Shown here piece after piece: positions 1 through 36,581 of a DNA stretch of 36,581 nt (position 1 is the stretch's first letter; each line of letters starts with the position of its first letter). This DNA is from a virus (taxonomy: Duplodnaviria > Caudoviricetes), in IMG/VR virus record IMGVR_UViG_3300008339_000210, positions 1 to 36,581 of that record. One strand, written 5' to 3'. Position numbers and translations under genes: made by a program. Under the pieces are notes generated by a model that made no database searches, had not been told where the DNA came from, and saw only the letters and a list, made by a program, of their open reading frames with translations.

Positions 1-176
1 GAGTGTCTTCCATTATTTAGGATTGTATGAGGTAACGTCAGAATTAGAAGTGGTAATGCAAAGGTGTATGCAATTGCCAATTTCCAAAAATAAGGACACA
101 GGTTGTTTGGCATAATGTTGGTTTCATAGAACCAACGGTAGAGCCTTGAAGAAATTGAATTGTGATTTAGTATCAT
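1..176 (-). CDS. hypothetical membrane protein (3' end runs off window)
   Basis: ATG at 176 overlapping upstream stop (ATGA); open to window edge: MILNHNSISSRLYRWFY...LCPYFWKLAIAYTFALPLLILTLP with a hydrophobic stretch. Confidence 0.7.
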   Translation of the reverse strand, partial: MILNHNSISSRLYRWFYETNIMPNNLCPYFWKLAIAYTFALPLLILTLPHTILNNGRH

Positions 177-349
177 ATTGTTTTATTTTTTATTTGATTT
201 AAAATTTGTTTGGTTTCATCTATTGAACTATTGGAATCAAAGTACTTGAGTGTTATTTTTCTTATAAGTAAAGCACAATCCTCATCATTTAAACCAATTA
301 AACCACCAAAATGAACAAGATACATTATTTCGTTTAAATCGGATTCCAT
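173..349 (-). CDS. hypothetical protein
   Basis: ORF track 173..394; ATG at 349 (MESDLNE) preferred because it abuts the upstream stop. Confidence 0.6.
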   Translation of the reverse strand: MESDLNEIMYLVHFGGLIGLNDEDCALLIRKITLKYFDSNSSIDETKQILNQIKNKTI

Positions 350-540
350 AATAGGTTTTCTATCTCTTGTTTTACTTGTTGCCAATATGTCCAACTTGCC
401 CCATAATCTGTTTTGGTGTTAATAGTGTTTTTTATTAACTCATCAACTGCTATTAATGCACATTGCTTGGCAAAAAAGGAGTTACCATTTGCTTGGATAT
501 ATTTATCTAATAATTTTATTGCTTTTTCTTTAGGATTCAT
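334..540 (-). CDS. hypothetical phage protein
   Basis: ATG at 540; MNPKEKA...AKQCALIAVDELI...YWQQVKQEIENL, a pattern common in phage small ORFs. Confidence 0.7.
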   Translation of the reverse strand: MNPKEKAIKLLDKYIQANGNSFFAKQCALIAVDELIKNTINTKTDYGASWTYWQQVKQEIENLLWNPI

Positions 541-736
541 ATAGTTTTCTTGTTTCTTTTTCCAAAATGACCATAACACGGTAGGCTTTCTCATAATCTT
601 TTTTGATATAATACTCGTGGTCAGCAAGTGCTTCAAAAACTGCTCTAGCTGCTACCCATGCACAGTGTGTTTTTAGCTTTTTATCTTCAATAGGCATTGA
701 CTCTTTCAAGTCTTTAGCAATTTGTCTTGGTGTCAT
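530..736 (-). CDS. hypothetical protein
   Basis: 68-aa ORF tightly coupled to neighbours. Confidence 0.65.
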   Translation of the reverse strand: MTPRQIAKDLKESMPIEDKKLKTHCAWVAARAVFEALADHEYYIKKDYEKAYRVMVILEKETRKLYES

Positions 737-737
737 A

Positions 738-890
738 TTATTTTTTATTAATATTACCGTACCAAGTTACAGTAATTCCTGCTATCCCCCAAAATATCCA
801 ATGTTCTACATTCATTGGTGTTGAAGTAAATAACCACCCTACTGCAAAACCATTGATGAGTAATGCAATATCTGATTTTTTTATATTCAT
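738..890 (-). CDS. small 2-TM membrane protein (50 aa, not in ORF track)
   Basis: manual translation MNIKKSDIALLINGFAVGWLFTSTPMNVEHWIFWGIAGITVTWYGNINKK; fills the gap exactly. Confidence 0.65.
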   Translation of the reverse strand: MNIKKSDIALLINGFAVGWLFTSTPMNVEHWIFWGIAGITVTWYGNINKK

Positions 891-891
891 A

Positions 892-1305
892 TTAATCCTC
901 TATTTCAGAGTCCCACTCAGTTAAAACAAATTTTAAATTCAATGCTATGATTTTGGTTTTATCCTTATTACAGAAAGCCTGAGCATGTAAACCCCCTGTA
1001 TTATGGGTCATTGGTATTTCCCAATGTTCATCTTTATGTATACCTAATCGATCTTTAGCAGCACCTCTAAGTAAACGGCGAGCCTCATGTTTCAACATAT
1101 TGATAGTAACATTTTCACCCCACCATTTCCAACCCAAACGGTTCATTGTTGATTCTACTGTATTAAAGTCAAATTCATCCAGGATCTCAACAATCATTTC
1201 ATCAATGTAGTCTGGTGAAGCATCTATCACAGGTTGTGGATTAAGTTTGTTAAGCAACATTTGTAGTTGTTCTACTTCTTGGCTTGTTAAATTTTCTATA
1301 TTCAT
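892..1305 (-). CDS. hypothetical phage protein
   Basis: 137-aa ORF, EILDEFDFNTVESTMNRLGWKW. Confidence 0.7.
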   Translation of the reverse strand: MNIENLTSQEVEQLQMLLNKLNPQPVIDASPDYIDEMIVEILDEFDFNTVESTMNRLGWKWWGENVTINMLKHEARRLLRGAAKDRLGIHKDEHWEIPMTHNTGGLHAQAFCNKDKTKIIALNLKFVLTEWDSEIED

Positions 1306-1310
1306 ATTTG

Positions 1311-1712
1311 TTATATCATTTCGGTTAAAACATATTCGATTGCCACTTGGTAAGCATTTTCTGGTTTATTACCCCAAGGATCATATTTTTGTCCTGTAAT
1401 TCTTGAAACAGTAGATTGGTTATTAAAGTAAATGGATTTTGTTTCTGTATTAATAACAGGTCCAAACGTATTTGTAACAGAGTCCCTTGTCAAATAAATC
1501 CAAATGTTGTGAGTCTCAAATAACCACATTACTACTTCTGCGATGGTTGGTGCTGAACAAACTAAGTCTGAGTAAGGTTTTGTGTTGTAATTTATTTTCC
1601 AATTTTCATCACAATAGTATCCTCCCTTTTCATCATATCCAAGTTGTGTTGGTACATCAAACCCTTTTTCTTTTAGAAACTTAGCTAATTCAAAATTTAC
1701 TGGTGTCTTCAT
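1311..1712 (-). CDS. hypothetical protein, paralog family A copy 1
   Basis: LAKFLKEKGF / APTIAEVVMWL / AYQVAIEYVL blocks shared with 1709..2122 and 2965..3348. Confidence 0.8.
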   Translation of the reverse strand: MKTPVNFELAKFLKEKGFDVPTQLGYDEKGGYYCDENWKINYNTKPYSDLVCSAPTIAEVVMWLFETHNIWIYLTRDSVTNTFGPVINTETKSIYFNNQSTVSRITGQKYDPWGNKPENAYQVAIEYVLTEMI

Positions 1713-2122
1713 ATCAATTTCGTTAAAACGTATTCAATAGCAGCTTCATAAGCTTCTGTTGGTGCTTTAAATATGGCTACATCCATAGCATCACCATTAG
1801 TAAATGCTTGAAAACATTCCTCCCAAATCTCATCATCAACAGGTTGATTAGTCCATCTAAGTACTTCAATCCAAATACTATGTTTCTCATACAACCACAT
1901 TACTACATCTGCAGGGGTTGGTGCATAAATGAATACGTCTTGGTCTATATATTTGCGATCTAGTAGTACACCATCATAACCACTTATATTATAGGCTTCA
2001 TTTGGTTTCCAGTTAATTCCATAACCACTTGGTTTCTTTAAAAAGTATTTTAACATACAATACTTATTAAATCCTTTTTCTTTCAGCAACTTTGCTATCG
2101 AGTAACTTATTGGGGTGTTCAT
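1709..2122 (-). CDS. hypothetical protein, paralog family A copy 2
   Basis: IAKLLKEKGF / APTPADVVMWLYEKH / PTEAYEAAIEYVL. Confidence 0.8.
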   Translation of the reverse strand: MNTPISYSIAKLLKEKGFNKYCMLKYFLKKPSGYGINWKPNEAYNISGYDGVLLDRKYIDQDVFIYAPTPADVVMWLYEKHSIWIEVLRWTNQPVDDEIWEECFQAFTNGDAMDVAIFKAPTEAYEAAIEYVLTKLI

Positions 2123-2370
2123 TTTGTTTCTTTTAGTTTATAAACTTCGATTTTTTCATATTCTGGGCATTTACCTTTAACTTGTTTAATTAGTTTATCA
2201 TTTTCACTAATCAGTAAAAAGACTATTAGAATCAATAAAAATGTAATAAAAAGCATTACAAATCCCCAAGCTGTTTTCACATTATTTTCTTCAGAGAACA
2301 TAATACCAGCAAAACTTAAAATTGGTGATAATCCCAGAATAAGAATAAAAATAAGTTGCCCTGTTGTCAT
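2119..2370 (-). CDS. 2-TM membrane protein
   Basis: two hydrophobic segments followed by a charged tail. Confidence 0.7.
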   Translation of the reverse strand: MTTGQLIFILILGLSPILSFAGIMFSEENNVKTAWGFVMLFITFLLILIVFLLISENDKLIKQVKGKCPEYEKIEVYKLKETK

Positions 2371-2771
2371 ACTTTATGTTTATTAAATGTTTCTTCAAAT
2401 GTGTTTGTTATTGCTTGTTTAATCTTTAAATCTTCCACAATATAAGCAACTCTATTACTTACTATTTCTAAATCTTCATTATTTTGCCATAATAAAGTTT
2501 CGGTATTCTCAGCAGCATTTTCAAGAGCTTGTTTGATTACATTTTGAGTGTATTCATTAAGTTCTTCATGTGTGAAGAAATATCCTTCTTGTGGTTTAAG
2601 CCAGTGTTCAGGAAAACGTTTTATAAAATGAGTATCATTATTCCACCAAGTACTATCTCCACGTTGAAAAAAAGATGTTCCTTCTTCTTCTGTTTTGTAG
2701 AATCCAGTTTCTTCTGGCAATTCATCTTTTACATTTACAGGTAAAAAAACTGTTTGTTTTTGTGGTTTCAT
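2367..2771 (-). CDS. hypothetical phage protein
   Basis: 134-aa ORF, VKDELPEETGFY N-terminal motif. Confidence 0.7.
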   Translation of the reverse strand: MKPQKQTVFLPVNVKDELPEETGFYKTEEEGTSFFQRGDSTWWNNDTHFIKRFPEHWLKPQEGYFFTHEELNEYTQNVIKQALENAAENTETLLWQNNEDLEIVSNRVAYIVEDLKIKQAITNTFEETFNKHKV

Positions 2772-2776
2772 ATTTG

Positions 2777-2968
2777 TTAGTTTAAATGGTCTCTATATGC
2801 TTCACAACCATCACATTCAAACTGATAAAGTGAATATTTTTCAGCAACTTTTTCACTTTTAGGTTGAGGGGTATAATGAACACCACAAGAAGGGCAAGGT
2901 TTCATAGTTACCAAATGGGTATTTTTAGTTTTTGGAAAATATTCTTTCCAAGTAATTTGTTCTTTCAT
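2777..2968 (-). CDS. small zinc-ribbon protein
   Basis: CPSC...CDGC. Confidence 0.65.
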   Translation of the reverse strand: MKEQITWKEYFPKTKNTHLVTMKPCPSCGVHYTPQPKSEKVAEKYSLYQFECDGCEAYRDHLN

Positions 2969-3348
2969 ATCAGATTTTCTAAAACGTAAGTGATTGCAGC
3001 TTCGTATGCTTCTGTTGGTGAGTTTGGAATAGTTCCTCCGATGTCGCTTTGAGTAGTTCCCTTTGGGCTTAATATATGGTAATTAAAATAATCATTTGAC
3101 CACTTAACATCTACATCTTTAGTAACGCTAATCCAAATACCATGCTTCTCATACAACCACATTACTGTCTCTGAAATGGTTGGTGCTTGTATTGTTGTAG
3201 ATAGCTTATAGTTAGCATTATATACACCGTCTTCATTATACCAGTTGAAAAGTAGTCCTAATTTCTTAGCCTCTTCAACTGTTTTTGGTTGAGGAAAGTC
3301 TTTCTCTTTCAACAACCTTGCTAACGGATAACTTACTGGTGTGTTCAT
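2965..3348 (-). CDS. hypothetical protein, paralog family A copy 3
   Basis: LARLLKEKDF / APTISETVMWLYEKH / PTEAYEAAITYVL. Confidence 0.8.
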   Translation of the reverse strand: MNTPVSYPLARLLKEKDFPQPKTVEEAKKLGLLFNWYNEDGVYNANYKLSTTIQAPTISETVMWLYEKHGIWISVTKDVDVKWSNDYFNYHILSPKGTTQSDIGGTIPNSPTEAYEAAITYVLENLI

Positions 3349-3370
3349 AACTTTTATTTCTTATTACATT

Positions 3371-3403
3371 GTAAATATACGAAATGATTTTGTGAAGGCC
3401 AAA
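3371..3403 (-). promoter_or_regulatory. Bacteroidota-type promoter (phage early)
   Basis: minus strand TTTG-N20-TATATTTAC, intergenic; motif repeated about 10 times in the window. Confidence 0.8.
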
Positions 3404-3454
3404 CTTTTGATATGACGTTTTTCTGAAATAAAAATGAATTTTTATCTGAGGGAA

Positions 3455-4060
3455 TTATTTGTTTAAATTTATTCCCAAAGTAAATCTAACAATAGGTTTT
3501 TGTATTGTATTTAGTTCAACATTTAACCCGGTTGAAATTATATTTTTACAATATGATAATCCAAAAATATAGTTGTTGTATACGTGTTTATAAACGTTGT
3601 TATTTGACAATATCCAATAATACGGGGATTCATTGGTGCCATAAGATAACTTTTCTATAAGCAAATAATTTGATTGGTTTGTGGTTTTAACCAACAGTCC
3701 TGTCATAAAATAAGCACTAAATTTAGGTAAAAATTCATAACTTGCACCTATATTAGTGCTACTAATATTTACTTCATCATAGTATGATGTGTGGGGAGTA
3801 AATCTATCTCCAAAATAGGGGGTTGATGTAGGTGCACACTGTTTTTTAAAACCTTTGGTTTCAAAAATATAATTGAAATTGTGATTTATTCCAACTTTTA
3901 ATTTTGAATTAGTGTTAAACCATAGACCAATTCCATATGAGGATTGAGGAACATCAAAAAATCCTTTATTTCCTATGGGAGTTATAGTTTTGTTTATCCA
4001 TAGGTGTTGACCCACTATTGTGTTGGGTATCAACAAACACAACCAAATTATTTTTTTCAC
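3455..4060 (-). CDS. secreted protein, probable outer-membrane beta-barrel
   Basis: N-terminal signal peptide MKKIIWLCLLIP; alternating beta-strand pattern; C-terminal VRFTLGINL. Confidence 0.6.
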   Translation of the reverse strand: MKKIIWLCLLIPNTIVGQHLWINKTITPIGNKGFFDVPQSSYGIGLWFNTNSKLKVGINHNFNYIFETKGFKKQCAPTSTPYFGDRFTPHTSYYDEVNISSTNIGASYEFLPKFSAYFMTGLLVKTTNQSNYLLIEKLSYGTNESPYYWILSNNNVYKHVYNNYIFGLSYCKNIISTGLNVELNTIQKPIVRFTLGINLNK

Positions 4061-4063
4061 ATG

Positions 4064-4096
4064 GTAAATATACGAAAAAGGGATTGGATTTCCAAA
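4064..4096 (-). promoter_or_regulatory. Bacteroidota-type promoter
   Basis: TTTG-N20-TATATTTAC. Confidence 0.75.
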
Positions 4097-4147
4097 TAAA
4101 CTTTTAAGTTTGTCACAAATAAACTTTTAAGTTTGTTACAAATGAAC
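4093..4147. repeat. 23-nt tandem repeat (2.4 copies), each unit with palindrome AAACTT-TT-AAGTTT
   Basis: caaataaacttttaagtttgtca / caaataaacttttaagtttgtta / caaatgaac. Confidence 0.85.
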
Positions 4148-4149
4148 GT

Positions 4150-6036
4150 TTAGTTGGATAATGGTAATTTAATTGTTGGATGTGATTGGTAGTTTTCTAA
4201 AGTAAAGTCAGTATTGATATAAGTGAATATCCCCCCACCAACTCTCATTTGGTTATTTTCATTAATATTTAATTTAGGTAACTCAAACGGTTCTCTTGTT
4301 AATTGTTCTTTGATTGGTTCAACATGGTTTAAATAAAGGTGTGTATCTCCTAAATTACCTATCAGTTCATCAGGAATCATATTTACTTCTTTGGCAATAA
4401 TTTCAAGTAATAGTCCGTAAGATGCTATGTTGAATGGGAGACCTAAACCAGTATCTACTGAACGTTGATTCCACATTAATGAGATTGCTCTGGTTGGGAT
4501 ATTTAATTCATTCATTCTACTCGTTAGAGCCAGCTCAAAATCTAAACCAATACCTTCATATTGTTCTTTATTTGATAAGGCTTTTTCATATTCTTCATCG
4601 CTTTTATTGACAAAGAATAGTCTTTCTTTAACACTCAACTCTCTTGTATAAACTTGAAATCCGTAGTGACAAGGTGGAAGAACCATTCCATCCAGTTCAC
4701 CTACATTCCAAGCATTAACCATTAGTCGTCTTGAGTCTGGATTTGTTTTAAGGTCACGGATTAGGATTGATATTTGGTCTACATAAAGTTGATATCTCCA
4801 AACATATTTAGATTCATCATAATTTAACCAATTAAAAACCCAACCATTATATGGTTTGGTTGAATTAGAATTGAGTCTATAGGATATATACGTTGGTTTT
4901 AAATTATATTTAATAGCAAAATGTTTTTGACATATTTCAATTACTTCTTCCCCAGTATTTATATTTTTAGCTATGAATGGTTTATAATGTTTAAGAGTTA
5001 CATTTTCATATTTAGGAAGAAAATAACAAGTATCTTTAGAATAACAATTAGAACCATAATAATCTTTATCTAAATCAAATTCTTTCGGATTTAATACCCA
5101 TTTATTAAAATTAGTTATAGTTTTTATGTCTTCTAAAAAATATTCAAAACATAGCCATCTACTATCAACAAATATACCTTTTTCTCCATAAAATTTATAA
5201 AAAGGGTTTGAATGTCTATAACACCTGGTTATCATGTTATACCATAAATCATAAGCTTGTTTATAATAATTAATATTTTTATTTGGGTTTCCTAAAAAAG
5301 CTACATTTTCAATATAAGGTTTATATTGATTAACTACCTGTCCCCTTTTAATGTTAGGACGAGAAGCAATTTTAATATAACCATTAGATAAAAATTGAAC
5401 TAAATACTTAGAATTATTTCCTCCTTCTACTTTTTGTATAACAACATATTCTTCTTGGCTTTTATTACTGTAAAATTTCTTTCCTATAAAATTATCTTTT
5501 TCATCTTTTTCTATTTCCAATAAAGGAAAACTGATATTAAGTACTGATTCTTTCTTAATTTTTTTTTCTATCATTATTGGTTTGTATGTTTTCCATCTCC
5601 TCCATCCTGCACCATATATTTCCCCCAACTCACCCCACTTCTTAGCAAACTCATCATCTGTTTTTATCTGTTCAATAAATTCTTCTTGAGTCATTCTTCT
5701 CACTTCAATATTACTACTTTCATATTGAAATGTTTTTTCAACATCAGGGTAGGCATTACAATAATTCTTATAAGAATCACCATCCCAAATATGTACACCA
5801 TTTTCAACCAAATACTTGATATTAGTATCACCTCTTAAAAACCAAAGTAACTCAGTTACAATTGACTTCCAATGCATTTTCTTGGTTGTGAGTAATGGAA
5901 AACCATCACTCATTTTATGTCTTATTTGTCTACCGAATACCGATATTGTACCACCATTTCTTGTTTCTTTTTTTGTACCATTCTCTAAAATATCTTTTAG
6001 AAGGTTCTGGTAGTCTAAGTCTAATTTATTCATCAC
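4150..6036 (-). CDS. thyA: thymidylate synthase with in-frame HNH endonuclease insertion
   Basis: [29 protein letters not shown] catalytic Cys, [20 protein letters not shown]. Confidence 0.95.
4783..5592 (-). mobile_element. HNH homing endonuclease domain inserted in frame in thyA (boundaries approximate)
   Basis: 270 codons between WRRW and VDQI; [40 protein letters not shown] plus a C-terminal NUMOD1-like helix-turn-helix segment. Confidence 0.8.
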
Positions 6037-6286
6037 TGTTTATTTTAATTTCTGTGTAGTATTTTGAATTTATTGGTTTATTAGAGTACTTTTCGAATCG
6101 TTTTAAGTCTTTTGGTTTCCAAAAAAAGAATTTTATTTTTAACCAAAGGTTAATAAATTTATTGCTATGCCAAACAGTTGTGTTATTAATCTTTGTTGCA
6201 ACTGTTTTTGTTACATACGGAGCATATATAATACCTGATTTTAATTTGTTTGGTGGTATGGGTGATATATTATCGAGTTTGTTCAT
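6026..6286 (-). CDS. hypothetical protein; ThyA-like start, capsid-like YAPY motif
   Basis: ATG at 6286 (ATGA overlap): MNKLD...GIIYAPYV...[17 protein letters not shown]. Confidence 0.7.
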
Positions 6287-6399
6287 TTTTTCACCCATTT
6301 AATTTTAATTTTAGTAGCAATCCCTTCCCATTCACAGATACAGTAGTGAGTAGATGTTTCCCAACTAATCCATTCGTACTGTTTATCGAGTTTGTTCAT
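6270..6399. repeat. exact 17-nt direct repeat ATGAACAAACTCGATAA (minus strand) at 6270-6286 and 6383-6399
   Basis: read directly; both copies are gene starts. Confidence 0.9.
6283..6399 (-). CDS. 38-aa ORF (not in ORF track)
   Basis: [38 protein letters not shown]; coupled at both ends. Confidence 0.55.
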   Translation of the reverse strand: MNKLDKQYEWISWETSTHYCICEWEGIATKIKIKWVKK

Positions 6400-6679
6400 A
6401 TTGTTTAATTGTATCTTCCAATTGATAAAACATTTGTTTAATTCTCATACCTAATTCATATGGGTCGGAATGTTTTACCCCTTCCAATGTGATTATGTGA
6501 TTGGCTCTAAACCATTGAGGTGTTTTTGATTGTTTTTCTTGTCCCCAAATATCTTTAGTTCTCCTAAAACCTACGTCGTGCATTGTAACTAAACAATCAA
6601 ACCTAATTTCACAAACTCTTGTTGTATTAGCTTCAATTTCAGGTACAGGTTCTATTTCTATATTATTAATTTTGTTCAT
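6383..6679 (-). CDS. hypothetical protein
   Basis: ATG at 6679 (MNKINNI). Confidence 0.65.
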   Translation of the reverse strand: MNKINNIEIEPVPEIEANTTRVCEIRFDCLVTMHDVGFRRTKDIWGQEKQSKTPQWFRANHIITLEGVKHSDPYELGMRIKQMFYQLEDTIKQYEQTR

Positions 6680-6766
6680 ATTAATCTTTTCCAAATAGTT
6701 ATTACAGCTTTTGCCTGTGGTCCTTTAAATTTTGACCATCTATCAATCCAATGTTGAATTTCTTCT

Positions 6767-7258
6767 TTATCCAAGCACTTCACCATGTTCAACGGCTTTT
6801 AAGTGTATTAATTCATTTTCCAAATTATCCAAAACCATATTAATGTGTTTGCAACCATCAGGAAGAAACCAAATTTCTCTCATCCAATTGTCCCAATTGT
6901 TGGATACCAATTCAATAAATTTTTCATCATTACCCCTATTTCTATATCTTTCAATAAATTCATCTTTTCTTCTACTATTAGGGTAGACCAAATAAAAGAA
7001 TATACATTCATTTAAAAGAGCATCACGAACCTCTTTATGTGATGAAACAAATATAAATTCGTACTTACCAATATTTTCTTTAATGTGGTTTATATAATTT
7101 TTAGGAAACTCAGGGTTTCTAATTTTATTTCCTTCATTATCAATAACCCAACTAAAATTTGATGAATCACTATCCAATGTGGTTTCTTGATGTTTTTGAT
7201 GATAGGTTGTTTTTCCTGTACCTGGAAATGCTGATATTATTTTTGTTCTGTATTTCAT
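6767..7258 (-). CDS. P-loop kinase-like protein
   Basis: N-terminal IISAFPGTGKT Walker A, then LDSDS. Confidence 0.75.
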   Translation of the reverse strand: MKYRTKIISAFPGTGKTTYHQKHQETTLDSDSSNFSWVIDNEGNKIRNPEFPKNYINHIKENIGKYEFIFVSSHKEVRDALLNECIFFYLVYPNSRRKDEFIERYRNRGNDEKFIELVSNNWDNWMREIWFLPDGCKHINMVLDNLENELIHLKAVEHGEVLG

Positions 7259-7578
7259 TATTCAATCTCTTTATATGTTATTGATTTGGTTTTATATTGG
7301 TGGGCTTGTTCTAACAGATCCTTATGTGTTTCAATAACTTCGAGAGCATCTTGTTCACACCAACACTTGTAATCTGAGGTACCAAATGGTCCTACATATT
7401 TTAATTGTTGTTCCTGTGTTCCCCAAATCATTAAAGAAGTTATATTAATGTCTTTCCAAATATTCGCATTTTTCTTAAACCAACCTCCTATACATTTCTT
7501 AACTAACCTTTGCGGTATGTAGAGTTTTTCACCGTTATTTAATTCTTTAATTTTGATTCTATATTTGCAGTTACTCAT
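7258..7578 (-). CDS. hypothetical phage protein
   Basis: 106-aa ORF, KYRIK...YIPQR. Confidence 0.7.
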   Translation of the reverse strand: MSNCKYRIKIKELNNGEKLYIPQRLVKKCIGGWFKKNANIWKDINITSLMIWGTQEQQLKYVGPFGTSDYKCWCEQDALEVIETHKDLLEQAHQYKTKSITYKEIE

Positions 7579-7851
7579 AACTTTCTATTGTTTGTTCATT
7601 GATTCTAATAAATTGTTCATCGCCCCCATAATTGTATCACCTACGCCATACAGGCAAGGGTCAACATTTTCTTTTAACCATTCCTCTAATTGATAACTAA
7701 CTTCTTCAGTATTTACCTCTTGAACAAATCCAGCATCTTCTTCAGCATTAAATACAACATACTTACCACCATATCTCATGGTAATTAAAGTTAATGGGTA
7801 AATGTCTTCCCATTCTTTATAAATTCTTTTACTCATAACTTTCTATTGTTT
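7571..7851. repeat. exact 23-nt direct repeat ttactcataactttctattgttt at 7571-7593 and 7829-7851
   Basis: read directly; brackets ORF 7585..7836. Confidence 0.9.
7585..7836 (-). CDS. hypothetical protein
   Basis: 83-aa ORF flanked by direct repeats. Confidence 0.7.
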   Translation of the reverse strand: MSKRIYKEWEDIYPLTLITMRYGGKYVVFNAEEDAGFVQEVNTEEVSYQLEEWLKENVDPCLYGVGDTIMGAMNNLLESMNKQ

Positions 7852-8191
7852 CGTTGTTATATATTATTGTGATTAGTTTGGTTGGGATATTTTCCCAATC
7901 AATTTTAGTATCACTTCCTTTTAGTGCTTGATGTAAGTTATTCTTAAAGTATTGCATATCTCTAATTTCATTTCTTTCATCATCACTCAACTCTTTTTCC
8001 TCAATCTTTAATCCCCACTTTTCAGAGAACTCAGGGTCTGTTTTACATTTATTGATGAACTCTTCTTGCGTTAATCTATATCCCAATTCAGTCATTTTTT
8101 CCTTTGACATATTAGGTAAGATTTTAGCATCTTCAATTAAATAATTCTTATAAGCATCACCAACAATCTGATTGTATTTTTCGTTATTCAT
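7829..8191 (-). CDS. ThyA-insert-derived mini-protein, copy 1
   Basis: GDAYKNY, TQEEFINKCKTDPEFSEKWG, KELSDDER, NIPTKLI match ThyA insert segments. Confidence 0.8.
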   Translation of the reverse strand: MNNEKYNQIVGDAYKNYLIEDAKILPNMSKEKMTELGYRLTQEEFINKCKTDPEFSEKWGLKIEEKELSDDERNEIRDMQYFKNNLHQALKGSDTKIDWENIPTKLITIIYNNETIESYE

Positions 8192-8444
8192 AGTTTTTAA
8201 TAATATCATCCAAAAACTCTTTCAAAAGATAATCAGGACAAGGTAAAATATCAAGTCGGTGAGCAATTTCTGTTAATCCAAATTCTTCATCCACCATTAA
8301 TTCCTCTCTTAATGATTCGGCATCTTTCTTTGTTGGTTTATTCCAATATCCAACAAAGTGAAGTATATCCATCATATCACCCTCTTGTGTTGGGTCAATT
8401 ACAATTAAACCGTATTTAATTTCTTTTGGGTTTAAGTTATTCAT
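8184..8444 (-). CDS. hypothetical protein
   Basis: 86-aa ORF, ILHFVGYW...DEEFGL. Confidence 0.7.
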   Translation of the reverse strand: MNNLNPKEIKYGLIVIDPTQEGDMMDILHFVGYWNKPTKKDAESLREELMVDEEFGLTEIAHRLDILPCPDYLLKEFLDDIIKNYE

Positions 8445-8706
8445 AAATTTCTATTGTTTCGTTGTTGTATGTTATTGTGATTAGTTTGGTTGGGTTTTGT
8501 TTGAATAGATTGAATATATTTAACTCATCATCGCTCAACTCTCTTTCCTCAATCTTCAATCCCCACTTTTCAGAGAACTTAGAATCGGTTTTACATTTGT
8601 CGATGAATTCTTGGTATGTGTTAGACTTAAACAATTTTCTAGCAGACTTCTCAGAATATTGTCGATACGCTTCCATCATAATCTGATTGTATTTTTTGTT
8701 ACTCAT
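8437..8706 (-). CDS. ThyA-insert-derived mini-protein, copy 2
   Basis: KYNQI..EAY, EFIDKCKTDSKFSEKWGLKIEERELS, NPTKLITITYNNETIE. Confidence 0.8.
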   Translation of the reverse strand: MSNKKYNQIMMEAYRQYSEKSARKLFKSNTYQEFIDKCKTDSKFSEKWGLKIEERELSDDELNIFNLFKQNPTKLITITYNNETIEIYE

Positions 8707-8740
8707 AAGCAATAATGTTTTGACAACCAAGTACCATTTT

Positions 8741-8959
8741 TCATCTCAGACGGGTATCACGGTAAATATATTGCTCAAATGCTTTTATTTGGTCATCTGA
8801 TATTTGGCATAAATTGTCAATGATTTCATATGGGTCAACATCTCTAACAAGCATTTGAATAACTCTGTTAAAGGTTGCTGAATTTTTGTATCGTTCTTTC
8901 CCATTTTTGAAACGAGCAATACATTCATCTGTTTTGCGGTAAAATTCTTCCTGTGTCAT
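8741..8959 (-). CDS. hypothetical protein starting MTQEEF
   Basis: 72-aa ORF. Confidence 0.65.
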   Translation of the reverse strand: MTQEEFYRKTDECIARFKNGKERYKNSATFNRVIQMLVRDVDPYEIIDNLCQISDDQIKAFEQYIYRDTRLR

Positions 8960-9063
8960 AATATTTGTTTTGATTTTTTATCACTATCATTTTTAATAAT
9001 CTTGGTTTGAGTATAATTTTCATACGCATCATCAATAATCTGATTGTATTTTTCGTTATTCAT
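8956..9063 (-). pseudogene. truncated third mini-ThyA copy (35 aa)
   Basis: MNNEKYNQIIDDAYENYTQTKIIKNDSDKKSKQIL*, stop overlaps the ATG of MTQEEF. Confidence 0.6.
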
Positions 9064-9812
9064 AGTTCTGTTGTTGGTTTAAGCCACATATCTTTCCCAA
9101 ACATGGTTTCAACAATTCTTGGGTTGATACGATCAATTTCGGACATCAAGCGTAGGGTTTTAACTGTATCATGTTTCATCATTTTGAATACTTCTTCCCG
9201 AATTCTTTCCTGTGAAACAACCGTTTCAAGTTTATTAATAACACTATCCATCAAACACGTTTCCCAAATTCTAGGAGAGATAGTAAATTCTTTTGTAATT
9301 GAAAACCTGAAAGCCCTTATTAGTCTCAATGGATCATCCAACATGGTGATCCGAGAATCTAGAGGTGTTATAAGCATTTTTGCTTCCAATGCCCACATTC
9401 CATCAAAATAATCAATAATGGAACCGTCCTGATCCTTTGCCAAGGCATTCAATGTAAAGTCCCTTCGAGACAAATCATCATAAAGAGTACCTGGTACTAC
9501 AATAGGTTGGCGGCTATTTTGGATATAACCCTCTTCTTTCCTAGCCATTACAAAATCAGCAACCAAACCCTTGTTTTCATGAGTGAAAGGGAACTTAGCC
9601 CTGATTGTAAAACAGGAAGGGGTTCTAAGGAAAATTTCAAATCCTCGAAGTTCAAGTTCAGATACCAACACATCAAACATTTGATATGGGTTAGTAATTT
9701 CTGTGAGGAGTTCATCACAAGGTACTGCTGTATAGTCAATATCTTTTGATTTGATACCTAATAGTTCATCTCGAACTGATCCGCCTACCTGATAGAGTTT
9801 GAAGTTTTGCAT
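9060..9812 (-). CDS. cca: tRNA nucleotidyltransferase (CCA-adding / polyA polymerase family)
   Basis: VGGSVRD, KDIDY, DLSRRDFTLNALA, DDPLRLIRAFRF, SQERIREE. Confidence 0.9.
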   Translation of the reverse strand: MQNFKLYQVGGSVRDELLGIKSKDIDYTAVPCDELLTEITNPYQMFDVLVSELELRGFEIFLRTPSCFTIRAKFPFTHENKGLVADFVMARKEEGYIQNSRQPIVVPGTLYDDLSRRDFTLNALAKDQDGSIIDYFDGMWALEAKMLITPLDSRITMLDDPLRLIRAFRFSITKEFTISPRIWETCLMDSVINKLETVVSQERIREEVFKMMKHDTVKTLRLMSEIDRINPRIVETMFGKDMWLKPTTEL

Positions 9813-9832
9813 AACTTATTTCTTATTACCCT

Positions 9833-9865
9833 GTAAATATACGAAAGGGATTTGCGAGAACCAAA
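9833..9865 (-). promoter_or_regulatory. Bacteroidota-type promoter with overlapping inverted repeat
   Basis: TTTG-N20-TATATTTAC; GAAAGGGATTTG-N7-CAAATCTCTTTC. Confidence 0.8.
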
Positions 9866-9879
9866 TCTCTTTCTAGATT

Positions 9880-10062
9880 TTAGAAATCTCCATCAAATAG
9901 ATCTTCACCAGCATCAGATACATCTTCTACAACAGATTGGATTAGGTTTTTGGTGGTTGTTGGTTCTTCACCACTTACTATATCTACCGCATCTTTGATT
10001 ACTGCTACTGGAGTTAGTACTGTTTTTACCGCTCCCGAAATAATGTTTGAAAAAAATCCCAT
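9880..10062 (-). CDS. small amphipathic-helix protein
   Basis: 60-aa ORF. Confidence 0.65.
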   Translation of the reverse strand: MGFFSNIISGAVKTVLTPVAVIKDAVDIVSGEEPTTTKNLIQSVVEDVSDAGEDLFDGDF

Positions 10063-10066
10063 AGTT

Positions 10067-10360
10067 TTATTTTATGAATGTTTGTTTAATTTCCTCTAAA
10101 ATGTCTAATTTACCTTGAAAATATTCTTTACCTGATATATTAGTATTAATTATGTTTTTCATATGTTCAATATTTTCCTCCAACCATTCAAATTCTACAT
10201 TAACATGTTCTGGTTGATTATTTAGGTAATGATATTGTTCTTTGGTTATACCTTGCATCAACATATATGCTTCAAAATCTAAATCCAAAGGCCTATATTT
10301 TACTGCCCAGTCTTTAACCCATTGTTTTCTTTTTTGTTCAAATTCTTGTTTGGTCATCAT
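10067..10360 (-). CDS. hypothetical protein
   Basis: 97-aa ORF. Confidence 0.65.
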   Translation of the reverse strand: MMTKQEFEQKRKQWVKDWAVKYRPLDLDFEAYMLMQGITKEQYHYLNNQPEHVNVEFEWLEENIEHMKNIINTNISGKEYFQGKLDILEEIKQTFIK

Positions 10361-10363
10361 AAT

Positions 10364-10939
10364 TTAAATTGTTTTATCTCCTTTTTTCCAATTGGCTGGA
10401 CACATTCCTTGTGTTTTTTGAATTTGATTATAGGCCTCAATTAATCTAATATATTCGAAAATATTTCTTCCTATAGACATATGATTTACAGATTCATAAA
10501 ACACAATTCCATTTTCATCCAACAAATAAGTTACTCTATTTGGTACATTATCTCCTATACATTCACTATCAGAAGTATCATAATCTAAAATACCTAAAAC
10601 CTTAGATAATTGTCTTGTACTATCTGATAGTATTGGGAAGGTAATACCTTCGATTCCACCTTTATTTTTGGGTGTTTTCAGCCATGCATTATGAACCTCA
10701 ATTGTATCACAACTAATTGCAAATACTTTAGTGTTTAATTCATCAAACCTAGATAGATGTTCTTGCAAAGCAAACAATTCAGTGGGGCATACTGTTGAGA
10801 AATCTTTAGGATACCAAAACAACAATATTTTTGAATTATAACTAATTGCCTCATGGTAAATATCTATCATTTGTTGGGGGTTTGACATATTTACTTTTTT
10901 AAGTAAATAATATGTTGGGAATGGTTTTCCTATAATCAT
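10364..10939 (-). CDS. ahpC: 2-Cys peroxiredoxin (AhpC/TSA)
   Basis: YPKDFSTVCPTEL, GRN, MCPANWKKG. Confidence 0.92.
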   Translation of the reverse strand: MIIGKPFPTYYLLKKVNMSNPQQMIDIYHEAISYNSKILLFWYPKDFSTVCPTELFALQEHLSRFDELNTKVFAISCDTIEVHNAWLKTPKNKGGIEGITFPILSDSTRQLSKVLGILDYDTSDSECIGDNVPNRVTYLLDENGIVFYESVNHMSIGRNIFEYIRLIEAYNQIQKTQGMCPANWKKGDKTI

Positions 10940-11253
10940 AATTGTGTTAATTGATAAATATTATTTTTTGTTTTAAATTTAAGATATGATAAATTGTTTC
11001 CTATTTCAAGTATTTCAACAATAGGGGTTGTTTGCCAAGTAAAAAATTGATTAAAAGGAGACATAAGTAATGATAAACCCACAGCTGGAAATGGATACTG
11101 TTGTTTAAACCATCCTTTTTCATCCCATTCTATCCAAGTTACAGCCTCAGACATTTTAACCATTCCATCACTTTCCCGAACCAATTTCCATTTATGTACT
11201 ACTGGTTCATCAGTTAGATGAATTGGGATTTTTGGTTGATTTATTTTACTCAT
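10936..11253 (-). CDS. hypothetical phage protein
   Basis: 105-aa ORF, FTWQTTPIVEI...FKTKNNIY. Confidence 0.75.
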   Translation of the reverse strand: MSKINQPKIPIHLTDEPVVHKWKLVRESDGMVKMSEAVTWIEWDEKGWFKQQYPFPAVGLSLLMSPFNQFFTWQTTPIVEILEIGNNLSYLKFKTKNNIYQLTQL

Positions 11254-11696
11254 TTTTTTATTATAATCAGATATGATGGAAGACTGTTTGCATCACTGGT
11301 ACATGGGATAAAATTTTCAATTATCATTCCTTTAAATGATTCATCAAACATACCCATATCATAACCACTATATAAGTATGGACCACCACTGGCGTCAACC
11401 ATATCAATTTTGGTTTTATCTGAGTAGATTAACTTAGCATATTTTTGTGAAGTTTCACTCATTGAGATGTAATTTCCTTCAACATCTGTAACAACAGCAT
11501 GAGCCTCTGTTTTGAAATCTTCAAAATTTAATTTACCCCCATCTTCAATATATTGATTGTAAGCATCATCATAAACATTAGGATTACCATACCTACACCA
11601 CTCAAAATCCCCCTCCCACAAAATATTTCCACCTTGGGTTTTAGTCAAAGTATAAACACTATTATACCTATTTGAATATTTTATTGATTGATTCAT
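11250..11696 (-). CDS. hypothetical phage protein
   Basis: 148-aa ORF, NRY...MVDASGGPYL. Confidence 0.75.
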   Translation of the reverse strand: MNQSIKYSNRYNSVYTLTKTQGGNILWEGDFEWCRYGNPNVYDDAYNQYIEDGGKLNFEDFKTEAHAVVTDVEGNYISMSETSQKYAKLIYSDKTKIDMVDASGGPYLYSGYDMGMFDESFKGMIIENFIPCTSDANSLPSYLIIIKK

Positions 11697-12130
11697 GGTT
11701 TTATATTATATTTTTTAATAAATTCCTGTCTTACCAATTCTCCTACCCCAACATCAAGCCATTCTGCATCTTTTGGTATTTCACAAAGACTTTCTGGGTA
11801 TGTCAGTATTTCGTCAATACTTTTACTAACATATGTTTTGATTTGAATTTGTTGTTTTTTGGTTTTGTATACCACTGATACAGATTCACCATTGTAAGGA
11901 CGGTTTTTAACAATTTTAAAGTCCTCATCAAGTTGGAAGTCTTTAGGGTAAACTGTTTCTGTTTTGTAAGGACCATTTTTGGTTTTATTCACATCATAAA
12001 AATATGTTGTTTTATTACCTTGATCCCTTACCTTTTCATGTTCATATTGGAAAAACACCCGTTCAAACTTTTCTGGCATAGGCTCAGTGTTGATTGCGGG
12101 TCTACCTCTTTTTTCTGTTTTGTTGTCCAT
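11693..12130 (-). CDS. hypothetical protein with AT-hook-like KRGRP
   Basis: 145-aa ORF directly after a promoter. Confidence 0.7.
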   Translation of the reverse strand: MDNKTEKRGRPAINTEPMPEKFERVFFQYEHEKVRDQGNKTTYFYDVNKTKNGPYKTETVYPKDFQLDEDFKIVKNRPYNGESVSVVYKTKKQQIQIKTYVSKSIDEILTYPESLCEIPKDAEWLDVGVGELVRQEFIKKYNIKP

Positions 12131-12150
12131 AACCTGTTTTTCTTACCCCA

Positions 12151-12182
12151 TCAATATACGAAAGAAGATTTGGATTTCCAAA
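12151..12182 (-). promoter_or_regulatory. Bacteroidota-type promoter
   Basis: TTTG-N20-TATATTGA. Confidence 0.7.
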
Positions 12183-12189
12183 TCTCTTT
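12161..12189 (-). terminator. hairpin overlapping the promoter; possible intrinsic terminator
   Basis: minus strand AGATTTGG-AAAT-CCAAATCT followed by TCTTT, right after the stop of 12190..12435. Confidence 0.5.
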
Positions 12190-12435
12190 TTAAATACTCA
12201 AACCTTTTACACCTTTAAGGTCAGCACCTTTAAGGTCAGCACCTGCAAGGTAAGCATTTTCAAGGTCAGCACCTACAAGGTAAGCACCTTCAAGGTCAGC
12301 ACCTACAAGGTAAGCACCTTCAAGGTCAGCACCTACAAGGTTAGCAAATTTAAGGTCAGCACGTTTACCTGTAGGATCACCTTTGAGCCAAAGGGAGTGA
12401 AGGTCTAGGATATTTTGGATTTCTACTTGTTTCAT
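12190..12435 (-). CDS. pentapeptide repeat protein
   Basis: HSLWL..G.RADL then about ten A(D/Y/N)Lxx repeats. Confidence 0.9.
   Translation of the reverse strand: MKQVEIQNILDLHSLWLKGDPTGKRADLKFANLVGADLEGAYLVGADLEGAYLVGADLENAYLAGADLKGADLKGVKGLSI
12211..12360. repeat. 15/30-nt coding tandem repeat
   Basis: caaggtcagcacctacaaggtaagcacctt repeated; encodes the pentapeptide repeats. Confidence 0.9.
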
Positions 12436-12461
12436 AACTGTTTTGTTTTTCTTATTACAAC

Positions 12462-12494
12462 GTAAATATACGAAAGGGATTTGCGAGGGCCAAA
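12462..12494 (-). promoter_or_regulatory. Bacteroidota-type promoter
   Basis: TTTG-N20-TATATTTAC. Confidence 0.8.
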
Positions 12495-12526
12495 TTTTTG
12501 ATATGACTCTTTCCTGAAGATAAAAT

Positions 12527-12877
12527 TTAATTTTCCATTAATACTTTAAACAATGCTTTTTCTATAATATATCCATTGTTGATAAAGTGTTTTAAACTAT
12601 TTACGTTACAATGAGCATAAACTGTTTTTTCTGTAGATTTTAGAGTAGCTGATCTATAGTCCCACAACATTTTATAAATACCTTTATTTCTAAATTCCTC
12701 TAAAACAAAAGCATGACATAAATATATTACCGCAGGATGTTCAACATATGAAACTATTCCTACCAATTGATTATTTACCAAACAACCAAAGTAAGTAGCA
12801 GCCAAATCCAACAAATCAGGTTTGATTTCTTGGAATGCTGTTTCTACCTCTTTGTAAGTAACCTTTCTAATTTCCAT
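12527..12877 (-). CDS. GNAT family N-acetyltransferase
   Basis: VLEEFRNKGIY acetyl-CoA motif; NSLKHFINNGY. Confidence 0.85.
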   Translation of the reverse strand: MEIRKVTYKEVETAFQEIKPDLLDLAATYFGCLVNNQLVGIVSYVEHPAVIYLCHAFVLEEFRNKGIYKMLWDYRSATLKSTEKTVYAHCNVNSLKHFINNGYIIEKALFKVLMEN

Positions 12878-12879
12878 AA

Positions 12880-13035
12880 TTATTCTTCCTCTTCGAACCC
12901 ATCATTTAAGGTAGAATCCCATTCTGTAAATTCTTTCAAAAAATCAAAATGATATTCAATCCACTGTTCAAAACTCCAATCACATTCAGGATTGTTTTGG
13001 ATATAGATTTTGTATTGGGTGTTTAAAGTAGTCAT
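12880..13035 (-). CDS. small acidic protein (51 aa, not in ORF track)
   Basis: MTTLNTQYKIY...EWDSTLNDGFEEEE; fills the gap exactly. Confidence 0.6.
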   Translation of the reverse strand: MTTLNTQYKIYIQNNPECDWSFEQWIEYHFDFLKEFTEWDSTLNDGFEEEE

Positions 13036-13742
13036 TAGTATGTTTTAAATTTAAGTGTATTTATAATTCCATTGGCCATTTTCCTATGTCCAGAGGCCGA
13101 CATGTGACAAATAAAATCATCACAGTCTCCATCTTGTCTTGAAATAAAATGATTTTTTACAATAGTACTATATTTTACTTGTGTTTGAATTTGTTGTTGT
13201 AAAATAATATATTTATTTACATAAAAATCCCAATTGTTGTTATGAGCAGACACATCAATACAAGATTGAGGGTCAAATCCAGTCAATACAATGGGTTTAA
13301 TATTGAAATTATTACAGATGTTTACCATTTTTTGGATATTGGAAATAGTACTATCAATTGGGTAATAAGAAGCAGCATCGTTTGCACCTCCCCAAATAAA
13401 ACAATAATCATAACTGGTGTCTACATTTTTTAACAATTGTTGTAACATCCAATCTGTTCGTTTTCCTCCAATGGCTGTATTTTTATATTGCATTCTAGTT
13501 TTTGAACAAAGTTGGTGTTGCCAACCCCCATCATAAACTGAATGAGAATCTCCTATAAATAAGGTTTTTTTCCCCGATACATCTGTTTCTGTGGGTTGAA
13601 TTGTTGTAGTATCTTTAATATTATAACTATCATATTTATTTTTAATAGTAGGGGAAACTGAGTTGATAAATAAGATAACTAAACAAATAGATAATACAAA
13701 GGGGAATACTATTTCTATGGGATATTTTGGGTATTTTTTCAT
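13035..13742 (-). CDS. membrane-anchored SGNH/GDSL hydrolase
   Basis: N-terminal TM; FIGDSH, GGAND, DFICH. Confidence 0.85.
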   Translation of the reverse strand: MKKYPKYPIEIVFPFVLSICLVILFINSVSPTIKNKYDSYNIKDTTTIQPTETDVSGKKTLFIGDSHSVYDGGWQHQLCSKTRMQYKNTAIGGKRTDWMLQQLLKNVDTSYDYCFIWGGANDAASYYPIDSTISNIQKMVNICNNFNIKPIVLTGFDPQSCIDVSAHNNNWDFYVNKYIILQQQIQTQVKYSTIVKNHFISRQDGDCDDFICHMSASGHRKMANGIINTLKFKTY

Positions 13743-14113
13743 ATAATATGTTTTTTAAATTTTTTGAATTTAATTTTGGTTTTACGTTTAAAACAATTAA
13801 ATATTGATTTTTTGGGTTGAATATATTTATTAAAACATTTTATGGCTTTTTCAAACCCATACCTATTGCTTTGAAATAAATTAAAAAATAATTTTTGTTG
13901 ATAAAAATCTTCAAATACCCATTTGCCATTTCTCATTTCAGCAATTTTTGTTTCTTGAGAAGATTCATGTTTACTAAAGATTTCAAAATAACCTTTGTGA
14001 GATTTAAAAATCAATAATTCACTGTCTTTTAGTCGATGATAATAATTAGGAATTTGCATATTTGAGTAAATGTCTTTCATTTGGTCTAATAAGTGCTTTA
14101 CGAGGTCTATCAT
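13739..14113 (-). CDS. hypothetical protein
   Basis: 124-aa ORF; true start uncertain. Confidence 0.55.
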   Translation of the reverse strand: MIDLVKHLLDQMKDIYSNMQIPNYYHRLKDSELLIFKSHKGYFEIFSKHESSQETKIAEMRNGKWVFEDFYQQKLFFNLFQSNRYGFEKAIKCFNKYIQPKKSIFNCFKRKTKIKFKKFKKHII

Positions 14114-14369
14114 GGATATATTGAATACCAGGTCCTATAGGTTCTTTACAAATAACATTGGTATTCCAATAATACAAAGGGCATTCATAAGGTTCATAAA
14201 TTTGTTGCCCATCTACATAATGAACAAATCTCCTAGGACCATTGTAACTTCTAAATTCCCTACAAGTTACTCGATACCATTTTCCATTTGATAACTGAAC
14301 CTGAGATTCAGGAACAGTATTGAAATAGTATTTGAGTTTTTCTATTTGACCTGTTTTTTCTTTAGGCAT
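14046..14369 (-). CDS. hypothetical phage protein
   Basis: ATG at 14369; WYRVTCREFRSYNGPRR. Confidence 0.7.
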   Translation of the reverse strand: MPKEKTGQIEKLKYYFNTVPESQVQLSNGKWYRVTCREFRSYNGPRRFVHYVDGQQIYEPYECPLYYWNTNVICKEPIGPGIQYIHDRPRKALIRPNERHLLKYANS

Positions 14370-14505
14370 TGGTTGTTTTGATGAATTTAATAAATTCAAT
14401 TAGATCCTCCAACAAAGCTTGAACAGAAGTATTATTCTTGGATTCAGCCACAAATAATATTTCCATTAGTTTGTTATAAATAATTTCTTTTTCAGTTTGG
14501 GTCAT
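14362..14505 (-). CDS. small protein (47 aa, not in ORF track)
   Basis: MTQTEKEIIYNKLMEILFVAESK...; overlaps both neighbours. Confidence 0.5.
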   Translation of the reverse strand: MTQTEKEIIYNKLMEILFVAESKNNTSVQALLEDLIEFIKFIKTTNA

Positions 14506-14728
14506 AATCTAACAATCCTGCGTTTTCAATTGTGTACCAGGCACGCTCTTTCCATACTTCCAATTTTACACCTTCAATTTTATCGTCATCTTTGTAACCA
14601 TTGGATGTATAGTCTGCAAGTTTGAAAATGAGTTGCATAAGTAATTCATCGGCTTTTACAATATCACCTGATTGGAGTACTTGTTTACATTTTTCCCACA
14701 TTGGGGTAACTATATTTGTTTTTTTCAT
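14492..14728 (-). CDS. hypothetical protein
   Basis: 78-aa ORF. Confidence 0.7.
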   Translation of the reverse strand: MKKTNIVTPMWEKCKQVLQSGDIVKADELLMQLIFKLADYTSNGYKDDDKIEGVKLEVWKERAWYTIENAGLLDYDPN

Positions 14729-14734
14729 AACTGT

Positions 14735-14995
14735 TTATTCGTAATTTTTATCTTCAACCAAAATAATATCATAACAAACCACCTTACAATCTATACGTGC
14801 AAAATCTTTGTTGGTTGGATTTGGAGGTGTTTTCCATCCTTCATGGGAATCAACTAAAAGTTTACCTGCCCCACCATTAAAACCTTCTTGTATTCCTCCT
14901 TTTTTTTCCCAAACATTAACACCTTCAATTTCAAGTTTTATTTTAACAAACTTTCCTGTTGGTAGGTGCTTAATTTTATAAATTTTATTATTCAT
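14735..14995 (-). CDS. hypothetical protein
   Basis: 86-aa ORF, YKIKHLPTGKF. Confidence 0.7.
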   Translation of the reverse strand: MNNKIYKIKHLPTGKFVKIKLEIEGVNVWEKKGGIQEGFNGGAGKLLVDSHEGWKTPPNPTNKDFARIDCKVVCYDIILVEDKNYE

Positions 14996-15010
14996 AACTG
15001 TTTTGTTTTA

Positions 15011-15307
15011 TTAGTTAATTCTTTCAAAAATATGTCCTACAAATTCACCTTTTTGATATTGATAAGTACCGATGTATTTCCTATCAACACCCATATCATA
15101 ATGAACATCATGACCAGTTCCAAACAACTCAAAGTAACGTTTTTCACTTTCTTCTTCAGGATTTACTAATGCCCAAATACAAGGGATATTATTTTTTTGA
15201 TCTGTTTGAACAGTCAATATTTCAGCCCCCTTAGGCATAGTAAGTATAAATTCTGTTTCAAACTTATTGTTAGGTAGTGTACTAAATTTCCAAATTGTTT
15301 TTTTCAT
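15011..15307 (-). CDS. hypothetical phage protein
   Basis: ATG at 15307; MPKGAEILTVQ..PCIWALV..FGTGH..YIGTYQ. Confidence 0.75.
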   Translation of the reverse strand: MKKTIWKFSTLPNNKFETEFILTMPKGAEILTVQTDQKNNIPCIWALVNPEEESEKRYFELFGTGHDVHYDMGVDRKYIGTYQYQKGEFVGHIFERIN

Positions 15308-15333
15308 AACTGTTTTATTTTTGTTATTACATT

Positions 15334-15366
15334 GTAAATATACGAACAAAATTTTGAAATTCCAAA
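15334..15366 (-). promoter_or_regulatory. Bacteroidota-type promoter
   Basis: TTTG-N20-TATATTTAC. Confidence 0.8.
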
Positions 15367-15388
15367 TGACTCTTTTCTGAATGGGTTC

Positions 15389-15958
15389 TTAATTCCACCA
15401 TCCCTCCAATTTTTGTTCCAAAATTTTAAACAATAATTTTCTTGCTTTTAAGTGTCTTTCAATACCCATAGCCATACCCAAACCTTTAGGAGACCTAACA
15501 TAACCTCGATATCTTGGGTTTTTTAGTACTGCTTTTTTAGTATTTGGGTATTTTGAAATATATTGGGCCGTATTATCATCAATATTGATAATATTTACCT
15601 CATGTAAGTTATTATTTATTGGCTTAAATTCTAAATCATCTATAGTATAGGCCAATATTTCTTGTTGATAATAGTCGGTTTTAATTTTTTCAATTAACTG
15701 TTCACAAATTCTCATATACCGAACCTCATCTTCCCATCCTTCAAATGTTTGTTTTTTTTCAATATAGTTGGCAGTGTTTTTTATTTTGAATTCTAATACA
15801 TCCAAAATAAAACTATGGTCATAATCTCTATCTTTCCAAACAATAGGAAACCATTTCCATACGTTTTTACAACCTGTAATAAACTTATGAGGGGTGTATT
15901 TGGCTTCCCATTTAACCCATCGATAAAGTTTCCAATACCATTGATTATAACTTTTCAT
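15389..15958 (-). CDS. hypothetical phage protein
   Basis: WKWFPIVWKDRDYD...LFKILEQKLEGWWN. Confidence 0.75.
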   Translation of the reverse strand: MKSYNQWYWKLYRWVKWEAKYTPHKFITGCKNVWKWFPIVWKDRDYDHSFILDVLEFKIKNTANYIEKKQTFEGWEDEVRYMRICEQLIEKIKTDYYQQEILAYTIDDLEFKPINNNLHEVNIINIDDNTAQYISKYPNTKKAVLKNPRYRGYVRSPKGLGMAMGIERHLKARKLLFKILEQKLEGWWN

Positions 15959-15962
15959 TTTG

Positions 15963-16036
15963 TGGACCCTGTAGGGATTGAACCTACGACCTACTGATTA
16001 TGAGTCAGTTGCTCTAACCTACTGAGCTAAGAGTCC
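15963..16036 (-). tRNA. tRNA with CAU anticodon, probably Ile2 (lysidine type); no encoded CCA
   Basis: GGACTCT-TAGCTCAGTAGGTTAGAGC-A-ACTGA-CTCATAA-TCAGT-AGGTC-GTAGG-TTCAATC-CCTAC-AGGGTCC-A cloverleaf, ileX-like. Confidence 0.93.
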
Positions 16037-16158
16037 AATTTATTGTTGTTTCTTTTGTAGATTTTTTTAGAAGGTTTAACTTTTTGTACCATGTTACGCC
16101 TAATTATTTGAGCAACATGACGTTTATTTAAACCATCTATTTTATCTTTATTTTTCAC
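16027..16158 (-). CDS. small basic protein (43 aa, not in ORF track)
   Basis: GTG start; MKNKDKIDGLNKRHVAQIIRRNMVQKVKPSKKIYKRNNNKLDS; stop lies inside the tRNA. Confidence 0.5.
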   Translation of the reverse strand: MKNKDKIDGLNKRHVAQIIRRNMVQKVKPSKKIYKRNNNKLDS

Positions 16159-16164
16159 AACAAT

Positions 16165-16197
16165 GTAAATATACGAAAGAAAATTCAGATTTCCAAA
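16165..16197 (-). promoter_or_regulatory. Bacteroidota-type promoter
   Basis: TTTG-N20-TATATTTAC. Confidence 0.8.
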
Positions 16198-16413
16198 TTA
16201 TTCGTACATAATAATAAAATCACCAAAATATTTTTCCATAACCTCTAATAAATTTTCATAATCACCACTTGTTAGTTCTGTGTAAATAGGGTCCCAATTT
16301 AGACCCATTTTGTGACTTAGATCTTTAGCAACACCTAATAAAAAGAAAGCATTACCTTGTGGACCAGTAAGGTCGATTTCAATTTTACCTGATTGTGGGT
16401 TTTTAGTTCTCAT
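16198..16413 (-). CDS. hypothetical phage protein
   Basis: ATG at 16413; IDLTGPQGNAFFLLG...SGDYENLL. Confidence 0.75.
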   Translation of the reverse strand: MRTKNPQSGKIEIDLTGPQGNAFFLLGVAKDLSHKMGLNWDPIYTELTSGDYENLLEVMEKYFGDFIIMYE

Positions 16414-16427
16414 TTGTTTATTTGTAA

Positions 16428-16898
16428 TTATATTCCTAACTGTTTTCTTACTTCTTGACAGTGCTTGCAACCTTTATTGCGATCTTTAGCTCGGTAAAAC
16501 CCACTACAGTTACAACTAAGTTTTAAACCTGATTGTCTTACTGTGTAAAAATGACCTGGATCACTAGAGGATTCAAATTTCCAAGTGTTTTTTTCTTGGG
16601 GTTGATCTTTTACCTCAGGTTTAATCCAATTAATATCTTCAAATTGGGTTTTGGGATGAACTGGTTTCCAACCAGGGATAATAAATTTATCACCATTTGA
16701 ATCTACAAACAAGTGAGGTGTAATATAAGGATGAATGTAATCGTATTTAAATACACTCACCTTTTGAGAAATAATACTTGGTTCAGGTGTTTCTCCAAAA
16801 CAAGTAGAAGGGGAATACCTGATTACCTCAGTATTGTAGGTAATGGTATTCCCCAACAAATGGATTTTTTTAGTTTTTGTAATTTTTAATAGTGGCAT
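16428..16898 (-). CDS. SWIM zinc-finger protein
   Basis: YTV...CNCSGF...CKH. Confidence 0.8.
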   Translation of the reverse strand: MPLLKITKTKKIHLLGNTITYNTEVIRYSPSTCFGETPEPSIISQKVSVFKYDYIHPYITPHLFVDSNGDKFIIPGWKPVHPKTQFEDINWIKPEVKDQPQEKNTWKFESSSDPGHFYTVRQSGLKLSCNCSGFYRAKDRNKGCKHCQEVRKQLGI

Positions 16899-16918
16899 AA
16901 CCTTTATTTTCTTACCTT

Positions 16919-16951
16919 GTAAATATACGAAAGAAAATTCAGAAAGCCAAA
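16919..16951 (-). promoter_or_regulatory. Bacteroidota-type promoter
   Basis: TTTG-N20-TATATTTAC. Confidence 0.8.
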
Positions 16952-16966
16952 TAAAATTTAAAAAAA

Positions 16967-17230
16967 TTACTTATAGTATTGGCAGTACTTTGAGTCTTTT
17001 TCTAATTTTTTCTCAGTTTCCTTTTTTAGTCTATCAATGGTTGATTGTTTGATATGACCTTGAGGTAATTTTAATTTCTTATGGATTTCCTCAGATGTTT
17101 TACCACTGACTGCCCAACACCCAACTTTTAGGTCCTGCATAAAACCAGCTGCGCTGTCTTTAACGTTGATTTCTTTTACCACTTTAGAGATTTCCTCTCT
17201 GATGATTTGTCTTAGTTCAAATTGTTTCAT
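16967..17230 (-). CDS. hypothetical protein, possible virion internal protein
   Basis: N-terminal ELRQIIREEI; preceded by ATATTTATA. Confidence 0.65.
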   Translation of the reverse strand: MKQFELRQIIREEISKVVKEINVKDSAAGFMQDLKVGCWAVSGKTSEEIHKKLKLPQGHIKQSTIDRLKKETEKKLEKDSKYCQYYK

Positions 17231-17233
17231 AAT

Positions 17234-17242
17234 TATAAATAT
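17234..17242 (-). promoter_or_regulatory. candidate late-promoter motif ATATTTATA (also 20032-20040 and 31470-31478)
   Basis: intergenic, just upstream of starts, no -33 box. Confidence 0.45.
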
Positions 17243-17250
17243 ATTAAATT

Positions 17251-17421
17251 TTAAGATGCTTGTTGTTTATGATAATTTTCTTGTATTATTTGTAAATCTA
17301 ATGTGAGAGCCATACATAATGTTTCTATACTACTCCAATCTGCCAACACCATTCTGCATAATATTTCATCAGGAATTGAATAGAAATAATTGAGGACATC
17401 ACCATATTGTTCAGTCTTCAT
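17251..17421 (-). CDS. small protein (56 aa, not in ORF track)
   Basis: MKTEQYGDVLNYFYSIPDEILCRM... Confidence 0.55.
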   Translation of the reverse strand: MKTEQYGDVLNYFYSIPDEILCRMVLADWSSIETLCMALTLDLQIIQENYHKQQAS

Positions 17422-17536
17422 ATTCGAGATCTTTCAACCATTGAGGTTGTTTTCTTTTAGGCTTATATTTTTTCTGGATTTCTTTAAGCCAAATGTTAAG
17501 TGTTTCTACTCTTTGTTTGTTTGAAGTTTTACTCAT
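17411..17536 (-). CDS. small protein (41 aa, not in ORF track)
   Basis: MSKTSNKQRVETLNIWLKEIQKKYKPKRKQPQWLKDLEYED. Confidence 0.55.
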   Translation of the reverse strand: MSKTSNKQRVETLNIWLKEIQKKYKPKRKQPQWLKDLEYED

Positions 17537-17538
17537 AG

Positions 17539-17685
17539 TTATCTTCCTTGTCCTTGATATTTCTTTTTATATAATTTACTTTGTTTTAATTTACTATGTT
17601 TTGTTTTTGCATGTACACCTGGTCTTCTTACTTTTGGTTTTACTTTATGTAATATAGTTGCACTTGTTGATTTTCTAGCGGCCAT
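17539..17685 (-). CDS. small highly basic protein ending YQGQGR (48 aa, not in ORF track)
   Basis: MAARKS...RRPGVHAKTK...YKKKYQGQGR. Confidence 0.7.
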   Translation of the reverse strand: MAARKSTSATILHKVKPKVRRPGVHAKTKHSKLKQSKLYKKKYQGQGR

Positions 17686-17709
17686 ATCAATACATATGGA
17701 TCCTTTTTA

Positions 17710-18252
17710 TCAAAGTTTAACCCATTTATCTTTATAGTTTTTTACCGAACCAACATATAAAGCATACTCATTTTTAATAGGTCTACCCGAATTGTATGCA
17801 CCTGCAACCAACGTCCAATCTTTATGAATATTAAACCAATATTTAAGCATTTTCATACTTATTTGAACATTAAAATCAACATTGTAAAGTAATTCATTTT
17901 CTGTAACATGTTTACCCGCAAAATAATGAGCATATTTAGGAATAATTTGCATAGCTCCCTTTGCACCAGCATTAGAATGTTGAATAGGATTATAATTCCA
18001 ATGGAATGGACCTTTATATCCTGTTTCTTTATATGCTATATTGTAGGCAACATATTTTGGGATTTTAAAACTATCACTCCATTTTTCAATAGATTCATAC
18101 ATTTGAAGTGATACTACAGAATTAATTTTCTGTTCAAGAGAATCAAGTCGTTTGTTGGTATTATATATCATCAAACTCATTTTTCCATATACCAGCACTG
18201 ATAATATTCCTATTACCAGTATGATATACCAAAGTTTTATTTTATTGAACAT
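17710..18252 (-). CDS. lytic transglycosylase (SLT) with N-terminal TM
   Basis: AYKETG, GAKGAMQI, AYNSG. Confidence 0.88.
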   Translation of the reverse strand: MFNKIKLWYIILVIGILSVLVYGKMSLMIYNTNKRLDSLEQKINSVVSLQMYESIEKWSDSFKIPKYVAYNIAYKETGYKGPFHWNYNPIQHSNAGAKGAMQIIPKYAHYFAGKHVTENELLYNVDFNVQISMKMLKYWFNIHKDWTLVAGAYNSGRPIKNEYALYVGSVKNYKDKWVKL

Positions 18253-18631
18253 TTGATTTTAAAATATTTTTTGCATTTTTTAGTCCTAATTCCCTCAATT
18301 TAGATTTAAACTGTTCAATTTCTTTTGATACAGAAATATGAAACTGACCACTTATTGTTTTGTTTGGGAAACAAGTATTTAGTAAGTTAAGTATTTCTTC
18401 TCTGTTATATACTGGGTTTTTATAAGCATAATACTCTTGGTATTGTTCTGCTGGAGTGAAATATTCTGGATTTTCCATTACTTGACCCTTGGACAAGTAA
18501 CTCTTATTGTGGGGAGAAACCCACAATGTTTTATCATAATAGAAACAATTTTCATTTTCACTCCACTTTACTTCGGTACCCACATCAGCATCAGGTAATT
18601 CCTTAATAACAATGTATAACTTATTTTCCAT
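18242..18631 (-). CDS. hypothetical protein
   Basis: 129-aa ORF. Confidence 0.7.
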   Translation of the reverse strand: MENKLYIVIKELPDADVGTEVKWSENENCFYYDKTLWVSPHNKSYLSKGQVMENPEYFTPAEQYQEYYAYKNPVYNREEILNLLNTCFPNKTISGQFHISVSKEIEQFKSKLRELGLKNAKNILKSNVQ

Positions 18632-18927
18632 TATTCAACTGTATTTACAATTTTAGATGCATACATTTTAAATACTGCTTTTCCCACAGAATCACTGTAA
18701 ATAACGTATTTACCTGTTTTACGATCCATGATAATAAGTTTATCTTCAGAATCCACAGCAATTCGAACTTCTTTGTTCAAAATAGTTTCATTTACTGCTT
18801 GTGGTTTTACTTTTAATTCCTGAAAGTAATAACCTAGACCAAACCCAGCAATCAAAGTAGTTACTACAATGAGAGAGTTCATGAATCGAATAGCAATTGT
18901 TTTGATTTGTTGTTTATTGATTTTCAT
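18631..18927 (-). CDS. single-TM membrane protein
   Basis: SLIVVTTLIAGFGLGYYF. Confidence 0.7.
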   Translation of the reverse strand: MKINKQQIKTIAIRFMNSLIVVTTLIAGFGLGYYFQELKVKPQAVNETILNKEVRIAVDSEDKLIIMDRKTGKYVIYSDSVGKAVFKMYASKIVNTVE

Positions 18928-18938
18928 AACTTTGTTTT

Positions 18939-19460
18939 TTATTTTTTGTAAAATATAAATCCTTTAAAATCATCTCCCAAATTAGTATCAGTAAATGACC
19001 AACCAGGAAATTTAGATAAATTTTTCAATAAAATAGTTTTATATAGTCTTCCTTTTTGAGGATCTGTTTTAGATAAAATAAAATCCTCATTTTTATTCCC
19101 AGCAAAAAAGGTTATTCCTGAGGGAGATTCATTGGTAATAAAATCTTTTAATATATCAAAAACTGTTTTAATAATTTTGATTAAGGAAATATAATCATCT
19201 TTTTTATATTGGGATTGTTTTCCTTGTAAAGAATAAGACACATTATATACTTTTGTTGGGTTTGGGATATTAGAACTAAATTCTATTGATTCAAGGTCAT
19301 TTTTATCATATAGTTGGAAATCAACATATATTTTATCTCCGTCTTTATCTAAGAAATTATATTTGATTTTAGATATTTTATTCCATTCATAAGGAGTAAT
19401 ATTTTCTAAATCACCTACTTCTTTTATTATTTGTTCATATAATAATACAAGTTTAATCAT
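18939..19460 (-). CDS. hypothetical protein
   Basis: MIKLVLLYEQIIKE N-terminus; 173 aa. Confidence 0.7.
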   Translation of the reverse strand: MIKLVLLYEQIIKEVGDLENITPYEWNKISKIKYNFLDKDGDKIYVDFQLYDKNDLESIEFSSNIPNPTKVYNVSYSLQGKQSQYKKDDYISLIKIIKTVFDILKDFITNESPSGITFFAGNKNEDFILSKTDPQKGRLYKTILLKNLSKFPGWSFTDTNLGDDFKGFIFYKK

Positions 19461-19471
19461 TTGTTATACAT

Positions 19472-19503
19472 CTAATATAATAATATTTCTTGACAAATCC
19501 AAA
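19472..19503 (-). promoter_or_regulatory. degenerate Bacteroidota-type promoter
   Basis: TTTG-N20-TATATTAG. Confidence 0.5.
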
Positions 19504-19504
19504 T

Positions 19505-19846
19505 TTAATTTGAATTCTTTTTGGGCCTACCCCGTTTTTTTACAACGGGGGTAGTTTTCAAAAGTTTAATTGAGTCAACAATTCTTTGACAATCCTCATA
19601 CCATTCTTCTCTTTCATAAACAGGTAGATTTTCTTGTAAAATGTCAATAAAATTATCTCGGTTGGCTGTAATATCTATGATTTCACCTTCTTCCATACAA
19701 TTTACAGAAAGCACGTGAATATGTTTTTTACTTGTTTTAATATTTTTTAAAATACCATCAACAATAGCTTTAGATATTCTGCTGTCTCTACGATCTACCA
19801 ACTCCTGAAATTCCTCAGAATTGTTAACTGTTATTTCTAGTCCCAT
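19505..19846 (-). CDS. hypothetical protein with UVR-like helix and AT-hook-like tail
   Basis: EEWYEDCQRI; KKRGRPKK. Confidence 0.7.
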   Translation of the reverse strand: MGLEITVNNSEEFQELVDRRDSRISKAIVDGILKNIKTSKKHIHVLSVNCMEEGEIIDITANRDNFIDILQENLPVYEREEWYEDCQRIVDSIKLLKTTPVVKKRGRPKKNSN

Positions 19847-20028
19847 AGGTTTAAAAAATTTGTGTTTATGTTCTTTTCTCTCAATTTATCGAATTTTTCT
19901 TGATTCTCCAACATTTGGGTAGAAAGTTTTTCAAGTTGTTTGCGTTTTTGATTTTCAAAATCATTAACAATTAAATCGTGTTTTTTATGTTTTCCCTTCT
20001 TCAATAAAGGAACTTGTTTTTTACCCAC
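19837..20028 (-). CDS. hypothetical protein
   Basis: 63-aa ORF, GTG start after ATATTTATA. Confidence 0.6.
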   Translation of the reverse strand: MGKKQVPLLKKGKHKKHDLIVNDFENQKRKQLEKLSTQMLENQEKFDKLREKNINTNFLNLWD

Positions 20029-20040
20029 GATTATAAATAT

Positions 20041-20685
20041 TTAAAGACGAGAAATATATTCAGAACCATCTTCAGGAGGTTTTGATTCATATAAACCTAA
20101 TTCCTTTAAACGTTGTTGGGTGTAATCATCTATTTCCCAATCCACTTTTGATTGATTTTTAACAACATGATCTTCAATACCTTCCAATTGTTTATTGGTA
20201 AATAAATCTCCTTGATATAGAAAAAAACAATTATAACATAACAGTTCTAAATTACCTAAAGTATAATGTTGTTTGTTTCCATTTTTGAAATTCAACAATA
20301 GGGGTGATTTATAATCTAAAACTCTATGTTCACAAAAACCACATTTATTACACTCTTCTTTTAAGTAACCTTCTCTTATTAATCTCCGTTTAATTTTATT
20401 TGGATCAAAGGAAGATGGATCTATTCTCCCCTCCAATAAATCTTTTAAAGCAAAATCCTTTTTTGAATGTCCATCTCTCAAAAATTTACTAATACCTTTA
20501 CCTGAAGGGTTTTTGTGTTGCTCAAATAAATTAGCATGTCCTGGTTCTGTTGCTTCATAAAATTTCATCCATTTTTTCAAATGGGTATATGAAACATTTA
20601 AATACCTTGCTCCTGCTCTAACCGATTTGGTTTTAGCCATTGCCGCAAGTATTAGTTCTTTAGGTAAAGGTTTTGGTAATGGCAT
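20041..20685 (-). CDS. HTH plus degenerate HNH-fold protein
   Basis: SVRAGARYLNVSY (HTH); CNKC...NG..NLELLCYNC. Confidence 0.75.
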   Translation of the reverse strand: MPLPKPLPKELILAAMAKTKSVRAGARYLNVSYTHLKKWMKFYEATEPGHANLFEQHKNPSGKGISKFLRDGHSKKDFALKDLLEGRIDPSSFDPNKIKRRLIREGYLKEECNKCGFCEHRVLDYKSPLLLNFKNGNKQHYTLGNLELLCYNCFFLYQGDLFTNKQLEGIEDHVVKNQSKVDWEIDDYTQQRLKELGLYESKPPEDGSEYISRL

Positions 20686-20686
20686 A

Positions 20687-20977
20687 TTATTTTAATTTAG
20701 TTTCCCTAAATCCATAAGGAATTTCTGAGTTTTCTTCTGGGTTGTCTAAGTGGGATTTTGTTTTGTGGAGTTTATTTTCAGCTTCCATGTATGCTTTATA
20801 TTGTTCATGTTCTAGATGAATAGTTTCTATCCATGTATGATCTCCTTCTCCTTTCATTACGGTAATGACTCCTTTTTTCTGTACATCAGAACAACTCACA
20901 CATCTAGTAGTATTAGGTAAAATTTCTAATCTTTTTGGGTGGATTGGTTGTTTACATTTCACACAAAGTTTATTCAT
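20687..20977 (-). CDS. DksA/TraR-type C4 zinc-finger protein
   Basis: CVKCKQPIHPKRLEILPNTTRCVSC. Confidence 0.85.
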   Translation of the reverse strand: MNKLCVKCKQPIHPKRLEILPNTTRCVSCSDVQKKGVITVMKGEGDHTWIETIHLEHEQYKAYMEAENKLHKTKSHLDNPEENSEIPYGFRETKLK

Positions 20978-21329
20978 TTATATCTAGTTTTTTTAAAAAT
21001 TCCCAAAGTTCATCAATTGTTTTCAAATATACATCTTCTGTGTTTTGATCTTCATCTTCAAATTCAATAGGCAATAATTTACCTTCTTCATCAAACCGAG
21101 CATAAATCCACCATATAATTATTTCTGTTTTATTTTCCCCATACAATAATAATATGAAATTCTCGATAACTGCTAAATATGGTTCAATAAAAGATGAAAC
21201 ATCAATTCCATAATTGTCCGCTAATTCTAATTCTCTGTTTCCACAATAATCTAAAGTTTCAACAATGTTTTTGAAAATATCTTTTTCTGTTATTTGATGT
21301 TTTCGTTTATTTAAATTTAAATGATTCAT
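20970..21329 (-). CDS. hypothetical phage protein
   Basis: IIWWIY...TIDELWEFL. Confidence 0.7.
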   Translation of the reverse strand: MNHLNLNKRKHQITEKDIFKNIVETLDYCGNRELELADNYGIDVSSFIEPYLAVIENFILLLYGENKTEIIIWWIYARFDEEGKLLPIEFEDEDQNTEDVYLKTIDELWEFLKKLDINE

Positions 21330-21484
21330 ATAATTTGTTTAACACCAAATATTTGTAAAAATTGTTTTAAAGATAAATGTTTTCTTGAGGCAAAATATTT
21401 TGCTGCCCCCAACCTAGAAACATCTACTGTTCTACCAATAGTTTCTTTGGTTTCGTCTTGTTTACTGTAAAACCCGTATACCAT
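21326..21484 (-). CDS. small protein (52 aa, not in ORF track)
   Basis: MVYGFYSKQD...AAKYFASRKHLSLKQFLQIFGV; ATGA overlap. Confidence 0.65.
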   Translation of the reverse strand: MVYGFYSKQDETKETIGRTVDVSRLGAAKYFASRKHLSLKQFLQIFGVKQII

Positions 21485-21493
21485 AATTGTAAT

Positions 21494-21525
21494 TAAATAT
21501 AATTAAACTGTTTTGAATTTCCAAG
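21494..21525 (-). promoter_or_regulatory. degenerate Bacteroidota-type promoter
   Basis: CTTG-N20-TATATTTA. Confidence 0.5.
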
Positions 21526-21526
21526 T

Positions 21527-22405
21527 TTAAATTACCTCAAATTCTATTTCTATATCTGAAAATCCCCAGTTTTCTGAATTTGTTGTTTTTTCTTGGAATG
21601 TTATTGCTCTGTGAATATCGTTGGCTTTTTTATTGATACCCTCAGCATAACCTCCTCCACCCCAACCTTTAGAACCATGGTTTATATGAAACATAGGAGG
21701 ATTAAAAATAGCTTTTAAACCAAACCCATGTTTAACTGCTTTTTTCTGAACATTAGTATCAGCATATAAAGGATATATAAGTTCTTCTTCAAATCCTCTA
21801 ATTTCATTCCATACATGTTTAGGGGCTATCTGAAAATCCCCACAACAATTAATTATACTGTAATCATCTCCATCAACTGTTTTTTCTTCAACTATACGTT
21901 TTTCAGAATTAACATAAATATAATCTCTAAGCTTATCCCATTCATGAAATTTAAGTTCACCTCCATGAAATTCTTTAATAATTTCCCAAGTAACTTCTCT
22001 ACGACTTAAAGTAATCATAGTATTGTTATCACTTTTATTAATTATTTTTTCAACATCTTCTTGTTTTGGATGGATGATATCAATATTGGTTGAAACAATA
22101 TAATCTCCTTCAGCTCTACGAATACCAATATTTCGAGCCAATACCTCACAACATAATTGAGCATGTGAATTATACCCGGTAAGTTGAGAAGCAGCTGATG
22201 GTGGGATAACAAAATGTTTTAGATTACCTTTTAATTGAAGATTATCTTTAATATCCCAAAGTAAACTATGGGTGGGTGAATTCCAATCAACATATATTAC
22301 TTCATCATATGTGTTAATAGCTGAATTAATAGCGTATGTTGCTCGTTCATTTAAATGACCTCCATAGTTATCATTTCTTGAAATTATAACTGCTGTAATT
22401 TTCAT
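21527..22405 (-). CDS. GT-A fold glycosyltransferase-like protein
   Basis: RNDNYGG, VDWNS, ARNIGIRRA, TNIDI, GDFQ, GFEE. Confidence 0.75.
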   Translation of the reverse strand: MKITAVIISRNDNYGGHLNERATYAINSAINTYDEVIYVDWNSPTHSLLWDIKDNLQLKGNLKHFVIPPSAASQLTGYNSHAQLCCEVLARNIGIRRAEGDYIVSTNIDIIHPKQEDVEKIINKSDNNTMITLSRREVTWEIIKEFHGGELKFHEWDKLRDYIYVNSEKRIVEEKTVDGDDYSIINCCGDFQIAPKHVWNEIRGFEEELIYPLYADTNVQKKAVKHGFGLKAIFNPPMFHINHGSKGWGGGGYAEGINKKANDIHRAITFQEKTTNSENWGFSDIEIEFEVI

Positions 22406-23337
22406 GAGAATTGTTTTCTATATATGTTCCAAAATTGTTTAGTTTTTTCTGGGAGAAAGAGTTCAAAACTTTCTAAATAATTAAGTAAATTAAGAGTGTT
22501 TCTATACCCAATAATTTCATTTTCCATGTTAGTAATTAAATCTTGAACATTACGATCTTGATAAACGGTTGCTTTATTATATATTACTGAATTAGGGAAA
22601 TAATGTTGTACAATATAAGCACCCCAAATATCATCCATTCTGCCAATATGAGGTAATACAGCATAATAAGGGATTACTTCACGAGCTAAAAATGTATTTT
22701 GGGAATTAAAAGGTGCTAATTGATTAGAACAAAAAGGTTCAAATTTATCAAATTTAACTATTGGTTTTTTACTCAATCGACATATTGCATCAATATCAGG
22801 GTCTCCATCCCAAAAATCGGCTTGAATTAATACTTTACGAGTAATTTTACCTTTATATTCAATATTATTTTTTTCAGGTACATACTCAATAGGATAACCT
22901 CTATGCCAAAGATCATTATGAGTGGTTGGTGAAATAGGGTCAAAAATGTTATATTTATTGTGTTGATAACAATCAACTTCAACAACTTTATTAACTAATA
23001 AATTATCTCCCCAATTATCATAAGGAATATTATCATCATCAACAGTAGCTATAATATCTGCCCCTTGATCATAAGCATAAACAAACCCAATATTTCTTCT
23101 TTGAATTGTTCTCCATCCTATTATTTCAGATAATTCGGGATATAACGCTGTTTGCGTGTCAGGATGTAGATAAATAAAATTATTATAATGTCTTTCTAAT
23201 AATTCGTACATACCGTGAGGAGTCTTTAAATCCCCAACAACTACAAATGTAAAATCTTTTTTATCTGCAATATCACCAAACTTGAGGGTGGCTTGTGTTG
23301 GTTCATTAATTGTTGTTGTAATTATAAATTTTTTCAT
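22402..23337 (-). CDS. STELLO/RGP (GT75-related) family protein, possible NDP-sugar mutase or glycosyltransferase
   Basis: ITTTIN, VVGDLKTP, RRNIGF, TVDDDN, WHRGYP, DPDIDAI, NSQNT, RMDDIWG. Confidence 0.75.
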   Translation of the reverse strand: MKKFIITTTINEPTQATLKFGDIADKKDFTFVVVGDLKTPHGMYELLERHYNNFIYLHPDTQTALYPELSEIIGWRTIQRRNIGFVYAYDQGADIIATVDDDNIPYDNWGDNLLVNKVVEVDCYQHNKYNIFDPISPTTHNDLWHRGYPIEYVPEKNNIEYKGKITRKVLIQADFWDGDPDIDAICRLSKKPIVKFDKFEPFCSNQLAPFNSQNTFLAREVIPYYAVLPHIGRMDDIWGAYIVQHYFPNSVIYNKATVYQDRNVQDLITNMENEIIGYRNTLNLLNYLESFELFLPEKTKQFWNIYRKQFS

Positions 23338-23338
23338 A

Positions 23339-24382
23339 TTATTTGTATACTTGTTTGTGAATCCATTCAAATGTTTTTTTCATACCTTCATAAAGGGGTT
23401 TAGTTGGTTCCCATCCCATTTTTTCTTTAAAAAGTTTATTATCTGAGTTTCTACCTCTAACTCCTACAGGACATTTAAATCCATATTTGGTTTTAAATTC
23501 TTCTCCCATAATGTTTTTAATATATGACCTTTCATTTTTCCCAGCAATAGAAAGGGCCATTTTCGCCAGTTGATTGATAGTGATCATTTCTTCTGATCCT
23601 ATATTTACGGGACCTTTAAATTCATCTTGTCTCATAAACTTTAAGATAGCTTTGATACATTCATCAATGTATAAAAATGAACGAGTTTGTTTACCATCCC
23701 CCCATACTTCAATATATTCATCCATCCCAACCTCAGCTGCTTTACGACACATTGCTGCAGGGGCTTTTTCTTTACCACCATCCCAAGTTCCCATAGGTCC
23801 AAAAATGTTGTGAAAACGAGCTACCCTAACATCTAAACCATAATTACGACTGAATGCTAAAAATAAACGTTCACTAAATAATTTTTCCCAACCATATTCT
23901 GAATCAGGGTTAGCTGGGTAAGCTGAAGATTCTTCACAATTTGGGTTTTCAGGGTTCAATTGGTTGTGTTCAGGATACATACAAGCTGACGAACTATAAA
24001 ATATTTTTTTTATTGAATTTTTAACAGCTTCATTTACAACGTTTAAATTAATTAATGCTGAATTGTGCATTACGTTGGAATCATTTTCCCCTGTAAAGAT
24101 ATACCCAGCTCCTCCCATATCTGCTGCTAACTGGTATACTTCGTCAAAGGAATTTACTGTGTCGTATAAAGAAGTTTGATTTGGAGCAAACATGATTTTA
24201 GATACTAAATTAGGGTCTCTTAAATCCCCACAAATATATTCATCACAAATGTCTTTATGTTCCCAATATTCATGTTTTTCTTTAATATCTACTATTCTTA
24301 CCCAAAATCCTTCATCTTTTAATCTTTTTGAAAGGTGTCCTCCAATAAATCCTCCACCCCCTAATACTAATGCTGTTTTCAT
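23339..24382 (-). CDS. GDP-mannose 3,5-epimerase-like NAD-dependent epimerase
   Basis: GGGGFIG, LAADMGGAGYI, SSSACMYP, YGWEK, EKAPAAMCRK, GVRGRNSDN. Confidence 0.88.
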   Translation of the reverse strand: MKTALVLGGGGFIGGHLSKRLKDEGFWVRIVDIKEKHEYWEHKDICDEYICGDLRDPNLVSKIMFAPNQTSLYDTVNSFDEVYQLAADMGGAGYIFTGENDSNVMHNSALINLNVVNEAVKNSIKKIFYSSSACMYPEHNQLNPENPNCEESSAYPANPDSEYGWEKLFSERLFLAFSRNYGLDVRVARFHNIFGPMGTWDGGKEKAPAAMCRKAAEVGMDEYIEVWGDGKQTRSFLYIDECIKAILKFMRQDEFKGPVNIGSEEMITINQLAKMALSIAGKNERSYIKNIMGEEFKTKYGFKCPVGVRGRNSDNKLFKEKMGWEPTKPLYEGMKKTFEWIHKQVYK

Positions 24383-24403
24383 ATTTATTAATTTATTAAT
24401 TAA

Positions 24404-25207
24404 TTAATTTATTAAAGTTATATTTTGTTCATGATTATGAAAATGGCAGATACCTTCAATCATTAAATTTTTATGTGACGGGTCTCCTATTTTGTTTAAT
24501 TTTATTGTATTACATAGTTTATCGTGGGAATTTTCTGTTAGATAATATTTTTTTAAATTATTTCTTTCCACACATTCTTTTAAAAATAATTCACAACCCC
24601 ATCCTTCAATATATTCCCAAATTTTACCATTGTAATTTTGAATAGTTTTCATTTGTTCAAATGTTTCATCAATGTAAGTTTTATCATTTAAATAATCACA
24701 TTTAGGTACATTTAAAAAATAAAAATTAGTTTGTGGAAAAAATATATTTCCAAGTACTTTTTTATAATCAAACTCATTTAAATATAAATCCTTGTAAGAT
24801 ATACCATTTAAATAATAAAAATCAGCATCTTCAATTTCCTTATTTAAAATAGACTCTTCTAGGATTACATCATTGGCTGATTTACATAACCATTCTATTT
24901 TGCTTAATTTACAATAATCAAATATTAAATTATCTAAATCCGCTGTACCAAAACTATGCCCTCTATTTATGTGGTTATTAATGTGAACACAATCAGGAAA
25001 ATATGTTTTCCATAATTCATTACTTTTTAAAACAACACTTGCATCAAAATAATTTTTATAATTGGTAGCAACTACTATTCTTTTGAATTCTTTTAAAACA
25101 GGTAAATTATAAAGAATATAAGATTCCAATAGATCCAAATCATCTTCCGATGAAATGTAACTTATTGTACCATAAACTGATTTATTAATAAGTTGTTTTA
25201 AATTCAT
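24404..25207 (-). CDS. hypothetical protein in glycan cluster (possible GT-A fold)
   Basis: NRGHSFGT, KSANDV; genomic context. Confidence 0.6.
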   Translation of the reverse strand: MNLKQLINKSVYGTISYISSEDDLDLLESYILYNLPVLKEFKRIVVATNYKNYFDASVVLKSNELWKTYFPDCVHINNHINRGHSFGTADLDNLIFDYCKLSKIEWLCKSANDVILEESILNKEIEDADFYYLNGISYKDLYLNEFDYKKVLGNIFFPQTNFYFLNVPKCDYLNDKTYIDETFEQMKTIQNYNGKIWEYIEGWGCELFLKECVERNNLKKYYLTENSHDKLCNTIKLNKIGDPSHKNLMIEGICHFHNHEQNITLIN

Positions 25208-25835
25208 CCCAAGTAATTAAATTTAGTAATTTTTGTCTATCCTCATTAAGATGATTCCAATGAATATGGTTAGATTTAAATACAGGTTGTGTATTTATCT
25301 TTTTAATTACCCCTACTCCAAAATCAGTATCAATAACACAACAGGGATATGATGGATTGTTGATTTTAAAACTAACAAATGCTTTCCAAGTGTCACCATT
25401 CCATGCTATGGTTTGTCTTGGTATTAGTTGAGCCTCATAACTTACTGGGTTACAATCATGAAGTAAAATAAATCCACCTTCAACAATATGGTTTAATGAA
25501 TTTTGAATGTCTTTTTCTACTTGATCAGCATGGTGTAATCCATCTATAAAAATTATATCGTATTTAATATCATCATGACCTTTAATTAGTTCAAAAAATT
25601 CATCTGATGTTACTGGGTAATTTACCTCTGGTATAACATAACCTTCTGCTCCTGGATCAACACCATCTTTATGGAATGCTTTGATTTTTCTAATATTTTC
25701 ACCTTGAAATACCCCTATTTCTAAATAATTAACTAATTTATATTTATCAATCAAATAATTAATTATATCATAGCGTTTTATTTCACTATTTATATTTCGG
25801 ATAACTTCAGGTTCATTTAAATTGTTTTCATACAT
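25185..25835 (-). CDS. class I SAM-dependent methyltransferase
   Basis: YLEIGV, GVDP, DIIFIDGLH, GGFILLHD. Confidence 0.85.
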   Translation of the reverse strand: MYENNLNEPEVIRNINSEIKRYDIINYLIDKYKLVNYLEIGVFQGENIRKIKAFHKDGVDPGAEGYVIPEVNYPVTSDEFFELIKGHDDIKYDIIFIDGLHHADQVEKDIQNSLNHIVEGGFILLHDCNPVSYEAQLIPRQTIAWNGDTWKAFVSFKINNPSYPCCVIDTDFGVGVIKKINTQPVFKSNHIHWNHLNEDRQKLLNLITWDEFKTTY

Positions 25836-26691
25836 AATTTAAAACGTATTGAGCTAATTTTTTAGTTGTTAAATTTTCTTTGGTGTAATTAAATAACTCA
25901 TCCAATATAACAAAATATTTTTGCTCATCAAAGTTATCTGCTAATTTTCTTGCCTCTATTAATAATTCTTTTGGTAAATTAGTTAATGTTCTTTTTGGAC
26001 ACAATTCTAAATCAAGAAAATAAGGAATACAGTTGTTGGCCAATATTTCATAGTGTCTCATACAATCCCATCCTGCTTTTTTCATTGTTATGCCATAGTA
26101 TGATTTATTATAATCTTCATAATAATTATTTTCAGTATTAAAAATATATCCACTTTGACCAGGAATTATATTTCCATATTCTTGAGTTTTGTGTAACTTG
26201 TTTAATGTTATTTTAACTTCAGGAATAGCAAAATGTATTGGAATGTGTTTATTTTCAACTAATTCCCTTTTAAAATAAGGGTGTTTTTTGCTTAATGGGT
26301 GAATTGAGGTATCATCTGAACCATCAATTAAAAATATTTTATCTGGTTTGTATATTTTTGATACTAAATCATAATAATCTAAACAACGATTAACGGTACC
26401 ATAAATAATTAAATCATAAAATTTGTCTTGAATTTTGGATTTAATGTTGGTTCTATCAGTATTGTCTTTTTCTATTAAAAAAGTTGAAGTAAAACCTTTT
26501 CCCCATAACATCTGAGGATTAATTCTATTTTTATTTTCTTTATATAAATGAATTATTGGGGTACTATCAACTACATCTATATTATCTATTTCTGTTAATC
26601 CATAAAATAAAAGATCATTTAAATAATCATTTATATAACCCCCACTTCCTTTAATAATAGAATTATGGTTAGTAATATAAAGAATTTTCAT
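25828..26691 (-). CDS. glycosyltransferase-like protein (GT-B)
   Basis: YFKREL, KKAGWDCMRHYEILANNCIPYF. Confidence 0.65.
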   Translation of the reverse strand: MKILYITNHNSIIKGSGGYINDYLNDLLFYGLTEIDNIDVVDSTPIIHLYKENKNRINPQMLWGKGFTSTFLIEKDNTDRTNIKSKIQDKFYDLIIYGTVNRCLDYYDLVSKIYKPDKIFLIDGSDDTSIHPLSKKHPYFKRELVENKHIPIHFAIPEVKITLNKLHKTQEYGNIIPGQSGYIFNTENNYYEDYNKSYYGITMKKAGWDCMRHYEILANNCIPYFLDLELCPKRTLTNLPKELLIEARKLADNFDEQKYFVILDELFNYTKENLTTKKLAQYVLNYV

Positions 26692-27272
26692 TTTTCATTT
26701 ACAACAACCCAACAACCTTCCTGTTCTTGTACTTGTAAACCTAAAGGATCAAAAAAATCATGTACTGCCTTTTTCACTTCAGGACCCCAAGAATAATCAT
26801 GACCAGCTATTACTCCGGTACCTAATTTGACCTTTGGATACCAAGATTTTATATCATTCAATACATTTTCATAATCATGGGCCGCATCTATAAAAATGAA
26901 ATCTAAACTATTGTCTTTATATAAACTTACAGCATCCAATGATGCTTTTCTAATTGGATTAATGATGTGTTTAACTGGTTCAATATTTTCTAAAAAATGT
27001 TTATATAAAAAATCTTTATCTTCTACCAAACCAGGTTCAAAAAACCCACTATTGGGGTCTAAATGTTCTTCTGAACCTTCCCAAGTATCAATACAATCAA
27101 ATTTGATTGTTTTACCTTGATTATAAAGTTCAACAGCCATAAAAGCAGCGCTTTTACCTTTCCATACCCCAATTTCTACAAAGTGGCTTCCATTTGGATA
27201 ATGGTGTGAAATTTGTTTATACAAATTAGGAAAAGTAAACCACCCATGAATGTTTTCAAAAAAATGTTCCAT
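26688..27272 (-). CDS. class I SAM-dependent methyltransferase
   Basis: VEIGVWKGKS, IDTW, DFIFIDAAH, IAGHDY. Confidence 0.88.
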   Translation of the reverse strand: MEHFFENIHGWFTFPNLYKQISHHYPNGSHFVEIGVWKGKSAAFMAVELYNQGKTIKFDCIDTWEGSEEHLDPNSGFFEPGLVEDKDFLYKHFLENIEPVKHIINPIRKASLDAVSLYKDNSLDFIFIDAAHDYENVLNDIKSWYPKVKLGTGVIAGHDYSWGPEVKKAVHDFFDPLGLQVQEQEGCWVVVNEK

Positions 27273-27274
27273 AT

Positions 27275-27922
27275 TTAAAGTGTATTATAAAATTGATTTT
27301 GTTTTTCTTGTTTTTGGATTGTTTTTGGATGATATAAACTAAATTCCTCAATCTCAGGTAAAAAAGCAAATTTTTTATAACCTACAATTCTTTCATGAAC
27401 TTTATTTTCCCATACAATATTTGGAGAATTTCTATAAACTCTCAATTGCCAATCAGGGTAATTAATCCACCCATTTTTATCTATCTTCCATCCCCATTTT
27501 TCAATATGGGATTCAGTTATACCTTCAACTGTATTGACACGTGGTACCAACATTAAATCTACATCTTGGTTTTGTTCTAAAATTGAATGTAAATTTTCCA
27601 TCAAATATTGGTGAGGAAATTCATCAGCATCAAAATTTATAATCCAATCTCCTTCACACATTTCATTCATAAAGTTTTTCAATTTTGAAAAATCATTATT
27701 GAAATCAAAACTATACCATCTAATGGGATGATCTTCTATAGGATTGTAAGTTGTTCCTGGATTGAGTGTTTTTAGATAATTATAAACCTCATCAGTTCCA
27801 TTTATACAGTCATAAATGATTATAATTTCGTCTTTACTTTGTTTATATGTTGTTATAACGTTTATTAAACGCTTAATTTCATCAATTTCGGTACATACCG
27901 TGATTGCATAAGATATTTTCAT
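27275..27922 (-). CDS. GT2 family glycosyltransferase
   Basis: ISYAITV, DFSKLKN, FDADE, YPDWQLR, VHE. Confidence 0.85.
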   Translation of the reverse strand: MKISYAITVCTEIDEIKRLINVITTYKQSKDEIIIIYDCINGTDEVYNYLKTLNPGTTYNPIEDHPIRWYSFDFNNDFSKLKNFMNEMCEGDWIINFDADEFPHQYLMENLHSILEQNQDVDLMLVPRVNTVEGITESHIEKWGWKIDKNGWINYPDWQLRVYRNSPNIVWENKVHERIVGYKKFAFLPEIEEFSLYHPKTIQKQEKQNQFYNTL

Positions 27923-27931
27923 ATATAACGT

Positions 27932-28387
27932 TTATTCAGGTAATACACCAATATAACTTAGGGCATCCATGTAGTTTCTTTCATCAAATTCTTGCATGGT
28001 TGTCATATCCATTCTATTTTTATAGAATTGTCCTGGTTTTCCTGGGATTGGGTATTTTGATTGTTCGGATTCAGTTACAGGTACAGATTTAACTGCTGCC
28101 CATTTCCAATTTCGTATATTATTTCCGTTTGCAAATATCATTCCTTGAGAAGGTATATTAACTGTTGATGGGAACCAAACTTTTCCATCATCATCTTTAA
28201 AAAGAAGATCTTTATAGAGTTCAGGCAACAATGAAATTTGTTGCTCATAAAATTCTTCTCCTTCTTTCATTAAAGAATTTGTTGTAAACCCACATCCATA
28301 ACATATATAGGTTTTAATATTTTCATTTACTTCTTGTACGTAACACGCATCAGAAGAACATCTATTACAATTAATAAGATTATCCAT
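27932..28387 (-). CDS. hypothetical zinc-ribbon protein
   Basis: ATG at 28387; CNRC...CYGCG. Confidence 0.7.
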   Translation of the reverse strand: MDNLINCNRCSSDACYVQEVNENIKTYICYGCGFTTNSLMKEGEEFYEQQISLLPELYKDLLFKDDDGKVWFPSTVNIPSQGMIFANGNNIRNWKWAAVKSVPVTESEQSKYPIPGKPGQFYKNRMDMTTMQEFDERNYMDALSYIGVLPE

Positions 28388-29693
28388 TTTGTTCAGTTTT
28401 AATAAGTTTTGGTAGTTCAATTTTTTTAAGGGTGGGTAGCTTAAGTTTTACTTCCTCTGGAAACTCAGGTACATATTGGGTTAAGTATTCATCCAATTTT
28501 TCTTTCATTTTTCCCCAACTGAAATTGGTTTTGCTATGATATGCTTGACGTTTTGCTTTTTCTGTATAATTTTTGTAATTTTCAAATACATCTTTTAAAT
28601 AAAAACCTACTTGTGCCAAATCAGGTGAAAACCACATTGAATCAGGATGTAAAAATTGATTTTGTGTTGATGGATGGACTTTAGTTAATTGACCTGAAAT
28701 TAAATTAGTGAATTCAGGATTTAAAAAATCCATATGACCTGACCAACCTGTGGTAATTAATGGTTTTTTAGTTGAAGTAAATTCAAGTAATGGGCGACCA
28801 AATCCTTCCCCTTTAGTTAAACTAACCATGGCTTTTACTTTGGGGTGATTATAAAGTTCATTCATTTCCTCATCTGTAAATTCACCATGTAACAAATAAA
28901 TGTTAGGTAAATTTTCCGAATTGATAGTGTTTTTAATTTTCTTAATTTTCTTTAAAATTTCTTCTCTATCATTGTATGAGGAACCTACTTGTGAAGTTTT
29001 TAATATTAATGCAGGTTTATTTTGTTTATTTTTAAATGTTTCATAGAAAGCTTTAATCAATAAACCTACGTTTTTTCGATCTTCACCAACATCCCCTTGC
29101 ATGTAATGTCCCACAAACAAATACGCAAATTGTTCTTTAATTGAACTTAAATCAATGTTTTTAACCTGATGAGATTCAATTGTTTTATAAATTTCAGTTT
29201 GATATCCTTCAAACAAAACATGCATTGGTTTTTTAAGTTCAATTACTTCCTCCAACTGATTTGTTTGTTGGTTTCGTTTTTCATATTTAGTTTCCTCAAA
29301 TACTTTTTTGGCATGTTCTGATGAAACCAAATTTAAATCCATTCTATTACATCCTTCTAACCAATCTGCAGCACATATAGTTGATTCTATACCAGCGGTC
29401 ATACCTACATTAAATTTCCCTACAGGTTGAAATTCATTAGGTACAGTAATTTGCATCCAAATTTCAGGTTGTTTGGGTAGTTGATTATTGGGTAAAATAT
29501 GTTGTTTTAAAAATCCCCATTCATTAGAATTATCTTCTATAAAATTCCAAGGTGTATTACCCCAACGTTGTGGTAATATTTTCACATTATATTTTTCTGA
29601 TTCAATAATGGCTTTAACTACATCGCGACTACGACTCCCATAACCACTGTATGTGTCAATTGGGCAACTTATAACAAATAATGGTTTATTCAT
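28380..29693 (-). CDS. GT4 (GT-B) glycosyltransferase
   Basis: SGYG, RKN, GEGFGRPLLEF, TGWSGHMDF. Confidence 0.88.
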   Translation of the reverse strand: MNKPLFVISCPIDTYSGYGSRSRDVVKAIIESEKYNVKILPQRWGNTPWNFIEDNSNEWGFLKQHILPNNQLPKQPEIWMQITVPNEFQPVGKFNVGMTAGIESTICAADWLEGCNRMDLNLVSSEHAKKVFEETKYEKRNQQTNQLEEVIELKKPMHVLFEGYQTEIYKTIESHQVKNIDLSSIKEQFAYLFVGHYMQGDVGEDRKNVGLLIKAFYETFKNKQNKPALILKTSQVGSSYNDREEILKKIKKIKNTINSENLPNIYLLHGEFTDEEMNELYNHPKVKAMVSLTKGEGFGRPLLEFTSTKKPLITTGWSGHMDFLNPEFTNLISGQLTKVHPSTQNQFLHPDSMWFSPDLAQVGFYLKDVFENYKNYTEKAKRQAYHSKTNFSWGKMKEKLDEYLTQYVPEFPEEVKLKLPTLKKIELPKLIKTEQNG

Positions 29694-29711
29694 ATATGTT
29701 TTATTTTTATT

Positions 29712-31205
29712 TTAATAACTTAAATTATGTGTAACTGTTCTATTATTTACTTCATTAACATTAATTAATTCATATTTTTCACGAGGACTCCAAGTTGAAA
29801 ATAGTTGTTCAAAGGCATCAATTACTCTTTGACCTTGAATTTCGGCTGTAAAACCAGCTTCCTCTGAAATTGCCCATTGTCTACCTTTTAAACCTCTTTC
29901 TATTCTTTCGGCCTTAGACATATGATATAATTCTTTGAGTTTAGTGGCTGCATCCTCTGGTCTACAATTATCATCCCAAATATAAGGTGTTGGAGGTGAA
30001 CCTTGTAAATTTCTTGTTAATGGAAATACGGGAAATGCCCATTCACCATGATTTTTATATGTGGCCGTATGGTTTGAAGGAATTTCTGGATTTGGGGTGA
30101 ACCAATTTCCATTTTCATCTTCAAATCTCATTTGATCTTGCATCCCACCTGTTACATTTGCAATAAAAGGATTACCTGCTAACATAGCTTCGGTTAAACT
30201 TAATCCCCATCCTTCATTTGAAGTTAACAATATTTGACAATCTGTACTATTGTATAGTAGGTTCATTTGGTATGGACTAAATTGAGCATCAGTAAACACA
30301 ATATTGTATTTTGGGGAAGGAGCTAATGCTTCAATTACAGCCTCCAAATCAGTTCCATGATCATTAACTCGTTCAGAATGTAACACTAAAACACATTTTT
30401 GGGCTTTATCTTTAGGTAAACTATCAATAAAATGCCTGTATGCTAAAATAGTATCTGGGATTTGTTTTCTTCTGATATTTCTTGAATTAAACAATATAGC
30501 AAAATCATATTGTTTTCCTTTAAATAATTTATGTTTAAAGTCTTTTAGTTCTTCATTGTTTTGTTCCAAAGGTTTAAAAATATTATGATTTAAACCATGA
30601 GGTATATATTTTAGTAATCTAGGAGATGGTTTACCTTTTTCAACTTCAAATGATTCATTTGTATCTAAATCTTTGTAAGAAACACCTCCATGTTCTAGGA
30701 CTAATTTATTTATTAGTTTGGTTTGTTTTGAAATACCCATCAACAAATCACATGATTCATAATAAGGTAAGTTCCATAAAGGTGAAGGAAAATTATCCCA
30801 AATATTTAAATACACTATTGGAATATGTTTTCTAATTTCATTTTCAATAGCAAATAACCATACAAAATACCTAGGGTCAGTAATAATCATTAATGCATCT
30901 GGTTTTTCCATTGCAATCAATTGCCTGATAATATCAGGATTTCCATAATCATTTACAGGATACATTATTACAGATGAATCTGTTAATCCTGAGGTTTCAT
31001 TTGTGGATTGTGATAAATCAAGTCTTTTTCCTGCTTCAGGATGATTAATACCCCCACCAATACTAACCCAATTGAAATGATGGGCTGTGTTTAGGATAAC
31101 TTCTCTAGCAACAGTAGCAATCCCACTATGTGCGCGAATATCATCTGATATAAAAAGTATTTTTTTCCTTTGATTTTGAGGTAAATAGGCAAAACGTGTA
31201 TCCAT
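29712..31205 (-). CDS. GT4 (GT-B) glycosyltransferase
   Basis: SGIA, RNIRRK, NEGWGLSLTEAM, GGMQDQ. Confidence 0.88.
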   Translation of the reverse strand: MDTRFAYLPQNQRKKILFISDDIRAHSGIATVAREVILNTAHHFNWVSIGGGINHPEAGKRLDLSQSTNETSGLTDSSVIMYPVNDYGNPDIIRQLIAMEKPDALMIITDPRYFVWLFAIENEIRKHIPIVYLNIWDNFPSPLWNLPYYESCDLLMGISKQTKLINKLVLEHGGVSYKDLDTNESFEVEKGKPSPRLLKYIPHGLNHNIFKPLEQNNEELKDFKHKLFKGKQYDFAILFNSRNIRRKQIPDTILAYRHFIDSLPKDKAQKCVLVLHSERVNDHGTDLEAVIEALAPSPKYNIVFTDAQFSPYQMNLLYNSTDCQILLTSNEGWGLSLTEAMLAGNPFIANVTGGMQDQMRFEDENGNWFTPNPEIPSNHTATYKNHGEWAFPVFPLTRNLQGSPPTPYIWDDNCRPEDAATKLKELYHMSKAERIERGLKGRQWAISEEAGFTAEIQGQRVIDAFEQLFSTWSPREKYELINVNEVNNRTVTHNLSY

Positions 31206-31247
31206 ATACTATATAATAATAACTTTTTTTTAAATAACCAAGTAATT

Positions 31248-31445
31248 TTAATCTTTTTTTTCTAAATCTGAATTTATGTGTGAATGTAGGTTTTTACGAT
31301 AAGTTTCATCTGTTAAATACAAATGCATAGAACGTTCAACAAGTTTTTGAAGTGAAAATTTATATTTTACACAACTTATTTTGAATTCTTCAAACAAATC
31401 ATTGGGTACCTTAACGGAGGTCAAACTCATTTCTTTTTTACTCAT
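31248..31445 (-). CDS. small ribbon-helix-helix-like DNA-binding protein
   Basis: LTSVKVPNDLFEEFK...SLQKLVERSM. Confidence 0.65.
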   Translation of the reverse strand: MSKKEMSLTSVKVPNDLFEEFKISCVKYKFSLQKLVERSMHLYLTDETYRKNLHSHINSDLEKKD

Positions 31446-31486
31446 AATTTTATATATTAATGTTTCTCATATAAATATATAAAAAT

Positions 31487-32440
31487 CTACGAAGATACAC
31501 CTTTTGGACAAAAATCTTTATATTTGGAAAAAGGACAAAATCTACAATTGTCTTTACTAGGATTAGGTTCAAAAGAAATGTCTTTGTAAGTACCATCTTT
31601 ATTAAATACCTGTTCAATAAATTCATGTAATTTTTTTACCGATTTTGAGGTTTTAATTTTACCACTTAAAGGCATAAACTCTTGGATTCTAGGAATTGGA
31701 AATGATGAATTTTCCCATAATTTTCTTCTTAAAATATAAAAAGCAACCTCAATTTTATCCTCAGGTATATTGTATTGTTGAGAAAACCATTTTTTATATA
31801 AAATGAGTTGAGATTGTTTTATTTCATCTTTTTTTTCCTTATCCCTCCAACCTGATTTACTTGTTTTGAAATCTATAATCAAATAACTGTTTGTGGTCTC
31901 ATTGTATAAAACCATATCCAAATACCCTTTAAAATATACATTTTTATATTCTGGATGGGGTTGGACTAAAATTGGAACCTCACATCCCACTAAATAATAT
32001 GTTTTTCTACTAAAATATCCACCCTTTTTCTTTTTTAGAAATTCCAATATTTGTAATCCATCCTCATAAAATTCATTCATTTCAGCAGGAGATGTGAAAT
32101 GTTGTTTTTTATTTGAATTGTAGTTTTCTGTGTAAACTGATCTAAACCTTTCTTCAAAATATTGTTCTAAATCAATTTTATTTGCAGCATGACTACTTTC
32201 ATCATAATATGATGTTAAATAATGTTGAATGGTTTCATGTAAGGAAGTGCCAAATACGCTATGAATTGAGGGTTCTTGTATAAATTTACCCTCTTTATAT
32301 TGTAATGCCCATTTATGAGGGCAAGTAGAAAACATAGAAAATTGACTATGAGAAATTACTTTTTCATATGAGTAGTTAATTTCTCTAAGTTTAAAATTTC
32401 GTATGTCTTTAATTACTTGTGGAAGTTTTCTTTTTGTCAA
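31487..32440 (-). CDS. PD-(D/E)XK nuclease (Cas4/RecB-like)
   Basis: SHSQ..CP, FGTSLHE, E, GYLD, IIDFKT, QLILY, CRFCPF...C. Confidence 0.88.
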   Translation of the reverse strand: MTKRKLPQVIKDIRNFKLREINYSYEKVISHSQFSMFSTCPHKWALQYKEGKFIQEPSIHSVFGTSLHETIQHYLTSYYDESSHAANKIDLEQYFEERFRSVYTENYNSNKKQHFTSPAEMNEFYEDGLQILEFLKKKKGGYFSRKTYYLVGCEVPILVQPHPEYKNVYFKGYLDMVLYNETTNSYLIIDFKTSKSGWRDKEKKDEIKQSQLILYKKWFSQQYNIPEDKIEVAFYILRRKLWENSSFPIPRIQEFMPLSGKIKTSKSVKKLHEFIEQVFNKDGTYKDISFEPNPSKDNCRFCPFSKYKDFCPKGVSS

Positions 32441-32444
32441 AACA

Positions 32445-32711
32445 TTATTTTTTACCTTGAAGTAATTGAATAGTTTTTTCTAAATACAAAACAGCATCCA
32501 TTAGTTCTTCTTTTGTATGTTGAAGATAATCAACTAAAGATAAATCAGTTCTATCTAGGGTTTGACCATATTTTTTAAAACCCATTTCTGCCCTTTGAAT
32601 ATGTTCATCAATAATTGTTTGTACTATTGAGTCAACCTCAAATGGTTTTTCTTCTAATTCAATAGGAATGGGTTGATTTTTAATTCTGTATAAATCTCTG
32701 TTGCGTGTCAT
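32445..32711 (-). CDS. MazG-like all-alpha nucleotide pyrophosphatase family protein
   Basis: G.KKYGQTLDR...EELMDAVLY. Confidence 0.6.
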   Translation of the reverse strand: MTRNRDLYRIKNQPIPIELEEKPFEVDSIVQTIIDEHIQRAEMGFKKYGQTLDRTDLSLVDYLQHTKEELMDAVLYLEKTIQLLQGKK

Positions 32712-33142
32712 TTTATGTCTTTTGTTAATTTTTTAATTTCTTTATCTTCTAGGCCTCTTTTTTTCAAAATATCCATTACATTAAACTTACCCAAAAGTAA
32801 AATATATTCTTCGGCCTCACCAAATCCAACATAAAAATGATGTGCAATTTGTCTTATTAAATCCTCATTTATTAATTTTTTGTTACCTTTAATGTAACCA
32901 AAGAATATATTTTTTTTAGGTAACATATTACAATAAAATTTATAGATTTTTTCTTTATCTGAATGTGGGATTTGCTGGCCTAAATTTGCTACCTCAATAT
33001 ATGGTTCATGCATACTAATGTATTTATGAATCATATAACTATTGAATGTTTTTTTCTGTTCCTCATTAAATGAAGACCAACTACGTTTTTCGTAAACAAT
33101 TTGTTTTAACCAATCAAATAAAGAAAAATCTTGTTGTTTCAT
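32708..33142 (-). CDS. clamp loader small subunit (T4 gp62-like)
   Basis: LFDWLKQI...FNSYMIHKYISM; next to the large subunit. Confidence 0.7.
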   Translation of the reverse strand: MKQQDFSLFDWLKQIVYEKRSWSSFNEEQKKTFNSYMIHKYISMHEPYIEVANLGQQIPHSDKEKIYKFYCNMLPKKNIFFGYIKGNKKLINEDLIRQIAHHFYVGFGEAEEYILLLGKFNVMDILKKRGLEDKEIKKLTKDIK

Positions 33143-33411
33143 TAATCCATTGTATAATCTGAGTTTTGTTGGGTTTGAGCAAATTCTTCCCTTAGTTCTT
33201 TAGGGAGTAGTTCAGTTAAAACTTTTCCTGTTTTTACATCATAAAAACACATAACTGGAATAATACCATCCTCTGAAGTGCCTGTTACAAAACGTGATAC
33301 TTTACGAAGTAATACTCCTTCTGCAAATACTTGGTTTCCATCCTCTGATACTACAGGTTGTGTGTTTTTCAAATCAATGTTTAGATTCAATTGTTGCTGT
33401 TGTTGTTTCAT
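33142..33411 (-). CDS. hypothetical phage protein
   Basis: 89 aa, LRKVSRFVTGT. Confidence 0.7.
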   Translation of the reverse strand: MKQQQQQLNLNIDLKNTQPVVSEDGNQVFAEGVLLRKVSRFVTGTSEDGIIPVMCFYDVKTGKVLTELLPKELREEFAQTQQNSDYTMD

Positions 33412-33412
33412 A

Positions 33413-34336
33413 TTATTTTTTTATTAATTGTAAAATTCTGGATATTAGGCTCATGAAATTTATTTCTCTATCAACTTTAAAGTTGGAATGGTATTGGTAT
33501 TCTTCAATGTAAATAACAATTTCCCCCACATACATGGAAGCATATATCTCTACATTATCATATAAAAATCTAAACAAATCATCAAAATCATTCATATCAG
33601 AATTTGCAATAATTTTTCTAATGTTGGTGAATGTTTTTTGATTTGGTTGTTTTAATTCCTCCAATATTTGATTGTAAAAATTTTCAGTATTGCTTAATGT
33701 ACTAGGAATCACTAATTTATTGTCAACGATATATTTTTGACAATCATTAATAATTTTCCTAAAATCAGGATAAGCATTATTAACTACACTTTTTAAATCA
33801 TCTAATTCAAATTCAATGTTTTCTGCCTCTAAAATATCATAAACATTTCGTGCTACTACTTTTTTAGATGGAGGTGTTAATTTAAATTCTTGTAATCTAC
33901 TTCTTAGTGGTGGAATTAATCTTTCAGGATAATTTCCTGTTAAAATAAATCTGGTAGTTAAACTATAGGTTTCAATCATATTTAAAAGCAGTACTTGAGA
34001 TGCTTGTAAAATATGGGTTGCCTCATCTAAAATAACAATTTTTAATGGTTTAAAACTACGAGTGGATGCAAATGAACCTACTTTTTCCTTGATATCATCC
34101 ATACCTCTATGTTCGGTTGCATTTAGGTAAATAAAATCACAATCAATATTGTTTACCAATATTTTTGCTAATGTTGATTTTCCTGAACCTTGAAGACCCG
34201 CAAACAATAAATGTGGGATATCTTGTTTATCTAGATATTCTTGTATTTTGGATCTAATTTCATCAGTACAAATGTAAGTATCAAGTGTTTTAGGCCTGTA
34301 ACGTTCAACAAAAATAGTATGTTCTTTTTGATTCAT
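33413..34336 (-). CDS. clamp loader large subunit (RFC / T4 gp44-like AAA+)
   Basis: ERYRPKTLD, GLQGSGKS, ILDEA, LRSR, PDFRKIIN. Confidence 0.92.
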   Translation of the reverse strand: MNQKEHTIFVERYRPKTLDTYICTDEIRSKIQEYLDKQDIPHLLFAGLQGSGKSTLAKILVNNIDCDFIYLNATEHRGMDDIKEKVGSFASTRSFKPLKIVILDEATHILQASQVLLLNMIETYSLTTRFILTGNYPERLIPPLRSRLQEFKLTPPSKKVVARNVYDILEAENIEFELDDLKSVVNNAYPDFRKIINDCQKYIVDNKLVIPSTLSNTENFYNQILEELKQPNQKTFTNIRKIIANSDMNDFDDLFRFLYDNVEIYASMYVGEIVIYIEEYQYHSNFKVDREINFMSLISRILQLIKK

Positions 34337-34339
34337 AAC

Positions 34340-34609
34340 TTATTGAAAAATATATTCTCCGTAAATTGAATATTTTTTAGGTTCTGGTTCTTTGATTTCT
34401 ACTTGTTCAGGAAATATAGCATAAAGTTTTCCATCAAACAAGTCCAATCTAAAAGATTTTGGCTTTACCTCAGTAATTTGAAAATAAGCCTCTAATGCCT
34501 CAGTTAATGAGGTTTGTATTTTATCAACTCCATTTACTTTAAATCTATCACCAGGTGGTACCCTGTTTGCAATTTCAATTAACTTTTCTTGAATTTCGGT
34601 TTTACTCAT
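34340..34609 (-). CDS. hypothetical phage protein
   Basis: IANRVPPGDR. Confidence 0.7.
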   Translation of the reverse strand: MSKTEIQEKLIEIANRVPPGDRFKVNGVDKIQTSLTEALEAYFQITEVKPKSFRLDLFDGKLYAIFPEQVEIKEPEPKKYSIYGEYIFQ

Positions 34610-34800
34610 AACTTAATTTGTTCAATTAGGAAGGGCAGTAACTTGTGGAAGGAATAATTAACAGTTACCTGTGGTTTATTTTCTGGGTGGAGTTTTACGT
34701 AAATTGAGGCTTCACCTGGGATAATACAAAAATTTTTAATAATGAACTTTTGGCCACTTATTTCTATTGATTGGCCTTCTAAAATTATTGCCCCTCTCAT
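34606..34800 (-). CDS. hypothetical protein
   Basis: 64-aa ORF. Confidence 0.6.
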   Translation of the reverse strand: MRGAIILEGQSIEISGQKFIIKNFCIIPGEASIYVKLHPENKPQVTVNYSFHKLLPFLIEQIKL

Positions 34801-34802
34801 AA

Positions 34803-36413
34803 TTACATCATTGACATCATATCACCAAATCCATCATTATCCTTTTTTTCCTCAGGCTTATCTACAACAACCGCTTCGGTTAATAAAATTAAACTAGCAA
34901 CAGAGGCTGCATTTTCTAAGGCAGTTCTAGTTACCTTAAAGGGGTCTATAATACCTTGTTCCATCATATCCACAATATCTTCTGTAGATAAATCATATCC
35001 TACCCAATATTCTTCATTTCCTAAATTATTAATGATTGAATAAATTTCTTCATTTGAATATCCTGCATTTGTTAGGATCTTTTTAAATGGAGCTAAACAA
35101 GCCTCATACACAATATGTCCACCTGTTGTACTAGTGTTGGCCATAAACCTTGAGCCAAGTAATGCTACACCTCCTCCAGGAACAATACCTTCTTCCAATG
35201 CTGCTTTTGTGGCTTGTAATGCATCATCAACCCTGTCTTTTTTCTCTCTCATTTCGGTTTCAGTAAATCCACCTACATGAACTACAGCAACACCACCAAT
35301 GAATTTGGCCAAACGTTCTTGAAGTTTTTCTTTTTCATATGGAGAGGTTGATTTTTCAATTTGGGTTTGAAGTTCTTCAATACGTTGTTTAATTTTTTCA
35401 GCATCACCCTTACCATCAACAATAGTGGTTTCATCCTTACCTACAGTTACAACCCGAGCTTTACCAAACCAATCCCAACTGAATTTATCGAGTTTCATAC
35501 CTTTTTCAGTACTAAATACTTGACCACCTGTCAAAATAGCAATGTCTTCTAGAATCAGTTTACGACGATCTCCAAAATCAGGGGCTTTAACAGCCACTAC
35601 TTTCAAAATACCTCGTGCTTTATTTACAATCAAAGTAGCCAATGCCTCACCTTCAATATCTTCAGCAATTATAACCAAGGGTTTACTTTGGTTGGATACT
35701 GCCTCTAAAATTGGTAACAATTCTTTTACTTGGGTGAATTTTTTATCAGCAATTAAAATAAATACATCTTGTAAAGATGTAGTCATTGAATTGTTATCTG
35801 TTACAAAATAAGGAGATTTATAACCACGGTCAAATTGCATACCCTCTACTGTTTCAAGGTATGTTTCACCATTTTTAGATTCTTCAATGAATACAACTCC
35901 TTCCCTTCCTACTTTTGACATTGCAGTTGCAATTAATTCTCCTACCTCAGGATCATTGTTTGCTGAAATAGTGGCAATTTGTTTGAGTTGTTCTTCTGAG
36001 GAAATATCACATTTAACATCAGTACGAATATGATCAATTACTTGTTTTACTGCTTGGTCAATTTCTCGTTTAATTGTAACTGCGTTTTCTCCATTGTTAA
36101 GATGTTTTAAACCTAATTTAACCATTTGTTGAGCCAACAAAGTGGATGTTGTAGTACCATCTCCTGCATTGTCTGCTGTTTTAATGGCGGCTTGTTTTAC
36201 AAGTTGTACACCTAGTTCCTCAATAGGATCTTCCAATGTAATTGATTTTGCTACAGAAACTCCATCTTTTGTCGAATGAACAGAACCATTGCTTGATATT
36301 ACAACGTTTCTACCATTAGGACCTAGGGTTGCTGTAACAGCGTTTGCTAATTTGTCAATACCTTTGACTAGTTTTTTTCGTGCTTCTGGACCAAATTCTA
36401 TAATTTTATTCAT
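34803..36413 (-). CDS. groL: chaperonin GroEL
   Basis: [38 protein letters not shown]. Confidence 0.97.
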
Positions 36414-36418
36414 AATAT

Positions 36419-36581
36419 TTAATTGTTTATAACTTTAGACAATACTTGATTCTCAGGACCTAACCAATATTCTTGACCTTCCAATTCCAATTTACTAAAA
36501 CCCATGGTTGGTAATACAACAATATCTCCTGGTTTAAGTACAGTTTCAATTAGTGTTCCTGTTGCTGAATAGTAACCAGGA
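36419..36581 (-). CDS. groS: co-chaperonin GroES (C-terminal part; 5' end off window)
   Basis: PGYYSATG...LKPGDIVVLP...EGQEYWL..ENQVL, directly upstream of groEL. Confidence 0.85.
   Translation of the reverse strand, partial: PGYYSATGTLIETVLKPGDIVVLPTMGFSKLELEGQEYWLGPENQVLSKVINN

Follow-up and report, generated by a model that had tools for sequence, protein, structure and literature searches.

Small phage proteins derived from thymidylate synthase share exchangeable loop modules with the enzyme

What could a phage gain from a thymidylate synthase that has lost its catalytic core? The question is raised by two small open reading frames (ORFs) in a 36.6-kb virus record (hereafter the window, i.e. 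the whole stretch of DNA that was analysed). The tightly packed minus-strand genes of the window include those for GroEL, glycosyltransferase-like proteins, a tRNA nucleotidyltransferase and the thymidylate synthase (TS) ThyA. The nearest cultured matches are the Flavobacterium phages vB_FspM_immuto (61% for GroEL and 55% for the ThyA type), which makes a Bacteroidota host likely, as far as sequence relatedness can tell. The window thyA gene (4150..6036, minus strand) encodes a long-form TS that is interrupted in frame by an HNH-like insertion and has two variable slots, V1 and V2; V1 is contained in a small-domain insert (5632..5781, minus strand), whereas V2 is the insert of a strand–insert–strand segment (4471..4662, minus strand). 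Mini-protein A (120 residues; 7829..8191, minus strand) combines the small-domain helices of ThyA, two ThyA-derived strands and a C-terminal strand of its own, and also has two variable slots, filled by a V1 module of 23 residues (8072..8140, minus strand) and a V2 module of 27 residues (7892..7972, minus strand). Mini-protein B (89 residues from its ATG; 8437..8706, minus strand) is a diverged paralogue with a short V1. The layout is identical, at 100% protein identity, in a separate 46-kb assembly (locus L001).

The original prediction described both ORFs as four ThyA blocks, in the order of ThyA and joined directly, with variable loops at the ThyA positions and all catalytic motifs absent. 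For mini-protein A this description is accurate. Mini-protein B fits it less well: it reads MEAYRQY, not GDAYKNY, and its second loop is almost gone. The catalytic motifs PCH, QRS and GELG.YG are indeed missing from both proteins, as is the dUMP-binding core, and a Pfam search gave no PF00303 match in either. Their relationship to ThyA is nevertheless well supported. The first half of mini-protein A matches the window ThyA with an E-value of 2e-9 (pairwise BLASTP), its two-block score against ThyA is 151 (mean of 55 and maximum of 76 in 200 shuffles) and its second half alone gives p = 0.004 in a shuffle test; the corresponding two-block score of mini-protein B is 113, compared with 52 after shuffling. 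At the DNA level, the mini genes and thyA are linked by the repeats D3, D6 and D17. Finally, the profile of the mini-protein family aligns with the ThyA profile with a probability of 99.4 (E = 2e-21) in one alignment with one long deletion. Profile and sequence comparisons thus confirmed that the mini-proteins are core-deleted, non-catalytic ThyA derivatives.

The idea that they are built only from insert segments did not survive this comparison. Two core strands of ThyA, one on either side of the second insert, form part of blocks 3 and 4, and block 1 together with slot V1 aligns with the small-domain insert of Enterococcus faecalis TS (PDB entry 3uwl), so that block 1 is not phage-specific. 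The deletion joins WG to a strand which in ThyA also starts after a glycine, with similarity at the codon level; microhomology can therefore explain the junction without the two inserts being adjacent in space. Nor are the two ORFs the full set, since a third, truncated copy of 35 residues (8956..9063, minus strand) carries the mini start followed by the first residues of a V1 allele known from P0004, P0135 and P0137.

Mini-protein A ends in a 14-nt stop/start junction (7833..7846, minus strand) that couples it to the next gene, and further copies of this junction are found at 8441–8454 and 7575–7588. The gene at 7585–7836 is bounded by two of these copies and may therefore be an inserted cassette; the junction at 7575–7588 also precedes the gene at 7258–7578. 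Just upstream of thyA, three ORFs (6026–6298, 6283–6399 and 6383–6694, minus strand) open with a sequence like the start of thyA (repeat D7), which suggests, on the basis of sequence likeness, that the duplicated thyA start may be an entry point for new genes. Promoter and terminator scans gave signals at the level of shuffled sequence, and no Rfam match was found between positions 4000 and 10000 of the window.

The mini-protein is predicted to adopt a stable helix-plus-three-strand fold: the model (pLDDT 82, pTM 0.62) shows four helices, a strand, a helix and a hairpin. The ThyA prediction reached a pLDDT of only 54.5. A fold search of the PDB with the mini-protein model gave no clear match (best E of 0.41; best Z of 3.8), a sequence search of the PDB with the family profile returned nothing under an E-value of 0.47, the viral fold library contained only three uncharacterized proteins of uncultured phages as matches, and the ESM Atlas gave no usable match. 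Neither Pfam nor PHROGs has a family for the mini-proteins, and two queries of the GenBank phage collection retrieved none. A scan of prokaryote genomes with the mini-protein yielded one 20-residue match among 189 candidate stretches, and the PADLOC defence models gave single weak matches in 3/137 family members and none for the window protein. Our literature search found no paper that describes the family or that presents ThyA as a trigger of defence; a mention could be hidden in subscription papers or bioRxiv supplements, which lay outside this search. PMC13001434 mentions TS as an expressed gene, and PMC13092281 places a TS domain inside a validated host defence system. The family thus seems to be new, as had been supposed.

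It is also large. We counted 5,104 proteins among 5,122 candidates, a few of these proteins being ThyA fragments or chimeras, and 425 representatives at 50% identity came from a profile-free search. The mini genes lie mostly upstream of a TS gene and on the same strand, from one to several per locus, and usually end in the 14-nt junction, which doubles as the start of the next gene. They are accessory, and most phages with a long ThyA have no mini gene nearby. A ThyA query led to 67 loci after de-duplication. Of these, five have a mini-like ORF in the fetched flank, a count that leaves out L070 (reached earlier through the mini-proteins) and includes some short flanks. Ten records that are at least 90% complete and were reached via ThyA or ligase matches contain no full-length canonical mini gene and one divergent one.

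Where do the loops of the mini-proteins come from? We used patterns to extract the loops of ThyA (277 entries) and of mini-proteins (370 entries), with five chimeras left out; V1 could be read in 246 ThyAs and 304 mini-proteins, and V2 in 237 and 329, respectively. At 60% identity the loops fall into 150 allele clusters for V1 and 180 for V2, and 23/62 V1 and 26/84 V2 clusters of ThyA also occur in mini-proteins, in samples that are biased towards the query alleles. The V1 module of mini-protein A is identical at 63/69 nt to V1 of a thyA gene from another phage (L021), and 26 of the 27 residues of its V2 module are those of V2 in the ThyA of L014; neither resembles the corresponding loop of the window ThyA, the V1 allele of which recurs in mini-proteins of other phages (e.g. 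P0020 and L057). Elsewhere, the DNA identity of shared loops rises to 80/81 and 81/81 nt and falls in the outer flanks. V1 and V2 assort freely. These observations show that thyA and mini genes exchange slot contents at the DNA level, at flanks that are conserved. Chimeras between thyA and mini genes occur in both orientations (five in the loop set; P0127 and P0188) and may be assembly artefacts. As for the direction of exchange, ThyA-type flank residues are found in 9% and 22% of mini-proteins at two positions, while the reverse is seen in 1/192; transfer from thyA to mini genes may thus be favoured, although selection on the enzyme could hide the opposite movement. Within a locus, none of 94 module pairs are alike, but since only 1.4 matches were expected this gives no significant selection for within-locus diversity. 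The modules are not palindromic (mean folding z of −0.14 and −0.43 for 60 alleles per slot), and a search of 15 mini-bearing records, five of which are at least 90% complete, revealed no reverse transcriptase.

The original prediction proposed that the mini-proteins mimic, modulate or supply loops to the phage's own ThyA. We therefore compared the two at 26 loci with both genes. The loop of the mini-protein is the allele of its own ThyA in only 2/62 cases (V1, 0/26; V2, 2/36); the two V2 matches, which are probably one event, are not significant (permutation mean of 0.54, p = 0.09). By comparison, 27/83 mini-protein loops match any sampled ThyA. Co-occurrence with an insert-bearing ThyA had also been named as a check, and was found in part: the 53 distinct mini loci comprise 27 with a two-insert ThyA, nine with a short insert-less ThyA, one with ThyX and 16 with no TS gene in the fetched DNA, so that the identifiable TS gene is an insert-less ThyA or ThyX in 10/37. 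The ThyX locus has six full mini genes. In G004 and G005 (records 75–76% complete) the short ThyA is the only ThyA match; ThyX was not found in five records checked, which leaves G002, G015 and G041 (66–83% complete) without a clearly identified TS gene. The scaffold dN/dS of mini-proteins beside an insert-less TS is 0.14, compared with 0.13 beside an insert-bearing ThyA. They are slightly farther from the family consensus (0.82 versus 0.86 and 0.69 versus 0.76; p = 0.06 and 0.08), and partial mini-proteins account for 12/33 beside an insert-less TS versus 10/51. At L011, L067, L099, L008 and L078 the TS gene has been replaced in place by a short ThyA or ThyX, and in both loci tested (L011 and L078) a GIY-YIG endonuclease adjoins the TS gene.

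The loops are not confined to the two slots. A V2-type module, with flanks mostly of the same type, occupies a C-terminal site in 26/192 ThyAs, and 16 of these 26 modules match the V2 pool. Furthermore, one V2 allele is found together with its flanks within a hairpin of an RNA ligase of the T4-Rnl1 type (PF09511): the 120 pattern matches yielded 95 ligases that could be parsed, and 21 of these carry it. A database search with this region of the ligase gave 837 matches, the best 120 of which are all ligases. In L068 (4407–5012) and L185–L304 the ligases carry a fixed V2-type module of 45 residues directly after the KxDGS motif. The flanks of the module are those found throughout the V2 slot, and ligases without the insert lack them, from which we infer that it came to the ligase from ThyA or a mini-protein. 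RNA ligase genes often lie less than 10 kb from thyA, a closeness that by itself can account for the landing sites of the modules. The ligase-type module occurs once each in 12/67 records (five ligases, two C-terminal ThyA sites, one ThyA V2 site, one canonical mini-protein and three other ORFs), cases too few to establish one copy per genome as exclusive. Tandem V2 modules are present in the mini-proteins P0202 and P0256. V1 alleles or small-domain-only offshoots also turn up in other small ORF families (L076, 18190–18978; L002, 3074–3397; L089, 3742–4098; L306–L309), one of which has a Cys/His-rich segment, and in P0245 the start of a dNMP kinase is fused to a mini-protein.

A lack of purifying selection had been named as grounds for refutation. 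Such selection is seen, with the proviso that all of the following dN/dS values are Nei–Gojobori estimates from non-independent, recombining pairs. The ratio is 0.04 (bootstrap 0.01–0.10) for the strand specific to the mini-proteins, 0.30 for the shared helix, 0.54 for the C-terminal tail (with an interval reaching 1.14) and 0.21 between mini-proteins A and B, while the ThyA core gives 0.07–0.09. Within loop alleles it is 0.11–0.17, values biased low by the choice of pairs with at least 60% protein identity; this constraint could date from the time that the loops spent in ThyA, or may reflect folding only. For the ligase-borne module we obtained 0.02 (with synonymous sites near saturation), compared with 0.24 for the ligase segment that follows it. 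Taking together the mismatch with the own ThyA, the insert-less TS neighbours, the C-terminal ThyA site and the RNA ligase, the loops behave as portable, selected peptide modules, and there is no need to invoke a decoy, a modulator or a reservoir for the own ThyA.

The module is constrained on several carriers, and the mini-proteins can do without an insert-bearing ThyA. What is selected is therefore most plausibly a function of the module, exerted in trans. Our preferred explanation, to which we give slightly less than an even chance, is that the mini-proteins are folded carriers that display refillable modules in trans against variable host targets. A core-deleted ThyA derivative would have kept its two slots, which homologous recombination at the short conserved flanks would refill from a pool of hundreds of modules, while the stop/start junction would likely add and remove whole mini genes. 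The mini-proteins would be expressed and each module would bind something, the putative target being a host protein that differs between strains, such as a defence or takeover factor. Extra mini copies would be kept for the modules that they add, i.e. for a wider repertoire, and ThyA and the RNA ligase would be passengers, with modules on tolerant surface loops. More tentatively still, and possible rather than probable in our judgement, large phages of the Bacteroidota type could share a library of hundreds of 20–35-residue effector peptides, housed on exposed loops of essential enzymes (RNA ligase and at least two sites of ThyA) and in dedicated display mini-proteins and swapped by recombination, as a natural peptide display for counter-defence or host takeover.

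Four other explanations have to be weighed against this display of modules. The mini-proteins could be near-neutral by-products of a recombination hot spot at thyA, spawned by unequal crossover and the junction, with selection acting only on folding and translational coupling. We consider this unlikely. It would account for the reciprocal chimeras (if these are not assembly chimeras), the many mini stubs and fusions, the accessory nature of the family, the junction that doubles as a gene start and the GIY-YIG and HNH endonucleases in or beside TS genes, but folding alone can hardly produce the very low dN/dS of the mini-specific strand and of the ligase module, and up to six full mini genes have been kept beside ThyX. 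The mini-proteins could instead copy a ThyA surface, formed by the loops or by the helices of the small domain, and sequester a host sensor that recognizes the phage enzyme, as would be consistent with a small-domain block nearly unchanged between ThyA and mini-proteins, with the many allele states and with the fact that the mini genes usually precede the TS gene on its own strand. A decoy of this kind is improbable as the main role, given how seldom the loops are those of the own ThyA, the persistence of mini-proteins beside TS genes lacking both inserts, the conservation of modules in RNA ligase and the lack of any paper found on ThyA as a defence trigger.

The exchange of loops between mini and thyA genes, which had been predicted, was borne out, and at L080 a loop matches that of its own genome at 81/81 nt. 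Together with chimeras in both directions, this could mean that the mini genes are kept chiefly as a source of loops for gene conversion of thyA, in the manner of antigenic-variation cassettes. We nevertheless find a reservoir for the own ThyA quite improbable as the main role: the flank residues leak chiefly from ThyA to the mini-proteins (even if enzyme selection could mask the reverse), the mini genes are intact and constrained at mini-specific residues, they persist without a recipient and most long-ThyA phages lack them. Least probable of all, in our estimation, is that the mini-proteins bind ThyA, whether of the phage itself, of the host or of a competing phage, through their strands or helices, and thereby modulate or poison the dimer or the dNTP-synthesis complex. 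In favour of such binding, two ThyA core strands are kept and the mini gene lies inside the TS transcription region. However, alternating strand positions have become polar or charged in the mini-proteins (Q to K in 89%, Y to E in 92% and M to T in 83%), while the other face is hydrophobic, and we take the switched positions to be those that face the TS dimer interface. Mini-proteins beside ThyX or an insert-less ThyA, with unchanged scaffold constraint, also speak against a modulator of the own ThyA.

How does this compare with known systems? Long-form TSs (PDB entry 3uwl; 4dq1 and 1lca are TS entries of similar length; PF00303) share with the mini-proteins the insert aligned with block 1 and V1 and the strands of the TS core. 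The phage family differs by its members without any catalytic motif, by a second insert that is absent from the solved structures shown and by hundreds of exchangeable states.

The antigenic-variation cassettes of Neisseria pilS and Borrelia vls are partial copies that neighbour a main gene. As in the phages, variable segments are traded between these copies and the main gene, with conserved sequence on either side. In contrast, mini genes are intact, with coupled starts and a dN/dS of 0.04–0.30 on two scaffold blocks; they rarely match their own main gene and persist without it, and their segments reach unrelated proteins. Rickettsia palindromic elements and inteins are likewise in-frame insertions at surface loops of housekeeping enzymes, but the modules show no hairpin signal, comprise many unrelated sequences and match no intein domain. 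Diversity-generating retroelements and the hypervariable segments of the T-even adhesin gp38 are further phage examples in which variable segments are displayed on a conserved scaffold; here, however, no reverse transcriptase is found, entire segments are exchanged for unrelated ones and the segments are carried by intracellular enzymes and by offshoots of these. No known kind among those tested combines a housekeeping enzyme that has hypervariable loops of the cassette type, many paralogues built on the scaffold of this enzyme and the same modules fixed in an unrelated enzyme. Should the modules be binders, their pool would amount to a list of several hundred short effectors of phages, which would point to unknown Bacteroidota host targets or defences, and the mini scaffold would be a naturally evolved two-loop display protein.

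Variable loops are also seen elsewhere in the window. The HNH-like insertion in ThyA (about 270 residues, in-frame, 4786–5583, minus strand; phrog_2081, E = 1e-47) sits in a third variable loop. It has no Pfam intein match and no Rfam intron match, and could therefore be either a fused endonuclease or an unrecognized splicing element. Other paralogue families with conserved blocks and variable loops lie at 1311–1712, 1709–2122, 2965–3348, 334–636 and 530–736 (minus strand); the three tested have no Pfam match.

Finally, the ThyA of the cultured Flavobacterium phage vB_FspM_immuto (Immutovirus; MW353175-7), in which no mini gene was found, has V1 (an allele also present in the L081 mini-protein), V2 and the C-terminal V2-type module. 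Because these cultured phages carry the modules in ThyA, the idea is directly testable. Sibling immuto isolates from one host (L310, 6001–7272; L311, 5992–7263) have swapped a further ThyA loop, and their gene content differs before and after thyA.
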